The position numbers and the translations under genes were made by a program. Positions 1 to 64,000 of a stretch of DNA of 64,000 nt are shown here, one piece after another. Within the stretch, counting starts at the first letter, position 1. Each line of letters opens with the position of its first letter. The notes under the pieces were generated by a model, which worked only from the letters and a program-made list of their open reading frames with translations, was not told the DNA's origin and ran no database searches. The stretch is taken from IMG/VR virus record IMGVR_UViG_3300047320_000285, positions 186,001 to 250,000 of that record. One strand, written 5' to 3'.

Positions 1-2
1 AT

Positions 3-2606
3 CACCTTACCAGTGGCTTGGTCTTTGTACTCACCAGCTTTGAGCTTCCACGCGGTGATACGCGGCAGGACCTCACCCTTGATGTACACGTCCCGGAAAC
101 CACGGGCTTTGTCCACGCCGACCTTGGCCCAATGCGTGGTCTGGTCTTTCAACCAGCCAGCGGGCTTGCCGAATACCTGCAGGCCACGCGCGCGCACGTC
201 CTTGAGGGCGTTACGTGCCAAACCAAAGCCCTTGCTGCCAAAGTGCGTGGCGTGCCCCCACAGCGTCCGAGCACCGGCTTTACCCGCGGTGACGCCTGCG
301 CCCGCCGCCGACATGGCTTTGTCGTACTGGGCCTGCATCTTCTCGAACACTTCGTTCGACACCATCAACGAGGGGATCCCCGTTTCCAGCTTCAACGCAA
401 TGCGCTCAAGCAGTCCCAGCGCCTGAATGGCCTCCGCTTTGGACGACGCTTCCCGGACGGCTTTGATCAGCGGGTCGTCTTCTTCGTAGCCTTCGTGCGG
501 CGGCGGAGCCGGAACTTCCATCGTGAAACCCGCGCTGCGGCGAGGAGCCGTTTCGTGCGCCCAACGAATCGGTGCACGGCGTTTGCGACGCGGACCCCGA
601 TTGATCGTGAACCCTGCCTTAGCCGCAGACGCACCACCCACACCTTCCGACCCCGGCTCATAGCCGTCTCCGTAGTAGTACGAGTAGAGTTTCTCGACGT
701 CAATCAAGTCTCCCTTCGCATTGACAATCCCCATTTCCTGCAGGGCTTCACCCTGACCCAGATGGACCAACCGTTGCACCAGCTCGCGTGAGTCACCCGT
801 GTAACGACCGAGTGCGTTAAAACGACTGGACGCTTCGTAGAGTTTACTCTTGTCCGGATCGTTGTCGAGGTGATCCTTAAAGAGATTGGCAAACGTCTTG
901 GCATGCGCTTCGCCCGGGCCACCCACGTAGGACTGCGGGTTGGTCAAACGTTCCTTGGTGAAACCCTTACCGCCGACGTTGTCATGCAGCATCTGCTTGC
1001 CGAAGGCTTTCTTCTGCTCCGCGGTCAGCTTGTCGCCACCAATCTGCGAGATAAAACGATCGATGTCATCGGTGGTGTATTTCTTGCCGTCATCGGTGAT
1101 GATCGACTTGAACATATTGCGCCGATAGTTGCCGCGCGTATCAAACCGGTTCTTGGTGTGGTCGTACTCGGTCAGCTCGGTTTTCTCATCGCCCGTGCGC
1201 ATTACCTGCAGCTCACGGTAGATCCGGGCCAGATAGCCCGGGATAATGTCGGTGATGCTCTTGCTGACATGGCGGTCAAACGTCGCCGGCTCTTGCAAGC
1301 CCGCAATGTTATCGCGGTCCAGTCCCTTCTCCACCCCGGGCATGCCCTTGATACCTTGCTTCAGGAACGAGATGATCGGGCTGAGTGCCGACCACTTGCC
1401 GCCCTCCTGACGACCGGACTTGGCCCAGTCCTGCAACAACGGTCCCATGTTCTCGATGCCGTACTGCAGCAGGTTGCCGCCCCTGCGGATCTTGGTGTTC
1501 CGGTTCAGATGCGGGTAGAGCTTGCGGGCTAACCACTGACCGGCTTGGTTCGCGCCAAACTGCCCGGCCATCTCGCCACCCATTTCGAGCGGGTCCATCT
1601 CGATGCCCATCTCGCGCGCCATGTCCCGGCTATCGAGCAGCATGTCGGCGGCATTGATCCCTTGACGAAAGCCGCCGGCCGCTTGGACGATCTTTTGCTG
1701 CGCCTGCTTTTGCAAGGAACCCACCAAGTCCCGAGCAAAACCCCGCTTCTGATCAAACGCCGAGCGCATCGCCCCGCCAATAAAGCGGTTACGCATCATC
1801 TTGCGCTTTTCTGGCGAGTTGTTCAGCTTGACAATGTCGGGCAGCGCCGTGTTCTTCATGATCGCATCGAGATGCGCATGGACGATGGCATTGGCGCGCT
1901 TGGTTTCAGCGAGCATGTCCATCTGCATGAAGTACGAACGGTACTGGATCTCCAGCGACTTGCGCTGGTAGTTCGCGTTGGCCGAGGTGGTATAAGCCGC
2001 GGTCTTGGTCACTGCCAGACGAATCGCATCCAGCTGGGCGACCACGTCTTTGTGGCGGGCCTGCGTCAAGCCCTCGCGCAGATTGTCCTTGATGTCCGCG
2101 ACTTTGTCCCGATGCGACTGGGCGTCCTGCTGGGCGCCAAATACCTCACCCAGCACCGACGCGACGTTCTGTTCACGCGGATCGATCGGCGCGCGATTGT
2201 CACCCGGCTTCTCGTATTTGTCGGCATAACCCCGCAGCTTTTTCATCAGCTCGGTGTCTTTACCCGAATCCTTGGGCAGCACCCGTTGGGTGATTCGACG
2301 CAGCTCGTTGAGCTGCGGCTTCAGCTCCTTGGTTCCGCTATCGTATAGATCCTTAATCGATCGAGCCGACTGGTCCGCGAATTCCAACGCGCTGCCAAAC
2401 CCCCGCGGCAATGCAGCCGTGAGGGTGTTACGTACCCAAGCACTGGATTTGATCGTATCCAGAAACCCACGACCTGTGGCCTTGCCAATCCGCGTGATTG
2501 GTTTGCCGGTGTCCTTGGGAATCTTGACGTCGAAATCAAATTCCGGCATATCCAGCGACCGGTCGAACTCGAATGAATCCAGTTCAAATTTAGTTTTCTT
2601 TGCCAT
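3..2606 (-). CDS. phiKZ gp181-like large tail-associated virion protein (5' part only; runs off the window edge)
   Basis: Absent from the ORF track because it has no stop in the window. I translated it from ATG at 2606: MAKKTKFELDSFEFDRSLDMPEFDFDVKIP...YQRKSLEIQYRSYF...NTALPDIVKL. It is divergent from the vRNAP beta-prime gene, as in phiKZ-like phages. I spot-checked the frame rather than reading it in full. Confidence 0.7.
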   Translation of the reverse strand, partial: MAKKTKFELDSFEFDRSLDMPEFDFDVKIPKDTGKPITRIGKATGRGFLDTIKSSAWVRNTLTAALPRGFGSALEFADQSARSIKDLYDSGTKELKPQLNELRRITQRVLPKDSGKDTELMKKLRGYADKYEKPGDNRAPIDPREQNVASVLGEVFGAQQDAQSHRDKVADIKDNLREGLTQARHKDVVAQLDAIRLAVTKTAAYTTSANANYQRKSLEIQYRSYFMQMDMLAETKRANAIVHAHLDAIMKNTALPDIVKLNNSPEKRKMMRNRFIGGAMRSAFDQKRGFARDLVGSLQKQAQQKIVQAAGGFRQGINAADMLLDSRDMAREMGIEMDPLEMGGEMAGQFGANQAGQWLARKLYPHLNRNTKIRRGGNLLQYGIENMGPLLQDWAKSGRQEGGKWSALSPIISFLKQGIKGMPGVEKGLDRDNIAGLQEPATFDRHVSKSITDIIPGYLARIYRELQVMRTGDEKTELTEYDHTKNRFDTRGNYRRNMFKSIITDDGKKYTTDDIDRFISQIGGDKLTAEQKKAFGKQMLHDNVGGKGFTKERLTNPQSYVGGPGEAHAKTFANLFKDHLDNDPDKSKLYEASSRFNALGRYTGDSRELVQRLVHLGQGEALQEMGIVNAKGDLIDVEKLYSYYYGDGYEPGSEGVGGASAAKAGFTINRGPRRKRRAPIRWAHETAPRRSAGFTMEVPAPPPHEGYEEDDPLIKAVREASSKAEAIQALGLLERIALKLETGIPSLMVSNEVFEKMQAQYDKAMSAAGAGVTAGKAGARTLWGHATHFGSKGFGLARNALKDVRARGLQVFGKPAGWLKDQTTHWAKVGVDKARGFRDVYIKGEVLPRITAWKLKAGEYKDQATGKV

Positions 2607-2683
2607 CGTCGTGAGACTCCGCCTAATATGGTTGGGCCTCGAAGACCCCTCATAGTTTGCAGTAAAAAGACAGGTAGAATGCC

Positions 2684-4309
2684 ATGGATCGTTTGGACAT
2701 TCCATTTAACATTCGGCTGCTGGTGCTGACGCCCAAGAAATTGGAAGGTCTGCGCCCGGTAACAGCCCTTGATATTTTCGACAGTCCGCCGAACTTTCAC
2801 CCTGACGGTTTGTTCTCGACTCTGATCTTTGGTCGGGTCGGGGATGAGCGTCGCTCGATGCGCTTTAGCTACATCAACATCAAGATCCCCGTATTCCATC
2901 CGGTCGTGTTCCGGGCGCTCTCGGATCTGAAACGTCTTTATGCCGGTATCCTTAATGGCACCGACTACGCGATCTGGAATCCGGATATCAAGGATTTCGA
3001 GAAAGCCACGGCCACCACCGGCAAGACGGGCTACGCGTTTTTCATGCAGTACTGGAAGTCGATTGAGTTCAGCGAGACCAAGTCCGTCTCGCGCGAGCAG
3101 AACATCAAGCTGTTGAAGAAATACGAGTCGCGTGCCATGACCGATCACATCGTGGTGATGCCGGCCGGTCTACGCGATGTGGAGATGGATGGCGGGCGCG
3201 TCGTGATGGACGACATCAACGGCCTGTACCGGACCATGCTGGCGGTGGCGAATACGCTCTCCGACGCGGCGATCCGCAGCAATCCGGAGACACTGAATCT
3301 GGCCCGCTGGCGCCTGCAGGTGACCTTTAACCAGATCTACGATTATGTCGAAGCGATGGTCAAGGGCAAGAAGAAACTGCTCCTGTCGGGTTGGGCCTCG
3401 CGGGCGGTGAATAACGGTACCCGTAACGTGATTACGGCGATGGAAACCGCTACGCCGATTCTGGGTGGCAAAGGTCAACCGGATTTCAACACCACCATCG
3501 TCGGGCTATATCAAGCCTCCAAAGCGGCGTTGCCGCTCTCGATCTTCTGTCTGAAGACGGGCTTTCTGTCGAAGGTGTTTTTCAGTGTCGATGCGCCGGT
3601 CAAGCTGATCAACAAGAAGACCCTGCGAGTCGAGGAAGTCAAACTCAAGCCGCAGTACTTCGATCGCTACATGACCGACGAAGGGCTGGAGAAAGTGCTG
3701 ACGTCGTTTGGTACCGAAGACCTGCGTCACAAGCCGCTGGAAATCGAAGGCCGCTACATGGGCCTGATCTACAAGGGGCCGGACGGGTCGTTCAAACTCT
3801 TGCAGGACATTGGCGAAGTGCCGTTGGAGCGCGATCGCAAGCACGTCTATCCGCTGACGTTCTGCGAGCTGCTCTATATCTCGATCTATCGGCGTATCAA
3901 TGGCTTGCCGTGCTTTATCACCCGCTACCCGGTGACCGGGGTCGGATCGATCTATCCGAGCAAGACGCTGGTGCAGCCGACTATCAAGGTGGAGATCCGT
4001 CACGAGCTGGGCATGAACTGGGAGCAGCAGGATGACTCTTACGTGGCCTACAAGTTCCCGATCAACGGCTCGGCGTTCGTCAACTCGTTTTCACCGCACT
4101 CCTCCAAGCTCGCGGGTCTGGGTGCTGACTTTGACGGCGATATGGGTTCGCTCAATATTGTCTACTCGGACGAAGCCATCAAGGAGTGTGCAGCCTTCTT
4201 TAAAAGCAAGCGCGCCTATGTGGGCACGAACGGGCGGTTTATTTCCTCGTTTGACACCTCGACGGTGGCGCTGGTGTTTCACAATCTGACCAGTCCGGTC
4301 GAGGCCTAA
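2684..4309 (+). CDS. Virion RNA polymerase beta-prime subunit, catalytic part (phiKZ gp180-like)
   Basis: 541 aa; catalytic GADFDGD motif near the C-terminus; lies directly upstream of a large beta-like gene. Confidence 0.92.
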   Translation: MDRLDIPFNIRLLVLTPKKLEGLRPVTALDIFDSPPNFHPDGLFSTLIFGRVGDERRSMRFSYINIKIPVFHPVVFRALSDLKRLYAGILNGTDYAIWNPDIKDFEKATATTGKTGYAFFMQYWKSIEFSETKSVSREQNIKLLKKYESRAMTDHIVVMPAGLRDVEMDGGRVVMDDINGLYRTMLAVANTLSDAAIRSNPETLNLARWRLQVTFNQIYDYVEAMVKGKKKLLLSGWASRAVNNGTRNVITAMETATPILGGKGQPDFNTTIVGLYQASKAALPLSIFCLKTGFLSKVFFSVDAPVKLINKKTLRVEEVKLKPQYFDRYMTDEGLEKVLTSFGTEDLRHKPLEIEGRYMGLIYKGPDGSFKLLQDIGEVPLERDRKHVYPLTFCELLYISIYRRINGLPCFITRYPVTGVGSIYPSKTLVQPTIKVEIRHELGMNWEQQDDSYVAYKFPINGSAFVNSFSPHSSKLAGLGADFDGDMGSLNIVYSDEAIKECAAFFKSKRAYVGTNGRFISSFDTSTVALVFHNLTSPVEA

Positions 4310-4311
4310 CC

Positions 4312-7300
4312 ATGCTTTTTTACGAACAGTTCTATCAGAAATTCGGCGTGCGTAGCGCGTCACAGTTGCTGGCGCCCCGGATGCCGGCGCTGAAGAATCT
4401 GGAACTGCCCCAACGGAGTATCTTTCACTACGTAGGGCAAGGCCCGCTTGATGCGGGTCCGCCGTCGGACGAGTTCCTGTTTCGTCATGTGACGAAGCCG
4501 ATTCCGATGCTGCACGTCACCAAGCTGCAGGAATTCAAAGGCGCGCCGCGCTTTATCACCACCACGGTGATTGCGGACATCCGCAAGTATCACAACAAGA
4601 ACCGCCGTTACCGGCTGAACCGTAACCTGCCGGCGATGGTCCGCGATCCGATGGCGCCGGCGGTGATCAACTACGCGTGGCTGGCCCGGCTGTATCGCTA
4701 CCAGCGTAATCTGTACGCCGAATACAACCGCTGGTGGAACATCAACGCCACGGTGTGGAAGACGATTGCCACGGTGTCTGCGGAAACCGATCGGCACCAG
4801 TTTATCGAAGTCGGCTTGCCCACCCTGTTGCCGGGTCTGACGGACCTGCGCATTGCCGCGGAAATGCTGGTGGATGAAGCCGGTCTGCAAGTGGTGACCG
4901 AGCAACTGTCGGTGGCCATGGAAGGACTGATCGATAATCCGGGTTTCTACACCGAGAGTCTGGCCCTCGAAGCGATGAACTCGCGCACGCTGCGCATCTT
5001 CCACTCACCAGAGTCGCTGGTGTTGCTGGAGCTGTGGAAGTGGTGTGGGCCGAACCGAGCCAAGTCGGCGATCTCGGCTGTCCCGACCGATAAGCTCAAC
5101 AAGGTCAACCTGATCTTTGTCGAGTCGGGTCGCTGGTTTGTGGTGAATCTCGGTCAGCTCGATAGCTGGCGCAAAGCCACCGAAGAAGAACTGGCCGCCA
5201 ACGCTGAAGCCAATCAGGACGGCATCGATCCGGTACAGTTTCAGAAGCGCGTGTTGCGTATGGTGATGGCGCTGTTCCAAGTGCGTACCGATGCCTCTCC
5301 GCAAGTGCTGGATGAATCGGGTGAGGGGGAAGAGCAAGAAGCCCAAGCCGAGACTACCACCGCACAGGCTGCGAACAATGCGGTGCCGGAAGCACCCGCG
5401 GCGGCCACAGTTGTCACGGGACAGGTGACCGATCCGGCGAGTGGTGTGAAGGCGGTGGTGATGCCGGCCAAGCAGCCGGAAGTGGTGCAGCCGGATCTCA
5501 GTACCGAGACGCCAGCTGCAGCGATCAAGGAAGATCCACATCTGGACGAGCAGATCGAAAAGGATCTGGCGGAACTTGACCGGATCACTCACGCCCAACT
5601 GAGCGCCCAAGATGCGGAGCAGGATGCCGCGGTGCTGGCGCCGGTGGAACGCACGTTGGAAAGTGGCGTGATGGCCGTGGCCAATCGGCTGGCGGATGAC
5701 GGCATGTTGTCGGCCGCGGAGTATCGTCGCTATGACGACCTCTCGAAGAAGTTTCACCAGATCGTGGCCCCGGACGGCAAGCGGACGCTCAAGGACTATA
5801 TCGACGTGCATCACGACGATGTGGCTATTCATGCGTCACCGGCAATTGCAGACATTCCGACGGTGCTCGACAAGACCATGTTGAAGTCGAGCCTGCATGA
5901 GTTCGATAAGCGCTATATCGAAGAGGTGTTGCCACGGCACGTCAGCGCGATGGTGATGAACCTGCAGCATGCGGGGATCTGTGTGACTGACTATAAGGTC
6001 GAGCGCATGGAGTCGGTACAAGGTGCGTATGATGCGCATACCGTCAAGGTCACCCCGGTCGAAGGCGCGGCGTCAACCCTGCGCTTCATGCTGCCAGCAG
6101 CTGAAGAAGATGGCTCGTACACCGCCAATGGGGTAAAGTACCACTTCCGTAAGCAAAAGGGTGACCTGCCGATTCGCAAGATCAGTCCGAGTGAAGTCGC
6201 GCTCACCTCCTACTACGGCAAGCTGTTTGTCCAACGTAGCGAGAAGAAGGTCAATGACTACGGCACGTGGTTGCGTAACCAAGTCATGGCCAAGGGACTG
6301 GACGAAGCCGATCAGACCATCACTGATCTGCACCCGATGAACGTGTTCAACCCGGAGTTCAAAGTCCCGCGCCTGTATTCGACGCTGGCGATGGGCTTCA
6401 ATAGTTTCCAAGCAGCGGGCTTCACGTGGATGTTTGATTACACCCTGCGTGAAACCGTGTTCGGCAAGGACGCCATCGAGCAGTACGAACGCGACGGCGG
6501 CCGGCTGATCGCCCACAACGACCGGGGTGAGTTTATTCTGGTCGACCAGCAAGATGCGCTCTACAAAGTCGTCGAGGGCAAGCTCGAGGAAATGCCGGCG
6601 TTTGAAGAACTGGTGCAGGTGCCGGTCGAGAAAGCGCCGATCGATTTTGTCGAGATCCGGATTCTGGCCCGTTCGATTCCGATTGGCTTTGTGCTGGGTT
6701 ACGAGATGGGGCTCACGCAGCTGTGCCGCTTCCTGAAAGTGCAGCCGCGGATTGTGCCTGCCGGCACGCGTCTGGGTCTGCAGCCGCATGAGTATCCGCT
6801 GATCTTCGAAGATGAGACGTGGGTGTTCAGCAAGGACAATCGTTACGCGACGATGATTCTGGCCGGCTTTAACGAGTACCATCGGGCGCTGCGGGACTAC
6901 AGCTCTCATGAGTTCGACAAACGCGGCGTGTACCTGAACCTGCTGGAAGGCGAGGGGTCGTCGGCCCGTTACATTCGGGAAATCGATCACCTGTATCAGT
7001 TGTTTATCGATCCGATCACGCTCATGTTGCTGCAACGCTTTCATGAGCCGGAAGACTTTCGTGGCCTGTTACTTAAAGCCACCAGTCTGTTGATGGACGA
7101 CATGCACCCGGACGAACTCGATCCGAAGTACATGCGGGTGAAGGGTTACGAGCGCTGGGCCGGGGCGGTGTATTCCGAGCTGGTCAAGGCAGTGAAGTCG
7201 CACAGTGGACGGCCGGGCAAGTCACGCCATCCGATCGAACTGAATCCGTACGCAGTCTGGACGGCGATTCAGACCGATCCCTCCAAGGGGCTGGTGAAGG

Positions 7301-8724
7301 ATATCAATCCGATCCAGAACCTGAAGGAAAAGGAAGCGATGACCTTCTCGGGTACCGGGGGACGTTCGAGCCGGTCGATGACCAAGCATACCCGCGCTTA
7401 CCACCAGAACGACATGGGGGTCACCTCCGAGTCGACAGTGGACTCGGGCGACGTCGGTATCAACACCTACACGTCAGCGGATCCGCAGTTTGATTCGTTG
7501 CTGGGGACGTCCAAGCCGTATGTGATCGGCAAGACGGGCGCAACCGCGTTGCTGTCCACCTCGGCGCTGATCTCACCGGCCTCCGATCGGGATGATCCGA
7601 AGCGGGTGAACTTCGTGGGGATTCAGCATGGTCACGGGATCGCCTGCAAGGGCTACCGCACCGCTGCACTGCGGACCGGTTACGAGCAGGTGCTGGCGCA
7701 CCGTACCAGTGATCTGTACGCCACCACGGCCAAGCAGGATGGTCGGGTCGTCTCCCGCAACGACCACGGCATTGTGGTAGAGTTCGCCGATGGCAAGACC
7801 AAGGGGATTCAACTGGGTCGACGCTATGGGGCGGCCGAAGGCCTGACGATTCCGCACGATGTGATCTCGGAGCTGAAGGAAGGCGATGAGTTCAAAGCGG
7901 GCGAGGTGATTGCGTACAACCCGGGCTTCTTCAAGCGCGATATGCTCAACCCGAAGAATGTGATCTGGAAGGTTGGTCTGTTGGCCCGCACGGTGCTGAT
8001 GGAATCGACCCAGACGCTGGAAGACTCCAGCTCGATCTCGCATCGCATCTCTGAACAGTTGACGACCGCGATCACCAAGCAACGCACCATCGTGGTGAAC
8101 TTCGAGCAATCGATTCACAAGCTGGTCAAAGCCGGCCAAGCCGTGGGCAGCGAGGATATTCTATGCATTATCGAAGATGCGCTGACGCGGGACAATGCGC
8201 TCTTCGATCAGGAATCGCTGGATACCCTGAAGGTGCTCTCGGCTCACGCTCCGCAGGCGAAGTTTAAAGGCGTGGTCGAACGTATCGAGGTCTACTACCA
8301 TGGCGACATGGAAGACATGTCACAATCCTTGCAAGCAATTGTGGAGGCCAGTGACCGGGATCTGGTACGGCGCGCGAAGTCGGCTGGCAAGAAGGCTTTT
8401 ACGGGTCAGGTTGACGAAGGCTATCGCGTGGAGGGTAATCCGCTCGCTCTGGATACGGCGGCGATTCAGATCTACCTGACGGCTGAGGTACCGGCCGGTG
8501 TGGGTGATAAAGGTGTGTTTGCTAACCAGATGAAGACCGTGTTCGGCCGTGTGCTGGAGAACGATTGGAAGACGGAAAGCGGACTGGTGATTGATGCGGT
8601 GTTCGGTGCGAAGTCCATTGCGGACCGGATCGTCACCTCGCCTTACGTCATCGGCACCACGACCACCTTGCTGGATGTTATTGGCAAGAAGGCCGTCGCG
8701 ATCTATCGCGGCAAGAAAGCGTAA
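4312..8724 (+). CDS. Virion RNA polymerase beta subunit (phiKZ gp178-like)
   Basis: 1470 aa; beta-type C-terminal motifs GVGDKGVFANQMKT, EDSSSIS and DAVFGAKSIADR; size and gene order match the vRNAP locus. Confidence 0.9.
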   Translation: MLFYEQFYQKFGVRSASQLLAPRMPALKNLELPQRSIFHYVGQGPLDAGPPSDEFLFRHVTKPIPMLHVTKLQEFKGAPRFITTTVIADIRKYHNKNRRYRLNRNLPAMVRDPMAPAVINYAWLARLYRYQRNLYAEYNRWWNINATVWKTIATVSAETDRHQFIEVGLPTLLPGLTDLRIAAEMLVDEAGLQVVTEQLSVAMEGLIDNPGFYTESLALEAMNSRTLRIFHSPESLVLLELWKWCGPNRAKSAISAVPTDKLNKVNLIFVESGRWFVVNLGQLDSWRKATEEELAANAEANQDGIDPVQFQKRVLRMVMALFQVRTDASPQVLDESGEGEEQEAQAETTTAQAANNAVPEAPAAATVVTGQVTDPASGVKAVVMPAKQPEVVQPDLSTETPAAAIKEDPHLDEQIEKDLAELDRITHAQLSAQDAEQDAAVLAPVERTLESGVMAVANRLADDGMLSAAEYRRYDDLSKKFHQIVAPDGKRTLKDYIDVHHDDVAIHASPAIADIPTVLDKTMLKSSLHEFDKRYIEEVLPRHVSAMVMNLQHAGICVTDYKVERMESVQGAYDAHTVKVTPVEGAASTLRFMLPAAEEDGSYTANGVKYHFRKQKGDLPIRKISPSEVALTSYYGKLFVQRSEKKVNDYGTWLRNQVMAKGLDEADQTITDLHPMNVFNPEFKVPRLYSTLAMGFNSFQAAGFTWMFDYTLRETVFGKDAIEQYERDGGRLIAHNDRGEFILVDQQDALYKVVEGKLEEMPAFEELVQVPVEKAPIDFVEIRILARSIPIGFVLGYEMGLTQLCRFLKVQPRIVPAGTRLGLQPHEYPLIFEDETWVFSKDNRYATMILAGFNEYHRALRDYSSHEFDKRGVYLNLLEGEGSSARYIREIDHLYQLFIDPITLMLLQRFHEPEDFRGLLLKATSLLMDDMHPDELDPKYMRVKGYERWAGAVYSELVKAVKSHSGRPGKSRHPIELNPYAVWTAIQTDPSKGLVKDINPIQNLKEKEAMTFSGTGGRSSRSMTKHTRAYHQNDMGVTSESTVDSGDVGINTYTSADPQFDSLLGTSKPYVIGKTGATALLSTSALISPASDRDDPKRVNFVGIQHGHGIACKGYRTAALRTGYEQVLAHRTSDLYATTAKQDGRVVSRNDHGIVVEFADGKTKGIQLGRRYGAAEGLTIPHDVISELKEGDEFKAGEVIAYNPGFFKRDMLNPKNVIWKVGLLARTVLMESTQTLEDSSSISHRISEQLTTAITKQRTIVVNFEQSIHKLVKAGQAVGSEDILCIIEDALTRDNALFDQESLDTLKVLSAHAPQAKFKGVVERIEVYYHGDMEDMSQSLQAIVEASDRDLVRRAKSAGKKAFTGQVDEGYRVEGNPLALDTAAIQIYLTAEVPAGVGDKGVFANQMKTVFGRVLENDWKTESGLVIDAVFGAKSIADRIVTSPYVIGTTTTLLDVIGKKAVAIYRGKKA

Positions 8725-8733
8725 GCGCTCTTT

Positions 8734-8770
8734 GCTGGAGGCCTTCGGGTCTCCAGCCCTTATTTCTATT
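8734..8770 (+). terminator. Intrinsic terminator after vRNAP beta
   Basis: GCTGGAGGCC-TTCG-GGTCTCCAGC stem-loop followed by a T-rich tail. Confidence 0.7.
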
Positions 8771-8790
8771 CTGTTTGAGGAACGACCACC

Positions 8791-8988
8791 ATGCAAATGG
8801 CTCAATCGCAAGAGACCGTGGTGACGTTGGCCAATGCAGCGGAACTGGCAGCGACCGTCGTGTGCGGCGTTGTGGGTAACGAACTGGCCGACACCATCGC
8901 GGGCTCGCCCGTTACCCGCCAGACCATCTACGATCTGGCTCTGGCCAAGTTCCAGAACCGGCTGAACCCCATCATCGGAGCCAAGTAA
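8791..8988 (+). CDS. Small hypothetical protein (65 aa)
   Basis: GAGGA Shine-Dalgarno upstream, phage-like codon use, abuts the next gene. Confidence 0.65.
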   Translation: MQMAQSQETVVTLANAAELAATVVCGVVGNELADTIAGSPVTRQTIYDLALAKFQNRLNPIIGAK

Positions 8989-8989
8989 C

Positions 8990-10432
8990 ATGCTGACTCT
9001 CGAAGCAATTCAAAGCGCCCAAGCGCTGGCCGATCGACTGGACGCGGCACGCGTGGTTGTGTTGGCAGCCCCGGGTACCCCGCTCGAAGCGCTGACCTCG
9101 GGCACGCGCGTTGACGATCATACGGGCGTGGTGCAAGCGGATGACGGTGGCTACTCGGCCAACGTGCAGTTTATCCACGCGATGGCCAACGTGCAAAACG
9201 ACAAGCTGGGTGCCAACCCGCATGACGTGGCCCTGAACGAAATCGCCGAAGTCGCGATTCCCGCTGTGACGGGTCACATCCAGTTCGCCCGCTCGACGGT
9301 GCGGCCGGTGATTGAAGATCTGGTCGAACGGGTGATGAAGTCGCTCGGTGAAGACAAGATCGAATTGGCGCTTGGCGCCGAAGTGATCGTGCAGGAATCG
9401 CCGGCACCGCTGACCAACGGCGCGTTCGACACGATGGTGCGCAAGTTTGAAGGTGTGCCGTACGCCCCGCCGGTGCTCGGGATGCGCTGCCCGGACCAGA
9501 CCATCGATGAAATCAAGGAACTGATGAAGACCGGTTCCGGTTCGGTGGACAAGGACATCGAAGCTTGGCTGGCAGCCGAAGGCGGCTCGTGGCTGATGGA
9601 GCTGTGGGAAAACGTCTTCCAGATCAAGCCGCGCGAAGCCGGTTACAGCGGCCGTCGCACGTTCGACGAATGGACCGCGGACAAGGCATGTGGCGTGGAC
9701 TTCTCGCTGGCGATTTTCCTGCTGGCGCGCAAGCTCTTCGACAGTCCGCTCGAAGGCACGGTGATGAATCTCAACGAGCACGAGCGGCTCGTGGCGGATT
9801 ACCGGGATCAGTCCGCGGCAGCGCTGTGTCGGTTTGTCGACCAGCTCGATCGCAATCGCAAGAACGGCATTCTGGTGGTGGGGCTGTCGCGCCTGAAGAC
9901 CACGGTCGATGCCGAAGTGTATCGCGAGTGGATCGAAAAGGGCGGCGAGAACGAAGTGCTGTTTGGCAATAGCCTGCGCACGATGCCGTTCACGTCGGTC
10001 ACCGACATCGAAGCAGCGGCAGCAGCCCTCAAGGGGGCATGGGATCAACACGCGGCGCTGGAAGACACGGTGCGCCGTAACCGTCAGTTCGATCGCACCC
10101 GGGAACTGTTCTTCCATCACTTCCGGGCGCAACTGGCGGAAGCCACCGAAGACGGCCAAGCGGATCTGGGCAATAGCGAGCAAGTGCTCGAGCGTTTCCG
10201 TCAGGGCTTGACCGCCGTGCGGGAAGACGACCTCGACTGCCTGTACACGCTGGCGACCAAGCTGGTCTGCGATGCACGTTTCCCCGACAAGGCGGCGTAC
10301 ACTATCCTGATGGGCATCGATCGCAACGTCAAGCAGAACCCGCATCTCGAACTGCGCGAAGCCGCCACGCTCGCGATCGTCGAGTATGTGTGCGACTGGC
10401 TCTCGGAGCAGTTCAAGCCGGTGCGCTACTAA
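8990..10432 (+). CDS. Putative virion/head protein of the protease operon
   Basis: 480 aa ORF with strong codon bias; sits between vRNAP beta and the prohead protease as in phiKZ-like phages. Confidence 0.6.
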   Translation: MLTLEAIQSAQALADRLDAARVVVLAAPGTPLEALTSGTRVDDHTGVVQADDGGYSANVQFIHAMANVQNDKLGANPHDVALNEIAEVAIPAVTGHIQFARSTVRPVIEDLVERVMKSLGEDKIELALGAEVIVQESPAPLTNGAFDTMVRKFEGVPYAPPVLGMRCPDQTIDEIKELMKTGSGSVDKDIEAWLAAEGGSWLMELWENVFQIKPREAGYSGRRTFDEWTADKACGVDFSLAIFLLARKLFDSPLEGTVMNLNEHERLVADYRDQSAAALCRFVDQLDRNRKNGILVVGLSRLKTTVDAEVYREWIEKGGENEVLFGNSLRTMPFTSVTDIEAAAAALKGAWDQHAALEDTVRRNRQFDRTRELFFHHFRAQLAEATEDGQADLGNSEQVLERFRQGLTAVREDDLDCLYTLATKLVCDARFPDKAAYTILMGIDRNVKQNPHLELREAATLAIVEYVCDWLSEQFKPVRY

Positions 10433-10448
10433 CTCTTAAGGACACGTC

Positions 10449-11174
10449 ATGAACCCGAAGAAGTTGATTCGCGACCCCAAGCGGGTGCAGGCGTGTCTCA
10501 AGGAGTTGCCGGACCACCGGCTCGTGGCTCTGAAGCCTGTGAAGATTTACGTTCCTGCCCGCTTCAATGAGCGCAACCTCGCGACCATTGGCACCGAAGT
10601 CTACATTGTCGGCATCTACGGCATTGTGGTAGAAGACCAGTACTACGGGTCCTCGACGGTGAACGCCATGATGCGTATCGAGCCATCCTCGATTATGCGC
10701 ATTCAGGTGGACGGGGAGGAATACTTCGAATTCAGTTTCGACGCAGGCGCGACGGTGATCAGCTCCACCCTGCTGGTCAAGCAGGATACGCTGGTCTATC
10801 GGATCTACGACGAGATCTTCGCCAAAGGTCGGGTGCCGTGGTACATGAGTTTGCTGCAGTTGGGCCGGCTGTTCGAGACCGCCAAGAAGCACGCTGGGGC
10901 GAACTTGGGCCAGAACCAAGAAGTGACCGAGCTGATCGCCTCGATCATTGCCCGTGACGAGAGTGATCGTCACTTGCAGTACCGCTCTACGATCAAGAGC
11001 ATGGATGACCTGCAAAGGCGTCCACCCGTGTACATTCCGATGCGTTCCGTTCAGTACGCGGCAAACAACACGCTTAACAAGTTGGCGGGGTCCTACTTCG
11101 GTGAAGCCGTGGTGTCAGCACTGGTGACCCCGAGTGACCGGACGGAACGCATTGAGTCTCTGCTGAGAAAGTGA
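10449..11174 (+). CDS. Conserved protein, phiKZ gp176-like (candidate small vRNAP-associated subunit)
   Basis: 241 aa, immediately upstream of the prohead protease; assignment by gene order only. Confidence 0.5.
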   Translation: MNPKKLIRDPKRVQACLKELPDHRLVALKPVKIYVPARFNERNLATIGTEVYIVGIYGIVVEDQYYGSSTVNAMMRIEPSSIMRIQVDGEEYFEFSFDAGATVISSTLLVKQDTLVYRIYDEIFAKGRVPWYMSLLQLGRLFETAKKHAGANLGQNQEVTELIASIIARDESDRHLQYRSTIKSMDDLQRRPPVYIPMRSVQYAANNTLNKLAGSYFGEAVVSALVTPSDRTERIESLLRK

Positions 11175-11181
11175 GAAAGAA

Positions 11182-11946
11182 ATGAGCAATCAGGTACGTT
11201 TTGCCTGCACGGCCTTGGCAGGCACCAACCGGGCTGGCAAGCTGGTCGCAGACGCAAATGGCTACTACGACATGGTCGTGGGTGGCTTGAACGTCTTCAA
11301 CTCAGTGGGCCAGTACTACACCTACGAAGGGGCGAAAGAACTCTTCGAGGAGTCCAGTCAGTTCATGCGGCGTGTCAAGCGCGGCGTGCTGGCCGGGGAA
11401 CAAGGCCATCCGAAGTGGCAACCCGGCATGAGCGAGTCGGCCTACGCCCAACGCATCATGTCGATCTACGAAGAGAACGTGTGCTGCCATCACAAGGAAG
11501 TCTATCTCGACTTTGACAATGTCAAGGATGAGGCGGGCCGCCCGGTGATTGCGATCCGCTCCAAGTTGAAGCCGGCCGGTCCGCATGGCGAGGCCTTGCG
11601 CCAGTCGCTGGAGAATCCGGATGAGAACGTCTGCTTCTCGATTCGGGCCTTCACCGATGACTTCCAAGACCGCGGTCGTGGCTTGACCAAACGGATCTTG
11701 CGCACCATCGTGACGTGGGACCGGGTGACCGAACCGGGTCTGTCGGTGGCGGAGAAATACAAGAGCCCCGCGCTCGAATCGCTGGAAGATCGTTACTTCT
11801 CGCGCGGGGTGCTCGAGCGCGGCATGGCTGATGCCCAAGTCAAGGGCATCGCAACAGAATCCTCGCTCATGACCGGACACGAACTGTTCAAGGCCATGGG
11901 TTGGATCATGCCCAAGGGCGATCGCCCGTCGTTCCTCAAGTGGTAA
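11182..11946 (+). CDS. Prohead (head maturation) protease, phiKZ gp175-like
   Basis: Catalytic His motif GEQGHP and Ser motif FSIRA. C-terminal SPALE-SLE fits the S/A/G-X-E self-cleavage pattern of this family. Confidence 0.88.
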   Translation: MSNQVRFACTALAGTNRAGKLVADANGYYDMVVGGLNVFNSVGQYYTYEGAKELFEESSQFMRRVKRGVLAGEQGHPKWQPGMSESAYAQRIMSIYEENVCCHHKEVYLDFDNVKDEAGRPVIAIRSKLKPAGPHGEALRQSLENPDENVCFSIRAFTDDFQDRGRGLTKRILRTIVTWDRVTEPGLSVAEKYKSPALESLEDRYFSRGVLERGMADAQVKGIATESSLMTGHELFKAMGWIMPKGDRPSFLKW

Positions 11947-11954
11947 CACCACCC

Positions 11955-11993
11955 CGTCATAGGCCCCCGCTCACAAGGCGGGGGTTTATGCCG
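11955..11993 (+). terminator. Stem-loop terminator with TTTATGCCG tail
   Basis: CCCCCGC/GCGGGGG stem (11964-11984) followed by TTTATGCCG. Confidence 0.7.
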
Positions 11994-12000
11994 TGTTGTA

Positions 12001-12070
12001 TTTATTTTTGATCACATATTACCAACATGTACAAGCAGCACGAATGATCTTACACTTCCTCACACTGGAG
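12001..12070 (+). promoter_or_regulatory. Early (vRNAP-type) promoter and leader
   Basis: T-run then CATATTAC (12015-12022), resembling the phiKZ early consensus TATATTAC; near-duplicate at 33121-33208. Confidence 0.65.
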
Positions 12071-12077
12071 TCAAGCC

Positions 12078-12563
12078 ATGGGCGTCAAGATTGAGTTCAT
12101 CGTCAACAAACAACTCGGACTCGGACCGGTACAAACAAAGAAAGTCCAAGCCGATACCAAGCAGCTGGCGATCCTGCTGGGCAAGATCAATACCGACCCC
12201 AAGTGGGACAAGCTGCTGACCACAGGTAGCGGGATGTTGGCGGGCAAGGGTGACTTCCTGTTGCTGGAAGATCTAGACCTGAACACCAAGGCCAACAAAG
12301 AATACCTGCAAGATGCGGGTGAGCTGAAAGTGATCTGTCAGGCGCTGCTCGACGCCAAAGACACCGCGCTGCGCATGCGCCTGACGAAAGCGCAGAAACA
12401 GATGCTGCGCGAACAGACCGAAGGTCACTTGATGCTCTGTGGTGTAGAGATGGGTCGTCGGCCGGTTGCACCGAAAGGCCAGCCGTCGCGTTTTGTCGAC
12501 TGCCTGATGTTTCAACCCGAATATCGGACCAGCCGGATATTCGTTGTCTACAGCGATCTGTGA
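12078..12563 (+). CDS. Hypothetical early protein (161 aa)
   Basis: GGAG SD; first gene after the early promoter. Confidence 0.75.
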   Translation: MGVKIEFIVNKQLGLGPVQTKKVQADTKQLAILLGKINTDPKWDKLLTTGSGMLAGKGDFLLLEDLDLNTKANKEYLQDAGELKVICQALLDAKDTALRMRLTKAQKQMLREQTEGHLMLCGVEMGRRPVAPKGQPSRFVDCLMFQPEYRTSRIFVVYSDL

Positions 12564-12611
12564 CTGTACGAGACCGTACAAAGGTAGATTTTTACCACGC
12601 TCCACCATGCC

Positions 12612-13238
12612 ATGCCACACGGCAAACCTTACACTTTTCCAAACGAGACGAGACGATCTATGAGCGATGTTCTCCTGAAGTTTAATGGCCACACGCATGA
12701 CGCCAGCAAAGTGCTCGGCAAAGCCAGTCGGCCGGTGGAGGTCACCTACAAGGACATCAACACCGACATGAGCCTAGTGGAGTATCAGTGCGTGCCGCCG
12801 GGTTCGGATCCGCTCTACGGCGGCGCCACGGTGTTCATTCACTTTAACGGCAAGTACGTGCCGTTGATGGGTCGTGCGAAAGTCTTGACCGATAACTCGA
12901 ACCCCGAGCGTATCATCAAGGGCATGCTGATTACCAGCGTGGCACTGAAAGCAGCCCGGCTCGAAACCAGCTACGTCAGGCCGTCGGGTCCGACGACACT
13001 GCCGACCCCGAGCGAAGGCATCCGTGTCAGTCAACCCGAACATGCCCCGCTGAAGAATATCGATGCGCTGCGCGATCGTTTCAGCAGTCCTGCATCCAAG
13101 CCGAGCCCGCGTCATCACGACACGGAGCGTCGGCCGTCTCAGAATTACGGCGGCACTAGCCGTCCGGAATCGGCCACCGGGAGTTCGCTGCGTTCCCGTA
13201 GTCCGTATCGTGGCACCACCAAACGCAGCGGAGTCTAG
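12612..13238 (+). CDS. Hypothetical protein with Ser/Arg/Pro-rich disordered C-terminus (start may be 12660)
   Basis: 208 aa ORF with phage-like codon usage. Confidence 0.65.
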   Translation: MPHGKPYTFPNETRRSMSDVLLKFNGHTHDASKVLGKASRPVEVTYKDINTDMSLVEYQCVPPGSDPLYGGATVFIHFNGKYVPLMGRAKVLTDNSNPERIIKGMLITSVALKAARLETSYVRPSGPTTLPTPSEGIRVSQPEHAPLKNIDALRDRFSSPASKPSPRHHDTERRPSQNYGGTSRPESATGSSLRSRSPYRGTTKRSGV

Positions 13239-13303
13239 CGCTAGACTTCTTTAGACGCAGTAACATTCTTCAATCACAAAACCGAAACAAGGAAGGTATT
13301 ATC

Positions 13304-13771
13304 ATGGCAAAGGAAATCAGCCAAAAGAGCCACGACGACGCAAAGGCACTGCGCAAGCTCCTCGACATCGATCCGAAGACGGGCGTGACCAAGGACGTGC
13401 CGAAGGACTGGTACGACGGTCAGCGCGAAGCATTCGGCGTCGATCCCGAGCAGCTCAAGCTGGTGCGTGAACTCGACACCCACGTCGCGCAAGTCGCCAC
13501 CCTCGCCGTCGGCGAAGAAGCGAACCACCTCGGCAAGAAGAGCAAGGATCTGGACCGCGTGCAGGTCAAGATCCACGCCGACGGTCGCAACGGTTTCAAC
13601 GTCGACTGGAAGCGCCGCATCGAAACGATGAACCCGACCACCAAGGAAAAGGGCGAAAAGTTCGGCGTGGTCAACGTCAAGTTCGACTTCTACGGCACGG
13701 GCACGCACGGCGAGATGAAGCTGATCCGCGAACACATCGCCACGCAAGGCGCTGCCTCGCTGGCAGACTGA
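13304..13771 (+). CDS. Hypothetical protein (155 aa), probably highly expressed
   Basis: AGGAAGG SD and strong C-ending codon bias; terminator downstream. Confidence 0.8.
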   Translation: MAKEISQKSHDDAKALRKLLDIDPKTGVTKDVPKDWYDGQREAFGVDPEQLKLVRELDTHVAQVATLAVGEEANHLGKKSKDLDRVQVKIHADGRNGFNVDWKRRIETMNPTTKEKGEKFGVVNVKFDFYGTGTHGEMKLIREHIATQGAASLAD

Positions 13772-13847
13772 ACGTCGCGCGGCCGACGCGCTGGTGCTTC
13801 TGAGACCGTTGTGATGGGCGACTCGGAGCACCAGCACTGAGCAAGAC

Positions 13848-13890
13848 CCCGCCCCTTCGGGGGCGGGCATTTCCTCGCTTCTTTTTTTTT
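13848..13890 (+). terminator. Intrinsic terminator
   Basis: CCCGCCCC-TTCG-GGGGCGGG stem followed by a long T-run. Confidence 0.7.
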
Positions 13891-13897
13891 GGCTCAA

Positions 13898-14347
13898 ATG
13901 AACAGAATCGATTTCGATCTCATCGTTAATGAGTTGCGTAAGGGCTTGCGCCCCCACACCGATCCGATCGCTCAGGCAATCTTGGCGCGCACTCAGTTCT
14001 TCCACGAATTCCGCACTATCGGCCTCACAGCGGCTCGGCAGACGGGTAAGTCCCGTTGGGCCTTCGAGCAGCTGGCGAAGGATCGTAGCGCCTGTATGAT
14101 CGTCCCCAAGGGCTTAACGCGCGATGAGATCTTTCAGTACGAGGATCGCATGGGGGTGGTGAATGTGGATGAACGCACCTTTACGATCCGGGAAGTACAA
14201 CACCTGATTTGCCGGGACAAGTTTGAAGCGTGGTCAACGATTTACTTCGATGATGCCACGCACAAGTACCACTTTCTGAAAAAGCAATTGCTGGAGTATC
14301 TGCACAAACACCAGCGTTTTGAGACGACGATTATCCTCGTCGGTTAA
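13898..14347 (+). CDS. Small P-loop protein resembling a terminase/helicase ATPase fragment
   Basis: Walker A-like AARQTGKS and Walker B-like TIYFDD in about 150 aa. Confidence 0.6.
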   Translation: MNRIDFDLIVNELRKGLRPHTDPIAQAILARTQFFHEFRTIGLTAARQTGKSRWAFEQLAKDRSACMIVPKGLTRDEIFQYEDRMGVVNVDERTFTIREVQHLICRDKFEAWSTIYFDDATHKYHFLKKQLLEYLHKHQRFETTIILVG

Positions 14348-14371
14348 ACCTCTTACTGATTACCTACTACA

Positions 14372-14614
14372 ATGAACAACATTGAAAGCCGTGTAAAGCA
14401 AATCGTCGCCCATCAGACCGGTGTCTCGGAGACGGCCATCAGTGGCGAGCAAAACCTCGTCAAGGATCTGGGCATGGACAGTCTCGATGAAGTGGAATGC
14501 CTGATGGCGATCGAAGACACCTTCGACCTGCGCATCGAGGACGAAGACGCCCGTGAAATGAAGACCGTGCAGCAACTGGTCGATTACGTCACCAAAGCCA
14601 AGCAACCGGCGTAA
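14372..14614 (+). CDS. acpP: Acyl carrier protein
   Basis: 80 aa acidic protein: IESRVKQIVAHQTG...DLGMDSLDEVECLMAIEDTFDLRIEDEDA...TVQQLVDY. The DSL phosphopantetheine serine is intact. Confidence 0.93.
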   Translation: MNNIESRVKQIVAHQTGVSETAISGEQNLVKDLGMDSLDEVECLMAIEDTFDLRIEDEDAREMKTVQQLVDYVTKAKQPA

Positions 14615-14682
14615 GGGACGGATGATGACTGATGATTACCGCAGTTGGCTTTCGAGCCGTCTGATGGGCGAAGCCGGATTGG

Positions 14683-15192
14683 TTGATGATCCGAGCTTCG
14701 TATTACCTTCCACGCCACGCACACCGAATAATGACAACCGACTCAAGTGTGGTCGAGAAGGAAAAGGCACCCAACTTTTTCTTGTGGACCATTCAAATCC
14801 CCCAATGGCGCCGTCACCGAACGGCCGGTCTCAAACTCATTGACATCACCGTCAAGAGTGGCGACCACGCGTTTGCCCCGCATGGTTTTGATTTAAAGCA
14901 GTACAAGGCCGGAGCGATGTCGGAAGATGAATACACCGAACGCTATATGGACAAGATGCTCGAGTCCATGCAGGAGCATAAAAGCCACTGGGACCATCTG
15001 TCAGCGTATAAATACGCGGTCTACGGCTGCTACTGTCCGGAAGGGGCCTACTGCCATCGGCATCTGTTTAAGAACTTGGCCAAAGCCCATCTGGAAGGGA
15101 TGGGTTGGACGCCTAAGTTGATGGGGGAGTTTCACGGGGATCTGGAAGGGTTGGTGATTTCTGATGCGTTCCAACATGCCTGTCCGGCATAA
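14683..15192 (+). CDS. DUF488-like protein (start may be 14731)
   Basis: DITVKSG..FAP, EYTERY and a CYC....CHR motif typical of DUF488-type proteins. Confidence 0.6.
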   Translation: MMIRASYYLPRHAHRIMTTDSSVVEKEKAPNFFLWTIQIPQWRRHRTAGLKLIDITVKSGDHAFAPHGFDLKQYKAGAMSEDEYTERYMDKMLESMQEHKSHWDHLSAYKYAVYGCYCPEGAYCHRHLFKNLAKAHLEGMGWTPKLMGEFHGDLEGLVISDAFQHACPA

Positions 15193-15229
15193 AGGCCCAG
15201 CCCCCGCAAGGGAGCTGGGCTTTATGCCG
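15185..15229. terminator. Bidirectional terminator between convergent genes
   Basis: CGGCATAAAG-GCCCAGC...GCTGGGC-TTTATGCCG near-perfect inverted repeat. Confidence 0.75.
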
Positions 15230-15236
15230 CCGTGGC

Positions 15237-16112
15237 TTAAACCACAGCTGCCGTCGCAGCGAGATTGGTGATACCGTTCGAATAGCCTTGGGCTTGCGCC
15301 GTGACTTCCGCACTGATCTGCTGTACGAACGCTTGCCGGTTGTACGGGTTCGCGTTGGTGATGTTGATCGAGTTCAGCAATTGCTGGCAGAACGCGATCA
15401 CGCCGCTGCCTTGCTGGGCCAAGCAGGAGAACTCGACGTCCAGCGTGCCGATTTCACCGCCTTGCGTAAGTTCACGCTGGCCACCCAACGAACCGCCGAT
15501 GCCGTTCTTCGGGTACATGTTCGTGCACAGCCAAGCCTTGTTGACCTTGGTGTGCGTCGGATCCGGCTCGATAAACGCCATGGTGGCCGAGTAACGATCC
15601 GCGAGCATGTCGGGTACAGCGTTGCCGGGGATGGTGTTCACGGAAGCGACCTTGCTTTCCGGATCCATCATGCAGTAACGTACCCAGCCGGTGAGGAAGT
15701 TGTAGATCGCCAGACCGTAGCGCTCGTTCCAACGGAACGTCGGGTTGGAGCGCTGCATCGTGACGTTGGTGAACTCTTCCTGAACCTGACCGCCGCCGCC
15801 CACCGGATTGGCATCCGAGGTTTCGATGGTCATTTCCATGTTCAGACCCGTGATCGACAGGGCTTGCAACTCGACGAGCGAGCGCAGGGTGCCGACCCAG
15901 AAGTCCGGTTGGTCGAGATTCTGGAACGCCGTGGGCGCCTCGATCAGCAAACAGATGAGGTTCCGGCGCACGTACGCCTGATTGCTCACCCAGCTGGTCA
16001 AGTCCGGCGTGTAGCCGTTTTGGCCACCGTTGCGCAGGTCGACCATGCTGTTGGTCGTGCCTTTCGCGTAGGCTACGCCTTGCGGCAGAAACACGTTGTT
16101 AATTCGACTCAT
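15237..16112 (-). CDS. Tail tube protein (phiKZ gp30-like)
   Basis: 291 aa directly downstream of the sheath gene; contains the WVSNQAYVRRNLICLLIEAP segment that I recognise from this family. Confidence 0.8.
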   Translation of the reverse strand: MSRINNVFLPQGVAYAKGTTNSMVDLRNGGQNGYTPDLTSWVSNQAYVRRNLICLLIEAPTAFQNLDQPDFWVGTLRSLVELQALSITGLNMEMTIETSDANPVGGGGQVQEEFTNVTMQRSNPTFRWNERYGLAIYNFLTGWVRYCMMDPESKVASVNTIPGNAVPDMLADRYSATMAFIEPDPTHTKVNKAWLCTNMYPKNGIGGSLGGQRELTQGGEIGTLDVEFSCLAQQGSGVIAFCQQLLNSINITNANPYNRQAFVQQISAEVTAQAQGYSNGITNLAATAAVV

Positions 16113-16186
16113 TTAGTCTGTCCTCAGTACGAGATCGATAGAAACCGTTGTCGAGGACCCCGTAAGGGGCCCCCAGCCTTCGGACG

Positions 16187-18319
16187 TTAGCCGGTGGTCG
16201 TGGTCGTGCCAGCCGGCAGATCTTCCATGCGGTACGCGCTGATCTGAAGCGTTTGCACGGTCTTCATGTTGTTCGCGAACAGCTTGATGTTCAGCGACCA
16301 GCTGAAACCACGCGCCAAGTCGGCGGCGCTGAAGTACGTGTCCGGCTGAATCACGAACCGGCCGTCGAAACGTTGGTTCGTGTTGTCGATCACGTACTGG
16401 TTGACGCGCGACACCAGCTGGGCGTTGGTGAGCTGCGTGTTGCCCGAGAAAGCCCGACGCGCACGCTGACCGACCTTTTCCAGTTCCACACAGCCGAGCA
16501 TCGTGATGATCGACGTGAGCACCGAGGTGTCGTTGTCGTACACCGTCTTGAACGCCGGGAAGTACAGCGCCCGACGGCTGAACGATTCGACCCACACCAG
16601 CCCGTTGGCCCAGTCCTTGTTGCGCACCGTGCTCGGCGTGAACGTGACATTCACATTCGAGAACAGGTTCACTTGGTTCTGCGGCCAAATGTCGAAACCA
16701 CCACCCGGCTTCCAGACGCCGTTGCCGGCACCCATGTAGTCGGCCAGCTTGTCAGCCAGCTCGATGGTGAGCGGCAGCGGGTTGTCGTACAGCGCGCCCG
16801 TGAGCGTGCCCGAACGGCCGATAATCGCACCGCGCATCGTCGACGTACCGAAGTAGTCCGATTCCGGGAACTGCTGCAACCGCGTCTTCAGTGCCACCGC
16901 CAGCGACGATTCTTCGTCAGCCGTGAGCACCGCGCCCGAGGCGTCGTACGGCGTGAGGAACACCGCCATGTCCTTACGGATAGCGATGACGCTGATCAGG
17001 TCGTACTTCGTCTGCAACGGGAAGCCCGTGTCGTACACCACCGATTCCGGATAACGGGCGTCGTCCAGATACGGTGAGAGCGGATCCGCGTAGCTCACCA
17101 CGTCAGCCGACACCAGCCCCGCGAACAGTGCGTTGCTCATCGTGCCGTCGCCACCACCCGTGAGGTAGAACGACGAGGCTTCCGACAGGCGCTGCGCGTT
17201 GGTGTCTTCCGTGTCCAGTACGATGGCCGTGTAGGGCACGTTCTGGCTCGACACGCAGCTGAATGGGTTCAGCCGGTACTGGTTGACAGCATCCGTGTCG
17301 GTGGTCACGAAGTCCGAGAAGCTGTCCGCGAACGGCTTTTCAGCGACGAAGAACTCAGCGAGCAGCGTGTCGACGAGCGACTGATACACCGCGAACTTAC
17401 CGATCGGGCCATACTGGTTCGGCAGACCCGACGGGTCATTGAGCAGCTGGTAGCTCTTCGGGAACTTCTTGGTGATGTAGAACTCGCTCTCATCGATCGA
17501 GCTGATCACCCCGGTTTTCAGACAGAAGTCGATCGACTGCGACGCGGACTGCGTCGGTACGATCTGCGCCGTGGCGTTGGCGCTGGACTTCTGCAGCATC
17601 TGCAGACGAAACGGATACACCCCGTCGGTCGTCAGGCTGGTGCTGTTGATCGGCGTCGAGGATTGCTCCGTCGGCGCGAACACACGCACACCGATCAAGT
17701 CGCCGATGGCGGCTTGGAACGGGTACTCGAAGTCCATGAACGGGTAGCGTTGCGACTGCGACGTCGATGCGCTGTCGGTCTGGTCGCCCGGCATGATGGT
17801 GCCCTTGCCGAAGCCGGTCGAACCGTCTGTTGCCAGGGCGATCGGCGTGACCACCCACTTGATCTTGTAGCCCGTGACGGTCGCCCCTTCGCCCACCACT
17901 TGCAACGGATCCCCGTTGGTATCGGTCTTGATGCTGCCATCGATATTGCGCTGCCAGTTCGGGACCTGAATCGGACCCAGCACATCCAGCCACAAACGGC
18001 CGTTCGAGGGCGGCGGCGCATCGGCCGGCACCACTCGCTGCATCATCATGCTGTTGCCTTTCGCGTTGACCGTATTGATCAGCGCGGTCGCGTGCGTCGC
18101 CCACGGCTTGCGATAGTCGAACGAATCCACGCCATACATCTGCGTCATCGCATCGCCTACCACCAGCTGCGGGTCGGACGGCCCAGTTTGCGCGTAGGTG
18201 TAGACCTTCGGAAGGTGGGTGGGCAGCACTTCCGGCACCGGTGCCAATGGCCTGGTGCTGTCGTCTTGCACACCCAGCATAACGGTCATCGGCGCGGCGT
18301 TCACAATTTGTTGCACCAT
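16187..18319 (-). CDS. Contractile tail sheath protein (phiKZ gp29-like)
   Basis: 710 aa; sheath-like C-terminus (YDTGFPLQTK, YFPAFKTVYDNDTSVL, RFDGRFVIQPDTY); followed by the tube gene. Confidence 0.85.
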   Translation of the reverse strand: MVQQIVNAAPMTVMLGVQDDSTRPLAPVPEVLPTHLPKVYTYAQTGPSDPQLVVGDAMTQMYGVDSFDYRKPWATHATALINTVNAKGNSMMMQRVVPADAPPPSNGRLWLDVLGPIQVPNWQRNIDGSIKTDTNGDPLQVVGEGATVTGYKIKWVVTPIALATDGSTGFGKGTIMPGDQTDSASTSQSQRYPFMDFEYPFQAAIGDLIGVRVFAPTEQSSTPINSTSLTTDGVYPFRLQMLQKSSANATAQIVPTQSASQSIDFCLKTGVISSIDESEFYITKKFPKSYQLLNDPSGLPNQYGPIGKFAVYQSLVDTLLAEFFVAEKPFADSFSDFVTTDTDAVNQYRLNPFSCVSSQNVPYTAIVLDTEDTNAQRLSEASSFYLTGGGDGTMSNALFAGLVSADVVSYADPLSPYLDDARYPESVVYDTGFPLQTKYDLISVIAIRKDMAVFLTPYDASGAVLTADEESSLAVALKTRLQQFPESDYFGTSTMRGAIIGRSGTLTGALYDNPLPLTIELADKLADYMGAGNGVWKPGGGFDIWPQNQVNLFSNVNVTFTPSTVRNKDWANGLVWVESFSRRALYFPAFKTVYDNDTSVLTSIITMLGCVELEKVGQRARRAFSGNTQLTNAQLVSRVNQYVIDNTNQRFDGRFVIQPDTYFSAADLARGFSWSLNIKLFANNMKTVQTLQISAYRMEDLPAGTTTTTG

Positions 18320-18568
18320 TGCGATTCCTTTATTGAATGGTATGGTTTTCGAAGACGATGCTGCGACGCATCCTGTGTCCTCTCAAGAGGCTGACCATAT
18401 CAGGGGGAAGCCGTGAGGCCAAGCCTGATGAGAGTGTCAGTCATAACTATTGGGACTTTTTTCTGCGGCAAACACCATAGTGCTTTCCTATAAGAAAAAA
18501 TTGCATAGGATGGACGCGTCGTTTTCCTCCCCGTCTCTCTATTGACCCTCCCTTTCACGGTGTAGAAC

Positions 18569-19537
18569 ATGACCATTTTCCGTACTGCCTACGACACTCA
18601 GGCCTGCCAAGGTTTCGTGTTGCGCCACGTCGAAGACGGCCTGAAGAAGGCTGACGCGATGGGCTATCTGCGACCGGCTCGTCAGGGCCAGTATTACGAA
18701 GTCACCGGCGCCTCCGCCATCGAGCTGGCGATTCCCGGCTTTGCTCACCCTTACGAAATCAAGCGCGACGGGCTGGATCGGCTCGTCGTCGATATGCGCC
18801 CCTATGGTCGCTACGACAATGCGCAAGATACCTTCCAAGTGCGTAACGCCAGCGGCGCCAAGCTGGCGGTGAGCCGCACCGAGCTGAATCATTTCTGGCT
18901 CAACAACAATCCTGAGCTGCTGCGCGACCTGTCACCGCTGCCGCTCGCGCTGTATTGCGACTTCGTCTCGAAGAATATCGCCAAGCGCTTCGCGCTCGAT
19001 GCCCGAGAAGAACAGCATCTGCAAGTGTTGGCTGCGTGGTTCTACGTGTCGTGCTTTACCAACGAAGGCGAACTGACCGAACGTGATCGTGCGCGTTTCG
19101 TGCAGACCATCTCGCGGGCGACGTACGTGCCGGCTGAACAGGTCTTCTCGATTACCGACAAAATCCCGGGTGCCCTACCCCACGTGGCGGCCATGTGCCA
19201 GATCGCCTCCGAAGTGGTGGACACCGTGCGCTTGGCCGATATGAACATCGGCGTGTATTTCCAAGTGCTCGCCAGTGCATGGTACGGTGACTCCAGCTCG
19301 CGCGAAACCCTGCTGGCCGGGCTCGAGCATCCGCCCACGTGGCTGGCGATTTTGCTGGCGGCGGCCACCGACCGGTCGTTCAAGAAGACCGGCATCGGCA
19401 TGCTCTACGAGCGTGAGAAGCCCGCTGACCAGAAACAGTTCCTGCATTCGGTCCTGAGCCTGCTGAGCAATGAAGACATGAAGCGCATCCGTGACGAGCA
19501 GGGCTTCGGCGCTGCTGTAACGAGTGCTGGCCTGTAA
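18569..19537 (+). CDS. Virion structural protein (phiKZ gp28-like)
   Basis: 322 aa, divergent from the sheath gene, first gene of the structural-terminase operon; gene order. Confidence 0.6.
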   Translation: MTIFRTAYDTQACQGFVLRHVEDGLKKADAMGYLRPARQGQYYEVTGASAIELAIPGFAHPYEIKRDGLDRLVVDMRPYGRYDNAQDTFQVRNASGAKLAVSRTELNHFWLNNNPELLRDLSPLPLALYCDFVSKNIAKRFALDAREEQHLQVLAAWFYVSCFTNEGELTERDRARFVQTISRATYVPAEQVFSITDKIPGALPHVAAMCQIASEVVDTVRLADMNIGVYFQVLASAWYGDSSSRETLLAGLEHPPTWLAILLAAATDRSFKKTGIGMLYEREKPADQKQFLHSVLSLLSNEDMKRIRDEQGFGAAVTSAGL

Positions 19538-19578
19538 CAGCGCTCTTCGGATAGGAGAGCGTGCCCTGAGACGACACT

Positions 19579-22176
19579 ATGGCATACAACTATCTTGAAG
19601 ATCACGCGCTGAAAAATGTCTGGTGTGCTCCCGGCCAAGACAAGCAGTCGATCACACAACCAGCGCGTGTGACTCCGTTTGGCGGAGCGTGGAACTACGT
19701 GAAGGTCGGCTGGCGGACGCATACCTTGCCGCTGCAGGGCATTCGCATGCACGTCTACATGGTCGGTCAGTTGCACCCGACCTTCATGGGTCTGTTCCCG
19801 CAGCAGTACCAATGGGTCAACCTCTCGGATGCGATGAACGCCATGCATCTGATTGCCGACCTCTACACCGACCAAGGCGAGTGCCTGCCGCGGTTTGAAA
19901 TGTGGTACATGGTCGATGCGGATCGTAACCTGATTCTGGCGGTACGTGATCCGAAGCCGAACCTGAACCTCGACCTGAATACGCAGGCGTTGTACTTCCG
20001 GGTCTACACCAATGCATTCTATCAGTCGCTGCGCGGAATGAACAATCCCAACGGCATGCAAACCGCTGGGCAGCGCATTGGCACGACCGCGCAGATCCTC
20101 ACGTTGCAGGCCAAGTTCCAGCAGTTGCAGGGAATTGGCTCGGGACTGGTGTACGCGTTTGTGAACGGCTACAAGGTCGAGACCATCGATCTGTTCACCT
20201 GCAAGGTGGGCGACGTGGTGGAGTATATCTACGACCCGTCGATCTACAAAGTGGTCACGTGGTCGGTGGCCGACCTGAAGACGTTTGACTCGTTGCTCGA
20301 TCTGAAGACCAAGTACCTGTTGCATTACGCCGGGGCGATGGATAACCAGATTGATTACCACGACGACATCGATTTCTTTCTGGTCAATCCGAGCGGGGTG
20401 ACGACCAACCGTTACAAGGGCATTTACATGCACCGCAATGGTGGCGACACCATTCGCATGGTCACGCATCGCGATTATTCGGTGGTGGTGCCGTATCTGG
20501 TTACATGGGCCGGTTACCAGAACTGGGCCGACCTCAACGGGTTGCACATTCGCATGCATGTGCGCTACGGCGGGCTGAACCGAGGACTGGTGTTTGAAGA
20601 CAGCCGCATCCAAGAGTTGTACAAGATGCAGGATGCTGACATCCTCAACGCCATGCTGGGCACCCAGTCGACCGTGTCCGTCTGGCGAGCCGACTATCTG
20701 GAGAACTCTGCCTACACCGCGCTGATGCGTAATCCGGTAGCGTGTCTGCCGCAAGAGCAGGTGGAAGCGGCCTACGGCTACAACGCGATCAGCAAGCTGG
20801 TCGGTAACACTCCGGCGTTCACGCGGGACGAAAGCCAGCAGACCGTGGTGGATGTGCCGTATCTGTTGCAACAAAACGCGGTGGCGTACGAGTACGATGC
20901 GCAAGGGCACCTGATGGGTTTCTATCAGACCCCGGGTGGGTCGATCTACGCGTGTGCCAATACCAATGCGGCGTTGGTGGAAATGATTGCCGGGGTGGGC
21001 GACACGCAGCTTGATGAGTTGTATGGGACGAACAACATCACGTTGGCCGCGGGGGTCGACTACCGGATGTACACCTGCCCGATCACCAATGGCGTCCCCT
21101 CGAATATCTGGACCGATGTGACGGGGAGTGCCAACTATGTGATTATCAACGGCGTGTTGCAGTGGACCATCGACCAGACCAAGTTCTATACCCTGCTGCG
21201 CGGTAACCGCAATGTGCTGGCCTATACGCTGCAGCTCACGCCTAGCGAAGGGGTGCTGGAATTCTCGCTCACCCAGCGCATGCGTCGACAAGGTACGATC
21301 TCGACCTTCGTGATGCAGATCCCGATGGGTGAGCTGGTGTTGCATCTGAACGGCCATCCGTTGATTGAGAACATCGACTACTTTGTGGTGTTCCCGAAGA
21401 TCGTGATCGTCAACAAGGCGTATCTGAGCGCTAACCCGGTGAGTACGCCCCAGCAGATCGACATCCGTTTCTCGGGTCATTGCAAGAGCGACCAGACGCG
21501 CGAGAACACCGAAGACGATAGGGGCTTTGTGGTGGACGGCTTGCTCTCAGCCAACAACCGCTTTGACCTGCGCGACGACAAGGTGTTGCGTATTGTGGTG
21601 GGTGGCGCACTGAAAGATCGGTCGCAGCTCGAGTTCGCTGAAACCGATACAGGGGTGGGGGGTCTGAGTGCGTCGAATGGCTTGCCGTATCTAATCCGCG
21701 ACATCGTGGTGCCGATGCGGACCTTGACGCAAAGCGACACGTACACGATGCGAGCGCACTCGCTCGCGATCGATCAGATGGTCGGCGACTACCTGAGCAG
21801 CAAGATTCCGGAACCGGCGCTGCCGCAACCGATCGTGATCCCGGCGCTGTACCGCTTGTATTCACCGTTCCTGTCGAAGATCATCTACGATCTAAAAGCA
21901 GGGATTCTGAATGACGAACGGTTGTACGGCCCGATGTCGACTGCGCTGGCCATGCAGATCGTGCAGCCTTACGAGTACTTGCTCGCGTTTGACCCGTCCC
22001 AGCAAAACACGCTGACCGATCCGAACTTCACCGCCGTCGATCCGACCAACGTGATGACGGTGATCCAGTTGGACGCGTATCAGTATCGGTTGGCGATGAT
22101 GGTGGCCAAGCAATACTGTCCGACGGTCTCGCTCAGTCAGTTCGTTTCGATTACGCCTGTTGCGCAGGCAAGCTGA
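19579..22176 (+). CDS. Virion structural protein (phiKZ gp27-like)
   Basis: 865 aa, beta-rich composition; N-terminus YLEDHALKNVWCAPGQDKQ; gene order. Confidence 0.65.
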   Translation: MAYNYLEDHALKNVWCAPGQDKQSITQPARVTPFGGAWNYVKVGWRTHTLPLQGIRMHVYMVGQLHPTFMGLFPQQYQWVNLSDAMNAMHLIADLYTDQGECLPRFEMWYMVDADRNLILAVRDPKPNLNLDLNTQALYFRVYTNAFYQSLRGMNNPNGMQTAGQRIGTTAQILTLQAKFQQLQGIGSGLVYAFVNGYKVETIDLFTCKVGDVVEYIYDPSIYKVVTWSVADLKTFDSLLDLKTKYLLHYAGAMDNQIDYHDDIDFFLVNPSGVTTNRYKGIYMHRNGGDTIRMVTHRDYSVVVPYLVTWAGYQNWADLNGLHIRMHVRYGGLNRGLVFEDSRIQELYKMQDADILNAMLGTQSTVSVWRADYLENSAYTALMRNPVACLPQEQVEAAYGYNAISKLVGNTPAFTRDESQQTVVDVPYLLQQNAVAYEYDAQGHLMGFYQTPGGSIYACANTNAALVEMIAGVGDTQLDELYGTNNITLAAGVDYRMYTCPITNGVPSNIWTDVTGSANYVIINGVLQWTIDQTKFYTLLRGNRNVLAYTLQLTPSEGVLEFSLTQRMRRQGTISTFVMQIPMGELVLHLNGHPLIENIDYFVVFPKIVIVNKAYLSANPVSTPQQIDIRFSGHCKSDQTRENTEDDRGFVVDGLLSANNRFDLRDDKVLRIVVGGALKDRSQLEFAETDTGVGGLSASNGLPYLIRDIVVPMRTLTQSDTYTMRAHSLAIDQMVGDYLSSKIPEPALPQPIVIPALYRLYSPFLSKIIYDLKAGILNDERLYGPMSTALAMQIVQPYEYLLAFDPSQQNTLTDPNFTAVDPTNVMTVIQLDAYQYRLAMMVAKQYCPTVSLSQFVSITPVAQAS

Positions 22177-22195
22177 TTTTTAAAGGAAACAACGC

Positions 22196-23926
22196 ATGTC
22201 AACTGGAACTCCTGCCAATATCACCGGCAGCGACGGCGTCGTACCGGTGGAGAACCCGGATGGTCTGTGGGCCCATTGGGCGTTGCAGCAGCTATTCATG
22301 GGAGCGGATACCCCGGGTGCCACGGTGCCCGGTGGTGCAGTGCCTCGTTGGGTCGGCAAGGTCAACGATTACGTGACCAACTACGACACCGACGAGCGCT
22401 GGAAGATCACCGCACTCGACGTCACCACGCTCAAGCCGACGCTGACCTCGATCACACCCGTGATTACCCCGGGCGACTTGGATACCACCGATCTGCTGTT
22501 CGGGGTGGGTCCGGGTACCGATGCCGACACGTATCGCTGCTATATCGACCAGTCGGTGATTCCGTACAAGCTGGTGGTCGACCAGCGCCTGTCGGTCAAT
22601 AGCGTGCTCACCAAGTACGCGAAGATCTTTCAGGGCAGTCAGCTCGATGGCACCGCCCAAGTCATCAGCGCGTTCTACGATACCTCGGGGAACTTCTTGG
22701 GGGATTCGGTCCCACTGGAACTGGTGTCGCAGCCCAACGCCCAGAACTACGCGGTCAAGACCGTGCAGCCCTGTTACACCAAGGTGCCGCTGGCCAACAA
22801 CGACAAAGTCACCGTGGTGTTCTACGGCGATGATGGCGGGGTGGTGTCGACCCGGCAGTTGCTGGTGATGAATACCGCCTTCATTCGCTCCTCGGATGCG
22901 AGCCTGAAGTATGTGGTGGGCATCACACTGGATTCGCCGTTCCTCTCGAGCGCGGATGCCAACACCATCCAGTTCCCGATCAATGTGCCGATCGTGGGCT
23001 GGAATCTGTTTGGCGTGGTGCACTACTCGGATGGCTCGAAGCTGCGCATGCCGGTGGATGGTACCAAGTTCAAGGTGATGGGCTTGCGCGACTTTGTGGC
23101 AACCATCGTGGGTCAGGAGATCGACTTCACGCTGCAGTACACATTCAGCCCGGATGAGGTGTTCTACGACGCGCAAACCGGTTCGCCCACGGGGGACAAG
23201 TTCAAGAACGAGCCCTACAAGGCGATCGTGCAGAACTCGGATGGCTCGTACACGGTCAAGCTGTTCTGTGTGCCGCATTGGGACACCGCGACCAGCCAGT
23301 ATTTCCTCGACTGGTATCTGTACGATCTGGATCGCGCCCTGTCGGTGCTGGTCACGCCGTACGTCACCTACCAGAGCGCGCGGGGTTTCGATGGTACCCA
23401 GACCGGTTTTGGTCTGAACCAATCGGTGCAAGTGGCGATCGATCTGTCGAATGTCAACGGTCAGTACAAGAAGTACATCTTCACGCAGACGCTGCAAATC
23501 GTGCTGATGCGTGCGGCAACCGACCATTCGGGCGATCCGTGGGTGATCTACTACAGCCCGTCGCAAGCCGTGCCGTATGGTACGGGTCTGAAGGCGAAGG
23601 TCAACTTCATCAACCAGAACCTGAAGTACGTCGACGTGAGCCAAGGGGCGACCGATCAGGCCTCGTGGCTTAATGCTATCCTGCCGGCCGCCTTGCCGCT
23701 GTTCGATCCGCAGGCTGAGCCGACCTACCCGACGCCGAACATGTTCTCGTTTATCCAGAGCGATGGAACCGAAGCTGCGTTCCCGATCTCGCAATGGAAT
23801 GCGCAGAATGCGATCTCGACGTCCCTGCCGGATGGCGCAACGCTCTACTTGAAGTTCTTCGAACGCACGCCGGAGAACGACTTACAGATTGCGATGTGCC
23901 CGATGGTGATTCAACAAACCGACTAA
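22196..23926 (+). CDS. Virion structural protein (phiKZ gp26-like)
   Basis: 576 aa, Thr/Val-rich, immediately upstream of terminase; gene order. Confidence 0.6.
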   Translation: MSTGTPANITGSDGVVPVENPDGLWAHWALQQLFMGADTPGATVPGGAVPRWVGKVNDYVTNYDTDERWKITALDVTTLKPTLTSITPVITPGDLDTTDLLFGVGPGTDADTYRCYIDQSVIPYKLVVDQRLSVNSVLTKYAKIFQGSQLDGTAQVISAFYDTSGNFLGDSVPLELVSQPNAQNYAVKTVQPCYTKVPLANNDKVTVVFYGDDGGVVSTRQLLVMNTAFIRSSDASLKYVVGITLDSPFLSSADANTIQFPINVPIVGWNLFGVVHYSDGSKLRMPVDGTKFKVMGLRDFVATIVGQEIDFTLQYTFSPDEVFYDAQTGSPTGDKFKNEPYKAIVQNSDGSYTVKLFCVPHWDTATSQYFLDWYLYDLDRALSVLVTPYVTYQSARGFDGTQTGFGLNQSVQVAIDLSNVNGQYKKYIFTQTLQIVLMRAATDHSGDPWVIYYSPSQAVPYGTGLKAKVNFINQNLKYVDVSQGATDQASWLNAILPAALPLFDPQAEPTYPTPNMFSFIQSDGTEAAFPISQWNAQNAISTSLPDGATLYLKFFERTPENDLQIAMCPMVIQQTD

Positions 23927-24004
23927 GTCGGCCCGTTGCTACCCACTCTGCCTTTACGGGTGGAGTGGGTAGTTGCGGGACCGATTTCTTTTTGAGATAG
24001 AACC

Positions 24005-26257
24005 ATGATTCTCTTTGCTAACGATTGGGACAAATACCCGACCGCGGACGTCGATATGACGACCAAGAACGAGTCGTTTATTCGACTCGCGGCAGTGTAC
24101 AAAAAGATGGGGATCAAGAACCACGCGTTTCCGCTGGCCTTGATTAACCAGAACCTCAAGGGGATTGATCCGTTTGCCCCGGACTTGTCGCAACAAGAAA
24201 TCCTGATGATCACGATGGAGTGTTTCCATAATCCGTGGTACTACTTCCGTGAGATTGCCCGCGCACCGGCGGGGTCTGGTCAGGAGGCGGTTCGGGTGGA
24301 AGGCAACCGAGCGAATTTGGCCTTGTGGTGGAGTTTCTTTAACCACGTGATGTTCATGCTAATCCAGCCGCGTCAGACCGGTAAGTCGTTCTCGACCGAT
24401 ACGCTGATGGTGTACCTGATGGTGATCAAGTGCATGAACACCGGGATTAACCTGCTCACGAAGGATGACAAACTGCGCCGGGAAAATATCGACCGCATCA
24501 AGAACATCATGACTGAGCTGCCCGACTACATGCAGCTCAGGACGAGCGACGACGTCAACAACGGCGAAGAGATTACCATCAAGGCGTTGGGTAATAAGTA
24601 CAACACCCACGTGCCGCAAGCGTCGGAAAAGCTCGCCCACAACAAGGGGCGTGGTATTACCACGCCGGTTGTCCATATCGACGAGCCGCCGTTCCAGCGC
24701 CACATTGCCGTCGCCGTGAAAGCGATGTTGGCGGCCATGGGTGCCGCCACAGAACGCGCGGCCGAAGCCGGGGCACCGTATGGGGTGATCATGACCACCA
24801 CCGCCGGGATGAAGGACGATGTGGATGGTAAGTGGGTGTACGAAACGCTGGTGCAGGATTCGGCACCGTGGAACGAACGTTTCTTCGACTGCAAGGATGC
24901 GGAAGAACTCGAATGGCTGGTGCGTAAGACCAGTCCGGGCAAGAAGTTCCAGATCAACGGGACCTTCGATCACCGCCAGTTGGGCAAGTCCGACGAATGG
25001 CTGCGCAAGAAGATTGAAGCGGCGCTGCAGGACGGGCTGACGGCAGAGCGCGATTACCTGAATATCTGGACCTCAGGTACGGAACGTTCACCGTTTGATC
25101 CCCATACCACCGAACGCATTGCGAACGCCAAGTGTGAACCGTTGCACCACCAGATCTTCCCCGAAGGCTATATCTTCCGCTGGCATCTGCCGGAGGAGCA
25201 AGTCGTCAACTACATGAAGTTCAACAAGACGGTGCTCGGGGTGGACTCCTCGGATGCGATGGGTCGAGACGAAATCTGTCTGGTGTTGACGGATGTGGTT
25301 ACCGGTGAGGTAATCGGGACCGGGGCGTTTAACGAAACCAACCTGTTTACGTTCTCGACGTGGCTCGCCCACTTCCTGATTGAGTTCAAGAACGTGACGA
25401 TGATTCCGGAGCGTCACTCGTCGATGGTGATGATTTTGGATCACCTGTGTATCATGTTGCCGCAACATGGTGAAGACCCGTTCAAGCGGATCTTTAACTG
25501 GGTGGTGCAGGATCAGAACGACAGTGTCTCGAATACCGAGAAGTATCGGGAGATCAAGCAACCGCTGTCACGGCGCGATGCACAGTTCCATGCCGAGCGT
25601 AAGGGGGCGTTGGGCTGGCGGACCAGCGGCACAGGACGCACCGCCCGGAGCAACCTGTATTCGGTGGTCCTGATGATGGCGGCGAAGCGGGCTGGCCACA
25701 AAATCAAGGACCCCCAACTCGTGGGGCAGTTGCTCGGGCTGGTCAACAAGAATGGCCGGATCGACCACGAGGAGGGCAGTCACGATGACATGGTGATCGC
25801 ATGGCTCCTGACGCACTGGTTCCTGATGCAGGGTAAGTATCTGACTCACTACGGTATCGAAGCCGGCACTGCGCTGGCCGGTTTGAACGTGAAGAAGGAG
25901 GAGAGTCCGCAGGAAATGCGTATGCGCTTCGAGCAGCAGGAGATCCGCGATCAGATCACGGAACTCTACGAGAAGCTCATGAACGAGGAAGATGAAAATG
26001 TGGCGGAGCGCATTGAAGCGAAGCTGCGTTCCTTGGATCGACGCATTGTCGTGGAAGAAGGCGAGCTGTATGCGTTTGATGACCTGATTCGGGAAGCCAA
26101 GAACGCTCGACGCACGCGGGCGAGAAATAGCGACTTCCGGGGCGGTGGGCAGTATCAGCCGCATTACCGGGAGGAGCAATGGCAGCGCGCAGGCAGCTAC
26201 GCGATGGCGCCGCCTAACCACGGCGGCTATGGCGGGTTTCAGACCCACTACGGCTAG
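24005..26257 (+). CDS. terL: Terminase large subunit
   Basis: Walker A PRQTGKS, Walker B VHIDE, nuclease motifs LGVDSS and HDDMVIA. Confidence 0.92.
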   Translation: MILFANDWDKYPTADVDMTTKNESFIRLAAVYKKMGIKNHAFPLALINQNLKGIDPFAPDLSQQEILMITMECFHNPWYYFREIARAPAGSGQEAVRVEGNRANLALWWSFFNHVMFMLIQPRQTGKSFSTDTLMVYLMVIKCMNTGINLLTKDDKLRRENIDRIKNIMTELPDYMQLRTSDDVNNGEEITIKALGNKYNTHVPQASEKLAHNKGRGITTPVVHIDEPPFQRHIAVAVKAMLAAMGAATERAAEAGAPYGVIMTTTAGMKDDVDGKWVYETLVQDSAPWNERFFDCKDAEELEWLVRKTSPGKKFQINGTFDHRQLGKSDEWLRKKIEAALQDGLTAERDYLNIWTSGTERSPFDPHTTERIANAKCEPLHHQIFPEGYIFRWHLPEEQVVNYMKFNKTVLGVDSSDAMGRDEICLVLTDVVTGEVIGTGAFNETNLFTFSTWLAHFLIEFKNVTMIPERHSSMVMILDHLCIMLPQHGEDPFKRIFNWVVQDQNDSVSNTEKYREIKQPLSRRDAQFHAERKGALGWRTSGTGRTARSNLYSVVLMMAAKRAGHKIKDPQLVGQLLGLVNKNGRIDHEEGSHDDMVIAWLLTHWFLMQGKYLTHYGIEAGTALAGLNVKKEESPQEMRMRFEQQEIRDQITELYEKLMNEEDENVAERIEAKLRSLDRRIVVEEGELYAFDDLIREAKNARRTRARNSDFRGGGQYQPHYREEQWQRAGSYAMAPPNHGGYGGFQTHYG

Positions 26258-26282
26258 TCAGGTATCACCCGAGTAGTAGCAA

Positions 26283-26324
26283 CGGCATAGCGGCCTCCTA
26301 GGAGCTTCCTAGGAGGCCTTATGC
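26283..26324. terminator. Bidirectional terminator
   Basis: CGGCATA then GGCCTCCTAGGA-GCT-TCCTAGGAGGCC then TTATGC, between convergent genes. Confidence 0.7.
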
Positions 26325-26325
26325 T

Positions 26326-26739
26326 CTAGGCGTGGCGGTTCATCCGCAACAGTTCCTCGCTCAGCAGGTCCAGATACGCATTGATCGCCAGCTTGCGCTG
26401 GGTTTGATCATCGACGAGATTGGAGAAGAATGCTGGAAAGGTTACCTCTAGCTCGACTGCTTTTTTCAACTTCGGGGGCGCATCGTGCGATACCTCGGCA
26501 AAGATTGCGTAGCTCGCATGGTCCCTCCCCGGTACAAACCAACGAGCATACTCTTGCCGATACACACGCTTGTGACAGTGGATTGAAATCTCATACCCAC
26601 CCACATGGTGACTGGTAAGAGAGAAGCTGTTCGTGGCAGGCGCGGTCACCTCAACCACCCGGTGCCTGCCTTTGAGTCGCTCCATCCACATCCAGATCCC
26701 CGTGATTAGCGCTTTAAAGATCGCCATGTTAGGGTACAC
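26326..26739 (-). CDS. Hypothetical protein (137 aa)
   Basis: GAGG SD upstream; follows the 26787 gene on the same strand. Confidence 0.6.
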   Translation of the reverse strand: MYPNMAIFKALITGIWMWMERLKGRHRVVEVTAPATNSFSLTSHHVGGYEISIHCHKRVYRQEYARWFVPGRDHASYAIFAEVSHDAPPKLKKAVELEVTFPAFFSNLVDDQTQRKLAINAYLDLLSEELLRMNRHA

Positions 26740-26786
26740 CTCATGCGAGACGACTGCCAGAGGGAAATCCGGGGCGCTTGAGCACT

Positions 26787-28028
26787 TTAAGCCGCCAGCA
26801 AGCTGGCTTGGGAGTAGTAGTGCATGGTGTACGTGCGCAGGCAGATGTACAATAGCAACCCGGTACGAAGTGCGGCCAGCGTATTGGAGTTCTTGTTACT
26901 GGTGGCCAGCTTAGCAACCTTCTCTGCTTTTTCCCGCAAGGCCAACAGGGTCGGGTCGGTACTCCGACTGCTGGTGTAGGTCCCGCGCAGCTTGGATAAA
27001 ATCCCCGGCAAGTCATGCGTGGAACGCACCAGTGTGGTGTTGGCCTGCAAATACGTGAAGCTGTGGATGAGGGTGTCGTCCAGTAGCTCCTCGATAATGC
27101 CCACACCCTGACGCTGATAGTTGGCACTCATCCACTCGAGGCACTCGGTAAAGAGGCGCGGGTTCATGCTGCCCATCAGTTTCTCGATGATCGCCACCAG
27201 CTCTTGGCGGATAAACGATCCTTTGTCAGGGACCACCGACTGGATATAACGCGTGTAGTTCTGCAGCCCGTGCACCCGATCGCGCAGCACTTCCTCGCCA
27301 TCGAACTCGACCACCGCCGAGGATGAATGGATCTTGATGCCTTGCTTGTGCACGTTCATGAACTCTTTGTAGATGTTCTTGACCATGTCCCGAATGCGCG
27401 ACTGCACGTCATTGACCATACGCACCACGTCGTCATCATGGTCCATCTGCTGGATGGCTTTCCGATGCAAGCCATCCTTGGCCACCAGTCGTTCGGAAAA
27501 GAAGCGCAGCAGCGAATACCAGCTGTCAAAGTTCTTGATCAGGAACTTGTACGACAGTCGGGCATAGGTGGCTTCCGCAACGGCCTTGTCGGCGGGGTAC
27601 TTGAAATAGTGGTACAGCAACGAGGTGATGAATTTGTACTGCAGGATCAGCGCGACGTTAATCATCGCCTCCGACTTCGTCTCCTCATCCAGATGCGACG
27701 ACCACAGCGCGTGCAGCAGCCAGCAGCACGACAGGTTAAATGTATCCGAGGAGACGTGGAACTTGTCATTCACCGCCGGCAACGCAATCAGACGTTCGCG
27801 CACCAGCTGATCGTCCACGCCACCCAGCACGTCCTGAAACCACTCATCACTATCCGAATCCATAAAGCGCACCACATGCACGCCAATCAGCTTGCCGCCA
27901 AAGAAGGCGATGTGGTCTTCATTTTTGGTGCGAAAGTTTGCCTGAAACTGGGCAATCCGTTTGGCCAGTTTGGTGTCGATGACCAAGCCGTGGCATTCTT
28001 CTTCAAAAGTCGTCTTGATCGACTCCAT
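26787..28028 (-). CDS. Conserved virion protein (phiKZ gp32-like)
   Basis: Likely start MESIKTTF at 28028 after GGGAG; KNEDHIAFFGGKLIGV motif; gene order. Confidence 0.65.
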   Translation of the reverse strand: MESIKTTFEEECHGLVIDTKLAKRIAQFQANFRTKNEDHIAFFGGKLIGVHVVRFMDSDSDEWFQDVLGGVDDQLVRERLIALPAVNDKFHVSSDTFNLSCCWLLHALWSSHLDEETKSEAMINVALILQYKFITSLLYHYFKYPADKAVAEATYARLSYKFLIKNFDSWYSLLRFFSERLVAKDGLHRKAIQQMDHDDDVVRMVNDVQSRIRDMVKNIYKEFMNVHKQGIKIHSSSAVVEFDGEEVLRDRVHGLQNYTRYIQSVVPDKGSFIRQELVAIIEKLMGSMNPRLFTECLEWMSANYQRQGVGIIEELLDDTLIHSFTYLQANTTLVRSTHDLPGILSKLRGTYTSSRSTDPTLLALREKAEKVAKLATSNKNSNTLAALRTGLLLYICLRTYTMHYYSQASLLAA

Positions 28029-28087
28029 ACGAGGGCTCCCCTTGCGTTCGATGTACACACCATGAACCAAACGCGCGCGCGTACAGA

Positions 28088-28117
28088 CGGCATAAAAGGC
28101 GGGACCGAAGTCCCGCC
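28088..28117 (-). terminator. Terminator with TTTTATGCCG tail on the minus strand
   Basis: GGCGGGAC-CGAA-GTCCCGCC stem preceded on the plus strand by CGGCATAAAA. Confidence 0.7.
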
Positions 28118-28141
28118 CCGATGCGTGACCGAAGGAGTGGC

Positions 28142-29074
28142 TTATTCGGTTTGACCGACACCCGGTTGGGCGCCGCCTTCTTGGCCGCTCACGTGATCCG
28201 TGTTGCCGGCTTCACCCGTACCGTCCGCGCCTTCGTTCTGCGGCTGGCAGATACCCGGCATCGACGGATCGATCGGTTCACCGGACGCGTTTTCCGGATT
28301 GAGCGGGGTCTCCAGCGACGACACGTATTCCTCGAGCGAGCCGAAGTACTTGCCGCCCATGGCCGCCACTGCCAAACGCAGCGCTTCCTTGGCGACCTTC
28401 TTCTTCTTGCCCTTGGCTTTCTTCTTGCCCGCACCGAATTGCTTGGCGAACATCGCCATCTTCTTCACATGGGGGTCGTCAGACGCGAGGCCCTTGGCAA
28501 TGTCAGCCGGCGTGATCTTCTCGCCTTCCTTCTTACCGAGCCACTTGTGAAAGCCGCCCTTCTTGACCTTGATGTCCTTCTTGTCCTTGCCAGCCGCTTC
28601 GAGCGCGAGCGACTCTTCGGACTCGAGCATCGACTCGATGGCCACCACTTCTTCGGCGTCCAGATCGACAATGTCGTCCTGCACTTCACCGGTGCCGTCT
28701 TCGTTCTGGGGCGCAGACGCATCGGCAATCACCACAAACTCGCCCGCCTTGGAGTCTTCCATGTCGTTGACGACGTCAACCACCGTGTCCGGCTCGATAT
28801 CGGTTTCGCTCACGGCGTAGATCTCGACGCCGTTCTTGACGTCCGGATCATCCGAGTTGTTGACGGCATTGATGAGTTTGCTCATCACCGTGACGTCCTG
28901 AGCCTGCGATTCGAGCGCAGCCCCATCCGTCGTCGCTTCACCCGTGACGGGATCGGTCTTGGCGTAGGCTACGTTCAACGCGTTCGTCATCGCTTGGCCG
29001 AGCGGCCCCTTCATCACGATGGCTTCAGGTTCGCGCTCCATGCCCTCGAGGGCGATTCGCATTACGTTGCGCAT
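28142..29074 (-). CDS. Putative internal head protein with multiple A-X-E protease sites
   Basis: 310 aa; ALE/AIE motifs (IALEG, AALES, VAIES, LALEA), acidic segments and a Lys-rich block. Confidence 0.55.
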   Translation of the reverse strand: MRNVMRIALEGMEREPEAIVMKGPLGQAMTNALNVAYAKTDPVTGEATTDGAALESQAQDVTVMSKLINAVNNSDDPDVKNGVEIYAVSETDIEPDTVVDVVNDMEDSKAGEFVVIADASAPQNEDGTGEVQDDIVDLDAEEVVAIESMLESEESLALEAAGKDKKDIKVKKGGFHKWLGKKEGEKITPADIAKGLASDDPHVKKMAMFAKQFGAGKKKAKGKKKKVAKEALRLAVAAMGGKYFGSLEEYVSSLETPLNPENASGEPIDPSMPGICQPQNEGADGTGEAGNTDHVSGQEGGAQPGVGQTE

Positions 29075-29139
29075 TGTTCCTTCCTCACTGTTTGTTGGGT
29101 CTTCGGCTTATCCGCATCGGTAGACCAGCTGACCACCTA

Positions 29140-29760
29140 AAGGTGTCACACTATAGCGGTCATATAGAAAAGTTACACAGTCTCTGCTCGGGCCGCTGTT
29201 GCCCCCTTCCCCTCGCCGCCCTCCCGGCCGCAAACCTTAATACGTCCGCTCGCCGCGCGGCTGTAAGTCGCGAAGTTCAATGTAGCAGAAGGCTTCCAAG
29301 ACTTCTGCGATAGATTGATACAAAACCGGTTTGTGTGTTGTAGGTTTTTCCCTTTACCTACCGGTAGGTCTCGATTTTACCGTAGGTACCTGCTCGATAG
29401 GGAGAGTTCCCCCAGAACTCTCCCGGCTATCCTAGCTAAGCTGGTTTGTTACAATTTGTTACCAAATTGCAGTTTTTGGGTTTTTAGAGTAAGATAATCT
29501 TTACCTCAGTATTACGGAGTAATACTGAGGATAGATGAAATATTTAACTTCATTCATACCTGATGTAGAAATAATAAAAAAATAATCTTAGAGAAAAACG
29601 CGTGCCGCAGGCAGTTTTTTGAGAATTTCGGGAAAAAGTCTGTTACATCTTGTTACAATTGTAAGGAATGAGGGCAGAGGTCTGCCTATTTATTAGGCAA
29701 CTGAGACGATACAGGGTCCTATCAGTTTTTACACCAAGCGATCATGCTCTGAGTCACGCA
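29140..29760. promoter_or_regulatory. Long non-coding region with palindromes, repeats and an AT-rich tract (candidate origin or control region)
   Basis: No credible ORF; several perfect inverted repeats, four TGTTAC copies, and an A/T-rich tract at about 29535-29600. Confidence 0.5.
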
Positions 29761-29768
29761 TGATGTGA

Positions 29769-30056
29769 ATGAACAATGAGGAAGCGAACGTGATGTTGAT
29801 GAACTTACTGGGTCGGCTCTGCGGTCGTCCCTTAACTAAACAAGAACGACTCGAGCGTTTGCAGCAGAGTCTGATTACGACCATCCGTCAGGGTCGCGAT
29901 GAGGACGATGCCACCGCAGTAGCACTGGCGATTCGGGCGGATGCGATTCTGAAACAGGATCTACCGTTCGATCTGCGCTGTCAGCAGCTGCATGACGTGG
30001 TGGTTACGCATGCAGCCCAAAAGCTCCTCACGCGCCTCGAGTCTTATCACCACTAA
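29769..30056 (+). CDS. Hypothetical protein (95 aa)
   Basis: ORF with helical amphipathic composition; start uncertain. Confidence 0.5.
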   Translation: MNNEEANVMLMNLLGRLCGRPLTKQERLERLQQSLITTIRQGRDEDDATAVALAIRADAILKQDLPFDLRCQQLHDVVVTHAAQKLLTRLESYHH

Positions 30057-30063
30057 GAACAAC

Positions 30064-30375
30064 ATGACACAACAAGAACCATCATCGGCGGGGTTAGGCT
30101 TTGAAGGTCACTTGCAACGCATGGCGAAGCTGAAAGCCGAACGTGAAAGTTTACAGCGTCAGCTCATGCTTCTGAACGTGACCATTGCCATTGTCAGGGC
30201 CAAAGGTAGTGAGCGAGACTGGCCGGAGGACTTTCCACATGAGAACGGTGTGTACAACAACTGGTGCTGCTCATGCAAGAAGAACTTCCTCGGCTACAAA
30301 CGTCGCGTCATCTGCAAGCTTTGTTCAGGGGATCCACAGACTGGCTCCGTCGTAACGGAATCGGTCTCACTTTAA
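30064..30375 (+). CDS. Small Zn-finger-like protein
   Basis: DWPEDFPHENGVY..WCCSC...F.G.KRRVICKLC with two CxxC pairs. Confidence 0.6.
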   Translation: MTQQEPSSAGLGFEGHLQRMAKLKAERESLQRQLMLLNVTIAIVRAKGSERDWPEDFPHENGVYNNWCCSCKKNFLGYKRRVICKLCSGDPQTGSVVTESVSL

Positions 30376-30421
30376 GCGCACTGGTCGTCTTGGCGGGTGC
30401 GCTCTGGTCGAAATTAGGGAA

Positions 30422-30604
30422 ATGAATATGTTGCACATCTACCAAGGCGGCTCGGCCGCACACTCGTCGGTGGTGTTATCACCGGCAGATTTTCAAATGC
30501 GCGAACGTCCTGAAACCAAGTGGTTCCCGGAGTTGACGGTGAAGATTACCGTAGCGGGTCGTCAGTTCACCATTCTGGAACGTGGGGAGCGGCGCCGACA
30601 ATGA
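30422..30604 (+). CDS. Small hypothetical protein (60 aa)
   Basis: AGGGA SD; its stop overlaps the next start (ATGA). Confidence 0.45.
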   Translation: MNMLHIYQGGSAAHSSVVLSPADFQMRERPETKWFPELTVKITVAGRQFTILERGERRRQ

Positions 30605-30900
30605 GTGAGGAACCGCGCAAGATTCTGATCGTCGGGGCAGGGGCAGGCTTGGGTCGAGAACTGGCTAAACTGATCATGCGTGACGAACGCTTGCGCGGTC
30701 AGGTGGTCTTAGTGGATAAGCTCCCCGAGGACCACCACTCAGCTCATGAACCCGTGGATCTGGACCAACTCATGGATCGCTTACGGGGTGAGCTGCCAGA
30801 GTTGCGTGCTCCCGTGGTTCAGCGTCGCGAACACAACGCGTTACTGCCGTACCATGGCAAGTCCAAGCATGACCGGCAAAGGAAATGGTGGAACCGATGA
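30601..30900 (+). CDS. Hypothetical protein with a Rossmann-like GxGxxG N-terminus, ending RKWWNR
   Basis: GGGGAG SD; KILIVGAGAGLGRELA; too short for a full dehydrogenase. Confidence 0.55.
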   Translation: MSEEPRKILIVGAGAGLGRELAKLIMRDERLRGQVVLVDKLPEDHHSAHEPVDLDQLMDRLRGELPELRAPVVQRREHNALLPYHGKSKHDRQRKWWNR

Positions 30901-31187
30901 CACCTGATGCTCGTGAGTATCATTTCATGGTACCTGATGAACTTCCGGAGTTTGCCAAGACGGATCTGCTCATCAACGGGTGCCGTCTAGGAAAGGACTA
31001 CTATCATGACCCCTCTGTCATGGGGGACCGTCCTAGTTTCTCTGAGCTTGCTGCTCAGCTACGCGCTGCTAATGAGGAGCCACAGCAAGCGGAGAGTGGT
31101 AACGAAGCAGGACCAGATCGAAACGGCAAGAAGCCCCGCACCCCCAAGCTACCTAACATCGCCCGCCAAAAATGGTGGAACCGTTAA
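30897..31187 (+). CDS. Hypothetical protein ending QKWWNR
   Basis: ATGA overlap with the previous stop codon; GGTGGA SD. Confidence 0.55.
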   Translation: MTPDAREYHFMVPDELPEFAKTDLLINGCRLGKDYYHDPSVMGDRPSFSELAAQLRAANEEPQQAESGNEAGPDRNGKKPRTPKLPNIARQKWWNR

Positions 31188-31200
31188 GGAGATTCCAGAC

Positions 31201-31563
31201 GTGCCTCAACAACAAGACCCCGCCGCTGTAGCCCGGAATAATTATACCGCCATCGAGATGATTGAGACCAAGGCGTATCTCGATTCCAATGAGAACCTGA
31301 CCTTTCGAATAGCGGTGACTCAGAAGGACACCGAGATCATGCTCTGGAGCGAGCGGATCAAGATGTTGATGATGGCGTACCCGCCGGAAGCGACGTTTAT
31401 GAAAGCGTCGGAGACGACGGACTTGCTGGACTGTAGTCGCAAGGTGGCGCAGATGAAAGAGCTGCGCATGTGGGATTTTGTCCTGTCCTACCAAACGGAA
31501 TTGGTTCTGAAATTGATGGCTGCGGCCCGTAACATCGAAGCACGCGCCCGAAAAGATTCATAG
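31201..31563 (+). CDS. Hypothetical protein (about 120 aa)
   Basis: AGGAG SD at 31186-31190 and GTG start; terminator follows. Confidence 0.6.
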   Translation: MPQQQDPAAVARNNYTAIEMIETKAYLDSNENLTFRIAVTQKDTEIMLWSERIKMLMMAYPPEATFMKASETTDLLDCSRKVAQMKELRMWDFVLSYQTELVLKLMAAARNIEARARKDS

Positions 31564-31571
31564 CCTGAGAG

Positions 31572-31609
31572 GGCATAAGCGGCTGGGTGCTACCCCAGCC
31601 TTTATGCCG
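31572..31609. terminator. Bidirectional terminator
   Basis: GGCATAA-GC-GGCTGGG...CCCAGCC-TTTATGCCG between convergent genes. Confidence 0.7.
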
Positions 31610-31625
31610 CTTGTGGAAGCAAGCC

Positions 31626-32429
31626 TTAGCGGTAACCCCCCACCTGCATCTTGAGGTAACGCGTGTGGCTTTCGTTGTCGTTCTGGAACAGGACTTTCTG
31701 GAAGGTGGTTTCCATATACTCCTGATACAGTTGCTCAGAGTCCGCGTAGCTGTCGAGCACTTCCTTGATCTTGCCGATCACCTGACCGCCTTGGATTTCG
31801 CCGACGTCGACTTCAATCACCAGTTGGTTGTAAATAAACGACTTGATCGCTAACTCACACAGCTTGACGAAGTACGGATAGCTGCGCAGCTGCAGATGGT
31901 TGAGGTTCTCATCGTTAGCGACGATACAGCGCACGTAGATATTGGGCGGCAGCACCATCGAGTCGCGCACCATGATGGTATTCTCGCCAATCAACTGGAC
32001 CTTGTGGGTCGAGGTGATCGGAATCATCCCGTAGGCATCCATCACCGCCTGACCGGCTTGCATCATGGTGCTGTTATCTGAGCCCGCCGCAATCCCAAAC
32101 GAGGACGCCCGCAAGGGGTCGGTGAAGGTCACGTTCAGGACCGCGATGATCGAGCGACCATTGGACTTCTCTTTGGGCACCCGATAGATCGAGGTATAAT
32201 CATCAGTACGCTGGTAAGGGACGTCTTCCAGTCCGATCCAGACTTCTGTGCCGCCATGCAGATTACAGTCGATCAGGACCCGCGAGCGCAGGACCATATT
32301 GCGGATGGCCTCATCCACGTTCTGCGGTGCTGCGCGCCACGTCTTCCCCCGATAGACGAACGCCAGCTCCAGCAGACGCTTAGGGATCCGAAACTTAACT
32401 TGGTCAATTGCATAATTGATGGGGTTGAT
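31626..32429 (-). CDS. Conserved virion-type protein; probable ATC start
   Basis: The frame is open 37 codons upstream of the ORF-track GTG, back to AGGAGG-CTATC-ATC-AAC-CCC. An in-frame TAG lies just beyond the SD. Confidence 0.6.
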   Translation of the reverse strand: MNPINYAIDQVKFRIPKRLLELAFVYRGKTWRAAPQNVDEAIRNMVLRSRVLIDCNLHGGTEVWIGLEDVPYQRTDDYTSIYRVPKEKSNGRSIIAVLNVTFTDPLRASSFGIAAGSDNSTMMQAGQAVMDAYGMIPITSTHKVQLIGENTIMVRDSMVLPPNIYVRCIVANDENLNHLQLRSYPYFVKLCELAIKSFIYNQLVIEVDVGEIQGGQVIGKIKEVLDSYADSEQLYQEYMETTFQKVLFQNDNESHTRYLKMQVGGYR

Positions 32430-32490
32430 GATAGCCTCCTAGAAAGAAACAAACCTATATCATTCTCATGAGAAAACTACAGGAGTAGCC

Positions 32491-33120
32491 ATGGCGACGA
32501 AGCATTATTTCCTCTCGTTCGAAGAACGGGTGGACGAAGTAACGAAGCGAGGATGGCCAGAGGAGTACGCGCAGCTCTGGTGGAAGAAATACTACGGACA
32601 TCTAACAAGCGCGGTCTATCGCGGTACCAGCTCTGAGCTAACGTTTGGAGACTATCTGGATAAGATCCTTGAGGCAGGGATTAAGATCCCAGAGCAAGTC
32701 TCAAAATACGCAGCTGGGTATGTGCTTGGTCGCTACACTGACGAGGGTTCTTATACGGTCGATAGCTGTCGGTTCATTACGCAGCTGGAGAATACTCACG
32801 AGGCAATCAAGAATGGTCGTTGGGAGAATGTCTGGAAGATCGTAGGCGATGTTCGTCGCGGTCAGACTAAAGAGACGCTTGCTTTTCTCGCGAAGATGGC
32901 TGAAACCAAACGAGGCCGAACTGCAGAAACCCATGCAGGCATAGCGATTCAGGCTGACAAGATTGCTCGTGACTTTGCTTTCCAAGCACCTGATGGCACA
33001 GTCTATCGTGGTCGAAACCTGAAGAAGTTTTGTCGCGAGCACAATCTGAATTCCGGTAACATGAACCAATTGTTGCTTGGTAGGAGGGACTCAGTCAAAG
33101 GCTGGAAACGTGTGCCGTAG
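32491..33120 (+). mobile_element. Free-standing HNH-like (beta-beta-alpha-Me) homing endonuclease with NUMOD-type repeats and C-terminal HTH
   Basis: LGRYTDEGSYTVDSCRF..EN nuclease-like motif, basic MAETKRGR repeats, and APDG..Y...L..FCREHNL....KGW; more AT-rich than its neighbours. Confidence 0.75.
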
Positions 33121-33208
33121 ATTTTTTCAACCCTATATTACCCAACTGTAATAGCACCAGCAATCACGTTGATGCGTTACCATCCCTTACATTTCCTTTA
33201 TACTGGAG
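33121..33208 (+). promoter_or_regulatory. Early (vRNAP-type) promoter and leader
   Basis: T-run then exact TATATTAC (33134-33141); leader homologous to 12001-12070. Confidence 0.7.
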
Positions 33209-33215
33209 CTTCATC

Positions 33216-34025
33216 ATGACGACCGCCGCTAATGCTCAAGACACGAACAATACGAACAATGCCGCTAAGGCGACGATGGCTGACAAGCTCAAAGCCATGG
33301 GTGCGATTCCCCCGATCCAACTGGAAGCCAAGCACGGCGACCTGTTCGGTCAACTGTTCTTCGGTACCGCCAAGCGCGCCCTCGGTGGCGAATGTGGCGA
33401 TGTGCTGGCCACCGCATACGCGGAGCGCACCGTGATGGACAAGACGATGTACTACGCCGAAGGCACGGTGGATGCTGTGAAAGACGGCGCCGTCTCAGCT
33501 TACACGACCGCCAAGGAAATCGTGGTCGACGGCTACGACACCGTCAAGGGTTGGGTGTCAGGCTCGGCCAAGGAAGACGCCAAGAAGAAGGTGGCGGACG
33601 ACGCTGAGGCTGAGAAGAACAACCAAGCGAACGTCAACCGCGCTCGCTTCGAGAAGCACTTCGACCAGATCGAAAAGACGGTTGAGTACAACGCGAAGTG
33701 GGAAAATGGCACCGGTTACTTCAACCATCTGGTGACCAACAAGGATCTGCAAACGAGCCTGAACATCGGTGAGATGGCCAAGTGCACGGATCCGCACGGT
33801 CGCAAGATGATCATCATGCAAACCTCGCTGGGTCTGCTGGTGGTGTTCGCTCGCCATGTCGATGAGAAGACTTCGTTCCGCGTGAATGCGGACAAGGACC
33901 TTATCAAGGAAATCGAAGGCTTCAAGGAAGAGTGCACCGACAGCGTGCTGAGCGCGAAGGGCTTCGACATCATCTTCGGCGAAGCGGATAACTTCACGCT
34001 CGCCCAGAAGCTGATGCAGGCATAA
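33216..34025 (+). CDS. Hypothetical early protein (269 aa)
   Basis: GGAG SD, strong codon bias; amphipathic Ala/Val/Lys middle region and a C-terminal WENGTGY domain. Confidence 0.8.
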   Translation: MTTAANAQDTNNTNNAAKATMADKLKAMGAIPPIQLEAKHGDLFGQLFFGTAKRALGGECGDVLATAYAERTVMDKTMYYAEGTVDAVKDGAVSAYTTAKEIVVDGYDTVKGWVSGSAKEDAKKKVADDAEAEKNNQANVNRARFEKHFDQIEKTVEYNAKWENGTGYFNHLVTNKDLQTSLNIGEMAKCTDPHGRKMIIMQTSLGLLVVFARHVDEKTSFRVNADKDLIKEIEGFKEECTDSVLSAKGFDIIFGEADNFTLAQKLMQA

Positions 34026-34080
34026 ACGCAGGGAGCCCAATGGTGGGCTCCTTGTCTCAATCTGATTCAAGGAGCTTATC

Positions 34081-34479
34081 ATGGAAAACTTCACCCTGCT
34101 GCAAGCCGCCCTCACGCAACTCAATGCTAAGGACGGTCTGCCGGTCGACTTCAAAGGCCAGATGGTCCTGTACCGCCTCACAGTGGTCGATGCGGAATTC
34201 GTCAAGATCGAAGGCTTTGTGCCCCAATCGGGTACGGGTGCGTCGGTCAATGTCGCCCAGGACTTCAAGCAAGGCACCCTGTGGATCGCGCCGCAGAACG
34301 TGGCCCTTGATGATTATGTCCGTTGCCACGACGGGCTGGCCAGCAAACTGGTCCGCCTGAACACGCCGTTTCGCGAACACCGCTTTGAGGAGTTTGACAT
34401 CCTCGAAGACCGCCCGGTGTTCGGCCTGCTGCTCCCGATCGAGTCCGCTGCCCTCTCCCAAGAGGTGGCGCTCGCTTGA
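34081..34479 (+). CDS. Hypothetical protein (132 aa)
   Basis: AGGAG SD; downstream hairpin and T-tract. Confidence 0.7.
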   Translation: MENFTLLQAALTQLNAKDGLPVDFKGQMVLYRLTVVDAEFVKIEGFVPQSGTGASVNVAQDFKQGTLWIAPQNVALDDYVRCHDGLASKLVRLNTPFREHRFEEFDILEDRPVFGLLLPIESAALSQEVALA

Positions 34480-34576
34480 CGGAGCAGTGGGCGGGGCTCC
34501 CTATGGGGGGCCTTTAATTTTTTCTCTTCATGCACCACAGTGTGTAAGACAAACACTAACAAGGAGTAATACAGCC

Positions 34577-35581
34577 ATGTCCGACGTTCTCACCCAAGCT
34601 AAGCGCAATGTGCTCATCATTGGCTGCGGCGGTGGCGGTACCAACATCTCGTATAACCTCGAGAAGCTGCGCAACAGCAACGAACTCGGTTTTGCTACGG
34701 CCGAGATCGTCTACGTCGACGCGTCGCGCTCGAACATGCGTGCTGACATTCCGGCCAAAGCGGTCTACCTGATCGACGGCCTCGACGGCTCCGGCAAGGT
34801 GCGCTCGGAGAATCACAGCGAAATCGGTCTGCGGGTGAAAGACATCCTGCAGCGTTTCCGTCCGGGCGATCTGGTGATCGTGATTTCGACGCTGGCAGGT
34901 GGCACCGGTTCGGTGATCAGCCCGTTGCTGGTCAAGGAACTGCTGATGCGCGGGATTCCGACTATCGTGATCGGCGTGGGTGACACCACCACCCGGCTCG
35001 ACACCGAGAACACACTCAAGTCGATCCAGTCGTTCGAGCACATCGCGAAGAAGGCCGACGTGCCGGTGGTGATGCAGTATCTGGAAAACAGCGAACGCAA
35101 CTCGCGCGCGGAAATCGACAAGCAGGTCAAGCAGATGGTCGGCTCGCTGTGCTCGTTGTTCTCGGGCGAAAACCGCGAACTGGACAGCAAAGACCTGTTC
35201 AACTTCCTGAACTTCAGCAACCCGAAGGTCACGACGTATCAGGCACAACTGGCGACGCTGCATCTGCTGGGTCGCGACGACGATTTCAACGGCTTGGGCA
35301 ATATCATCTCGGTGGCCTCGCTGCTGTCCGAAGGTGAAGCGTTCAGCCTGCCGGTGCGTCCGGAATACGCGACCTACGGTTATCAGCCGCGTGGTGTGAA
35401 CGAAACGGTGGCCAAGGGTGCGCCCTACCACTTCGTGATCGCCGACGGCGTGGTGCCGGAAGTGGTGAGCGAGCTGGAGAAAATCATCGGCACGCTCAAC
35501 GAGCAGCAAGAAGCTCGTCTGTCGCGTCGATCCATTCTGGGTTCGGCCGCTCGTCCTGACGAGTCCGGTCTGATTCTGTAA
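34577..35581 (+). CDS. phuZ: Phage tubulin PhuZ
   Basis: IGCGGGGTNI, DGSGKVRSEN and tubulin signature AGGTGSVISP; start at MSDVLT after AAGGAG. Confidence 0.95.
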   Translation: MSDVLTQAKRNVLIIGCGGGGTNISYNLEKLRNSNELGFATAEIVYVDASRSNMRADIPAKAVYLIDGLDGSGKVRSENHSEIGLRVKDILQRFRPGDLVIVISTLAGGTGSVISPLLVKELLMRGIPTIVIGVGDTTTRLDTENTLKSIQSFEHIAKKADVPVVMQYLENSERNSRAEIDKQVKQMVGSLCSLFSGENRELDSKDLFNFLNFSNPKVTTYQAQLATLHLLGRDDDFNGLGNIISVASLLSEGEAFSLPVRPEYATYGYQPRGVNETVAKGAPYHFVIADGVVPEVVSELEKIIGTLNEQQEARLSRRSILGSAARPDESGLIL

Positions 35582-35589
35582 AGGAACTG

Positions 35590-36268
35590 CTATGGGGCTG
35601 CGCCTTGTGTCGCTCGCCGCCGCGATTTGCACCGGCTTCGCACACGCGTTTAACGCGAGTTCGTGGAAGGTGGTCGCGGCGTCGACGGCATGGAACAGGG
35701 CTCAGCGTGACGAACCCGGACCTGGAATCGCTTCTGGGCAAACCGGGATCAGCCGGGGTCGCCAGTCAAGTGATGGCTGGCGCTTCGCACAACGCGTCCC
35801 GAGGAGGACTGTGGCACGGGTTAAGGGTATCCGTCAGCCGCAGTTAGCTTGACTCGGCGCGATGGTCTCGCGAAGAACCCAACTACCTCTGGGGCTGCAC
35901 TGCCGAACCGAGCCGCGTCGGGGGAGCATCAGGTGTGGCGCCCAGCTGGGCACGTTGAGCTAACTCTCTTTCCACCAGAGAGTGATGAAACATGAAATGG
36001 CCTGCCACCGCCGGTGAGCAGACGGACGAAGCACTTCAGGGTTAGATGGGACCGTAAGCCGCGTGACGTATTAGCCCATGGGACTAGCGTACGGGAGCCG
36101 AGAGCCGCCGGAATCGCCTGCAAGGCACGAAGTCCAAGGTATCCGCTACTTAGATGAGACCTAGTCCGCCCCCGGTTTCCGGGTCAGCCGCTAGGAGATT
36201 CGTAAGGGCGGGCCTTCAAGAACCTCTTGCTTCGGCAGGGGGTAGTCTTGAAGGCCCGTTTTTCTTTT
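35590..36268 (+). ncRNA. Candidate large structured non-coding RNA (about 670 nt), family unrecognised
   Basis: No credible ORF; begins at a TATG motif, contains many helices with G-U pairs, and ends in a 13-bp terminator stem plus T-tract. Confidence 0.6.
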
Positions 36269-36278
36269 AGGAGTTTTC

Positions 36279-36788
36279 ATGTCACGTCGTTATCACCACC
36301 CACCCTTTAGCGAACACCAGCTGAGCAATGCGGTGGGCGCGTTCAAGACGTGGGATGATCAGATCAAGAACCACGGTCAGATCCTGTCGGTCGAAGATCT
36401 GGTCCACCGGATCGCTGAATGTCTGTTTGAGGAAGTCGATCTGAACCCCAAACCGGATCGACTGGTGTATCTGTCCTCGCCTTACAATCACCCCGATCCC
36501 GAGGTGAAGGAAAAGCGTCGTAAGGCCGCCTGTAGCGCCGCTGGTTATCTGATCGAGCGCGGTATCCCGGTTCACTCACCGATCGCCCACAACGCCGCGA
36601 TTCTGGAGCAAACGAGTGGCAAGAGTGGGTGGGAGATCTGGAAGCCGCAGGATCTGGCGCTGCTTAAGGCCAGCACGGAAATGGTGATTCTGTGTCTGCC
36701 GGGTTGGGAAGCCTCTGAAGGGATTCGGGGTGAGTTCCACGCCGCCATGGAGATGGGTAAGCCCGTGAGCTATATGCGAGCTGATTAA
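36279..36788 (+). CDS. DUF1937 / nucleoside 2-deoxyribosyltransferase-like protein
   Basis: LVYLSSPY, HSPIAH, W...D..L, LPGWEASEGIRGE and GKPV motifs. Confidence 0.75.
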   Translation: MSRRYHHPPFSEHQLSNAVGAFKTWDDQIKNHGQILSVEDLVHRIAECLFEEVDLNPKPDRLVYLSSPYNHPDPEVKEKRRKAACSAAGYLIERGIPVHSPIAHNAAILEQTSGKSGWEIWKPQDLALLKASTEMVILCLPGWEASEGIRGEFHAAMEMGKPVSYMRAD

Positions 36789-36875
36789 CTGGGTCCGGCC
36801 CGTGTGGCCGGGCTTTATGCCCCTGTGTGTGATTTCTTACATAGGCAACAAATACTGTGTATAGGGGACACCACT

Positions 36876-37235
36876 ATGATCCGATCTTACATAAACGACG
36901 CGCCACGAGCGTTGCTGATTCAGGATGTGCACGAGCTACGCGCCGAGTTCCGGTTGTTGTGGCAGGAGATGGCTGACTACGATATCGACGAACACGAGGT
37001 ACTGGAGTGGATTATCGCCAACTGGTTGCGTGAGCGTCATCATCTGCTTGTCTGGGACCACAACCCGCACAGCCCGACCATGCATGCCATCAAGAACTTC
37101 CTGCGTGAATTCACGGCTTTCCCCTTAAACCAGTTGCTTGAGAAATATATCATCGCACCTGTTCTGTATAAGGGCTGTCGAGACATCACCTTGGATTTGC
37201 GTGGCGTCGACCTGTACCTCTGGTACTTCAAATAA
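36876..37235 (+). CDS. Hypothetical protein, paralogue array member 1
   Basis: AGGGG SD before ATG 36876. Confidence 0.7.
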   Translation: MIRSYINDAPRALLIQDVHELRAEFRLLWQEMADYDIDEHEVLEWIIANWLRERHHLLVWDHNPHSPTMHAIKNFLREFTAFPLNQLLEKYIIAPVLYKGCRDITLDLRGVDLYLWYFK

Positions 37236-37263
37236 CACGTCGCAATTTACGAGAACTAACCAC

Positions 37264-38103
37264 ATGGAAGTGACCAAAACCATGATGATCGACATCGCTG
37301 ACCTGTCACGGTCACTCGATGCGGGCATCGGCGAATACTTGAGACCGGAAGAAACAGGCTGGTACCTGCCTTACGATCTCGAACCCACACTGAAGGAAGG
37401 TCGGCCCTACTACGTCCATACGGCCAACCGGGGTCTGACCAAGGTCGAGCTGATTACGGCCCCCAAGGGCGTGGATGTCTACGACCAGCATGCGGACATT
37501 ATCGTCACTGCGGAACAGACGCGGGCCTTAAAAGAGCGCTCGTATCCGCATCCGGCGCGGGCTATCAAGCTGCTCAAAGCCTGCGCTAATCATCTGGTCG
37601 ACATCCACGCGGCATGGGGCGGTATCTACGAAGAGCAGCATCGGCGTGAGACGCAAGAGCGTGGCGAGGCCAACGCAGGCTACAGTACCATCCGTAAGCA
37701 GGTCGAGGAAGTGCTCGACGAATACGGTTTGCTGGAACTGGCCAAGATCGATGAGTCACGCATGCACCCCTCTCAGGTGCATTACCTGAAAGAACGTGCC
37801 AAGCAGCTGCGTAAGCTGCCGAGCAAGGAAGTGCGCCGGGATGAGGCCCGCAATCCAGCCAATCTGAATGCCATCATTGCGGAATTCGTCTATCCGCAGT
37901 ATGAAGGGCAAGATGATATTTTGACCATGATCGAGGATCATCTGCTGGACTTTAAAACAACAATCCTCGATTTCTTGGGTAAAGACAAATGGATCATGCA
38001 TTTTCTCAAGGTCTCTCGTGGCTCGCTGATCGTCGAGAAGACGGTGGACTATCGGATTTATTCGTGGATGGTGGAACACGGGTATTGGGACCGCAGCCAC
38101 TGA
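37264..38103 (+). CDS. Hypothetical protein, paralogue array member 2 (long form)
   Basis: ATG 37264; phage-like codon usage. Confidence 0.7.
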   Translation: MEVTKTMMIDIADLSRSLDAGIGEYLRPEETGWYLPYDLEPTLKEGRPYYVHTANRGLTKVELITAPKGVDVYDQHADIIVTAEQTRALKERSYPHPARAIKLLKACANHLVDIHAAWGGIYEEQHRRETQERGEANAGYSTIRKQVEEVLDEYGLLELAKIDESRMHPSQVHYLKERAKQLRKLPSKEVRRDEARNPANLNAIIAEFVYPQYEGQDDILTMIEDHLLDFKTTILDFLGKDKWIMHFLKVSRGSLIVEKTVDYRIYSWMVEHGYWDRSH

Positions 38104-38159
38104 ACGCGTCAGAAGCAGCAGCCCCCAAGAATCTGCGCCCCGGCTACATTCCGGAGTCA

Positions 38160-38573
38160 ATGGACATGAAGACATGGTTGGTGAGTTTGCGGGACTGCTA
38201 CGCGACGCTGCAATACGGCTTGCTGGATTACGTGGTGCAGCATAAAGCCCGCATGCGGGTGCTCGATCCCAATCAGTGGGTCCGGGAAGTCGATCTGAAT
38301 CCGATCATGTCCACCATTCTGGACTATGTATTTCTGGAGAAGATCGGTAAAGAGCCGTTCGACTTCGACGCCCTGATTATCCCGAAGCTGCAGGATCTCA
38401 GGGTGCCGATGGATGTCGGTCTGCCGCTGGTCCACGAGGTGGTCATGTACGTGGTCTCGACCATTGGTAACATCTTCCCAGAGATGTACTTTGGTCCCGA
38501 CGTACGGATCAGCTACGAGATCGTCAGCGGCAATGACTTGTGGATCAGCACCACGAAAGACCCAGTGGACTGA
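38160..38573 (+). CDS. Hypothetical protein, paralogue array member 3 (start uncertain)
   Basis: GGAG SD before ATG 38160, within ORF 37989-38573. Confidence 0.6.
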   Translation: MDMKTWLVSLRDCYATLQYGLLDYVVQHKARMRVLDPNQWVREVDLNPIMSTILDYVFLEKIGKEPFDFDALIIPKLQDLRVPMDVGLPLVHEVVMYVVSTIGNIFPEMYFGPDVRISYEIVSGNDLWISTTKDPVD

Positions 38574-38594
38574 GCCACGATTATACAAGGAAGG

Positions 38595-39059
38595 ATGCAC
38601 ATGGCCAATGCGCTTATATTGCCGACGTTTGAACTGGTGACAGAGTGCTTGCCCTACGACAAAGTCTTCGCCAAGTTTTTACGGGGCGGCGTGAAAGATG
38701 TGGTGCGCGAGTCGATTGTCGGGCAAACGTTCTATCGACGGCACCAACCGCTGATCGACCCGAGTAACAACCGCTCAGGACTGATGGCGTCAATTCTGCA
38801 CACGTTCGACGAGTATTGCATTCAGGAGTGGGGGGATGCGCACATGGAGCCGGGTACCAGCTTCATGGACGAGTACCTCGCCCAGTTTGCGATCATCGAG
38901 TTCGTGGTGCAGGAAGTCGAAGAGGGGGTGGAAAACATGCTGTACCACATCCTGCGTGCGCAACACATGCGTACGTTCGACGTCGATGAGTTCGAAACTC
39001 AGTGGCGGGGTCGAGACCTGATGGTCTATTTGAAATCGCTGAACCGGATAAGGAGCTAA
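38595..39059 (+). CDS. Hypothetical protein, paralogue array member 4
   Basis: AAGGAAGG SD; NALILPT N-terminus and QWRGRDLMV C-terminus. Confidence 0.7.
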   Translation: MHMANALILPTFELVTECLPYDKVFAKFLRGGVKDVVRESIVGQTFYRRHQPLIDPSNNRSGLMASILHTFDEYCIQEWGDAHMEPGTSFMDEYLAQFAIIEFVVQEVEEGVENMLYHILRAQHMRTFDVDEFETQWRGRDLMVYLKSLNRIRS

Positions 39060-39598
39060 TGATGCTGCCACGTGTCGTGATTATGGAAGTCGGAGAAGAG
39101 GTCAGCGAGTTCTTGGAAGCGATTCAGGCTGAGGATTTGCCGACCATCGATTTGGCTGCTGTCATGGATCAGGTGGTAGCGTGCGTGAATCATCCGGACG
39201 ATCCGAAAGACGACCATGAGACCCTGGCACTGGTGGCCGGGTATATGGCGTATGGGGAAGGCCTACACGAAGGCCCCATTGATTTGACCGATGGTTGGTC
39301 CCCGCAACAGAAAAGTGGTGTGTTCGATGCGGTGATGCAGCTCGGTTGGCGCATGCGCTACCGCATCGCGGACCTCGGACTCGTACAGGAAGATCGGCGT
39401 TTCTTTAGCCATCGATTTAAGGAGATAGAGCGTGACCATATTCTCAGGCTCGAACAAGACCAAGATACGCCTACCACCGTCACGACAGTCGTTAGTGCCG
39501 CTCCGCGTCATTGGCCCCGTGAACCCCGCGCAACCGACTCGCCTCATTTTGCCGACGTCGGACTTTATCAGCAAGTTTCAACGCGATGGTCTGCGTGA
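39059..39598 (+). CDS. Hypothetical protein, paralogue array member 5
   Basis: AGGAG SD; start overlaps the previous stop codon. Confidence 0.65.
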   Translation: MMLPRVVIMEVGEEVSEFLEAIQAEDLPTIDLAAVMDQVVACVNHPDDPKDDHETLALVAGYMAYGEGLHEGPIDLTDGWSPQQKSGVFDAVMQLGWRMRYRIADLGLVQEDRRFFSHRFKEIERDHILRLEQDQDTPTTVTTVVSAAPRHWPREPRATDSPHFADVGLYQQVSTRWSA

Positions 39599-39905
39599 AG
39601 ACTTCGATTTTGAACCGGGGGACCGGTTCATCACCGATCTCTTTGAGCAGCTGACCTACGAACAGGACGCCCTCTTGATGCTCGGTGTGTATGCTGAAGA
39701 GATCGCGTACGACGTCACCTGTGGTCTGGAAGCTGAACGCCTAGTACGCCACATCGTTTATCTGGGCACGCAGATTCATCAGTTGCTTCAGTTACTGAAG
39801 GTGTATCAGCGCGGTTATCTGTTTCACCAGTTCGTCCAGTGGTGGGGTGCCGACATCATGGTGGGGGACTTCCGTTTGCTGGACATGGAACCGGAGGACC
39901 ACTGA
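39432..39905 (+). CDS. Hypothetical protein, paralogue array member 6 (overlaps member 5)
   Basis: AAGGAG SD before GTG 39432; RLILPT and QWWGADIMV motifs. Confidence 0.6.
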   Translation: MTIFSGSNKTKIRLPPSRQSLVPLRVIGPVNPAQPTRLILPTSDFISKFQRDGLREDFDFEPGDRFITDLFEQLTYEQDALLMLGVYAEEIAYDVTCGLEAERLVRHIVYLGTQIHQLLQLLKVYQRGYLFHQFVQWWGADIMVGDFRLLDMEPEDH

Positions 39906-40309
39906 TGCAAGGCGAGCAGCAGTATCCGAAGAGTATTATCGTCGGCACCCGTGACATCATGCGGCAGTTCGAGCAGGAGACACGGGGCTTGCCGCTGAAG
40001 CCACAGGACTTCACCGAAATCATCACGCAGGTCTTGGATCTGCTGTTGAACTTCGGCCCGGATGCCTGTGGCAGCTATCAGGCTTTACCCGACGTCAGTC
40101 GTCTGGTAAAGAATGAATGGGTGGAAGACGAACAGTTGGTGCGACTGAAAAACGCCAGCTTTCGCTTAGCGTGGGCCGTCCACAATCAGTGCGAGGCCTT
40201 GGGCTTTCGCACTTTCCGTCAGGACGACGGCTCGGTCAAGCGGGACTTCCCGTATGCGATCAGTGGCTGGCATGGTGGTGACGTGGTGTTGGATCATATG
40301 CCCTTCTAA
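39905..40309 (+). CDS. Hypothetical protein, paralogue array member 7
   Basis: GGAGG SD; GWHGGDVVL C-terminus. Confidence 0.7.
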   Translation: MQGEQQYPKSIIVGTRDIMRQFEQETRGLPLKPQDFTEIITQVLDLLLNFGPDACGSYQALPDVSRLVKNEWVEDEQLVRLKNASFRLAWAVHNQCEALGFRTFRQDDGSVKRDFPYAISGWHGGDVVLDHMPF

Positions 40310-40362
40310 ACGCCTCGTCTTCGGGCGGGGCGTTTGTCCAACACTTCTTTTTTGGTTCCGCC

Positions 40363-40773
40363 ATGACCTACAACTACCAGATTGGGGCGACGTATTCGTT
40401 CAATACGTACGCGCCGAGTGTACTCGGCAACGACTACCAGAATGTCAAGATGCTTGGTGTGCTGTCAGCCGATCTGGCCAGCCGCTTGGGTTGCGATATT
40501 CAGTCGCTGCAGCAAAAAGTCTTCCCGCAGGTGCCGCCGCAGAATCACATGTCGACGGACCCCACGCAGTACAACTACATTCAAGTGCAGCTGCAGAACG
40601 GTTCCCGCACCATTCTGGGCATGCCATGGATTGACGAGTCGTCGATTGTAGCCGTCACCGGTCAAACCATTACGGCGATTATCGGTAACGTCACCGCCGA
40701 TGATCTGTCGGTGATTCGTGACTCGTTGTCGATGAACGGGTACACCCAAGTCACGCTGACCATCAGTGATTAA
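40363..40773 (+). CDS. Conserved hypothetical protein upstream of the DNA polymerase
   Basis: 136 aa, MTYNYQIGATYSFNTYAPSVLG; gene order. Confidence 0.7.
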   Translation: MTYNYQIGATYSFNTYAPSVLGNDYQNVKMLGVLSADLASRLGCDIQSLQQKVFPQVPPQNHMSTDPTQYNYIQVQLQNGSRTILGMPWIDESSIVAVTGQTITAIIGNVTADDLSVIRDSLSMNGYTQVTLTISD

Positions 40774-40796
40774 GCGGGCCTAAAGAGGTTACCAGT

Positions 40797-41245
40797 AAAA
40801 ATTACAGGCACTCTCCATGAAGTGCACAGGGACCGGCACTCCCTGACGCGTTACACGAACGATTTCCTCCGCATGTCTCTCGCGTCCCGTTTGTGTAGTG
40901 CGATTAAACTTCCCACTGGGATTCTGCAGCTGGCGCGCATGCGCCGCACGCGGAAGGGAAGAGTGCTGAGCGGGGGTGGCTTGCTAACGGTACGTTTTGC
41001 TCTCCTTGTACGACTCCGTTTCATCCACATGAGTGGCGAGTGCACGATGCTATTGCGCCAAGGCTGCGCTTAGGTCGTCCCCGGCATTCGGATGACAGGT
41101 CACCCCCTGCTCTTTTTTAGCCCAGCCGAGTTCTCGTAGTCTCCTCGTAGCACCAGTGCAAGGCCAGTAGTCCGTGTTGTATCTTGTCACGCAATCCTGA
41201 ATTTAAGCGAGGACTTCGGTCCTCGCCTTTTTTTCCCTTTATGCC
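40797..41245 (+). ncRNA. Candidate structured RNA or attenuator leader (about 430 nt) upstream of the DNA polymerase
   Basis: AAAAATTAC promoter-like motif, many helices, and terminator GCGAGGAC-TTCG-GTCCTCGC plus T7; no convincing ORF. Confidence 0.5.
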
Positions 41246-41287
41246 TTTGCGTCAACGATTTGAGAAAATATTGGAGGTCCCAATTGT

Positions 41288-43495
41288 GTGCCAGCGTACA
41301 TAGAGACGTCGCCACAGAACCAACAAAACAGGATCATCAGCGCCATGACACAGAATCCGTTTGTCCTGCCTTGGACCGAATACAAGCGGGATATTAACGT
41401 GCTGAGGGATTATATCGACGATCAGGCTCGTTATCTGTCGATCGAAACCCAACAGCCCTACGAAGTCTGCGAGGCCTTCGTGAAAGAGCAGCTGCGCCCC
41501 GGCGGCCAGTTTGAATTCAAAGATCCGCGCTGCCTGTACACGGAGCGTGGCGAGAACGGTGACCGGGAGCTAAAAGAAGGTCGCCTGTCGCAGTACTTGC
41601 ATGAAGCGGTGCATCACGAACGCATGATTGCTCCGTCGCTCACCACGTATCTAAACCCCGAGCAAGAGCCAGCGTTGCTGGTTGACTTTATCGACGATAA
41701 CGTCAAGGGTCGGTCGGTCGCGAAGAAAGCCATGTTCGCCGCACGCCGCGAAGGCAACAAGGTGATGGACAGTATTTACAACAACGAGCAGAACAACCGC
41801 AAGTTGTCAAATAATTCCATCTCAGGCGCGCACTTGTCGGCGGGTCAACCGCTTTACAACAAGACCGCCCACATTACCCTGACCAGTAACTGCCGCTCGA
41901 CCTCCGGATTCGGCAATGCGAATAACGAGAAGCTGCTCTCGGGTAATCGCCACTACTGGTCGGTCCAGATTACGCTGAACAACATTATCTCGATCGTCAA
42001 CCATACCGACTATGATCAGTTGGGGGCAGCGTGTGCGGAGTACGGCATTCGCTACCCGAGCTTTGATGAGACGATGGAATGCATCCAGTACTCGACCAAC
42101 CTCTATTGGGCTGATCGTCGCTCGATGGACAAAGTCCGGTCGCTAGTGGAAAAGTTGACCCCGATCCAACGTGCTGCATTCGTCTATACCGGTGACCTCT
42201 ACCACCTGATGCGCTTCAATGAGCAACTGGTGCGTGAATTTATCACCCGTATGTCGTACAAACCGACCGAACCGCATCCTGATCCGGAGTCCGTGATTAA
42301 GGCAGCCCCCGAAGATGTGGTCTTCACCGCCGTGCAAATCTGCGAAGAGCACTTTCGGGGCGTGGGTCCGGATGGCAAAAACATCGACTGGAAGAAGATG
42401 GTCGGGACCCGCGAGTACGGGATCTTGGGCGCTACGGTCGCTAACATCCAGTCGACCTTGGCGGTGTACTTCAACATGATCCGGGCGCTGTGGGTCACGC
42501 CGAATGTCCCGGCTTCGCTCGCATGGTTTCCGGATTCGATTCGCCGCGCAGCCCTCACGTCCGACACGGACTCGACCATCTTTACCGTGCAGGACTGGAT
42601 CGAGTGGTACTTTGGTGAGATCAAGGTGGATGCGGCTTCGAACGGCGTCGCCGCGGTGTTCATCTATTTCTCGTCTGCGTCTATCGTGCACATCCTCGCC
42701 CGGATGTCGGCGAACTTTGGGATTAAGGGTGAAAAGCGCCTGTTCCAGATTGCGATGAAGAACGAGTACAAGTTTGATGTATTCGTGCCCACGCAGGTGG
42801 CCAAGCACTACTTCGCGTTGATTGGCTGTCAGGAAGGCGATCTCTACGCCAAGTACAAGAAAGAGATCAAGGGGGTGCATCTGAAGTCCTCCAACGCCCC
42901 GATCGAAGTCACCAAGAGCGCGGAAGACCTGATGCTCGACATCATGAACCGGGTCCTGAAAGGCCAGAAAATCAGCCTGACCAAGATCCTGCTCGATCTG
43001 GCCAACCGGGAACGACAGGTGATGGAGTCGATCGTCCGTGGCGACAGTCGCTTCTTCCGCAAGGGGCAGATCAAACCCCCGGAGTCCTACACCAAGGCAG
43101 CGGACGAAAGCCCGTATATCCAGTACGAAATGTGGCAAGAAGTCTTTGCCCCGGATTACGGGGATATTCCGCCGCCGCCGTACGTGTGCGTACGCATTGC
43201 CACCAGTGCCGATACCCCGGGCAAGTGCAAGGAGTGGCTGGATGGCTTGGAGAATCAGGCCTTTGCCAATCGCATGCGCAACTGGATGGTACGCAATAAC
43301 AAGAAGTACATCGGCTCGATCCAGTTGCCCGAGCAGATGGTGTCCAGTAAAGGCGTCCCCAAAGAGATCCTGCAGATTGCGGGGGCTCGGCAAATTGTGC
43401 GTGATACCACCGGCGTGTTTTATCTGATTCTGGAAGCCTTGGGGTTCTTCATGCTCGACGACAAGATCTCGCGTCTGGCCATGGATCTCTACTAA
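41288..43495 (+). CDS. Family B DNA polymerase, polymerase-domain subunit (phiKZ gp50-like)
   Basis: Catalytic TSDTDS motif, RKLSNNSISG and IKGVHLKSSN; 735 aa; GGAGG SD before GTG (alternative ATG 41345). Confidence 0.88.
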   Translation: MPAYIETSPQNQQNRIISAMTQNPFVLPWTEYKRDINVLRDYIDDQARYLSIETQQPYEVCEAFVKEQLRPGGQFEFKDPRCLYTERGENGDRELKEGRLSQYLHEAVHHERMIAPSLTTYLNPEQEPALLVDFIDDNVKGRSVAKKAMFAARREGNKVMDSIYNNEQNNRKLSNNSISGAHLSAGQPLYNKTAHITLTSNCRSTSGFGNANNEKLLSGNRHYWSVQITLNNIISIVNHTDYDQLGAACAEYGIRYPSFDETMECIQYSTNLYWADRRSMDKVRSLVEKLTPIQRAAFVYTGDLYHLMRFNEQLVREFITRMSYKPTEPHPDPESVIKAAPEDVVFTAVQICEEHFRGVGPDGKNIDWKKMVGTREYGILGATVANIQSTLAVYFNMIRALWVTPNVPASLAWFPDSIRRAALTSDTDSTIFTVQDWIEWYFGEIKVDAASNGVAAVFIYFSSASIVHILARMSANFGIKGEKRLFQIAMKNEYKFDVFVPTQVAKHYFALIGCQEGDLYAKYKKEIKGVHLKSSNAPIEVTKSAEDLMLDIMNRVLKGQKISLTKILLDLANRERQVMESIVRGDSRFFRKGQIKPPESYTKAADESPYIQYEMWQEVFAPDYGDIPPPPYVCVRIATSADTPGKCKEWLDGLENQAFANRMRNWMVRNNKKYIGSIQLPEQMVSSKGVPKEILQIAGARQIVRDTTGVFYLILEALGFFMLDDKISRLAMDLY

Positions 43496-43593
43496 ACGGT
43501 TGCAGCGTCTCATCGTTATGAGTGGGGCTTCGGCCCTGCTCATTAGCACAACACCTACGATTAGACCTTGGAACAACTTGGGGGTAGTACCTT

Positions 43594-43872
43594 ATGGATT
43601 TCGAACTGGAGATGCAACATGCGAAAATGCTCGTGGCATTAGTGGAGACTGGCCCCTTGCATCAGCAGGAACTCGGTGACGCCCTGACCCGGGAAGCACT
43701 GATACGGCACGGACTGGCATCGAAGATTGTGTTCGACGGAGAACAGAACTTTATCGCCGCCACGTATCTGGGCAGTAGTATTTACTGCAAGAAGATTGTC
43801 GGGGAAGACATCTTGCAGCATGCGATTCAAAAACGCAAGAAGCAGGGTGAAGTTGCGAGGCTCGCGAGATAG
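43594..43872 (+). CDS. Hypothetical protein (92 aa)
   Basis: GGGGGT SD-like site; terminator follows. Confidence 0.55.
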   Translation: MDFELEMQHAKMLVALVETGPLHQQELGDALTREALIRHGLASKIVFDGEQNFIAATYLGSSIYCKKIVGEDILQHAIQKRKKQGEVARLAR

Positions 43873-43891
43873 GGACCCAACAATAACTACT

Positions 43892-43943
43892 GGCATAAAA
43901 GCCGGGTGAGACGTGCTCACCCGGCCCTTCAGCCTTTATGCCG
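43892..43943. terminator. Bidirectional terminator
   Basis: GGCATAAAA-GCCGGGTGAG...CTCACCCGGC...TTTATGCCG; the right arm overlaps the minus-strand stop codon. Confidence 0.7.
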
Positions 43944-45042
43944 TAATCCGGCTGGCAATCCCATCCAGTTCCAGCTCCACGTCACTGTACAGCTCGGCGG
44001 GTAGCAGGTTGCGGAAGAGATTGCTATTCTGGTACATACGAATCGTTTGCCTGAGTCGGTTGATTTCCTGACCGTTCTTGGCCATCCCGCTATTAATGCC
44101 GGTACGGGTCAGAAAGTCAATCGCCGGAAAGCGCGCCAGCCCCAAGGCCCAGACGACCTGACGGGTCGCAGCCATCTGTGGCACACTCATCACCCCCTGC
44201 ATATTGGGCTGATCCACGGCCGGGATATTGAACAACGTCTCCCCAAACGACTTGGTGACCCGATGCAGGTTATTCAATAGCGTGCTCTGGGTCGCATTGA
44301 GTTTCTGGCTGAAGTCGGTCACATAGAACGGATGCTTCTTCAGGGGTCCGCCCATCGGTGCCCCTTTGGCCAGATTGTTAATCCGGTTAAACAGCACGTA
44401 ATCCAGATGACTGGGCAGCATGTTGGGCAACACGTACATGTGGACAAACTGATTGATGCTGCGCGGTGACTCATCGTACAGTTGCGACAGATATTGCTCC
44501 CGTTGCCAGAAACTGCGATACTGCACCAGCAACATCGGCACGTTGATCGCAATCACGGCGACGCCTTCTTCCGCCCCGGTCTTGGTCCCATCGGGTAGCA
44601 GTAACTCCAGATCACTGCGAGGATGGCGCAAGACCCGGACCGGTCGTAGATGCTCCCAGTGTTTCTCGGCTTCAAACGGATCGAAGTCCGCCGTGTGAGC
44701 AATCAGGATCTCGTCACAGCCGGGCCCGTAGAAGGTCCCTTTAAATGGATGGCCGGAGGATAACGAGGACGTCATCTTCAGCGCCATGCTGAGGTTGAGC
44801 GAGAACAGGCCATCGACGTTATCGTAATAGCGCTCGATCGGCATGCTTTTGCCCACGGTGCTCGATTGCAGCAGGCGGATAATAAAGTGGTCGGACGCCA
44901 CCGCCATGGGCGCGCGGCGATAATATCGCATCACCTGTTCCAGATTCTTCTGGAGCCCGGTATGCAGGTAGTTCCAATTCGCGGCATACACTTTACCGGG
45001 ACTGGCAGTCAGGTCGAAGTCAAAGATCTGGTACATACGCAC
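43936..45042 (-). CDS. Conserved virion-type protein (phiKZ gp52-like)
   Basis: 368 aa on the minus strand between the DNA polymerase and chimallin; TATG upstream; gene order. Confidence 0.55.
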   Translation of the reverse strand: MRMYQIFDFDLTASPGKVYAANWNYLHTGLQKNLEQVMRYYRRAPMAVASDHFIIRLLQSSTVGKSMPIERYYDNVDGLFSLNLSMALKMTSSLSSGHPFKGTFYGPGCDEILIAHTADFDPFEAEKHWEHLRPVRVLRHPRSDLELLLPDGTKTGAEEGVAVIAINVPMLLVQYRSFWQREQYLSQLYDESPRSINQFVHMYVLPNMLPSHLDYVLFNRINNLAKGAPMGGPLKKHPFYVTDFSQKLNATQSTLLNNLHRVTKSFGETLFNIPAVDQPNMQGVMSVPQMAATRQVVWALGLARFPAIDFLTRTGINSGMAKNGQEINRLRQTIRMYQNSNLFRNLLPAELYSDVELELDGIASRITA

Positions 45043-45164
45043 GCATCCGGGTTAGTCGGTTTTAACATACGATGGTCCTTTATCCAGACCGATGGAAATT
45101 TACGTGTGCGGTACCACTTATGTGGAGACTACTCCATCTTAACCAAACAAGGAAGAACGAGATC

Positions 45165-46052
45165 ATGGGAAAACAATCCCGAGCGCTGAATCGCGCCAAG
45201 GCAGCCGCACCTGTGTTGCCGCCGTCCCAGACGTTGTCCGAAGAACAAATGGCGGAACTGCGTGCCAAGCACCAGCGTCAGCAGCGTTTCAACGGCTTCG
45301 TGCAGAAACGCCCGACCCCGGTCTACTGGCAGCCGGTGATGCAGCATCTGGCCACGCTGGATAAAGTGGCGGACGTGCGTTGGACCGACGACACGCTCAA
45401 GACGCTGATCGACGACCAAGTGGTGCACGGTTTGCTGAGCGGCAATATCACTGTCTACAAGGCACGTGATGTCGCCACCGGCAGTCTGCTCACGCAGTAC
45501 AGCGTCAAGCAAGCGTACCCGAAGCCGCGTTGGCCGATCTATCCGGCCGGTCTGCAATTGCAGATCGAGATGAACAAGCAGCAGCATCTGGAACGCATGC
45601 GCCCGCTGTTCAACGGTGAAGTGCTCAAGCATGGCCGTCTGAATATTCCGGCGTATTTCGCTGCGCTCGAACAGATCCGCATGAACGACGAAGCGAAAGC
45701 CAAGGCACTGGAAGAAGCCCGTTCGATCGGCGACGGCGGTAAGGACATTGCGGCGCGTATCGCGGCCGGTGACGTCGAATTCGCTGAAGCCGAGATCACC
45801 ACGCAGTACGGTGAAGGGGTGCCGGCGTTCATCGAGCAGGTCCTGAACGAGACCAAACTTCCGAATGGTCTCGTGCAAGTCGAGACCAAGAAGGTCGAAG
45901 AAGTACTGGTCGATCCCCAAGATCCGGTCGCGACCGGTCTGGCGCTCGAACGGCAAGCCGACGTCGATGCGACGTTTGAAGGCGCGCAACTCGCTGCTGG
46001 CGGTATCAAAGACGCCATCGAAGAAGGATTGAAGCTGTCGTCGGAGCAGTAA
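45165..46052 (+). CDS. Hypothetical protein (phiKZ gp53 position)
   Basis: AAGGAAG SD before MGKQSRAL; strong codon bias. Confidence 0.7.
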   Translation: MGKQSRALNRAKAAAPVLPPSQTLSEEQMAELRAKHQRQQRFNGFVQKRPTPVYWQPVMQHLATLDKVADVRWTDDTLKTLIDDQVVHGLLSGNITVYKARDVATGSLLTQYSVKQAYPKPRWPIYPAGLQLQIEMNKQQHLERMRPLFNGEVLKHGRLNIPAYFAALEQIRMNDEAKAKALEEARSIGDGGKDIAARIAAGDVEFAEAEITTQYGEGVPAFIEQVLNETKLPNGLVQVETKKVEEVLVDPQDPVATGLALERQADVDATFEGAQLAAGGIKDAIEEGLKLSSEQ

Positions 46053-46193
46053 CGTCGTCGTTCTGTAAATTTTTACACAGCGATCCCTATGGTATAGGAA
46101 GGACTACATCGCCTTCCAAACTCGACCACGTGACAGGCGGGGTCGGGGTAGGCAGTCATGATGTTGTCCTATTCCGTTGAAGAGATTTGAGGG

Positions 46194-46838
46194 ATGAAAA
46201 CGAATGAACAGGTTACTGCATGTATCGCTCGTGGCTATCCTGAGACAGACGCAGAAGCATGGTATCGGAAGTTCGTGGTACAGCGTAGCCATGCTCAGCA
46301 ACGCGGGATCGGTAGGGATCTGACATTCGAGCAGTATCTTAGTTTGGCTAAGGAATCCGGTCTGGAGAATCCAGCCATGATCGGCAAAAGCGACGGTTGT
46401 TACCATCTTGCACGTATTGAAGATGCGGGTGATTACACGCTTAGTAATTGTCGTTTCATTCCTGCTGAACATAATCGTCTTGAGGCGGTTGAGAATGGTC
46501 GATACGCAGAAGGTCAGCAATGGCGCGTTGGTCAAACAAAGGAGACGTCTGAAACAATCAGACGAATGGCAGAAACCAAAACTGGGAGAACGAAAGTCTC
46601 TCACCAAGGGATCGCCACTCAGGCGGATAAGCTTGCAAAAGAGTTTGTCCTAAAGGCTCCGGATGGAACTGTTCATCGGGGGAAGAATGTCGTAGAGTTC
46701 TGCAGGGAGCATGGTCTCCAACACAGTAATCTTTACGGTGTCTTCTCCGGAAAAAAGAACCATCATAAAGGCTGGACTGGTCACTACGTGAGTAGCAGCC
46801 AAGAAAGCTGTGATCAAGAAAATCTCAATCCCATATAA
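46194..46838 (+). mobile_element. Free-standing HNH-like homing endonuclease, paralogue of 32491-33120
   Basis: HLARIEDAGDYTLSNCRF..HN motif, GQTKET/MAETKTGRT repeats, and APDG...FCREHGL...KGW; AT-richer than its flanks. Confidence 0.78.
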
Positions 46839-46910
46839 TCTCTTAGTGCGGGACATGGAAATCGCACACTACACGTGTATTGTGAAACTATTTCAGAACA
46901 AGGAATGATC

Positions 46911-48851
46911 ATGGCAGTCGAACACGACAACAATGGCGGCAACGGCAAGCAAGAAACGGCGATTGGCGCCGCTATGAGTGAGTCGATGGCCCGTCAGGAA
47001 CAACAACGTAATACCAACAGTAATCAAGGAGCCCGCATGAACCAGCCCGAATCGAATCGCCAGCGTTTCTCTTTCCGCACGCCTGGCCGTATCCTGAACA
47101 CCCACATCGCGCGCTCGCCGATGTCGGAAGTGCTCGTCAAGCTCGAGACCAAGTTCAAGGAATTCTATCAACCGTACCTCGGCGATCTGGCCATCAAGCT
47201 GATCTCGCTGGACGTGAACACGGTCACCGAAATCACGCAGTCGGTGCTGATCGTCGCTGCGCGCCGCAAGGCCGACGAAGGCGATGCCGTCGCGTACCAC
47301 ACGCTGATCCTCGACGGCACGGGCGGCGAGCTGCAGAACCGTTTCGACAACTGGCAAGGCGTGCAGTACGAAATCAAGCGTCTGCCGTCGGACGTGTGGG
47401 ATCGCAAGCTGCGCGACTTCGTGCGTCAGGAAGTCGGTCGTCAAACCGGCAGCGACAACCTGATCGAAATGGATTCGTGCGTGATTCCGCGCGACTTCCC
47501 GTTCGACGACGCTGAAGCCAGCAAGGCCCTGCAGCAAATGGTCGCCGCCAACGCGCTGATCGCGGACAACACGCAGCTCGAAGCCGACGACAAGGACTTC
47601 CCGGACCTGAACCTCGCTGACGCGCAGAACGACTCGCTGCTGTCGACGCGCGTGCTGTTCAACGACGCGCCGACGACCAACATCGTCAACAAGCCGGTGC
47701 GGGCGGACATCAACATCCGCATGACGGCCGCCGGCACGCAGCAATCGCAGAATCCGGACCGTGTCACGGACGTCGCTGGTATCTCGGCGTTCCTCGACGT
47801 GATCCTGTTGCGCGATCCGGCTGCAATCTTCAACCCGGGCTTCGGTCAGCAGTACGCCGCGTTCGGTCAGCAGCAGCAACAACGCCCGCCGCTGTACGGC
47901 GCGCACATGGTCATCACGAGCATGGAAACGGCGCAGCTGCAAACCACGGCCGCGCAGGAACTGGCCCTCGTGCAAGCGATGATGCTGCGTCAGGACAACC
48001 TGTGGACGGGTGGCTTCATGCCGCGCCCGTACGACAAGGACGTCGATCTGCGTGACATCGGCGCGTTGGGCTACGAAGCCAAGCTCGAAGTCGACGAACA
48101 AGGCAACGGCAAGCGCATCGACACCAAGTCGGATCGCTTCCGTCCGGAACTGTTCGGCGGCCTGATGACGTTGCTGTTCGAACCGGGTCTGGCCGTGTCG
48201 CTGGACGTCTCGGATGCAGGTCCCGATACGTGGTACAACGGCGTGTTTGCCCAAGCCGCATGGGGTAGCCAGAACGCTAACGCGGAAATCATCCGCTCGG
48301 CGATGACGCTGTCCAACGGTCTGTTCGCGGACATCTACAAGCAGATGGGTGGTACGGGCCGCGTGGTCGACGCCAAGGAAAACAAGATCCACCTCGGCAC
48401 GATGCGCGCACCGGACGGTTCGGTGGTCGACATCCGTTGCGGCGATTCGTACCTCGCCGTGGCGAACATGATTGGCGACAAGGATCTGTCGGTGCTGCAA
48501 ACGTACTCGGACACGCACCTCGCGACGAACATCCCGCTGCCGGTGCGTCTGGCCGAGCGTGCGCGGATCCTGACGAAGCTGTTCAACCCGTCGTTCGAAG
48601 GTTACGCGACGCGTTGCACGTTCGAAGCGAAGTTCCTCGACGCGCTGGCAGAAGCTTGCCACCAAGCGGGTCTGTCGCTGCGTCCGCAAATGCCGAACAC
48701 CGGCTACGCGACGCGCGAGCGTGCAACGGCGCAGTTCGCCGGCGCCATGCTCATGGGCGGCAACAACGCATCGGGCCTCTTCACGAGCGGCTTCGGTCAG
48801 CAACAACAGTCGTTCGGCGGCAATCGCTCGTACGGTCGTTGGGGCGCGTAA
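46911..48851 (+). CDS. chmA: Chimallin, phage nuclear shell protein
   Basis: About 646 aa; PVRADI, DIGALG..RIDTK and RCTFEAKFLDAL..AGL segments match recalled chimallin sequences; directly upstream of nvRNAP beta-prime; extreme codon bias. Confidence 0.9.
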   Translation: MAVEHDNNGGNGKQETAIGAAMSESMARQEQQRNTNSNQGARMNQPESNRQRFSFRTPGRILNTHIARSPMSEVLVKLETKFKEFYQPYLGDLAIKLISLDVNTVTEITQSVLIVAARRKADEGDAVAYHTLILDGTGGELQNRFDNWQGVQYEIKRLPSDVWDRKLRDFVRQEVGRQTGSDNLIEMDSCVIPRDFPFDDAEASKALQQMVAANALIADNTQLEADDKDFPDLNLADAQNDSLLSTRVLFNDAPTTNIVNKPVRADINIRMTAAGTQQSQNPDRVTDVAGISAFLDVILLRDPAAIFNPGFGQQYAAFGQQQQQRPPLYGAHMVITSMETAQLQTTAAQELALVQAMMLRQDNLWTGGFMPRPYDKDVDLRDIGALGYEAKLEVDEQGNGKRIDTKSDRFRPELFGGLMTLLFEPGLAVSLDVSDAGPDTWYNGVFAQAAWGSQNANAEIIRSAMTLSNGLFADIYKQMGGTGRVVDAKENKIHLGTMRAPDGSVVDIRCGDSYLAVANMIGDKDLSVLQTYSDTHLATNIPLPVRLAERARILTKLFNPSFEGYATRCTFEAKFLDALAEACHQAGLSLRPQMPNTGYATRERATAQFAGAMLMGGNNASGLFTSGFGQQQQSFGGNRSYGRWGA

Positions 48852-48893
48852 GTTCCATCGGCAGGGCTAGGGTCACCTAGTCCAAGGACGATG

Positions 48894-48932
48894 GAGGGAG
48901 AGACTTCGGTCTCTCCCTCTTTCTTTTTTTCC
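48894..48932 (+). terminator. Intrinsic terminator after chmA
   Basis: GAGGGAGAGAC-TTCG-GTCTCTCCCTC followed by a T-rich tail. Confidence 0.8.
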
Positions 48933-48954
48933 TTTCGCTGATGGAGAATCGAAG

Positions 48955-50439
48955 ATGGGGATCCGTCTCGAACCCGAAAACTTCGACCTGATGTATCGCA
49001 GTCTGTCGAAGCCACCCAAGATAGTCAACGATATCGTGGAGGCGTCGGAAAAGGATAAGTCGGCTTTAAACCGGTTGATCTATACCACGTATTCCGGTGA
49101 CCTGTTGTCGAATCTACCCAGTTGCGAGTGTGGTCATCTCGTCGGTGGGTACAACACGGGTGTATCCTGTCCGAAGTGCGGCTCGGAAGTTCAGCTGCAT
49201 GTCGAGCGGGAGATTGAACCGATCGCGTGGATTCGTGCGCCACATGGCGTGGCCGCATTGATTAACCCGATTATCTGGATGATGCTGCGTAAGCGTTTCA
49301 CGCGCAGTGGTTTTGAAGTGATTCGCTGGTTGTGTGACACGGACTATTCGCCCAAGATCAACATTCCGCCGGCGATGAAGGAAGTGGAAGCACTCGGACT
49401 GGAACGCGGCCTGAATAACTTCGTCACGCATTTTGACGAGTACATCACCAAGCTGATGAGCTTGCGTTCGTTTCGGGTGCGCAGCGCGATTGGCGATCCA
49501 CTGGAGTTGCTGATCCAGCAGTATCGGGATCGGATCTTCAGTCAGTGGATTCCAGCGCCGAACCGCACATTGCTGGTGGTGGAAGAATCGAATCTCGGGA
49601 AGTTTGTCGACCCGGTAATTCCGATTGCGGTCAACGCGATCCGCATCATGGCAGGCATCGACGCAAGTCTGAAGCCGTTGTCCGTGCGGACCAAGGAAAA
49701 CCGAACCGTCAAAGCGATTGTGTTGCTGGCGGACTTCTACGAGAAGTACTACAAGGAGGTGATGGCGAAGAAGGAGGGCGTGTTCCGCAAGCATGCTTTC
49801 GGTACGCGTAACCACTGGTCGTTCCGTGCGGTGATCTCGTCGATTACCCGTGCGCATAGCCCGAAGGAATTGCATATTCCGTGGGGCATTGGTGTCTCGG
49901 TGTTCAAGGTGCACCTGACCAGTAAGCTCAAACGTCGTGGTTATGGTCCGAACGCCGCTGAGGCGCTGCTCGCCACGTACGCTCAGAGCTATTCACCACT
50001 GCTCGATGAACTCTTCCAAGAGCTGATCAGCGAGTGTCCGTACATGGGTATCCCGTGTACCATCGTGCGACATCCGTCACTCGGCCGGGGTTCAATCCAG
50101 CAGCTCTTCATCACCCGGGTGAAGGGCATGTTTAACGAGCCGTGGGAAGTCGAAGTGCCGACCATTGGGCTGCCGATTACCATCGTGCGCTCGATGAATG
50201 CCGACTTTGATGGTGATCAGATTTCGGTGATCCTCACGTTGGACGTCGACACGACGGAAAAGCTGTCCCTGTTGCAACCGCACTACAATACGTACAGCAT
50301 GGCGGCTCCTCGCAAGATCAGCGGCAATCCGGCGATTCCCAAACCGGTTGTGGCGACCATTGCGAATGCGCTTCACGCCCACCATCCGGTGGATCCCGAG
50401 AAGCTTGCACGTATGAAGGCGGCTTTTAATCTGCAGTAA
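48955..50439 (+). CDS. Non-virion RNA polymerase beta-prime, N-terminal/catalytic subunit (phiKZ gp55-like)
   Basis: Zn-binding CECG...CPKC and catalytic NADFDGD. Confidence 0.92.
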   Translation: MGIRLEPENFDLMYRSLSKPPKIVNDIVEASEKDKSALNRLIYTTYSGDLLSNLPSCECGHLVGGYNTGVSCPKCGSEVQLHVEREIEPIAWIRAPHGVAALINPIIWMMLRKRFTRSGFEVIRWLCDTDYSPKINIPPAMKEVEALGLERGLNNFVTHFDEYITKLMSLRSFRVRSAIGDPLELLIQQYRDRIFSQWIPAPNRTLLVVEESNLGKFVDPVIPIAVNAIRIMAGIDASLKPLSVRTKENRTVKAIVLLADFYEKYYKEVMAKKEGVFRKHAFGTRNHWSFRAVISSITRAHSPKELHIPWGIGVSVFKVHLTSKLKRRGYGPNAAEALLATYAQSYSPLLDELFQELISECPYMGIPCTIVRHPSLGRGSIQQLFITRVKGMFNEPWEVEVPTIGLPITIVRSMNADFDGDQISVILTLDVDTTEKLSLLQPHYNTYSMAAPRKISGNPAIPKPVVATIANALHAHHPVDPEKLARMKAAFNLQ

Positions 50440-50457
50440 CTAAACAAGGAGGGCGAG

Positions 50458-51093
50458 ATGGTCCAAGTGGTAAGTGGTGGCGTTGCGGAGTTCAACGCGC
50501 TCGCTTATCAGGAACGTCATCCGACCACCATCAACTTCTTACAGTCGCAGTTCGACACCGCACGCACAGCCTTTACCGAGGCTGGGCAGCGTTTCATGTC
50601 GGGGGCGAAAGAACTGTTTGAACGTTTCAATGGTGATGAGGCGTTGCGAAGAGCGCGCGCTTTGGCGCGAACGGTGAAAAATGCGTTCCAGCGCAATGAG
50701 ATACGAAGTATCTTCGACTTGGCAGGGGTGCAAGCCGCTAATCAAGTCATGCAGCGCTGGATCATGGCGAATCCCAATATTCGTCAACCGTACTTCGATC
50801 AACGCGTGGACGGCTATTCTGATACGTATGTTGACATGCGTCCCGGCTGTATCGGTGACGATCATTACGATTACCAGCTCGTGATGAACGGCATGGTGCA
50901 GGAAGTTCCGGCGACGGAGGACGACGACGAAGATGGCTGGAAGGCCTCGTTCTATTTCACGGACATCGAAGAGGGTGATCGTGAGCTGGATGTGAGCGAG
51001 CAAGTCGATATTATCTCGACATGGCAGTATGTCGACGCGATCATGAAGATCGGCGAAGACGATCCGACCAATCAACGGGGCGGTAAGTTGTAA
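50458..51093 (+). CDS. Conserved hypothetical protein (phiKZ gp59 position)
   Basis: AAGGAGG SD; 211 aa; gene order. Confidence 0.65.
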   Translation: MVQVVSGGVAEFNALAYQERHPTTINFLQSQFDTARTAFTEAGQRFMSGAKELFERFNGDEALRRARALARTVKNAFQRNEIRSIFDLAGVQAANQVMQRWIMANPNIRQPYFDQRVDGYSDTYVDMRPGCIGDDHYDYQLVMNGMVQEVPATEDDDEDGWKASFYFTDIEEGDRELDVSEQVDIISTWQYVDAIMKIGEDDPTNQRGGKL

Positions 51094-51199
51094 CAAGGAG
51101 AGGCGCTGATCGGGTCCTTCGGGGCTCGGTCAGGTCTTTATGCTCTTTTTTCTTTGTTGCCGGATCATATGTCCAGTCCGCTAACCGAGGAATCCTATC

Positions 51200-51622
51200 A
51201 TGGCTAATGCCCCTGCGCCCACCATGAGTGACCGGGGTTGGGTTACCAATCCGGGCGAGAAAGCCGACTTTTTGCTGTCATGGTTCTATGAATCTGACGC
51301 CGCCCAGACTTACATCTACAAGGGCAAGGTGCTGAACATCCAGAACCTGCTCGAACGTTACGGCAGCGACATCAGTGCGATTGTCACCGAAATGCAACAA
51401 GGCTTGGAAGCCTACTTCCAGTCCTATTACGATGCCGCGATCGTGCAGGTTACCGCCAACGATGATCCGAGTATCAATCCGTCCAATGCGATTACCTTGA
51501 CGGTGGCCGCGCAGGTCAAACAAAACGGCGAGACCTATTCCGTGTCGGGTTTGGTCCAGCAGGTGAATTCACGCTTTGTGCGGGTGACCAATTACGTGAA
51601 TACGGGTGTGCTCGCTAATTAA
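51200..51622 (+). CDS. Conserved small protein, possibly tail-sheath-initiator-like
   Basis: 140 aa, GAGGA SD, TATG upstream. The functional guess rests on size and pattern only. Confidence 0.45.
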   Translation: MANAPAPTMSDRGWVTNPGEKADFLLSWFYESDAAQTYIYKGKVLNIQNLLERYGSDISAIVTEMQQGLEAYFQSYYDAAIVQVTANDDPSINPSNAITLTVAAQVKQNGETYSVSGLVQQVNSRFVRVTNYVNTGVLAN

Positions 51623-51633
51623 GGAACTGATCA

Positions 51634-52302
51634 ATGTCTAATACTCCGGTACCCAACTTTGCCCGCCAATGGCTTTCGCAAGGGGTGGAATTCGATGAAA
51701 ACAAGAAGTCGGGGGACTTTATCCGGGAGATTGCCGATCAGCTGCAGCCGGCGCTCGACGATCTCACGGCCCGACTGGAAGAAGTCAAGTTCCAGTACGT
51801 GTTCCTGCCGTGGTTCGCAGGCGACGAGGACTTGCGCTATTTCAAGACCGATCGCCAAGGCAAGGCTCACGACAAAGCGGTCGCCATGTGGATCGGCATT
51901 GCGGGCTCGGCGTTTAATTCGGTGGAGATTACCGATAACAAAACCGGTGAAATTTTGTTCATCGTGCCCCCATTGTGTGACCGAGAGGCGGTGATTCCGG
52001 CCGCCAAGGACGCCAAGACCGGGTCGATTTACAACATGGTCCTGACCATGCAGCAACTGCGCAACGTCAGTTCGGTGCATGCCCGGCATTTCTTCGAACA
52101 CGAAGTCAGCAAGCGAGCGATGGGCATGTTCAAACCCGACCATCTGCTGAAGTTTGTGCGCACTTGGAACGACATCTTTGCACGTTATGGGCGCCCTCCT
52201 CTGCTGGAGTTGCCCGGCGATACGACGGCTCACACTGCGGAAGGAATGAATAATGGAGCAAACGCTGTCTCCCAGTCCGACGACGATTGGGAGCTACTCT
52301 GA
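51634..52302 (+). CDS. Conserved hypothetical protein (222 aa)
   Basis: AAGGA SD; operon context. Confidence 0.7.
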   Translation: MSNTPVPNFARQWLSQGVEFDENKKSGDFIREIADQLQPALDDLTARLEEVKFQYVFLPWFAGDEDLRYFKTDRQGKAHDKAVAMWIGIAGSAFNSVEITDNKTGEILFIVPPLCDREAVIPAAKDAKTGSIYNMVLTMQQLRNVSSVHARHFFEHEVSKRAMGMFKPDHLLKFVRTWNDIFARYGRPPLLELPGDTTAHTAEGMNNGANAVSQSDDDWELL

Positions 52303-52315
52303 TGTAGAGGGGGCG

Positions 52316-53458
52316 ATGATCGCAGCAGGGATCATCAAGCCCCCATTGAAGTTGGCCACCCTCTCCGACATCCACCTCGGACACCGCCGCACTCGCACGC
52401 CTGAGATCACCGCGAATCTCAGGCGTGCGGTGCCGCATAGTCCTGAGACTGAAAAACTCGACATAATCTTCCTGGCCGGTGACGTTTTCGATACTCTGCT
52501 GAATTTGCCCCATGAAGACATTATCGAGATTGATCGTTGGATTGTGTACCTCCTCAGACTGTGTAAGAAGTACGGCATTAAGCTGCGGGTGCTCGAAGGC
52601 ACGCCTTCGCATGACTGGGAGCAAAGCCAACGCTTTGTGGACCTGAATGAACTGTACGCGATCGACTGTGACCTGAAGTATGTCAAGGGCATGGACATCG
52701 AGTACATGCCCGAGTTCGATCGACATATCCTCTACATTCAGGATCAGTACGCTGCCACGACCGAGAAGACGCTGGCGGATGTGCATGCGCTGATGGCGGC
52801 CCGTGGGATTGCCTACGTCGATATTGCCATCATGCACGGGCAGTTCGATCGTCAAGTCCCGGAGATGGCCACCTGTCCTAAGCACAGCGCCGAGGAGTAC
52901 CTGAAGATTGTGCGGGAGTTGATCTGTATTGGCCACGACCATCACTACTGGAGCTACGACAAGATCGTGGCCCAAGGCTCATTTGACCGGCTCTCGCACA
53001 ACGAGGAAGAGCCCAAAGGGCATATACGTGCCACCCTACGCGGGGATGGCACACGTGAAGTGCAGTTTGTGGAAAACAAGGACGCCAAGAAGTTTATCTC
53101 GATCGACTGTCAAGGCACCGATACCGATCAGGCGTTGAACAAGATCGATCAGGCCGTGATTGGTTTGCCGGATGATTCGTACGTGCGACCGATTCTGTCA
53201 CAGGGTCATCCGCTGATTACCCAGCACGGTGTGCTGTTGCGGCGCTGGCCGCAGTTTCAGTGGAGTAAGCCGAAGATCATCTCGACGGATAAGAAGCAGG
53301 CAGGCGAAGAAGACGCGAAGCTGGAGGCGCCGGCGTTTCAGGCGATTACCTTGACCCGGGACAATCTCCCGAAACTGTTGTTGGAACGCATTGGCATGAG
53401 TGCTCCTGACGACAGAATCATGGAGCAAGCAGCCTTGATCTTAGAGGAGCTACTCTGA
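52316..53458 (+). CDS. SbcD/Mre11-like metallophosphoesterase nuclease
   Basis: SDIHLG, AGDVFD, EGTPSHD, MHG and GHDH motifs; likely start MIAAG after GAGGGG. Confidence 0.88.
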   Translation: MIAAGIIKPPLKLATLSDIHLGHRRTRTPEITANLRRAVPHSPETEKLDIIFLAGDVFDTLLNLPHEDIIEIDRWIVYLLRLCKKYGIKLRVLEGTPSHDWEQSQRFVDLNELYAIDCDLKYVKGMDIEYMPEFDRHILYIQDQYAATTEKTLADVHALMAARGIAYVDIAIMHGQFDRQVPEMATCPKHSAEEYLKIVRELICIGHDHHYWSYDKIVAQGSFDRLSHNEEEPKGHIRATLRGDGTREVQFVENKDAKKFISIDCQGTDTDQALNKIDQAVIGLPDDSYVRPILSQGHPLITQHGVLLRRWPQFQWSKPKIISTDKKQAGEEDAKLEAPAFQAITLTRDNLPKLLLERIGMSAPDDRIMEQAALILEELL

Positions 53459-54309
53459 TGGAGCATTTAATCTCGGTCCGGGAAATGGGCCAGTTTCCGC
53501 TGTCTATTCCCACCAGCCTCGCGCTCGAAGGGGCCATCGGTATCTATCCGGAAAAGGAAACCCACATCAACGTGCTGCCGGATTACGACGAGATGTGGAT
53601 TAACCTGCGCACGCTGTTCCGTAACCTGATGGGGTCGATGAAGTCGGAAGAAGCCGCCGCGGTGACCCCGACGCCGGTGGCGGAAGCCTTGATGAGCGAG
53701 ATCGAGCATCTGGAATCGATCGTCAAGGAACGCAGTGCCAACCGGATTCACCTCGTGTTCTACGTGAGTAATTACAAAGGACTCGAGCAGAAGTACCCCC
53801 GTGCGTACATTCGCAAGGACTCTACGCCCAAGCAGTTGATCCGCACGGAGATCCAGAAAAAGGCGATTCAGCATCTGCTGGATCTCCTGAAAGAGCAGGG
53901 TGGTCACGACGTGCGCGTGTTTGAACAGAAGCTGAAGACGGCCAAACCGACCAAGGCTTTGATCATCACGCACTACGCGTACGACCTGTTTGTCCATCCG
54001 CAGTTCGCGCAGCTCGAACTGCTCGAATCCCACACAGGAGCTATCAAACCCAAGAGTCAATGGTACACGAAGTTCGTGGACGGCAAGACGCTGCCGATGA
54101 TTCCGTTTCGCGAGGATCTGATCCAGATCTTCGGCGACGCGGAGACGTTCTCCCCTTGGCCGATCAAGCATCGTCGTCAGCTGATCGAGTTGGCTGAAAA
54201 GCACCACTGGACCCAGCTGACCACGAAGAGCCTCATCGACTATAATCTTAGCTTACTGCACAAGACCGATCCGTACCTCGCCGACGTTGTCAAGTCGATG
54301 CTGGTGTAA
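53458..54309 (+). CDS. Conserved hypothetical protein, possibly PIN/5'-nuclease-like
   Basis: GAGGAG SD; WINLRTLFRN and ITHYAYDL segments; fold call is tentative. Confidence 0.55.
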   Translation: MEHLISVREMGQFPLSIPTSLALEGAIGIYPEKETHINVLPDYDEMWINLRTLFRNLMGSMKSEEAAAVTPTPVAEALMSEIEHLESIVKERSANRIHLVFYVSNYKGLEQKYPRAYIRKDSTPKQLIRTEIQKKAIQHLLDLLKEQGGHDVRVFEQKLKTAKPTKALIITHYAYDLFVHPQFAQLELLESHTGAIKPKSQWYTKFVDGKTLPMIPFREDLIQIFGDAETFSPWPIKHRRQLIELAEKHHWTQLTTKSLIDYNLSLLHKTDPYLADVVKSMLV

Positions 54310-54372
54310 ATTTACGGGATAGGTCGATAATCTGACCACAGACACATTTCATTCGAATACAAGGATTTCATC

Positions 54373-55143
54373 ATGTCCGATAACAATTTCCAACGCACCC
54401 CCCGGGTGAAAAACGCACTGGACAACCAGAAGCTCAAGTTGCAGGCGAAGAACGAGCAGGGCAAAAACGCAAATCTGTCGTGGAACCTGTTCTCGAACAA
54501 CCCGCGTGTGACGGTCTGGACGGGGGTGGACGGGGACAAAGACAACGGCAAGATCACCGGCGCGTTCGACACGCTGGGTTTCTACCAGTTCCTCGAAGGT
54601 CTGCGCATGGCCATCGCGTTCCAGCCCACGGAAGGCGCGAAAGAGTTCCGCAACAAGGTCGAACTGATGCGCCCGAACTTCAAGCCGGGCGGTGGTCGTC
54701 CGGATGGCGTGATCAAGGCGTCGGAAGTGTGGTACGGCAAGGATGCCGACGGCGTGGTGTGGCTGTCGTTGTGCGCGTATCAGCGCCCGATGATCAAGTT
54801 TACGCTGCTGCCCAACGAATACCACGCGTTCCGTCATGCCACCGGCGAAGCCTTGTCGTCCGGCGAAGCATCCGTCAAGCTGGCGGCGCCGGCCTACATC
54901 CGCGCACTCGAACTGATCATGGCGCAGTTGCAAGTGGTCGAGTACAAGGAACCGCCCCCGCGTGATCAGCAAGGTGGCAATCGCGGTGGTCAGGGCGGCG
55001 GTAGCGGCTACGGCGGTGGTAACCGAGGCGGTGGTCAAGGTGGTGGCGGTAATTACGATCGCCGTAATGGCGGTGGCAGTGGCGGCGGTGGTGCAGCGCC
55101 GGGTGCTGGATTTGACGATCCGGATACCGATCTGCCGTTTTAA
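54373..55143 (+). CDS. chmC: ChmC-like single-stranded nucleic acid-binding protein with Gly/Asn/Arg-rich tail
   Basis: Immediately upstream of the gp68-like gene (ChmC position); globular domain, then GGNRGG repeats and an acidic DDPDTDLPF end. Confidence 0.6.
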   Translation: MSDNNFQRTPRVKNALDNQKLKLQAKNEQGKNANLSWNLFSNNPRVTVWTGVDGDKDNGKITGAFDTLGFYQFLEGLRMAIAFQPTEGAKEFRNKVELMRPNFKPGGGRPDGVIKASEVWYGKDADGVVWLSLCAYQRPMIKFTLLPNEYHAFRHATGEALSSGEASVKLAAPAYIRALELIMAQLQVVEYKEPPPRDQQGGNRGGQGGGSGYGGGNRGGGQGGGGNYDRRNGGGSGGGGAAPGAGFDDPDTDLPF

Positions 55144-55149
55144 ACTCTT

Positions 55150-55216
55150 GACGGCATAAACGTCAAAGCATAGCTCACTCGACAACCTAGGCGAAGAGCC
55201 CGGTTGTCGAGTGAGC
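55150..55216. terminator. Double hairpin downstream of the chmC-like gene
   Basis: TTGACG/CGTCAA around GCATAAA, then a 15-bp GCTCACTCGACAACC/GGTTGTCGAGTGAGC stem. Confidence 0.55.
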
Positions 55217-55252
55217 CACCACTTCGTAACCAAGATTCGAAAGAAACTCAGC

Positions 55253-55275
55253 CACATATTATTTCATTACAATAA
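55253..55275 (+). promoter_or_regulatory. Early-type promoter variant upstream of the gp68-like gene
   Basis: CACATATTAT resembles CACATATTAC at 12013-12022; a similar CACATATCAT at 60238-60247 precedes nvRNAP beta. Confidence 0.45.
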
Positions 55276-55342
55276 AGCGCAGGAGTTTTATACTACCTTA
55301 ACAATAACGTAATAATCGGATTGCTGATACAAGGAGAAACAC

Positions 55343-56878
55343 GTGGAACTTACCACAAAAATCATCCTCGGTAACAAACGTGCTGAGGTTATCTCGCTCA
55401 CCCATCAGGGTCAGGAGCTTCGCTGGCAGCCCATCGAGCGAACTTCGATTGAGGAAGGCCTCGATGTGTTCGAGCAGATCAATGGTTTTTGGGCCAGCCA
55501 ACCGATCGACTGGCAGAATCAGGTGTTTGAAGTCTATAGCTGGATCCACGAGATCATGAGCTTTGGCGGGGAAGTCGAAGACCTCATGCGCGAGTTGACC
55601 AAGCCGATTACGACTTTGCTCGACCTGCATGACCTCGGTCAGATCCGTCATTGGGTGGACTTCAAGAGCAGCATGGGGATTCCTTCGGGCATTCGCAGCG
55701 AGTATCAGGAGGAAGATAGCTCGCGCTGGAGTCGGGAGAAGACCTATACGCTCGCAGACTATCGCGAGTTCGTGGCGCTCTCGGTCGCACTGCGGCCGAT
55801 GTTGCCGGTGTGGGGTGAGTTTATCTTCCTCACCAAGCGCGAATTCAAGACCACGTGGAAGGAGTATTTCGCCTTCCAGTTAATCAGTCAAGCCCAACTC
55901 ATGGAGTCGCCCGCCATGATCCGGCTGAAGAACTATATCGGCGCGCAGTTGCCTGAAGATGAGGAACTGAATAACGCGGTGCTCACCGGTATCTCCACGC
56001 TGGATTATCCGGAGTGGATCACGGCGATTATCGTGGTGCGTCGCTTGGCGATTGCCGACATTCGCGGCCTGCCGGATAAGCCCAACGCGATCAGCTTTAT
56101 CTTCCTGTATCTGAATAGCCGCACCAAGAGCTATAATAACACGCTCATGGGTCAGGTGCAGAAAAAGCGCAATCCGGAGAACTACAGTCCGGACTCGGAG
56201 AGCAAGCTGTCCCAGCTCGAAGAGTACAAGATCAAACAGGAGCTGACGGCCGGTGAGTTGGAATCGATTGAGTTCGAGTTCAATGATCCGATTCGGGTAG
56301 CCCAAGCGTGTTGTCCGGATCTGGATCTGGCGTTGCTGAGTATTGCACAGGACACCGTGCTGCGACTCTCGGGCCAAGCCATCCACAAACCGCAGCTGGT
56401 GTTGATCGCGTATGTGCTGTCGCGCCATATCCCGGGCCGGGCGATCGAATTGCTGCAGAAGCACTCGGTCCTGCAAGCCATGGCGATTGCGCAAGCGATT
56501 CTGTGGCATCGGGGCTTTTTCGATCTGGCGGCGCTGGTCTCGGCCGACGAGCAACACAACCGCCTCGAGTATGCGCCCGGCTTTGCAGGCGCGGTGCCCA
56601 AGGTCTCCAAAGACCTGCACGAACAACTCGATCCGCTGTATCCGTACGGCCGGCGTCTGTCCAACAAGAACAAGACGCAGAAGGAACGCAACAATGCCAT
56701 CATCGCACTGGACGCGCTGGTGGAGCAGTTTAAGAAACATGACTGGGTCCTGACGCTGCCATCCCAGTGGTTGCCCAAGGTCACCGGCGGGGTCAATGAT
56801 CGCAAGTACATCATCCCAGTGGACTTGAAGATCACCCTGACACAATTGATTTTCCGTATCGCAACAAGGAGCCTGTAA
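55343..56878 (+). CDS. Non-virion RNAP promoter-specificity subunit (phiKZ gp68-like)
   Basis: 511 aa, AAGGAG SD with GTG start; position between the chmC-like and picA-like genes. Confidence 0.72.
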   Translation: MELTTKIILGNKRAEVISLTHQGQELRWQPIERTSIEEGLDVFEQINGFWASQPIDWQNQVFEVYSWIHEIMSFGGEVEDLMRELTKPITTLLDLHDLGQIRHWVDFKSSMGIPSGIRSEYQEEDSSRWSREKTYTLADYREFVALSVALRPMLPVWGEFIFLTKREFKTTWKEYFAFQLISQAQLMESPAMIRLKNYIGAQLPEDEELNNAVLTGISTLDYPEWITAIIVVRRLAIADIRGLPDKPNAISFIFLYLNSRTKSYNNTLMGQVQKKRNPENYSPDSESKLSQLEEYKIKQELTAGELESIEFEFNDPIRVAQACCPDLDLALLSIAQDTVLRLSGQAIHKPQLVLIAYVLSRHIPGRAIELLQKHSVLQAMAIAQAILWHRGFFDLAALVSADEQHNRLEYAPGFAGAVPKVSKDLHEQLDPLYPYGRRLSNKNKTQKERNNAIIALDALVEQFKKHDWVLTLPSQWLPKVTGGVNDRKYIIPVDLKITLTQLIFRIATRSL

Positions 56879-56879
56879 C

Positions 56880-58460
56880 ATGAACCAGTATCTCGCCCCC
56901 ATTGGCAATCAAGGCCTGCGTATCGTGCTGATGTTTATCGCCGACACGGGTACGTACGACCAGCAGTTCCAGCGACCGTTTCAGGCGTCGTTCGATCGCG
57001 ACGCGATCAGTGCGCTGCAAGAACGTGTGGCGACTGGCGCGCACATCGTGCCGGGCTCGCTGGCCGGTGTCCTCAATGGCCAGCAGGACTATGTGATTGC
57101 CCCGCAGGTCCAGCCGGAAAAGCCGATCCAGATCGTCAATGGCTGGAATGAGCACAAGTTCCGCTGGCTGGCGATTGCCGAGAACACCGACCGTCTGGGG
57201 GTGAAAACCTACGAACTGGTCACCGGCTTCACGGATTACCGGGGTATCAGTTTCACCGGTGAGCTGGATCCGAACATGGTGTTCTATATCGGCAACATTC
57301 TGACGCTGCGCCACACGAACGTGTTGACGCCGGGTGGCAATCGCACCTACTTCAACGTGGCGGATGCGTCGCAGTTGCTGGTGGCGGACGAATGGCAAGG
57401 GGTGTCGAATGCTGGGTTCCGGTTGCGGCCGACCGACTTGTTCACGGCGATGGATCGCACCCATCTTGAACAGGACATGCTCGATCAGGGTATCACCGAT
57501 ACGCGCAACATGGTGACCGGTCAGGCGGTGAAGTCACGCCGTTCCAATGGTGTCGGTACCGCCTACGCGGCCGGTATCATCGAGAACTACAAGAATGCCC
57601 GCACGATGGACCAGTATGGTCAGTCCGAGGACATGATTCTCGACTTCGCCCGCACCAACACGCTCGAAGCCCCGTTGACCAACGACATGTTTATCCGGGC
57701 CGTGGCCCGGGAGCGTGGCGTGCCGATCACAGCGTTCTTCACGTGGCAGGATCTGTGTCGGGTTGATCCGAATGTCCAGAACGACCAGATCACCAAGGTC
57801 GTGCTGATGGGCTCGCCGCGCGAGATCGTCAATACGGACATGAACGACGTACGTTCGGGTCGTAACAACGAATGGGGCGTCGCCGACCGGCCGACCCAGC
57901 TGGCCACCATCTTGCAGCAAGCCGTGCCGGGGATCATGATGGAACTGGCGCTCTCGGGCGTGGTGTTCCGTGCGACCAACCGGACGATTGGTGGCGGGAT
58001 CCACATCGAGGTGTTGAACTGGCAGGATTTCCCCAGCTTGACGGGTGCGCAGATCGACATGTCGGAGTTCATTCAGGCCTTCAAGCATCGGTTGCAAACC
58101 GAAGTGCTGATTGATCTGTCGTTTAGCGGGCAGGCCGACTTTGCAATGCACATGGAAGTCGACTTGCTCGGTGAGACGGTGATCGAGCTGGAATGGAACG
58201 GTGGCGAGCTGAAGCGTTGGGTAGTGCCGTCGTTTGCGGATGCGTTGTTGACGCCGCTGGTGACGGGTGACATTCGTCGGCCGACGTGGATTGCCAAGAA
58301 CTTCCAAGGCGTGTTCGATGGCGTGCTGGGGACCAGCCACACCGAAATGCCCGAAGGCAACGACGACATGTTCACGGGCGGCGGTCGTGCGCCGGCCGGG
58401 TTCCCAAACAACCCGCGTGGCGGTAACAACAGTGGCCAAGGCGGCTTCGGTCTGATTTAA
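56880..58460 (+). CDS. picA: Phage nucleus protein importer PicA/Imp1 (phiKZ gp69-like)
   Basis: 526 aa directly after the gp68-like gene; N-terminal TGTYDQQFQRPF segment; mainly gene order. Confidence 0.68.
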   Translation: MNQYLAPIGNQGLRIVLMFIADTGTYDQQFQRPFQASFDRDAISALQERVATGAHIVPGSLAGVLNGQQDYVIAPQVQPEKPIQIVNGWNEHKFRWLAIAENTDRLGVKTYELVTGFTDYRGISFTGELDPNMVFYIGNILTLRHTNVLTPGGNRTYFNVADASQLLVADEWQGVSNAGFRLRPTDLFTAMDRTHLEQDMLDQGITDTRNMVTGQAVKSRRSNGVGTAYAAGIIENYKNARTMDQYGQSEDMILDFARTNTLEAPLTNDMFIRAVARERGVPITAFFTWQDLCRVDPNVQNDQITKVVLMGSPREIVNTDMNDVRSGRNNEWGVADRPTQLATILQQAVPGIMMELALSGVVFRATNRTIGGGIHIEVLNWQDFPSLTGAQIDMSEFIQAFKHRLQTEVLIDLSFSGQADFAMHMEVDLLGETVIELEWNGGELKRWVVPSFADALLTPLVTGDIRRPTWIAKNFQGVFDGVLGTSHTEMPEGNDDMFTGGGRAPAGFPNNPRGGNNSGQGGFGLI

Positions 58461-58497
58461 ACTACAACGCCCGTGTTTTGGCACGGGTAGGAGAAAA

Positions 58498-59796
58498 ATG
58501 ATGTCTACCAAAAAACTGATTCAAACCTACCGGGAACTGCTCGCCACGGCTGACCTCGAAGTCACCGAGGACGACTGCGTGAGTCTGCGCGTGCCGAGTA
58601 AGGAAAAGATCAAGCTCGTGCCGCTCACGCTCAAGGGCAAGCGGTTGGTGCTGCCGACCAAGGAGCATCTCGCGCAACACGACTGGGATAGCCGGGTGTG
58701 TTTCCATCCACTCTCGGAAAACACCGGTGCCGGTGAATCGGAAGTGCTCGAGAAGTATCGGGCCTGTCTGAACCATCGTTTCAACACGGTGGTGCCGATC
58801 ATCATGCTGGCGCTGATGCGCATCGGCGCGTCGCTGGACGACCAGAAGAAGCTCGATCCTGAACAGGCCGAGTTCCTGCCCGCCGTCAAGAACGTCGACA
58901 AGACGCTGATCGAATCGTTCACCACGATCTTGGGCAAGATGCCGGCCAATACGCCGACCAAACAGTTCGTCAACATCTTCCTGCGCCGCAGTGCCAAGCT
59001 CGGGGATGTCTCGTACTTCCGTGCGGGCATCGTGCACTTCCCGTTCTACACCGAACTGCTCAAGCGTGAAGGCACCGTGCATGGCGTGAAACTGCGCAAG
59101 AAGGATTTCGACGTGCTGATCAACCTGATGGATTACATTCTCCCCCATCAGGGTGAAGTGAACTACTACAGCCGGGGTTCGGATTCGCGCACGGCGCCGT
59201 CGACCGATGCGATCATGAAGGCGGTGATGGCAGTGGCCGGACCGTTGAACGATGTGGTAGAACGCTTCGGCAAACTGCTGCCGGACGATCTGGAAATCCC
59301 GTGCGAATGGGCCTCGACGTTCGATAACGTGGGGACGCTGATCAACGAGATCCGTGACATTCCGATGCTGCAAGGCAACGAAGGCACGTTCGAAGACGAC
59401 AAGCCGAGTGCGGTGGCACCTGCAGTGGCGGTTCATCAGGCGCAATCGCAAGAGCAGCAACGTGCGCCAGTGCCGGGTCGGGCGGGTGCCGCACCGGCTG
59501 GCGACTATCGGGCACCCGTGCCCAGTACCGCCGGCCAGCGTCCGAGCCACGACAGCAAGACTACCGATCTGGAAGCCTTGTTGCGCGGCAATCCGGCTTT
59601 GGCTCAGCAGGCAGGGCTCGCCGGCCAGCGTTGGGGTGGTTATCAGCAACCGCAACAAACCCGCGCGACTGCAGCTAATCCGCAAACGCCGATGGGTGGT
59701 GGTTTCCAACGCGGCGCGGGTTGGGGCAATAACAACCAAGGTGGCGGCAGCAGCTGGGGCGGCCAAGGCGGTGGCGGTTGGCGGCCGTCGATTTAA
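58498..59796 (+). CDS. Conserved hypothetical protein (phiKZ gp70 position) with Q/G/W-rich disordered tail
   Basis: 432 aa; FHPLSEN motif; gene order. Confidence 0.65.
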   Translation: MMSTKKLIQTYRELLATADLEVTEDDCVSLRVPSKEKIKLVPLTLKGKRLVLPTKEHLAQHDWDSRVCFHPLSENTGAGESEVLEKYRACLNHRFNTVVPIIMLALMRIGASLDDQKKLDPEQAEFLPAVKNVDKTLIESFTTILGKMPANTPTKQFVNIFLRRSAKLGDVSYFRAGIVHFPFYTELLKREGTVHGVKLRKKDFDVLINLMDYILPHQGEVNYYSRGSDSRTAPSTDAIMKAVMAVAGPLNDVVERFGKLLPDDLEIPCEWASTFDNVGTLINEIRDIPMLQGNEGTFEDDKPSAVAPAVAVHQAQSQEQQRAPVPGRAGAAPAGDYRAPVPSTAGQRPSHDSKTTDLEALLRGNPALAQQAGLAGQRWGGYQQPQQTRATAANPQTPMGGGFQRGAGWGNNNQGGGSSWGGQGGGGWRPSI

Positions 59797-59797
59797 G

Positions 59798-59856
59798 ACG
59801 GCATAAAGCCAGCTAAGCGGTACAGAGTTCGCCCTCTGTACCGCCTCTTTTTTTGG
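59798..59856. terminator. Bidirectional terminator
   Basis: ACGGCATAAA, then a GCGGTACAGAG/CTCTGTACCGC stem, then a T-run. Confidence 0.75.
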
Positions 59857-60204
59857 TCAGTTCTGACCGGTGTTATACAGACTGACGATGGTCTGCACTA
59901 CGCTGAAATCGGGCTTCAGATACTGCAACAGATCTTGCGTGGCTTCTTCCGGCGCACTCAGACCGGTCATGCGCATGATCAGCCAGTGAAACTCGTACGG
60001 CACGTTGTCGTTGTTCAGCAGCCCAAAGAAGTCGGCTTCAAATCGATAGGCTAGGCCGGGTTCCACCGCGACCGGTACGGTCTTCGGATGGATGATGAGC
60101 CATGTCAGTGCGTCTTCCAGCGCATTGCGCAAGCCATCGGTATAAAAGATCTGTTTGTCCGTGCCCGAGGCTTGAGCATTGATGGACATAGTCGAGAGTG
60201 CCAT
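59857..60204 (-). CDS. Small protein, possibly LysM-like baseplate component
   Basis: AAGGG SD and TATG upstream; YRFEADFFGLL...WLIMRMTG pattern recalls LysM-type baseplate proteins. Confidence 0.45.
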   Translation of the reverse strand: MALSTMSINAQASGTDKQIFYTDGLRNALEDALTWLIIHPKTVPVAVEPGLAYRFEADFFGLLNNDNVPYEFHWLIMRMTGLSAPEEATQDLLQYLKPDFSVVQTIVSLYNTGQN

Positions 60205-60327
60205 AGTACGCCCTTATTTGCTTTATTGAAAAACAATCACATATCATCAAAAGGAGCAGGTTGTCGCCCAGATAACTGTGTTCAGGATAGACGAGAATCA
60301 ATGACACTGTATTACAAGGAGAACTAA

Positions 60328-62481
60328 GTGCGGCCCGAACCTAATGAACTTAGGCCCGAGTTGCTGAGTACGCTGGCGATTAATTCGTTTAAGCAGACCA
60401 ACTCAGCGTCTCGGGACCAGATGCTCTCGAATCACATTGGCCAGCATCTGACCATTGAGAAAGGCGAAGAGCGGCTGTGCCAGTCCGGCAATGAAGCCAA
60501 GTTTGGCATGTACACCTTTGGCGTCAAGATGCCCGCCAACGGATATGTGGTCAAACACATCGAGCGCTATGAGCGCACCTACGACGCAGCAATTGCGTTC
60601 AGTCCTGAAGCCGTGCTGATTTTCGAGCACGAAGAAGGCCATGAGATCGATGTGCTGAAGCTGCCGCGCCACAGTCAACAACACCCGTATTTCGGCTTCG
60701 CTTATAAGCCGGGTCCGGCGATGGGGCGGCTCAAGCCCGGCAATGATATCCCGGAAGGCATGACGTTCTTGGATTCGCCGGCGATTAACGCACACAAGGG
60801 CTACGAGATGGCCCTGAATCTGAACGTGGCGTTTATGAGTGTACCGGGTGTCGCTGAGGACGGCATCGTGATCTCCGAGAGCTGTGCCAAGCGCTTTGCG
60901 TTCCGGATTTACGAAACGCGCGTGATCGAGTGCGGTGGCAAAGCGTTCCCCGTCAACGCCTACGGCTATAAGGACGAAGCCACGGGTAAGGTGATCTATA
61001 AGCCCCATCCGGATATTGGTGACGAGATCCGGGCAGATGGGTTGCTGATGGCGCTGCGCAGCTACGACGAGATGCTGGCGCCGATCGAGCAGAGCGTGGA
61101 AGATCTGCTGGAAGTCGACCGCTTCTTTGACCAGTCGACCTATGTCGGCGCGGGTGGTCGGGTGGTGGATATCAAAGTCCATCATCAGGGCACCAACCCC
61201 CAGCCGATGTTGCCCGAAGGCATGGAAGAGCAGATGCTCAAGTACGACCGGGCCCGGCGGTTGTATTATCAGGCGATTCTCGATGAATGGTTGCGTCTAA
61301 AGCGCGAGCGCGGCGGCAAGCTGTTGTTCACGCCGCGTTTTTCGGCCTTGGTACGGGAAGCCATCTCGGTGGTGGGGAGCAATTCCACCGCACCGAACGA
61401 GAACATCAAGATGCTGTATCGCCAGTCCCCACTGGATGAATGGCGTCTGGAGTTCACGGTCGAGTATATCGTGATCCCGAAGAAGGGGGCCAAGCTCACC
61501 GACTTCCATGGCGGCAAGGGCGTGATCTGTGAAATCCTGCCGGATGACCAGATGCCGATGGATGCCCATGGCAATCGCGCCGATGCGATTATGGATGGCG
61601 GCGCGACCGTCAGCCGGATGAACTACGGCCGTCTGTATGAGCATTTCTTCAATGCGGCAAGCCGGGATCTGGTGCGCGAGCTGACGATCGGGCTGGGTTT
61701 CCAACCGACCTCGAAAGATGTCTACAAGAAACTCACCGCGCTGGAAGAAGACAACCCGGCCTTGTTCGAGCATGCGTGGAACCGTCTGATGGGGCTGTAC
61801 GAAATCATCAGTCCGCGCCAGTACGCGATGTTCATCGGGGGACGTTACGAGAATGGCCGACAAGGCTATCGCTCGCAGCATCTGTCGCGGGTCATCAAGC
61901 ACTATCTCGACAAAAACCAAGGTGCGCATCTGTTTGTGCCGACCGACAACGAGCCGGAAGTCACCGACATCGTGCGCAACCTGCAAGCGTTCTGTCCGCC
62001 GCTGAACGAACCGGTCACGTATGTGGGTAATTCGGGTCGCCGGGTCACCACCGTCAATCCGGTACAAATCGCCCCGCTGTACGTGATGTTGCTGGAAAAG
62101 ATCGCCGACGACTGGTCCGCCTGTCCGTCTGGCAAGCTGCAACACTTCGGCGTGCTCTCGCAACTGAGCGCGGGAGACAAGTACTCCAAACCCACCCGGA
62201 CCCAACCGATTCGGGCGATGGGGGAATCCGAAGTCCGGATCTACGGCGCGTACTGTGGCACGGAAGTCACCGCTGACATGCTGGACAAGAATAACAATCC
62301 GTTCACGCACAAATACATGCTCCAGCAGATCTATAGCGCGGACAAGCCTACGGCCATCAAGACCATTGTGGACCGGAGCAAAGTACCGATGGGGGGTTCC
62401 AAACCATTGCAGTTGATCAAACACATCGCCAGCGCCGGCGGTTGGAAGTTTGTCTACGAACCGGCCCGAACGACACAGTAA
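60328..62481 (+). CDS. Non-virion RNA polymerase beta subunit, C-terminal part (phiKZ gp71-73-like), uninterrupted
   Basis: NSASRDQM, AEDGIVISES, GAKLTDFHGGKG and GESEVR motifs; AAGGAG SD with GTG start. Confidence 0.92.
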   Translation: MRPEPNELRPELLSTLAINSFKQTNSASRDQMLSNHIGQHLTIEKGEERLCQSGNEAKFGMYTFGVKMPANGYVVKHIERYERTYDAAIAFSPEAVLIFEHEEGHEIDVLKLPRHSQQHPYFGFAYKPGPAMGRLKPGNDIPEGMTFLDSPAINAHKGYEMALNLNVAFMSVPGVAEDGIVISESCAKRFAFRIYETRVIECGGKAFPVNAYGYKDEATGKVIYKPHPDIGDEIRADGLLMALRSYDEMLAPIEQSVEDLLEVDRFFDQSTYVGAGGRVVDIKVHHQGTNPQPMLPEGMEEQMLKYDRARRLYYQAILDEWLRLKRERGGKLLFTPRFSALVREAISVVGSNSTAPNENIKMLYRQSPLDEWRLEFTVEYIVIPKKGAKLTDFHGGKGVICEILPDDQMPMDAHGNRADAIMDGGATVSRMNYGRLYEHFFNAASRDLVRELTIGLGFQPTSKDVYKKLTALEEDNPALFEHAWNRLMGLYEIISPRQYAMFIGGRYENGRQGYRSQHLSRVIKHYLDKNQGAHLFVPTDNEPEVTDIVRNLQAFCPPLNEPVTYVGNSGRRVTTVNPVQIAPLYVMLLEKIADDWSACPSGKLQHFGVLSQLSAGDKYSKPTRTQPIRAMGESEVRIYGAYCGTEVTADMLDKNNNPFTHKYMLQQIYSADKPTAIKTIVDRSKVPMGGSKPLQLIKHIASAGGWKFVYEPARTTQ

Positions 62482-62493
62482 CAAGGAGGCACG

Positions 62494-63999
62494 ATGTACG
62501 AAATCACTGCCCGCGACATGCTCCGCTTCGAACCCAGCGAATTGTGGGAGCATCTGACCGGGGACTTTACGTTGGTGTTTGACAACGGGGAGAAGATCGA
62601 GACCAATGCGATCATGACCTTCTTCTCGTCGTTTGCGTGGGTCTACCATCGCAAGTATCCGCTGACCCCGTTGTTGCCCAAGCACCACGTGCAGGTGCTG
62701 CTCAACGGTCGGCGTTATTCGGCCAATACCCATCTGGAGATCCTCGGGGTGGCGTTGGAATCCACCTACGCCTCGTATCTGGATCTGGGTGAGCAACTTG
62801 ATCGGGATGTCTTGGCTGAAGTGCTGTTTTACGACGGCATGAGTGCGATCTACAACGACTGGTCGTATCGGTTCGAGGAGTATGTGGCCTCGATCAGCAT
62901 TCTGAACTTCACCGAGATCTTGGATGACCCCGAGATCAAGGCGAACAAGGAAGCGCAGGTGCCGGAAGCGTGGTCGATTGAGGAAGCCTACAAGGTGATG
63001 GATCGGGTGCTCAACGATCCCACCAAGTTCCAGAACAACCCGGTGGTGCTCGCCTATCGCTCTAAGTTGGTCAACGCCAATCAGTTGCAACAGTCGTTGG
63101 GTCCGCGGGGCTATGTGACCGACACGGACTCGCACCAGTTCCGCTATCCGATCATGCGCGGGTACGTGGAGGGCCTGCGCCGCTTCTACGACTCGCTGAT
63201 CGAATCGCGCTCGGCCTCGAAAGCGTTGCAGTTCTCCAAGGCCAACCTGCGGGACGCGGAGTATTTCTCGCGTAAGCTGCAGCTCGCCTGTATGCAGGTC
63301 AAGCGCCTGCACAAGGGCGACTGTGGCGCCAAGGAGTATCTGTTGTGGACAGTCCAAGGCGAGAAATTCGATGACCAAGGCCGGAAGATCAGCAGTGGTG
63401 ACCTGCCGTTGATTGTGGGCGCGAACTATCTGGATGAGGAAAGCGGCCGGCTCAAGGCGATCCAAGGCAACGAGAAGCATTTCGTGGGCAAGACGATCAA
63501 ATTGCGCAATCCGATTTTCTGTAACCATGCGGACGCCGATGGGATCTGCGAGACCTGTTTTGGTGAGCTGAGCTTGCAGGTGCCTAAGCTTACCAATATC
63601 GGTCACTTGTGCTGTGTGACGATGACGGAGCCATCCACGCAGTCGGTGCTGTCGGTCAAGCACTTGGACGGCAATGCTACCATCGAGTCGATTGTGCTTG
63701 ACATGGCGGATGTGATGTTCCTGAAGGCTTCACGAGATCGACAGTCGTATCTGTTGCACGATCGCCTCGCGAAGCTGCAGCCCAAACTGATCATCCCAAG
63801 TGAAGATGCACAAGCCCTTAACGACGTGATGAGCGTGGATGACGTGGAGGACTTTAACATCTCGCGTATCTCCGAGCTGGACATCCTCGGCATTCAGTAC
63901 ACCGAGAAGGGTCAGCGCTTCCTGCACAGTGCGCAAGTCCATATGGGCAAGCGTAAATCCTCGATGACGTACGCGTTGCTGAACCATATCCGTCGTCAA
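62494..63999 (+). CDS. Non-virion RNA polymerase beta-prime, second subunit (phiKZ gp74-like; partial, runs off the window)
   Basis: AAGGAGG SD and ATG 62494; my translation gives GPRGYVTD, IESRSASKAL, EYFSRKLQL, DCG and a Cys cluster (CNH..GICETCFG). Not in the ORF track. Confidence 0.88.
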   Translation, partial: MYEITARDMLRFEPSELWEHLTGDFTLVFDNGEKIETNAIMTFFSSFAWVYHRKYPLTPLLPKHHVQVLLNGRRYSANTHLEILGVALESTYASYLDLGEQLDRDVLAEVLFYDGMSAIYNDWSYRFEEYVASISILNFTEILDDPEIKANKEAQVPEAWSIEEAYKVMDRVLNDPTKFQNNPVVLAYRSKLVNANQLQQSLGPRGYVTDTDSHQFRYPIMRGYVEGLRRFYDSLIESRSASKALQFSKANLRDAEYFSRKLQLACMQVKRLHKGDCGAKEYLLWTVQGEKFDDQGRKISSGDLPLIVGANYLDEESGRLKAIQGNEKHFVGKTIKLRNPIFCNHADADGICETCFGELSLQVPKLTNIGHLCCVTMTEPSTQSVLSVKHLDGNATIESIVLDMADVMFLKASRDRQSYLLHDRLAKLQPKLIIPSEDAQALNDVMSVDDVEDFNISRISELDILGIQYTEKGQRFLHSAQVHMGKRKSSMTYALLNHIRRQ

Positions 64000-64000
64000 G

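What the first reader, a model, noticed from the sequence alone, without database searches (positions are those of the whole stretch)
14372..14614. Phage-encoded acyl carrier protein with intact phosphopantetheine serine and no partner synthase genes nearby
Seen: a complete AcpP-like protein (DSL motif at residues 36-38) in an accessory island, with no fatty-acid, PKS or PPTase gene in the window. Established: host AcpP supplies acyl groups for phospholipid, lipid A and acyl-homoserine-lactone synthesis, and binds SpoT and MukB. Inference: the phage ACP might redirect lipid flux (phiKZ-like phages form a membrane-bound early infection vesicle), alter quorum signalling, or act as a decoy for host ACP-binding proteins.
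Basis: partly seen in the sequence, partly recalled or inferred. Interest (0 to 1): 0.6.

Follow-up and report, generated by a model that had tools for sequence, protein, structure and literature searches.

The report
Orphan acyl carrier protein in jumbo phage
A nucleus-forming giant phage from rhizosphere soil carries a complete but strongly diverged copy of the bacterial acyl carrier protein and no enzyme of its own to load or use it, so it must act through host enzymes; lone phage copies of this kind are already annotated in many large phages, and what they do is still unknown.

Summary
Window 14372-14614 (+) encodes an 80-aa AcpP-type acyl carrier protein. It scores 83.3 bits on TIGR00517 (cut-off 70.45), has Asp36-Ser37-Leu38, and models as a four-helix bundle.

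The phage genome is 253.7 kb and phiKZ-like, with chimallin and PhuZ. I found no PPTase, fatty-acid, PKS/NRPS or acyltransferase gene anywhere in it.

The gene is not an assembly chimera. Syntenic orthologues (60-74% identity) occur in several independent soil metagenomes, its composition is phage-like, and dN/dS is 0.15-0.39.

It sits in a variable slot between the head-protease and tail-tube genes. It is absent from the nearest cultured relatives (Burkholderia FLC9, Ralstonia RP12).

It is at most 54% identical to any of 80 proteobacterial AcpPs, which share a median 76% with each other. The DSL motif and the acidic helix II are kept. Thirteen near-invariant AcpP positions are replaced across the clade, including charge reversals around helix III.

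My best reading (confidence about 0.4): host AcpS modifies it, and it then acts as a partner-selective competitor in the host's ACP network rather than as a plain spare ACP. Expression and modification could not be tested.

Lone ACPs are already annotated in many phages (PHROG 5934), so this is a new member of a known kind with an unknown function.

The parts
14372..14614 (+). Gene for the 80-aa AcpP-type acyl carrier protein (stop codon included). Predicted helices are I 4-16, II 38-51, III 57-62 and IV 66-77.
   Evidence: HMM matches. (AF2 model, pLDDT 77.8; Foldseek TM 0.8-0.86 to E. coli AcpP chains). (dN/dS 0.15-0.39).
14477..14485 (+). Codons for Asp36-Ser37-Leu38. Ser37 (AGT, 14480-14482) is the expected 4'-phosphopantetheine attachment site at the N-terminus of helix II.
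   Evidence: sequence. The motif is invariant in all 21 aligned phage-associated relatives and in 80 bacterial AcpPs.
13898..14347 (+). Upstream gene, 24 nt from the ACP gene. It encodes a 149-aa mini P-loop protein (RecA/DEAD-like) with a Walker A-like AARQTGKS and a Walker B-like IYFDD, and belongs to PHROG 2586 (function unknown). The ATG at 13898 is preferred over the TTG at 13889 by comparison with the 149-aa orthologues. It is co-located with the ACP gene but not strictly linked to it.
   Evidence: A relative in run X7 lacks this gene (joint 13890->14361) but keeps the ACP.
14731..15192 (+). Downstream gene for a 153-aa DUF488-N3a protein. It belongs to the conserved backbone of the island, because it is also present in relatives that lack the ACP. 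The ATG at 14731 is preferred over the TTG at 14683 by comparison with the 153-aa orthologue.
   Evidence: PF22751, 32.6 bits, cut-off 27. (homologues in L004, FLC9, L023 and L024).
14615..14730 (.). Variable spacer between the ACP and DUF488 genes. Relatives carry 177-359 other bases here, with an extra 92- or 113-aa ORF. The 73-aa ORF at 14622-14843 in the window is probably not a gene.
   Evidence: joints 14617->14694 and 14617->14761 with other letters between.
13847..13890 (+). GC-rich hairpin (13847-13867) followed by a T tract (13879-13890), immediately upstream of the 149-aa gene. It is a likely transcript boundary that separates the 149-aa/ACP/DUF488 unit from the genes upstream.
   Evidence: Sequence-based only; no transcript data.
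15184..15231 (.). Bidirectional hairpin (15196-15220) flanked on both strands by the genome-wide motif TTTATGCCG. It lies between the convergent DUF488 and tail-tube genes and is the likely 3' end of the ACP-containing unit.

Best explanation
The gene encodes an AcpP-derived carrier protein, most likely captured from a betaproteobacterial host lineage. A clade of soil and rhizosphere nucleus-forming jumbo phages keeps it as an accessory gene.

The phage has no phosphopantetheinyl transferase and no ACP-using enzyme. The protein must therefore be made in the host cytoplasm, be converted to its holo form at Ser37 by the host AcpS, and meet host ACP-client proteins through its conserved acidic helix II.

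Thirteen positions that are near-invariant in bacterial AcpPs are replaced in the whole clade. They include F29L, L43C/T, I63M and A69L, and E54R, P56E and E61R around helix III. The first four correspond to residues that I recall as lining the E. coli AcpP acyl pocket; I did not test that here. Because of these changes I read the protein as a partner-selective competitor or decoy, not an interchangeable spare AcpP. It would occupy or divert a subset of the host's ACP-dependent enzymes or regulators during takeover, for example lipid A or phospholipid acyltransferases, acyl-homoserine-lactone synthases, or SpoT.

Shown here: identity as an AcpP-type ACP, orphan status, conservation under purifying selection, the divergence pattern, and the variable genomic slot. 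Inferred: modification by host AcpS, which host partners it binds, and whether the effect is inhibition or diversion.
For: Identity: TIGR00517 83.3 bits against a 70.45 cut-off, PF00550, a four-helix model matching E. coli AcpP at TM 0.8-0.86, and pI 4.33 with net charge -9.

Orphan status: no PF01648, PF00109, PF00501 or PF08541 in six frames of the complete genome, and no lipid, PKS or NRPS family among 238 proteins.

Maintained gene: syntenic orthologues at 70-74% (L004, L018, one ENA contig) and 60% (P0005) from independent samples. dN/dS is 0.15-0.39. D-S-L is invariant in 21 relatives.

Divergence: best identity to 80 beta/gamma-proteobacterial AcpPs is 53.8%, while those share a median 76% and a minimum 61.5%. 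The clade sits on a long stem in the tree. Of 49 near-invariant AcpP columns, 25 are kept in all four clade members, including D36, S37, L38, D39, E42, E48, I55 and D57; 13 are replaced in all four.

Within the clade, helix I and loop I vary while the DSL-to-C-terminus half, including the new Arg54, Glu56 and Arg61, is nearly invariant.

Related ACPs in other phages are also orphans set among small early or host-takeover-type genes.

AcpS compatibility: a predicted complex with the E. coli AcpS trimer gave weak support only. The score was 0.37 with a best control of 0.01.
Against: There are no expression, modification or binding data, and no RNA run holds the phage.

The AcpS complex result is weak and may reflect the model's memory of solved AcpS-ACP complexes.

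The protein still passes an equivalog-level AcpP model, so it may still work in fatty-acid synthesis.

Fast evolution is common in phage genes and does not by itself prove a change of function.

About 70% of the phage's proteins have no family assignment, so an unrecognised phage partner enzyme cannot be excluded.

The host is unknown. A betaproteobacterium is inferred only from cultured relatives and from the best bacterial matches.
Confidence: 0.4

Rival explanations
1. Classical auxiliary metabolic gene. The phage ACP is loaded by host AcpS and FabD and works as an extra, functional carrier in host type II fatty-acid synthesis. It sustains or boosts phospholipid and lipid A supply after host gene expression is shut down.
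For: It scores above the TIGR00517 equivalog cut-off. The DSL motif and all the helix II acidic residues kept in bacterial AcpPs are retained. The literature treats phage acpP as a lipid AMG.
Against: It is more diverged from every sampled AcpP than those are from each other. Thirteen near-invariant positions are replaced, including F29, L43, I63 and A69, with charge reversals at E54 and E61. It falls below the cut-offs of the tighter AcpP equivalog models NF002149 (92 bits against 106) and NF002151 (69.5 against 92). From general knowledge, host AcpP is very abundant and stable, so supply is unlikely to limit a single infection. The closest cultured relatives do without the gene.
Confidence: 0.25
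2. Dedicated carrier for a phage-encoded enzyme that current family models do not recognise. The enzyme could be the co-located P-loop or DUF488 protein, or a protein encoded elsewhere. Together they would give a phage-specific acylation or 4'-phosphopantetheine-dependent reaction.
For: Clade-specific invariant residues on the helix II/III face (R54, E56, R61, L69 and the KAKQPA tail) suggest a specific partner. Most phage proteins have no family assignment. In a second chimallivirus-like clade the ACP is always directly preceded by the same 164-aa unknown protein.
Against: The neighbours are not linked to the ACP. DUF488 occurs without it in FLC9, L023 and L024. A relative keeps the ACP without the P-loop gene. 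The spacer gene varies between relatives. ACPs in other phages have entirely different neighbours. No PPTase is present, so host AcpS would still be required.
Confidence: 0.15
3. A role that does not depend on the prosthetic group. Examples are a small acidic protein packaged in the virion or used in assembly, or an acidic mimic that acts against a host defence or a DNA-binding protein.
For: The gene lies between head and tail structural modules on the same strand as the head genes. An ACP was detected by mass spectrometry of Eneladusvirus jumbo-phage proteins and listed beside the generally known structural proteins (PMC7760394). The protein is acidic, with net charge -9.
Against: Ser37 and the whole DSL-helix II signature are invariant across 21 phage-associated relatives. 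That is not expected if the attachment site were irrelevant. The gene is separated from the structural genes by hairpin elements. There is no match to PADLOC defence models. Relatives in temperate phages sit in early regions, not structural ones.
Confidence: 0.1
4. Not a real phage gene: an assembly chimera with host DNA, or a decaying passenger gene without function.
For: The phage is known only from metagenome assemblies. The run that holds it fully may be its own source.
Against: The same gene order appears in contigs from other studies and samples (L004, L018, an ENA contig, a JGI contig). GC is 54.3%, GC3 is 71.6% and codon score is typical of the phage. The frame is intact and under purifying selection. 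Identity to the best bacterial AcpP is only 54%.
Confidence: 0.03

Closest known systems
Bacterial housekeeping AcpP (type II fatty-acid synthase acyl carrier protein; TIGR00517; e.g. E. coli AcpP, PDB 1T8K/2FAD family)
   Same: It has the same length, the same predicted four-helix fold (TM 0.8-0.86) and the DSL serine at the start of helix II. It keeps the acidic helix II residues and an acidic pI. It scores above the TIGR00517 cut-off.
   Different: Identity is only 46% to E. coli AcpP and at most 53.8% to 80 beta/gamma-proteobacterial AcpPs, which share a median 76%. There is no fabD-fabG-acpP-fabF context. Thirteen near-invariant positions are replaced (F29L, T40E, L43C/T, V44L, L47I, E54R, P56E, E61R, K62E/N, I63M, A69L and others). 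It has a basic C-terminal KAKQPA tail. It is encoded by a phage.
Orphan acyl carrier proteins annotated in other large phages (PHROG 5934; e.g. Ralstonia phage phiRSL1 ORF083, Burkholderia phage BCSR5, Brevundimonas phage Bajun, Pseudomonas phage HRDY3, Eneladusvirus, Cronobacter GAP32)
   Same: These are small PP-binding proteins with no adjacent synthase, set among small hypothetical genes, mostly in jumbo phages. Their function is untested in the literature I could search.
   Different: They are only 25-51% identical to this protein. The four cultured carriers I checked lack a phiKZ-type capsid gene. The window phage is nucleus-forming and phiKZ-like, and its nearest cultured relatives, FLC9 and RP12, have no ACP.
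ACPs of a second chimallivirus-like metagenomic clade (P0010-P0012; contigs of 126-291 kb)
   Same: They are also orphan ACPs in phages with PhuZ tubulin and the divergent DNA polymerase. They are 53% identical by BLASTP (49% over the full-length alignment) and keep the DSL motif.
   Different: They lie at a different locus, directly after PhuZ and a 164-aa unknown protein. They are closer to bacterial AcpP (68% to a Paraburkholderia AcpP). They keep E54, E61, L43, V44 and F29. Whether one capture or several gave rise to the two clades is unresolved.
Specialised bacterial ACP paralogues (e.g. NodF, AcpXL, RkpF, extra ACPs of Pseudomonas and Ralstonia). This comparison is recalled knowledge, plus the Ma et al. 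2017 reference seen.
   Same: These are diverged AcpP-like proteins that keep the serine but do not replace AcpP in fatty-acid synthesis.
   Different: The bacterial paralogues are encoded next to their dedicated synthases or transferases. The phage ACP has none in the whole genome.

Membership tests
AcpP-type acyl carrier protein (TIGR00517 / Pfam PF00550) | Profile score above the curated cut-off over the full length | tested here: met
   TIGR00517 scores 83.3 bits against 70.45, covering positions 1-76 of 77. NF002148 scores 83.7 against 71. PF00550 scores 47.4 against 20.8.
AcpP-type acyl carrier protein (TIGR00517 / Pfam PF00550) | Conserved Asp-Ser-Leu with the serine at the N-terminus of helix II | tested here: met
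   D36-S37-L38 is present. Predicted helix II starts at residue 38. The motif is invariant in 21 relatives and in 80 bacterial AcpPs.
AcpP-type acyl carrier protein (TIGR00517 / Pfam PF00550) | Four-helix bundle fold; small acidic protein | tested here: met
   The AF2 model has helices 4-16, 38-51, 57-62 and 66-77 with pLDDT 77.8. Foldseek top hits are AcpP chains at TM 0.8-0.86. The pI is 4.33 and the net charge is -9.
AcpP-type acyl carrier protein (TIGR00517 / Pfam PF00550) | Serine carries 4'-phosphopantetheine (holo form made by AcpS or an Sfp-type enzyme) | not testable with these tools
   The phage has no PPTase. The predicted complex with the E. coli AcpS trimer gave weak support only: score 0.37, best control 0.01. 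Mass spectrometry is needed.
Housekeeping AcpP of type II fatty-acid synthesis (functional equivalog) | Sequence conservation typical of AcpP orthologues, which is constrained by many partner enzymes | tested here: not met
   Best identity to 80 AcpPs is 53.8%, while their mutual median is 76% and minimum 61.5%. Thirteen of 49 near-invariant columns are replaced in the whole clade. The protein falls below the cut-offs of equivalog models NF002149 (92 against 106), NF002151 (69.5 against 92) and NF002147 (59.1 against 84).
Housekeeping AcpP of type II fatty-acid synthesis (functional equivalog) | Genomic context with fab genes (fabD-fabG-acpP-fabF) | tested here: not met
   No ketoacyl synthase or FabH-type domain was found in six-frame searches. 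No Acyl_transf_1 or short-chain dehydrogenase family appeared in the Pfam scan of 238 called proteins. The neighbours are a P-loop mini-protein and a DUF488 protein.
Housekeeping AcpP of type II fatty-acid synthesis (functional equivalog) | Supports fatty-acid synthesis (complements acpP loss) | not testable with these tools
   This needs a genetic complementation experiment.
Phage acyl carrier protein family PHROG 5934 | Profile match over most of the family model; phage-encoded | tested here: met
   E is 4.1e-21 at 75.9 bits, covering profile positions 13-87 of 93. The gene is embedded in a phiKZ-like genome.
Dedicated carrier protein of a PKS/NRPS or specialised acyl pathway | A cognate synthase, adenylating enzyme or transferase encoded nearby | tested here: not met
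   No AMP-binding or ketoacyl synthase domain was found in six-frame searches. No condensation or acyltransferase family appeared among the 238 scanned proteins.
Auxiliary metabolic gene (host-derived metabolic gene kept by a phage) | Host-like origin | tested here: inconclusive
   The best bacterial matches are Betaproteobacteria (Variovorax, Cupriavidus, Ralstonia, Paraburkholderia and others) at 55-58% by tblastn. That agrees with the hosts of the nearest cultured phages. The tree does not resolve a donor, and long-branch effects are possible.
Auxiliary metabolic gene (host-derived metabolic gene kept by a phage) | Expressed during infection and altering host metabolism | not testable with these tools
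   No RNA run holds the phage.

The most novel reading that the evidence does not exclude
The phage ACP has been remodelled on its helix II/III face and at four positions that correspond to recalled acyl-pocket residues of E. coli AcpP. The changes (Arg54, Glu56, Arg61, Leu69) are invariant in the clade. On this reading it is a holo-ACP mimic that binds one specific target. That target could be a host ACP-sensing regulator such as SpoT, an acyl-ACP-using signal or envelope enzyme, or a still unrecognised phage enzyme. If so, nucleus-forming phages would have a dedicated handle on host lipid or stringent-response signalling, and this would be the first defined function for the widespread orphan phage ACPs.
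Probability: 0.25. Interest if true: 0.7.

Novelty: new member of a known kind. Interest (0 to 1): 0.4.

Why it matters
Lone ACP genes recur in large phages of many lineages, and nobody has shown what they do. This case is unusually clean: the genome appears complete (127-bp terminal repeat; CheckV estimate 79%) and no partner enzyme was found in it. It also has a set of natural variants that mark which surface is under selection, and relatives with and without the gene. Together these make it a good entry point for testing whether phages use ACP mimics to steer host lipid, envelope or stress signalling. If it proves to be only a spare carrier, it is an ordinary auxiliary gene.

Tried and rejected
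- Megablast of the island against GenBank phages gave no match.
- Pattern scans for close ACP relatives found none in IMG/VR or in the first genome-contig scan.
- 'Relatives' cannot be drawn for a virus record.
- Two weak PP-binding matches fall in a 496-aa protein at genome 35684-37174. I rejected them as spurious: the protein looks like a repetitive virion or fibre protein lying in a region that holds ten DUF7941 paralogues, and it has no DSL context.
- The 73-aa ORF at 14622-14843 is rejected as a gene, because it lies in a spacer that varies between relatives and has no homologue there.
- The TTG starts at 13889 and 14683 are replaced by the ATGs at 13898 and 14731, by comparison with orthologues.
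- I tested whether the neighbours form a module with the ACP. They do not: the DUF488 gene occurs without the ACP, and the ACP occurs without the P-loop gene.
- PADLOC gave no meaningful match for the island proteins.
- The 164-aa protein that precedes the ACP in the second clade looked to me like a histidine phosphatase (RHAEK...WHHG). Pfam gave no support, so this stays a lead only.
- The link to the early infection vesicle is rejected on timing.
- The phylogeny (quick IQ-TREE, 79 columns) could not resolve one capture from several, or name a donor. The careful search did not finish in the time allowed.
- Expression could not be tested, because no RNA run holds the phage.
- The reference ACPS_RALN1 was not held, so E. 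coli AcpS was used instead.

Full report
**1. What is there**

Window 14372-14614 (+) is an intact ATG-started ORF of 80 codons.
- It matches Pfam PP-binding (E 2.2e-12).
- It matches NCBIfam TIGR00517 acyl_carrier above the curated cut-off (83.3 against 70.45 bits, full length).
- It matches PHROG 5934 'acyl carrier protein' (E 4.1e-21).
- Asp36-Ser37-Leu38 are encoded at 14477-14485.
- An AlphaFold2 model (pLDDT 77.8) has four helices at 4-16, 38-51, 57-62 and 66-77.
- The best structural matches are E. coli AcpP chains, at TM 0.8-0.86 and about 46% identity. Acinetobacter baumannii AcpP is 52% identical, and Pseudomonas putida and Vibrio harveyi AcpPs are 49%.
- The protein is acidic, with pI 4.33 and net charge -9.

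**2. The genome**

The window is bases 186001-250000 of a single 253,740-bp IMG/VR virus record. It has a 127-bp direct terminal repeat and 56.9% GC.

The genome encodes a phiKZ-type major capsid protein, chimallin, PhuZ-like tubulin, the divergent family B DNA polymerase, an S80 head protease, and phiKZ-type sheath and tube proteins. It is therefore a nucleus-forming, Chimalliviridae-like jumbo phage.

The nearest cultured phages by tail sheath are Burkholderia phage FLC9 (53.6%) and Ralstonia phages FLC1-1B, RP31 and RP12 (46-49%). The DNA comes from a rhizosphere metagenome, and partial relatives occur in soil metagenomes.

**3. No partner genes anywhere**

Six-frame searches of the whole genome found none of the following, while each model rang in 10-14 control genomes:
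- ACPS/PPTase (PF01648)
- ketoacyl synthase (PF00109)
- AMP-binding (PF00501)
- FabH-type domain (PF08541)

I called 269 genes with a codon-usage model. I then scanned the 238 proteins of 85-900 aa against Pfam in four batches. Each batch returned fewer than the 25-family display limit, so the lists are complete. None contains a fatty-acid, PKS, NRPS, acyltransferase or thioesterase family.

Limits: 31 very short or very long proteins were not scanned by Pfam, and most phage proteins have no family at all.

The only other PP-binding signals are two sub-threshold matches in a repetitive 496-aa protein that looks like a virion or fibre protein. I regard them as spurious.

**4. Not a chimera; a maintained accessory gene**

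The gene order is: head protease, several small genes, a 155-aa gene, a 149-aa gene, the ACP, a variable spacer, DUF488, then the convergent tail tube gene. This order recurs in:
- a 10.4-kb Logan contig (L004; ACP 74% identical)
- a 1.2-kb contig from another run (L018; 70%)
- an ENA contig (71%)
- a JGI contig (P0005; 60%)

Laying contigs of four runs from four studies on 12000-16200 showed the same picture.

Between the window and L004 the flanking structural genes are 93-97% identical, but the ACP is only 74% identical.

| Gene (pairs compared) | dN/dS |
|---|---|
| ACP (three pairwise comparisons: window, L004, L018) | 0.15-0.39 |
| Flanking genes (window vs L004) | 0.06-0.12 |

The ACP is therefore under purifying selection, but less tightly than its neighbours.

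Its GC (54.3%), GC3 (71.6%) and codon score are typical of the phage.

**5. An insertion in a variable slot**

FLC9, RP12 and two IMG/VR relatives (L023, L024) share the protease-to-tube arrangement. FLC9, L023 and L024 also keep the 155-aa and DUF488 genes. None of the four has an ACP there or anywhere else in its record.
- One relative (run X7) keeps the ACP but lacks the upstream 149-aa gene.
- L004 lacks the 161-aa gene at 12078-12563.
- The spacer between the ACP and DUF488 holds different DNA in each relative.

So the ACP is a lineage-specific accessory gene and is not tied to either neighbour.

The upstream protein is a mini RecA/DEAD-like P-loop domain from a phage family of unknown function. 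The downstream protein is DUF488-N3a.

Hairpin elements at 13847-13890 and 15184-15231 bracket the 149-aa/ACP/DUF488 unit. I could not identify a promoter or an expression class.

**6. Relation to bacterial AcpP**

Of 600 pattern hits in the species-representative genomes, the best 80 are housekeeping-type AcpPs. They come mainly from Betaproteobacteria (Variovorax, Cupriavidus, Ralstonia, Paraburkholderia, Trinickia, Janthinobacterium and others) at 55-58% tblastn identity. That agrees with the host range of the nearest cultured phages.

Those 80 AcpPs share a median 76% identity, with a minimum of 61.5%. The window protein reaches at most 53.8% to any of them.

In a quick maximum-likelihood tree the island clade (P0001-P0006) is one group with SH-aLRT support 94 on a long stem. 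Its placement relative to other phage ACPs and to the bacteria is unresolved, and long-branch attraction is possible.

Column by column, 49 columns are at least 90% conserved in the bacterial set.
- **Kept in all four close clade members (25 columns):** these include D32, L33, G34, D36, S37, L38, D39, E42, M45, A46, E48, F51, I55, D57, E58, A60, T65, V66, Q67 and D71.
- **Replaced in all four (13 columns):** K10, E14, F29L, T40E, L43C/T, V44L, L47I, E54R, P56E, E61R, K62E/N, I63M and A69L.

From what I recall of E. coli acyl-ACP structures (not tested here), F28, L42, I62 and A68 in E. coli mature numbering line the acyl pocket. E53-E60 flank and form helix III, and helix II carries the acidic residues recognised by AcpS and the Fab enzymes.

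So the universal recognition helix and the attachment site are kept, while those four positions and the helix III surface are remodelled.

Within the clade, helix I and loop I vary freely. The half from the DSL motif to the C-terminus, including the new arginines, is almost invariant.

**7. Other phage ACPs**

tblastn found ACP-like genes in 54 GenBank phage records at 25-51% identity. In phiRSL1, BCSR5, HRDY3 (two in tandem) and Bajun they lie among small hypothetical genes with no synthase nearby. None of those four phages has a phiKZ-type capsid gene.

A profile word search found further relatives.
- One set (P0010-P0012; 53% identical by BLASTP, 49% over the full-length alignment) lies in other chimallivirus-like contigs of 126-291 kb. 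There the ACP follows PhuZ tubulin and a 164-aa unknown protein. Core genes of that phage are 40-54% identical to the window phage.
- Others lie in early regions of temperate phages.

All 21 aligned sequences keep D-S-L.

The literature I could search mentions phage ACPs only as annotations or putative auxiliary metabolic genes. One report detected an ACP by mass spectrometry of phage proteins. I found no functional study.

**8. Mechanism**

Because the phage has no PPTase, any holo form must be made by a host enzyme.

A predicted complex of the protein with a trimer of E. coli AcpS gave weak support only.
- The score was 0.37 and the best of three controls was 0.01.
- The pass mark was reached by 51 of 78 solved complexes and 2 of 108 mismatched pairs.
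- At scores of 0.60 or under, it was reached by only 5 of those 78 solved complexes, and by all 4 mismatches that passed (of 180).
- The runs agree in at least 65% of contacts, and the partner's pLDDT is at least 81.
- The job is unlike the calibration set, and the pass may come from the model's memory of solved AcpS-ACP complexes.

I take this only as compatibility.

The recognition face is kept, several near-invariant core and helix III positions are altered, divergence is accelerated, and no partner is encoded in any of the phage lineages that carry such genes. Taken together, this makes me favour a partner-selective competitor or decoy in the host ACP network (confidence about 0.4). The rivals are:
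- a plain spare carrier for host fatty-acid synthesis (0.25)
- a carrier for an unrecognised phage enzyme (0.15)
- a role independent of the prosthetic group (0.1)
- an artefact (0.03)

The proposed link to the early infection vesicle is unlikely. That vesicle forms at genome injection, probably from host inner membrane, before phage proteins are made.

**9. Verdict**

The feature is a new member of a known kind: an orphan phage ACP, here in nucleus-forming phiKZ-like phages, where I found none among the four cultured ACP-carrying phages I checked. Its function is unproven. Interest is moderate (0.4).

Noticed in passing
window 11963-11994, 15184-15231 and about 40 further sites across the genome (e.g. 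genome 23750, 66151, 109931, 114615, 125860, 214094); also L027 about 9090-9130: A GC-rich hairpin is followed directly by (C/T)TTATGCCG(T), often with a TTTCTTTTTT tract a few bases later. It recurs after genes and is 11-15 times enriched in intergenic DNA. Between convergent genes it occurs on both strands of one hairpin. The motif is shared with a distantly related chimallivirus-like contig. It is probably the phage's transcription terminator and/or promoter signal, and it contains TATG.
   Followed up: partly
L027 7496-7990, L028 6108-6602, L029 2-472: In a second chimallivirus-like clade the ACP is always preceded, with a 10-nt gap, by a 164-aa protein carrying RHAEK and WHHG motifs that recall histidine phosphatases. 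Pfam gives no match. About 1 kb of non-coding DNA follows the ACP there.
   Followed up: partly
window 13898-14347: A 149-aa stand-alone P-loop mini-protein has a Walker A-like AARQTGKS and a Walker B-like IYFDD. Its Atlas model resembles the first RecA-like domain of DEAD/ResIII helicases (TM about 0.64). It belongs to a phage-wide family with no Pfam model (PHROG 2586).
   Followed up: partly
window 14731-15192: A DUF488-N3a ('active subclade') protein is conserved next to the tail tube gene in the window phage, FLC9 and two IMG/VR relatives. FLC9's annotation (88 aa) appears truncated at the N-terminus, because tblastn aligns 180 positions.
   Followed up: partly
genome about 19-37 kb (loci L007-L008), e.g. 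35684-37174: The first quarter of the genome holds ten paralogous proteins of family DUF7941. A repetitive 496-aa protein in the same region gives spurious weak PP-binding matches.
   Followed up: no
window 12078-12563: This 161-aa gene is present in the window phage but cleanly absent from the close relative L004 (joint 12040->12563). It is a second presence/absence polymorphism in the same island.
   Followed up: no
whole genome (loci L010-L012): Other accessory functions are present: a NADAR domain, two calcineurin-like phosphoesterases, a papain-like protease, a YadA-anchor protein, two DUF6527 proteins, thymidylate synthase and kinase, and a dCTP deaminase-like protein.
   Followed up: no
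window 29075-31005 and 35582-36278: These stretches have little or no confident coding sequence. No tRNA or Rfam family was found in the window.
   Followed up: partly

What the first reader, a model, noticed from the sequence alone, without database searches (positions are those of the whole stretch)
29440..29665. Phased TGTTAC repeat pairs flanking an AT-rich tract: origin-like architecture
Seen: TGTTAC at 29447 and 29457, and again at 29641 and 29651. Each pair is spaced exactly 10 nt, about one helical turn, and the two clusters share an exact 11-mer, TTGTTACAATT (29446-56, 29650-60). The right cluster contains the palindrome TTACAATTGTAA (29653-64). Between them lies the most AT-rich stretch I noticed in the window (about 29535-29600). 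Established: iteron pairs plus a DNA-unwinding element are typical of replication origins. Inference: candidate replication origin, packaging site or shell-attachment site for this phage; I know of no defined origin for this group.
Basis: partly seen in the sequence, partly recalled or inferred. Interest (0 to 1): 0.68.

Follow-up and report, generated by a model that had tools for sequence, protein, structure and literature searches.

The report
Conserved phased-repeat control region, jumbo phage
The TGTTAC repeats and the extreme AT-rich tract are real and conserved in related nucleus-forming jumbo phages, but they look more like a protein-binding array tied to a nearby promoter plus a short non-coding unit than a proven replication origin.

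Summary
TGTTAC-N4-TGTTAC occurs twice in the window (0.09 expected). The tandem motif occurs nowhere else in the 253.7-kb genome. 29491-29590 is the most AT-rich 100 bp of the whole genome.

The site lies in a 694-718-bp non-coding spacer. On its left is a leftward head-protein operon, on its right a rightward operon of small fast-evolving genes. The phage is a PhuZ-encoding chimallivirus related to Burkholderia phage FLC9.

Eight relatives (51-85% aa identity in the neighbouring gene) share one module order: GC hairpin, perfect palindrome with a 3-nt loop, AT tract, small hairpin with a + strand T-run, then a TGTWACAnTT array.
- The right array is present in 9 of 9 genomes, in 2-4 copies, 10 bp apart.
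- In the five closest genomes its last copy sits 71-73 bp before a predicted TTTYTAC-N10-CATG promoter.
- The left pair exists in only two genomes, so "pairs flanking a DUE" is not conserved.
- In L138 the array lies about 310 bp from the AT tract.
- The AT tract is nearly invariant in sequence and terminator-bounded.
- No skew switch was found. Read data could not be obtained.

Best reading (confidence about 0.4): upstream binding sites for an unidentified DNA-binding protein, beside a short non-coding transcription unit. An origin or packaging site is not excluded (about 0.2).

The parts
28142..29074 (-). 310-aa gene, first gene of the leftward operon. It is followed by a 413-aa homologue of the phiKZ gp32 head protein and a 133-aa gene, and the operon is convergent with TerL (24005-26257).
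   Evidence: ORF with the RBS AGGAAGGA. Homologues are 51-85% identical in relatives and 36% identical to FLC9 gp22. The 413-aa protein matches PHIKZ032.
29075..29166 (-). Conserved 5' UTR of the 310-aa gene, with a late-type TATATG box at 29161-29166 on the - strand. The predicted start is the G opposite 29161.
   Evidence: 86-92% nucleotide identity in five relatives (alignment). TATG with G as +1 is the phiKZ late promoter rule (PMC4666361). The assignment here is an inference.
29236..29399 (.). Conserved non-coding block with several hairpins. It includes 29285-29308, which covaries (AU to GC), and the palindrome GCCGCGCGGC. The strand is unresolved.
   Evidence: 83-89% identity. RNAalifold on either strand gives 9-11 pairs with compensatory changes. 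All six frames carry stops, read from the sequence.
29400..29424 (.). GC hairpin A, GGGAGAGTTC-cccca-GAACTCTCCC.
   Evidence: Four different stem versions in relatives are all perfectly Watson-Crick: GGCAGAGACT, GGTAGGGTTC, GGGAGGGGTC, and GGGGGAGGG in FLC9. In FLC9 and L004 a T-run follows the hairpin on the - strand.
29444..29462 (+). Left TGTTAC pair, GTTTGTTACAATTTGTTAC. It is accessory and not conserved.
   Evidence: Present only in the window and L132; degenerate remnants remain in L131, L135, L136 and L140.
29504..29530 (.). Perfect palindrome with 12-bp arms and a 3-nt loop (gga). It has the lowest GC content of the 18 long perfect hairpins in the genome.
   Evidence: DNA fold gives -11.2 kcal/mol, z = -7.1. 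It is 100% identical in the five closest relatives. In L137, L133 and L138 it is replaced by different perfect palindromes of 11, 13 and 15 bp, each with a 3-nt loop, at the same place in the module.
29531..29599 (.). AT tract (18% GC over 29531-29590). It contains the invariant CTTCATTCATA and AGAAATAATAAAAAAATAATCTT, an 11-bp direct repeat of AAATAAT, and a TATG on the - strand (29558-29555).
   Evidence: No ORF is conserved on either strand, judged by reading the alignment.
29600..29622 (+). Small hairpin followed by T6, with A5 upstream, so it is bidirectional in form. It is read as the terminator that closes the AT-tract unit.
   Evidence: One stem pair covaries (UA in 3 sequences, GC in 3). 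The + strand T-run is kept as T5-T6 in all six; the - strand run decays in L136 and L140.
29638..29666 (+). Right array: TGTTACA at 29641 and 29651, unit TGTTACAnTT, plus a degenerate third copy TGTAAGG at 29660. The core TGTWACA is a near-palindrome.
   Evidence: Present in 9 of 9 genomes with 2-4 copies. Spacing is 10 bp in 17 of 20 intervals and 9 bp in 3. Spacer bases vary. The tandem motif is unique in the genome.
29683..29699 (+). Hairpin C, TGCCTA-tttat-TAGGCA, between the array and the promoter.
   Evidence: The structure is kept while the stems change: TGCTGCCTA/TAGGCAGCA in L131, AGGTTGCCT/AGGCAACCT in L132. L140 has a U-G pair only possible on the + strand.
29726..29746 (+). Predicted phage-RNAP promoter TTTTTAC-N10-CATG for the rightward operon, with the predicted start at G 29746.
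   Evidence: TTT[TC]TAC-N9-11-YATG occurs 6 times in the genome. All six lie between called genes and point at the next called gene; five are 43-80 nt upstream of it, and one is 841 nt upstream, which is probably a gap in my gene calls. Shuffled intergenic DNA gives 0.15. Both boxes are kept with a variable spacer in four relatives; L140 has CATC in place of CATG. The box is always 71-73 bp after the last array copy. It resembles the phiKZ middle and late promoter logic.
29793..30056 (+). First gene of the rightward operon (87 aa from the ATG behind the RBS GAGGAAG). It is a small helical protein. The operon runs to about 31563.
   Evidence: The model has pLDDT 78 and four helices. It has no match to a DNA-binding fold. 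Nucleotide identity to relatives is below 70%.

Best explanation
The finding covers two neighbouring but separable parts of a conserved non-coding control region. The region lies in the divergent spacer between a late head-protein operon (leftward) and an operon of small, fast-evolving genes (rightward) in a nucleus-forming jumbo phage.

(1) The TGTTACAnTT copies are tandem binding sites for a sequence-specific DNA-binding protein. The protein is most likely phage-encoded and has not been identified. Each TGTWACA core is nearly two-fold symmetric, and the strict 10-bp spacing puts all copies on one face of the helix. This is the arrangement used by proteins that bind cooperatively side by side, such as OmpR/PhoB/ArcA-type winged helices and MetJ/ParR-type ribbon-helix-helix arrays. 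The last copy sits a fixed 71-73 bp (about 7 helical turns) upstream of a predicted phage-polymerase promoter, TTTTTAC-N10-CATG. The array is therefore read as an upstream regulatory site for that promoter.

(2) The AT tract and the palindrome before it form a self-contained non-coding unit bounded by hairpins. It is most likely transcribed as a short non-coding RNA. Its strand is not settled, although a + strand terminator is the better-conserved signal. It may also carry the promoter of that RNA.

Shown: the existence of the elements, their uniqueness, phasing, conservation, covariation, and the spacing to the promoter box.
Inferred: protein binding, promoter activity, and transcription of the AT tract.
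For: - The motif pair is non-random and unique in the genome.
- The right array is in 9 of 9 clade genomes, with copy number 2-4, a 10-bp period and varying spacer bases.
- Extra copies are added on the distal side. The distance from the last copy to the TAC-N10-CATG box stays at 71-73 bp in five genomes although the DNA between them differs.
- That box belongs to a six-member promoter-like class. All six lie between called genes and point at the next called gene; five are 43-80 nt upstream of it. Chance expectation is 0.15. The class resembles the phiKZ middle and late promoter rules.
- In L138 the array stays about 100 bp from a TAC-N10-TATG box while lying about 310 bp from the palindrome and AT unit.
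- The small genes right of the array have no homologue in FLC9 or RP12, which also lack the array.
- AT tract: the sequence is 93-100% conserved against 81-85% for the flanking genes. It has no conserved ORF. It is closed by a hairpin with one covarying pair and a conserved + strand T5-T6.
- The same layout of hairpin, AT-rich stretch, hairpin is seen in FLC9, L004, L006 and RP12, with terminator-type tails.
- Intergenic sRNAs are documented in chimallivirus 201phi2-1 (PMC11512511).
Against:
- The binding protein is unknown. The first downstream gene product is a plain helical bundle with no DNA-binding fold hit.
- No neighbouring protein carries a recognised DNA-binding domain. The only Trans_reg_C hit in the genome is sub-threshold and contains a stop.
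- The palindromes are perfectly Watson-Crick in four independent versions (51 bp with no G-U pair or mismatch). That fits a DNA-level role such as a cruciform or a dimer site at least as well as an RNA hairpin.
- Genome-wide extreme AT-richness at the syntenic spot in two or three lineages is what selection for easy unwinding would produce.
- No complementary target for a putative sRNA was found in the phage genome.
- The promoter class is predicted from sequence only.
- In L132 and L133 no such promoter box was found after the array.
Confidence: 0.4

Rival explanations
1. Replication origin. The TGTWACA copies are iterons for a phage initiator. The AT tract is the unwinding element and the palindrome is an auxiliary site, as in the mirror-image layout of ori-lambda (iterons, AT-rich region, palindrome). 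Alternatively, a transcript through the AT tract primes synthesis, as at T7 or T4 origins.
For: - It is a unique site in the genome.
- It holds the most AT-rich DNA of the whole genome. The syntenic spacer is also the AT-richest 60 bp in FLC9 and the sixth lowest in RP12.
- The palindromes are perfectly Watson-Crick in four versions.
- The module is insulated by terminator-like hairpins.
- No origin is defined for this phage family, and Ori-Finder fails on giant chimalliviruses (PMC12390700).
Against: - The left repeat pair is not conserved.
- The array is separable from the AT tract (L138) and keeps a fixed distance to a promoter instead.
- The units are only 10 bp long and present in only 2-4 copies.
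- No initiator, helicase-loader or Rep-like gene lies nearby.
- There is no DnaA-box cluster.
- No skew switch appears in cumulative or codon-third-position skew.
- The AT tract is conserved in exact sequence, and a terminator lies between it and the array.
- The syntenic phiKZ spacer is only 90 bp.
Confidence: 0.2
2. The repeats are themselves tandem promoter elements for a phage RNA polymerase (TTAC-type boxes as in phiKZ early TATATTAC and middle AAanTTACc). Alternatively, the whole stretch from about 29244 to 29622 is one long structured non-coding RNA, and the array starts the next transcript.
For: - phiKZ middle promoters carry AAanTTACc, and the second left-cluster copy reads TTTGTTACC.
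- The array sits directly after a terminator and before hairpin C, a typical mRNA 5' structure.
- Conservation begins exactly at TTAATAYG, which reads TATG in L131 and L136, after a variable GC-rich stretch. G-U pairs in the conserved block favour the + strand.
Against: - TGTWACA is used nowhere else in the genome as an upstream element.
- TTAC is not enriched in upstream regions beyond base composition (88 seen, 82 expected).
- The genome's early-type promoter matrix scores the spacer below zero.
- No YATG follows the repeats at the class spacing, judged by reading.
- Strict helical phasing and variable copy number are unusual for core promoters.
Confidence: 0.15
3. Packaging initiation (pac) or another DNA-anchoring site, for example for terminase or the nuclear shell. 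Phased short repeats beside bent AT-rich DNA would be recognised by a small terminase-like protein, as at P1 pac or SPP1 pacL/pacR.
For: It is a unique site with phased repeats. It lies 2.8 kb from the TerL gene and next to head-protein genes. The window's two clusters flanking a central region resemble P1 pac.
Against: - The two-cluster layout is not conserved.
- The assembly is circular-type (127-bp end overlap), with no end at this site. The relatives' long contigs do not break here.
- Giant chimalliviruses studied with PhageTerm show headful packaging without defined termini (PMC12390700).
- Nothing links the shell to DNA sequence.
Confidence: 0.08
4. Centromere-like site for the PhuZ tubulin, analogous to tubC/TubR or parC/ParR. 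Phased iterons upstream of a small adaptor gene would capture the filament.
For: Phased iteron clusters around a promoter are the parC and tubC layout. PhuZ lies 5 kb downstream on the same strand.
Against: PhuZ (34577-35581) is separated from the array by a convergent terminator, an opposite-strand gene and its own early-type promoter at 33135. No TubR-like or ParR-like fold was found in the first downstream protein. No DNA-segregation role of PhuZ is known.
Confidence: 0.03

Closest known systems
Tandem direct-repeat operator or activator sites (OmpR/PhoB/ArcA winged-helix boxes; MetJ met-box arrays)
   Same: Short units of 7-10 bp repeated head to tail with a 10-11-bp (8 bp for MetJ) period. 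Copy number varies between 2 and 5. The sites lie upstream of a promoter and all fall on one helix face.
   Different: No binding protein has been identified. The phage genome is thought to be shielded from host regulators inside the phage nucleus, and its polymerases are non-canonical. The site is about 90-105 bp upstream of the predicted start.
ori-lambda and plasmid iteron origins
   Same: Direct repeats plus an adjacent AT-rich region plus a palindrome; a single site per genome.
   Different: The units are 10 bp, not 17-22 bp. There is no adjacent initiator gene. A terminator lies between the repeats and the AT tract, the AT tract is fixed in sequence, the array can sit 310 bp away, and there is no skew signal.
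T7 primary origin and T4 oriF/oriG (promoter plus AT-rich unwinding element)
   Same: An AT-rich tract that appears to be transcribed; repeated promoter-like boxes upstream in the window and L132.
   Different: The upstream boxes are missing in most relatives. No matching promoter was found in front of the tract.
P1 pac site
   Same: Clusters of phased hexamers on both sides of a central region, near packaging genes.
   Different: Only one cluster is conserved; there is no evidence of termini.
phiKZ middle and late promoters (AAanTTACc; TATG with G = +1) and chimallivirus intergenic sRNAs (201phi2-1)
   Same: The same family of phages. The TAC box plus YATG start logic is recovered here as TTTYTAC-N10-YATG. 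Short terminator-bounded intergenic units exist in 201phi2-1.
   Different: The TGTWACA array is not part of those motifs. The spacing of the TAC box differs (about -14 to -17 here, about -24 in phiKZ). No transcript data exist for this clade.

Membership tests
Iteron-type replication origin | Array of direct repeats bound by a replicon-encoded initiator | tested here: inconclusive
   The array exists and is conserved. However, the units are 10 bp in 2-4 copies, and binding cannot be tested with these tools.
Iteron-type replication origin | AT-rich unwinding element directly adjoining the iterons | tested here: inconclusive
   They adjoin in the window, with about 40 bp and a terminator hairpin between them. 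They are about 310 bp apart in L138.
Iteron-type replication origin | Initiator or helicase-loader gene at or next to the origin | tested here: not met
   Neighbouring proteins have no Rep, O, DnaA or helicase-loader domains in Pfam or PHROGs. The first downstream protein is a plain helical bundle.
Iteron-type replication origin | Switch of strand compositional skew at the site | tested here: not met
   Cumulative GC and AT skew follow gene orientation only. GC3 skew of + strand genes is flat across the genome. This is a weak criterion for phages.
Iteron-type replication origin | Replication starts here (marker frequency, 2D gels) | not testable with these tools
pac site (P1/SPP1 type) | Repeat clusters on both sides of the cleavage region, conserved among relatives | tested here: not met
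   The left cluster is present in only 2 of 9 genomes.
pac site (P1/SPP1 type) | Virion DNA termini map at or just downstream of the site | not testable with these tools
   No reads are available. The assemblies are circular-type, with no contig end at the site.
Partition centromere (parC/tubC type) | Iterons immediately upstream of an adaptor-NTPase operon | tested here: not met
   PhuZ is 5 kb away behind a terminator, an opposite-strand gene and its own promoter.
Chimallivirus early promoter (extended ATATTACC class of this genome) | Match to the roughly 45-bp consensus GTGnTnTAAAn3TTTCAnCnAnATATTACC | tested here: not met
   The best matrix score in the spacer is -3.6; true sites score 43-63.
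TAC-box/YATG phage promoter class | TTTYTAC, 9-11 nt, YATG, in sense orientation upstream of a gene | tested here: met
   29726-29746 is one of six genomic instances, all between called genes (0.15 expected by chance). It is conserved in relatives with a variable spacer. This applies to the neighbouring promoter, not to the TGTTAC array itself.
Terminator-ended small RNA gene | No ORF, conserved sequence, 3' hairpin with U-run and compensatory change | tested here: met
   The hairpin is weak (5 bp), and in the window it carries one mismatch.
Terminator-ended small RNA gene | A detectable transcript with defined ends | not testable with these tools
   No RNA data. No Rfam family matches.

The most novel reading that the evidence does not exclude
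The palindrome, AT tract and phased array together form the first defined cis-acting DNA site of a nucleus-forming jumbo phage. It would be a replication origin, possibly primed by the short transcript through the AT tract, or the site where packaging or genome anchoring begins. It would be recognised by a clade-specific protein encoded in the adjacent fast-evolving operon.
Probability: 0.2. Interest if true: 0.8.

Novelty: new member of a known kind. Interest (0 to 1): 0.45.

Why it matters
Nucleus-forming jumbo phages transcribe and replicate inside a protein shell with their own non-canonical polymerases. To my knowledge, almost nothing is known about their sequence-specific DNA-binding regulators, and no origin or packaging signal has been defined. 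The one paper read here that tried found that origin prediction fails on giant chimalliviruses.

This locus gives a concrete, conserved and unique DNA target, 2-4 copies of TGTTACAnTT, with which to fish for such a protein. It also gives a predicted promoter class and a candidate non-coding unit that can be tested directly in cultured relatives. If the element turned out to be an origin or a pac site, it would open genetic engineering and replication studies for this family.

Tried and rejected
- Near-identical phage records: none found.
- IMG/VR and JGI scans with neighbouring proteins found only distant relatives. The word-index protein search was what found the useful relatives.
- An exact-pattern scan of viral contigs with the repeat pair gave only scattered chance hits.
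- The 27-nt palindrome occurs in no other viral or prokaryotic record.
- Rfam, tRNA and sigma-70 scans found nothing meaningful.
- The palindrome as a pair of early promoters (GTATTAC against ATATTAC): rejected by the promoter matrix.
- TTAC as a general promoter core: not enriched.
- The first downstream protein as the array binder: helical bundle, no DNA-binding fold match. This gives no support and is not evidence against.
- The 60-aa operon protein does not look like a ribbon-helix-helix, judged by eye.
- OmpR-type domain in the phage: one sub-threshold hit containing a stop.
- The 413-aa neighbour as a PHIKZ014 homologue: no; it matches PHIKZ032.
- sRNA target search inside the phage genome: only chance-level matches.
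- nhmmer with the module against FLC9, RP12, phiKZ loci and distant relatives: no sequence homology, only shared layout.
- The GC-rich variable stretch 29176-29235 as a clean terminator hairpin: not convincing.
- DnaA boxes: a single 8/9 match at 29108 and no cluster.

Full report
**Context.** The window is bases 186,001-250,000 of a 253,740-bp IMG/VR phage record with 57% GC and a 127-bp end overlap.
- TerL (24005-26257) is most similar to Burkholderia phage FLC9 (56% aa) and Ralstonia phage RP12 (49%), then to phiKZ-like phages.
- A PhuZ-type tubulin lies at 34577-35581 (also seen in the relatives' loci).
- The phage is therefore a chimallivirus-type jumbo phage.
- The finding lies in a long non-coding spacer. 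On the left, a 310-aa gene on the - strand starts at 29074. It heads an operon that also holds a homologue of the phiKZ gp32 head protein. On the right, the first + strand gene starts at 29769, or more likely at 29793 behind the RBS GAGGAAG.

**Observation.**
- The phased pair TGTTAC-N4-TGTTAC occurs twice in 64 kb against 0.09 expected.
- The shared 11-mer has no other copy in the genome.
- No other place in the genome comes within two mismatches of the tandem motif.
- All other single TGTWACA copies lie inside genes.
- 29491-29590 is the lowest-GC 100 bp of the whole genome: 25%, with 32% the next lowest.

**Relatives.** IMG/VR and JGI pattern scans found only distant relatives. The word-index protein search found homologues of the 310-aa protein at 51-85% identity. 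Their contigs were fetched as L131-L141. All carry a 640-1,700-bp spacer at the same place.
- The spacer is strongly conserved in the five closest genomes. Against 81-85% nucleotide identity for the flanking genes, the palindrome is 100% identical and the AT tract about 93%. The first rightward gene is below 70%.
- Across all nine genomes the order of parts is the same: a GC hairpin (four covarying versions, all perfectly paired); a long perfect palindrome with a 3-nt loop (four unrelated sequences with 11-15-bp arms); the most AT-rich 60 bp of the spacer; a small hairpin; then the TGTWACA array.
- FLC9, two FLC9-like IMG/VR contigs and RP12 lack the array. They keep a hairpin, AT-rich stretch, hairpin unit with terminator-type tails at the syntenic spot.
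- That spot holds the lowest-GC 60-bp window of the FLC9 genome and the sixth lowest of RP12.
- In phiKZ the syntenic spacer (gp32|gp33) is only 90 bp.

**The repeats.**
- The right cluster is present in 9 of 9 genomes with 2, 3 or 4 copies of the unit TGTTACAnTT. Spacing is 10 bp in 17 of 20 intervals and 9 bp in three related ones. The spacer bases vary.
- The core TGTWACA is nearly its own reverse complement, so L137's TGTAACA copies and one copy in L135 are single-base variants.
- The left cluster exists only in the window and L132. The other genomes show decayed remnants. The picture of pairs flanking the AT tract is therefore not a conserved feature.
- In L138 the array lies about 310 bp from the palindrome and AT unit. 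The two parts are separable.

**Promoter landscape.** K-mer enrichment in upstream regions gave three signal classes.
- An extended early-like motif, GTGnTnTAAAn3TTTCAnCnAnATATTACC. There are 10 strong copies and about 8 weaker ones, all on the + strand. It recalls the phiKZ early consensus.
- About 50 GC hairpins followed by TTATGCC, often symmetric. They are also found between convergent genes, so they are at least terminators, and they carry the late-type TATG (PMC4666361).
- ACACTTCCTTTATACT just before ribosome-binding sites.

None of these matches the repeats, the palindrome or the AT tract.

A fourth class, TTTYTAC-N9-11-YATG, occurs six times in the genome. All six lie between called genes and point at the next called gene; five are 43-80 nt upstream of it. 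Shuffled intergenic DNA gives 0.15.
- One member is at 29726-29746.
- Its two boxes are kept in L131, L135 and L136 while the 10-nt spacer differs. L140 has CATC in place of CATG.
- In all five closest genomes the box begins 71-73 bp after the last array copy, whatever the copy number and although the DNA between them differs.
- L137 and L138 have a similar box 103-111 bp after the array. None was found in L132 or L133.
- This fixed spacing is the main reason to tie the array to the rightward promoter rather than to the AT tract.

**The AT tract.**
- It carries no conserved ORF on either strand (read).
- It is close to invariant in sequence.
- It ends at a 5-bp hairpin in which one pair covaries (UA in three sequences, GC in three). 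The + strand T5-T6 run is kept in all six sequences, whereas the - strand run decays in two.
- It also holds an invariant TATG on the - strand behind a T-rich stretch (read). In FLC9 and L004 the left GC hairpin is a canonical terminator for leftward transcripts.
- Transcription of the tract therefore seems likely, but its direction is not settled.
- The conserved block 29236-29399 to the left folds into several hairpins with compensatory changes on either strand.
- No Rfam family matches. No complementary target was found in the phage genome.

**Tests of the origin idea.**
- Cumulative GC and AT skew follow gene orientation and show no turn at 215.5 kb.
- Third-position GC skew of + strand genes is flat along the genome.
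- There is no DnaA-box cluster.
- No neighbouring protein has an initiator-like or any recognised DNA-binding domain.
- The first downstream protein models as a four-helix bundle with no informative structural match.
- The only OmpR-type hit in the genome is sub-threshold.
- Published work finds no defined origin or termini for giant chimalliviruses (PMC12390700).

**Verdict.** The feature is real, unique in its genome and conserved. The best-supported reading has two parts. The TGTTACAnTT array is a helically phased binding site for an unidentified DNA-binding protein, placed a fixed seven turns upstream of a predicted phage-polymerase promoter for a clade-specific operon. The palindrome and AT tract form a separate non-coding unit bounded by hairpins, probably a short transcript.

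Confidence in this reading is about 0.4. An origin (about 0.2) or a packaging or anchoring site (about 0.08) is not excluded. The perfect palindromes and the recurrent genome-minimum GC content argue in their favour. The non-conserved left pair, the separable parts, the sequence-level conservation, the intervening terminator, the flat skew and the missing initiator argue against.

Noticed in passing
whole genome; in the window e.g. 33103-33160 (ATATTAC at 33135), and 12016: An extended early-type promoter motif of about 45 bp, GTGnTnTAAAn3TTTCAnCnAnATATTACC. There are 10 strong and about 8 weaker copies, all on the + strand and 50-90 nt upstream of genes, including the operon that ends in PhuZ. 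It is related to the phiKZ early TATATTAC consensus.
   Followed up: partly
whole genome, about 50 sites; in the window e.g. 31578-31609 and 28095: GC hairpins followed by (C)TTATGCC, often symmetric as GGCATAA-hairpin-TTATGCC. They also occur between convergent genes, so they act at least as terminators while carrying the late-type TATG. The same unit is seen in FLC9, L004 and RP12.
   Followed up: partly
whole genome, about 13 sites; in the window 33198: The motif ACACTTCCTTTATACT lies 16-27 nt before start codons, often about 40 nt downstream of an early-type promoter. Its function is unknown; it could be a second promoter or a 5' UTR element.
   Followed up: no
whole genome, 6 sites; in the window 29726-29746, 12589 and 46070: A new promoter-like class, TTTYTAC-N9-11-YATG. 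All six lie between called genes and point at the next called gene; five are 43-80 nt upstream of it, and one is 841 nt upstream, probably a gap in my gene calls. Chance expectation is 0.15.
   Followed up: yes
window 29236-29399: A conserved non-coding block with several hairpins showing compensatory changes, and the invariant palindrome GCCGCGCGGC. It may be part of a longer structured RNA that starts at TTAATAYG (about 29237-29244).
   Followed up: partly
window 29176-29235: A GC-rich stretch that varies freely among relatives. It is G-rich on the - strand and has four G-runs in the window only. It sits between two highly conserved blocks.
   Followed up: partly
window 29569-29586: An 11-bp-period direct repeat, AAATAAT-aaaa-AAATAAT, inside the AT tract. 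It is invariant in the six closest genomes.
   Followed up: no
L010 4203-4224 (FLC9) and L011 4553-4580 (RP12): The syntenic spacers of FLC9 and RP12 carry their own short repeats near the rightward gene. FLC9 has TTCAAAnATAT twice with an 11-bp period. RP12 has CTTGCAAGCA twice. This suggests lineage-specific binding sites at the same place.
   Followed up: no
window 29793-31563: The five or six small genes right of the array evolve much faster than their surroundings and mostly have no homologue in FLC9 or RP12. One 57-60-aa protein (30422-30604) is conserved across the clade.
   Followed up: partly
L138 3923-4000: The L138 relative has an inserted alternating (GC)n inverted repeat, GCGCGCGCGC-n8-GCGCGCGCGC, between the palindrome/AT unit and the array.
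   Followed up: no

What the first reader, a model, noticed from the sequence alone, without database searches (positions are those of the whole stretch)
35590..36268. Candidate ~670-nt ornate non-coding RNA with its own transcription unit downstream of phuZ
Seen in the sequence: about 690 bp without a credible gene in a densely packed genome. It starts at TATG (35591-35594, the phiKZ late-promoter core) and ends in a 13-bp stem plus T-tract (36209-36268). Helices I can read: 35618-25/35674-81 (8 bp); 35645-57; 35761-68/35774-81; an 11-bp long-range helix 35843-53/35954-64 with two adjacent G-U pairs; CTCTC/GAGAG around 35964-81; GGACTAG 36081-87/CTAGTCC 36161-67; 36171-83; and a possible 5'-3' closing pair GGCTG 35596-600/CAGCC 36185-89. 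The GACUA/UAGUC pair matches the P7 signature of group I introns, yet both flanking genes are intact with their own ends and SD, so this is not a simple intron. Inference: a stand-alone large phage RNA (catalytic or scaffold, comparable in size to ROOL/GOLLD-class RNAs) in a nucleus-forming phage. I do not recognise the family.
Basis: partly seen in the sequence, partly recalled or inferred. Interest (0 to 1): 0.88.

Follow-up and report, generated by a model that had tools for sequence, protein, structure and literature searches.

The report
Conserved structured RNA downstream of phuZ
The 700-base "gap" after the tubulin gene phuZ of this nucleus-forming jumbo phage holds a previously undescribed folded RNA element, conserved in at least 16 related phage contigs, but its first third also carries a conserved small open reading frame, and it is neither a group I intron nor shown to be a separate gene.

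Summary
The gap and its terminator are real. The same element follows phuZ in at least 16 other contigs in two clades, including the cultured Burkholderia phage FLC9.

Evidence for a structured RNA:
- The element is more conserved in nucleotides than the phuZ coding sequence.
- It has stops in all frames over its 3' 415 nt.
- Covariation is strong in each clade separately: 38 and 60 pairs with changes on both sides, against 4-19 in slid controls.
- A covariance model built from one clade finds the other.
- G-U pairs outnumber A-C about 7:1, so the folded molecule is + strand RNA.
- No Rfam family matches the window or its relatives.

- The 5' 261 nt (35592-35852) is an 86-codon ORF that is open in every homologue. 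Its indels are multiples of three, and pN/pS is lowest in that frame. Its composition, however, is unlike a typical gene.
- The "P7" pairing and the 5'-3' closing pair are not conserved.
- TATG is not conserved.
- No terminator or promoter-like site separates the element from phuZ. It is probably the tail of the phuZ transcription unit.

Verdict: a new, large, probably dual-function structured RNA element of unknown function.

The parts
34493..34523 (+). Hairpin plus T-run upstream of phuZ: the likely end of the preceding transcription unit
34577..35581 (+). phuZ (tubulin-like PhuZ, 334 aa)
   Evidence: Pfam Tubulin and TubZ_C_2 on the identical protein. 46.9% identical to the FLC9 homologue; annotated 'tubulin PhuZ' in many phages.
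35581..35585 (+). Shine-Dalgarno-like AAGGA overlapping the phuZ stop, 6 nt before the ATG
   Evidence: Sequence. AAGG(A/G) is present at the same place in all window-clade relatives.
35592..35852 (+). Conserved small ORF (86 codons, starts MGLR); overlaps the most stably folded part of the RNA
   Evidence: Zero stops in this frame in all 12 sequences counted or translated; the ORF is also open in L220 and L222. The other frames have 0-6 stops. The ATG-to-hairpin distance is always a multiple of 3. pN/pS 0.41-0.78 in this frame against about 0.7-1.4 in the others. Against: flat GC1/2/3, no cross-clade protein homology, no Pfam or PHROG family.
35595..35708 (+). 5' long interrupted hairpin (35595-35624 with 35675-35708; variable tip 35643-35657)
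   Evidence: A9 helices 3-4: 27 pairs, 8 with changes on both sides.
35715..35747 (+). Hairpin (35715-19/35743-47 and 35721-27/35732-38)
   Evidence: 12 pairs, 6 with changes on both sides.
35754..35787 (+). Hairpin (35754-68/35774-87)
   Evidence: 14 pairs, 8 with changes on both sides.
35812..35840 (+). Hairpin with a conserved loop (UUAAGGG and variants), conserved in both clades
   Evidence: The stems differ between clades while the pairing is kept.
35843..35964 (+). Central domain closed by the long-range helix 35843-51/35956-64. It contains helix 35889-35900/35932-35944 and the near-invariant junction GCCGAACC (35902-09) ... GGGGGAGCAU (35920-29).
   Evidence: Long-range helix: 9 pairs, 4 with changes on both sides; L220 keeps it with a different sequence (my reading of the alignment). 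Inner helix: 10 of 12 pairs changed on both sides across clades.
35966..35984 (+). Variable hairpin (CUCUC.../...GAGAG)
   Evidence: Present in the window. Relatives carry other hairpins at this place (my reading of the alignment).
36002..36021 (+). Near-invariant 8-bp hairpin with a bulged A (CUGCCACC-NNN-GGUG-A-GCAG): the signature of the family
   Evidence: One subgroup has A-U changed to G-U and a 4-nt loop.
36024..36135 (+). Long irregular helix (36024-27/36132-35 closing; variable interior)
   Evidence: A9 helices 15-21. The closing helix covaries (A-U to G-C). The interior is weaker, 76-90% paired. Not aligned by the FLC9-clade model.
36160..36195 (+). Helix 36160-71/36185-95 with a variable tip (36171-83 in the window; about 36 nt longer in L211 and L212)
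Evidence: 10 pairs, 5 with changes on both sides.
36197..36203 (+). Conserved unpaired GAUUCGU just before the terminator
36205..36268 (+). Long-stem intrinsic-terminator-like hairpin (UUCG loop) and U-run
   Evidence: The same position in both clades, with different stem sequence.
36279..36788 (+). Downstream gene (DUF1937 / nucleoside 2-deoxyribosyltransferase-like). Not part of the element. It is absent at this place in L212, L214 and the FLC9 clade.

Best explanation
The interval holds a conserved RNA element of about 680 nt, read from the + strand.

Anatomy (shown):
- Four hairpins over 35595-35840.
- A central domain closed by a long-range helix, with a near-invariant GCCGAACC...GGGGGAGCAU junction.
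- A near-invariant bulged hairpin at 36002-21.
- A 3' domain at 36024-36195.
- A terminator hairpin ending the element.

Transcription (inferred): it is most likely transcribed as the 3' part of the phuZ transcription unit, which terminator-like hairpins bound at about 34493-34523 and 36205-36268.

Coding (probable, not proven): the 5' third also carries a small ORF (35592-35852) that is kept open in all relatives and is probably translated into a fast-evolving, basic peptide. That would make the whole a dual-function RNA in the manner of S. aureus RNAIII.

Function (inferred): the 3' 415 nt is non-coding. Its conserved loops and junctions most likely act at the RNA level. They could serve as a stable folded RNA or ribonucleoprotein tied to phuZ expression, or be released from its mRNA. 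They are unlikely to be a mere transcript end.

Shown: conservation, strand, helices, absence from Rfam, ORF maintenance. Inferred: co-transcription, translation, and any function.
For: Distribution:
- Always directly 3' of phuZ, in 16 other contigs in two clades with about 47% PhuZ identity.

Constraint on nucleotides:
- Among distant FLC9-clade pairs, nucleotide identity is 73-82% in the element, against 64-70% in phuZ and 46-57% at phuZ third positions.

Covariation:
- FLC9 clade: 38 pairs with changes on both sides, against 15.3 +/- 2.6 in shuffles and 4-6 in slid controls.
- Window clade: 60, against 26.9 +/- 3.6 and 12-19.
- Cross-clade core: 25 of 52, against 8.2 +/- 2.0 and 5-9.
- A model built from the FLC9 clade alone hits the window once in 64 kb, at 35809-35947 (E = 5.6e-4), and hits the hairpin at 35986-36029 (E = 6e-6).
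- The cross-clade model finds the held-out L214 and L213 (E = 6e-7 and 9e-6).

Strand:
- G-U against A-C cells in predicted pairs: 106 v 14 and 137 v 20.

Non-coding 3' part:
- 2-10 stops in every frame, indels not in threes, no frame with low pN/pS.

ORF:
-.

Transcription unit:
- No terminator-like site between 34523 and 36205.
Against: - No transcript data exist for any of these phages, so the ends, processing and abundance of the RNA are unknown.
- The 3' non-coding part alone folds no better than shuffles (z = -1.02).
- The interior of 36024-36135 is only weakly supported, and the other clade's model does not align it.
- The ORF has flat GC1/2/3 (about 0.6/0.6/0.6, against 0.6/0.4/0.8 in PhuZ).
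- The ORF shows no protein-level similarity between clades beyond the residues encoded by the conserved hairpin.
- The Shine-Dalgarno site is weak in the FLC9 clade, and there the start codon lies inside an invariant helix.
- Each structure was predicted from the same alignment on which it was counted, and each clade has only 5-8 distinct sequences.
Confidence: 0.6

Rival explanations
1. A stand-alone non-coding RNA of about 670 nt with its own promoter at the phuZ stop. On this reading the ORF is an accident of G+C-rich, structure-constrained sequence and is not translated.
For: - The ORF region is the most stably folded part (z = -3.05) and its helices covary, with changes that alter the peptide.
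- Flat codon-position composition.
- No cross-clade protein homology.
- In the window a second frame is also open over this stretch.
- In the FLC9 clade a conserved block of about 25 nt precedes the ATG, after about 20 variable nt. That block could be a promoter.
Against: - The frame is open in all 12 sequences counted or translated, and in L220 and L222, while the other frames carry 0-6 stops.
- Every length difference upstream of the conserved hairpin is a multiple of 3, whereas downstream indels are not.
- pN/pS is lowest in that frame in most pairwise comparisons and in every pooled one.
- TATG is not conserved and is common.
- In the window's clade only 10-17 nt separate the phuZ stop from the ATG.
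Confidence: 0.22
2. An ordinary small protein gene in an operon with phuZ, plus a long 3' untranslated region whose structure serves only transcript stability and termination. No RNA-level function beyond that.
For: ORF evidence as above. The unit shares its terminator with phuZ. Long-stem terminators are usual in this phage (for example upstream of the T-runs at 23989 and 48924).
Against: - About 415 nt of non-coding sequence is conserved better than phuZ itself.
- Near-invariant junction and hairpin sequences are shared across clades with 47% PhuZ identity.
- More than ten covarying helices are far more than a stability element needs.
- The peptide is less conserved than the RNA.
Confidence: 0.1
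3. A cis-acting leader (attenuator or riboswitch-like) that controls read-through of the terminator into the downstream gene.
For: In the window, L211, L213 and L220 the Shine-Dalgarno site of the DUF1937 gene starts 2-10 nt after the U-run, leaving no room for a promoter. That gene therefore depends on read-through.
Against: - The downstream gene differs between relatives (DUF1937, a 67-aa ORF, or the LYLWYFK-family gene).
- In L212 and the FLC9 clade a conserved 70-nt promoter-like spacer follows the terminator.
- The linkage is to phuZ, not to what follows.
- No alternative anti-terminator pairing was seen.
Confidence: 0.04
4. A group I intron or other known ribozyme, or a DNA-level site such as an origin of replication or a PhuZ centromere.
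For: The GACUA/UAGUC pair in the window, and the position next to a segregation-type tubulin.
Against: - No Rfam hit even at E <= 10 in the window or E <= 0.5 in relatives.
- The 'P7' pairing is absent in relatives, and its 3' strand pairs elsewhere with covariation.
- The flanking genes are intact.
- No iterated repeats.
- The G-U to A-C asymmetry of about 7:1 shows single-stranded + strand RNA, not duplex DNA.
Confidence: 0.03

Closest known systems
Large ornate structured RNAs of bacteria and phages with unknown function (ROOL, GOLLD, HEARO, OLE, raiA)
   Same: Several hundred nucleotides, many covarying helices, near-invariant junctions and loops, carried by phages, no known function. (The comparison rests on my own knowledge of these classes.)
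   Different: - No sequence or structure match to any of them in Rfam 15.
- Narrow distribution: one lineage of nucleus-forming jumbo phages.
- Fixed position after phuZ.
- The 5' third overlaps a maintained ORF.
- The 3' part alone is not unusually stable thermodynamically.
Dual-function RNAs (S. aureus RNAIII with hld; SgrS with SgrT; SR1 with SR1P)
   Same: A highly structured RNA of about 500-700 nt that also carries a small ORF, ending in an intrinsic terminator. (Own knowledge.)
   Different: The ORF is much longer here (75-119 codons). Neither translation nor a regulatory target has been shown. No homology.
3'UTR-derived small RNAs and the UTR-derived ncRNA candidates of phiKZ (Gerovac 2021, PMC8545117; Putzeys 2024, PMC10914365)
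   Same: Lies after a coding gene and shares its terminator. phiKZ is known to make UTR-derived structured RNAs.
   Different: - Those are 70-200 nt with two stem-loops.
- They lie at other loci. phiKZ has only 54 nt between phuZ and the next gene, and the 'p40' RNA is elsewhere.
- Most 3'UTRs in those phages are under 100 nt.
Group I intron
   Same: Size, and a GACUA/UAGUC pair in the window.
   Different: The pairing is not conserved, there is no model match, and no gene is interrupted.

Membership tests
Group I intron | Conserved catalytic core (P3-P9 with the P7 guanosine site) recognisable by the family's covariance model | tested here: not met
   No Rfam hit at gathering score or at E <= 10 or in relatives. 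The proposed P7 (36081-87/36161-67) is not complementary in L211 or L213, and its 3' strand pairs with 36185-95 with covariation.
Group I intron | Interrupts a host gene whose exons join in frame | tested here: not met
   phuZ ends with its own stop, full length relative to homologues. The downstream gene has its own Shine-Dalgarno site and ATG and varies between relatives.
ROOL / GOLLD / HEARO / OLE / raiA / RNase P / tmRNA | Match to the family's covariance model (or to ARAGORN for tmRNA and tRNA) | tested here: not met
   Rfam 15, 4227 families; ARAGORN: none in the window.
Conserved structured RNA (generic) | Compensatory base changes beyond those in controls, in independent lineages | tested here: met
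   A cross-clade model also detects held-out members.
Conserved structured RNA (generic) | Strand-specific pairing (G-U tolerated, A-C not) | tested here: met
   106 v 14 and 137 v 20 cells. Caveat: the structures were predicted on the + strand.
Intrinsic terminator | G+C-rich hairpin directly followed by a U-run, at a conserved position | tested here: met
   36205-36268. The same position with a different stem in the FLC9 clade. Termination itself was not tested.
Protein-coding small gene | Frame kept open, and indels in multiples of three, across homologues | tested here: met
Protein-coding small gene | Excess of synonymous change in the reading frame | tested here: met
   pN/pS 0.41 (95% CI 0.28-0.58) in the FLC9 clade and 0.49-0.78 in window-clade pairs, against about 0.7-1.4 in the other frames. 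The signal is weak, and the frame-0 alignment was protein-guided.
Protein-coding small gene | Codon-position composition like the genome's genes; recognisable protein family | tested here: not met
   GC1/2/3 about 0.6/0.6/0.6, against 0.6/0.4/0.8 in PhuZ. No Pfam or PHROG hit. Profile-profile comparison between clades gives probability 1.2%.
Dual-function RNA | The same transcript is both translated and acts as RNA on a target | not testable with these tools
   Needs ribosome profiling or peptide detection, and genetics.
Independent transcription unit | Own promoter and transcription start | tested here: inconclusive
   TATG is not conserved (GATG in L211 and L212) and occurs 86 times on the strand. 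No sigma-70-like site on the + strand. The promoters of this phage's own polymerase are unknown.

The most novel reading that the evidence does not exclude
This is a new class of large folded RNA, specific to a lineage of nucleus-forming jumbo phages and genetically tied to the PhuZ tubulin gene. It would work as a catalytic or ribonucleoprotein-scaffold RNA, possibly together with the basic peptide encoded in its own 5' part. That would be a dedicated RNA-level component of the infection cycle with no counterpart among known RNA families.
Probability: 0.2. Interest if true: 0.85.

Novelty: new variant of a known kind. Interest (0 to 1): 0.62.

Why it matters
Structured bacterial or phage RNAs longer than about 400 nt are few. 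Those whose function has been solved turned out to be ribozymes or ribonucleoprotein cores. This one has three unusual features:
- It sits in nucleus-forming phages, where RNA traffic between the phage nucleus and the cytoplasm is an open problem.
- It is fixed next to the spindle tubulin gene.
- It combines a maintained small ORF with the most stably folded part of the RNA.

One carrier, Burkholderia phage FLC9, is in culture, so transcript mapping, probing and genetics are feasible. If the element proves to be only an elaborate 3'UTR, it still corrects the annotation of these genomes by adding a missed small ORF and a conserved RNA.

Tried and rejected
- Rfam at gathering and permissive thresholds, on the window and six relatives: nothing.
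- ARAGORN: nothing.
- blastn of the window element against 50,697 phage records: nothing. The FLC9 copy finds only itself.
- Genome collection scan with the signature hairpin: 84 chance matches, none real.
- Metagenome scan: 103 stretches, one real.
- DNA repeats or iterons: none beyond chance.
- Parallel with phiKZ: rejected. phuZ and the next gene are 54 nt apart there, and the published 'p40' ncRNA is at another locus.
- The 2023 catalogue of viral structured RNAs (PMC10690425) reports motifs of about 67 nt on average and mentions neither jumbo phages nor tubulin. I could not check whether parts of this element are in it.
- Model R2 did not align the window's 36024-36135 to the FLC9-clade long helix, so homology of that sub-domain rests on flanking anchors only.
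- More distant relatives have 760-960-nt gaps after phuZ (L215, L216, L218). They give only marginal model hits at the right place (E = 0.08-0.5) and are not counted as members.
- RTH11 (187-nt gap) and L217 (304-nt gap) lack the element.
- A candidate promoter word (CTGTGTAW) occurs before phuZ and before the gene at 36873, but not at the element's 5' end.

Full report
**Context.** The window is part of IMG/VR contig 3300047320_000285, 253,740 bp long. It encodes a nuclear shell protein, split multisubunit RNA polymerase subunits, a tail sheath, a terminase and a DNA polymerase. It also encodes PhuZ at 34577-35581, which carries the Tubulin and TubZ_C_2 domains. The closest isolate is Burkholderia phage FLC9, with 46.9% PhuZ identity.

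**The observation.**
- 35582-36278 lies between the phuZ stop and the next gene.
- A long hairpin with a UUCG loop and a U-run closes the interval at 36205-36268.
- Another terminator-like hairpin precedes phuZ at 34493-34523, and none lies between the two.
- The whole region folds better than shuffles on the + strand (z = -2.59) but not on the - strand (z = -1.10).
- The signal sits mainly in 35592-35852 (z = -3.05, 0 of 200 shuffles). For 35841-36268, z is only -1.02.

**Known families.** Rfam 15 gives no hit at gathering score in the 64 kb. At E <= 10 in the region it gives only noise, and at E <= 0.5 in six relatives it gives nothing. ARAGORN finds nothing.

**Relatives.**
- FLC9 has an unannotated 770-nt gap after phuZ that shares blocks with the window.
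- Two short signature patterns were used to search collections. They retrieved eight more FLC9-like copies from viral and metagenome contigs.
- A PhuZ protein search and a profile search with the small ORF led to contigs closer to the window. L211, L214, L212, L213, L220/L221 and L222 have PhuZ 65-82% identical where measured, and each has the element right after phuZ.
- There are thus two clades. The element is about 45% identical between them at the nucleotide level overall. An HMM of one clade still detects the core of the other, with E as low as 2e-13.
- phiKZ, RTH11 and L217 lack the element.
- Three more distant relatives (L215, L216, L218) have 760-960-nt gaps that match only marginally.

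**It is under selection as nucleotides.** Among distant FLC9-clade pairs, the element is 73-82% identical. The phuZ coding sequence is 64-70% identical, and phuZ third positions 46-57%.

**It is a folded + strand RNA.**
- RNAalifold on the FLC9 clade gives 198 pairs. Of these, 38 changed on both sides, against 15.3 +/- 2.6 in shuffles and 4-6 when partners are slid.
- Run independently, the window clade gives 183 pairs. Of these, 60 changed on both sides, against 26.9 +/- 3.6 and 12-19.
- A covariance model built only from the FLC9 clade hits the window once in 64 kb, at 35809-35947 (E = 5.6e-4). It keeps two helices whose sequences are entirely different between clades.
- A second model hits the near-invariant hairpin at 36002-21 (E = 6e-6).
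- On the cross-clade alignment, 25 of 52 pairs changed on both sides, against 8.2 +/- 2.0 and 5-9.
- A model built from that alignment finds the held-out L214 and L213.
- G-U cells outnumber A-C cells 106 to 14 and 137 to 20. This excludes duplex DNA and the antisense strand.

Caveats: the structures were predicted on the alignments on which they were counted, and each clade has only 5-8 distinct sequences.

- Supported: 35618-25/35674-81, 35761-68/35774-81, and the long-range 35843-51/35956-64. The long-range helix covaries, and L220 keeps it with a different sequence (my reading of the alignment).
- Present in the window but variable in relatives: the hairpins at 35645-57, 35966-84 and 36171-83.
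- Not supported: the 'P7' pair. Its 3' strand pairs with 36185-95, and that pairing covaries.
- Not supported: the 5'-3' closing pair. GGCUG pairs with 35704-08 in all relatives.

35592-35852 is an 86-codon ORF with AAGGA 6 nt upstream.

Evidence for a real reading frame:
- The equivalent ORF (74-119 codons) is open in every homologue. Its ATG is aligned across them. In the window's clade it always starts MGLR and has AAGG overlapping the phuZ stop.
- The other two frames carry 0-6 stops over the same stretch. All frames carry 2-10 stops downstream.
- The distance from the ATG to the conserved hairpin is always a multiple of three (237, 237, 225, 228, 234, 237, 234). The FLC9 clade has a 3-nt indel there. 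Indels downstream are of any length.
- pN/pS in the ORF frame is 0.41 (CI 0.28-0.58) in the FLC9 clade and 0.49-0.78 in window-clade pairs. In the other frames it is about 0.7-1.4. No frame shows such a signal downstream.

Evidence against an ordinary gene:
- Codon-position G+C is flat.
- The two clades' peptides share nothing except the residues encoded by the conserved hairpin.
- No protein family matches.
- In the FLC9 clade the start codon lies inside an invariant helix and the Shine-Dalgarno site is poor.
- Compensatory helix changes rewrite the peptide.

I rate translation at about 55-60%.

**Transcription unit.**
- TATG is frequent (86 on this strand) and is GATG in two relatives. Its ATG is the ORF start.
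- There is no room for a promoter between phuZ and the ORF in the window's clade.
- Co-transcription with phuZ is the simpler reading, but it is an inference.
- The element travels with phuZ, not with what follows. The DUF1937 gene at 36279-36788 is an insertion present in only some relatives. It lies between the terminator and a conserved promoter-like block, which in the others follows the terminator directly.

**Mechanism.**
- Shown: a conserved, multi-helix + strand RNA with near-invariant loops and junctions, ending in a terminator and overlapping a maintained ORF.
- Inferred: it is the tail of the phuZ transcript, or is released from it. It acts at the RNA level, as a stable fold or ribonucleoprotein. 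Its 5' part is also translated.
- Nothing here indicates catalysis.

**Literature.** Searches found no description of the element. The phiKZ UTR-derived ncRNAs are much smaller and lie at other loci.

**Verdict.** The structured RNA is real and undescribed. The 'stand-alone, fully non-coding, group-I-like' reading is not upheld.

Noticed in passing
window 36279-36872: The DUF1937 / nucleoside 2-deoxyribosyltransferase-like gene starts about 10 nt after the U-run of the element's terminator, so it has no room for a promoter. It carries its own small hairpin (36793-36814). After it comes the block TTTATGCC...CTGTGTATAGGGGAC, which in L212 and the FLC9 clade follows the RNA terminator directly. 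It looks like a promoter-less gene cassette inserted at the terminator.
   Followed up: partly
window 34535-34550 and 36850-36872; also about 29180 (-), 46080 (-), 52559 (+): A word CTGTGTA(A/T), or CAGTGTGTAAG, lies 25-35 nt before the phuZ start and before the gene at 36873. It recurs at a few other places. It may be a promoter element of the phage polymerase for one class of genes.
   Followed up: partly
window 23927-23993: A very long hairpin (about -44 kcal/mol) plus a T-run lies between a 576-aa gene and the terminase gene. Long-stem terminators seem to be the style of this phage; another lies at about 48890-48930.
   Followed up: no
L215:4003-4761, L216:4018-4858, L218:4009-4971: Relatives with 49-56% PhuZ identity also have 760-960-nt stretches after phuZ with no clear gene. 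L215 has GUUAAAGG at the same offset as the conserved loop. The models hit them only marginally (E = 0.08-0.5) but at the right place. These may be divergent versions of the element.
   Followed up: partly
L220:2216-2665: This close relative lacks about 50-60 nt between the conserved hairpin and the central helix, the equivalent of window about 35855-35890. It keeps the long-range helix and the inner helix with new sequences, so that sub-domain is dispensable.
   Followed up: partly
L211:4014-4370, L212:4029-4382, L222:2001-2357: In one sub-clade the small ORF runs on to 118-119 codons, through the conserved GCCGAACC...GGGGGAGCAU junction, with a shared RFDPIHTAL stretch. In the window's own sub-clade it stops after 85-92 codons.
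   Followed up: no
window 33000-33200: An A+T-rich stretch (G+C 0.44-0.47, in a genome of about 0.58) lies just before the 269-aa gene at 33216.
   Followed up: no
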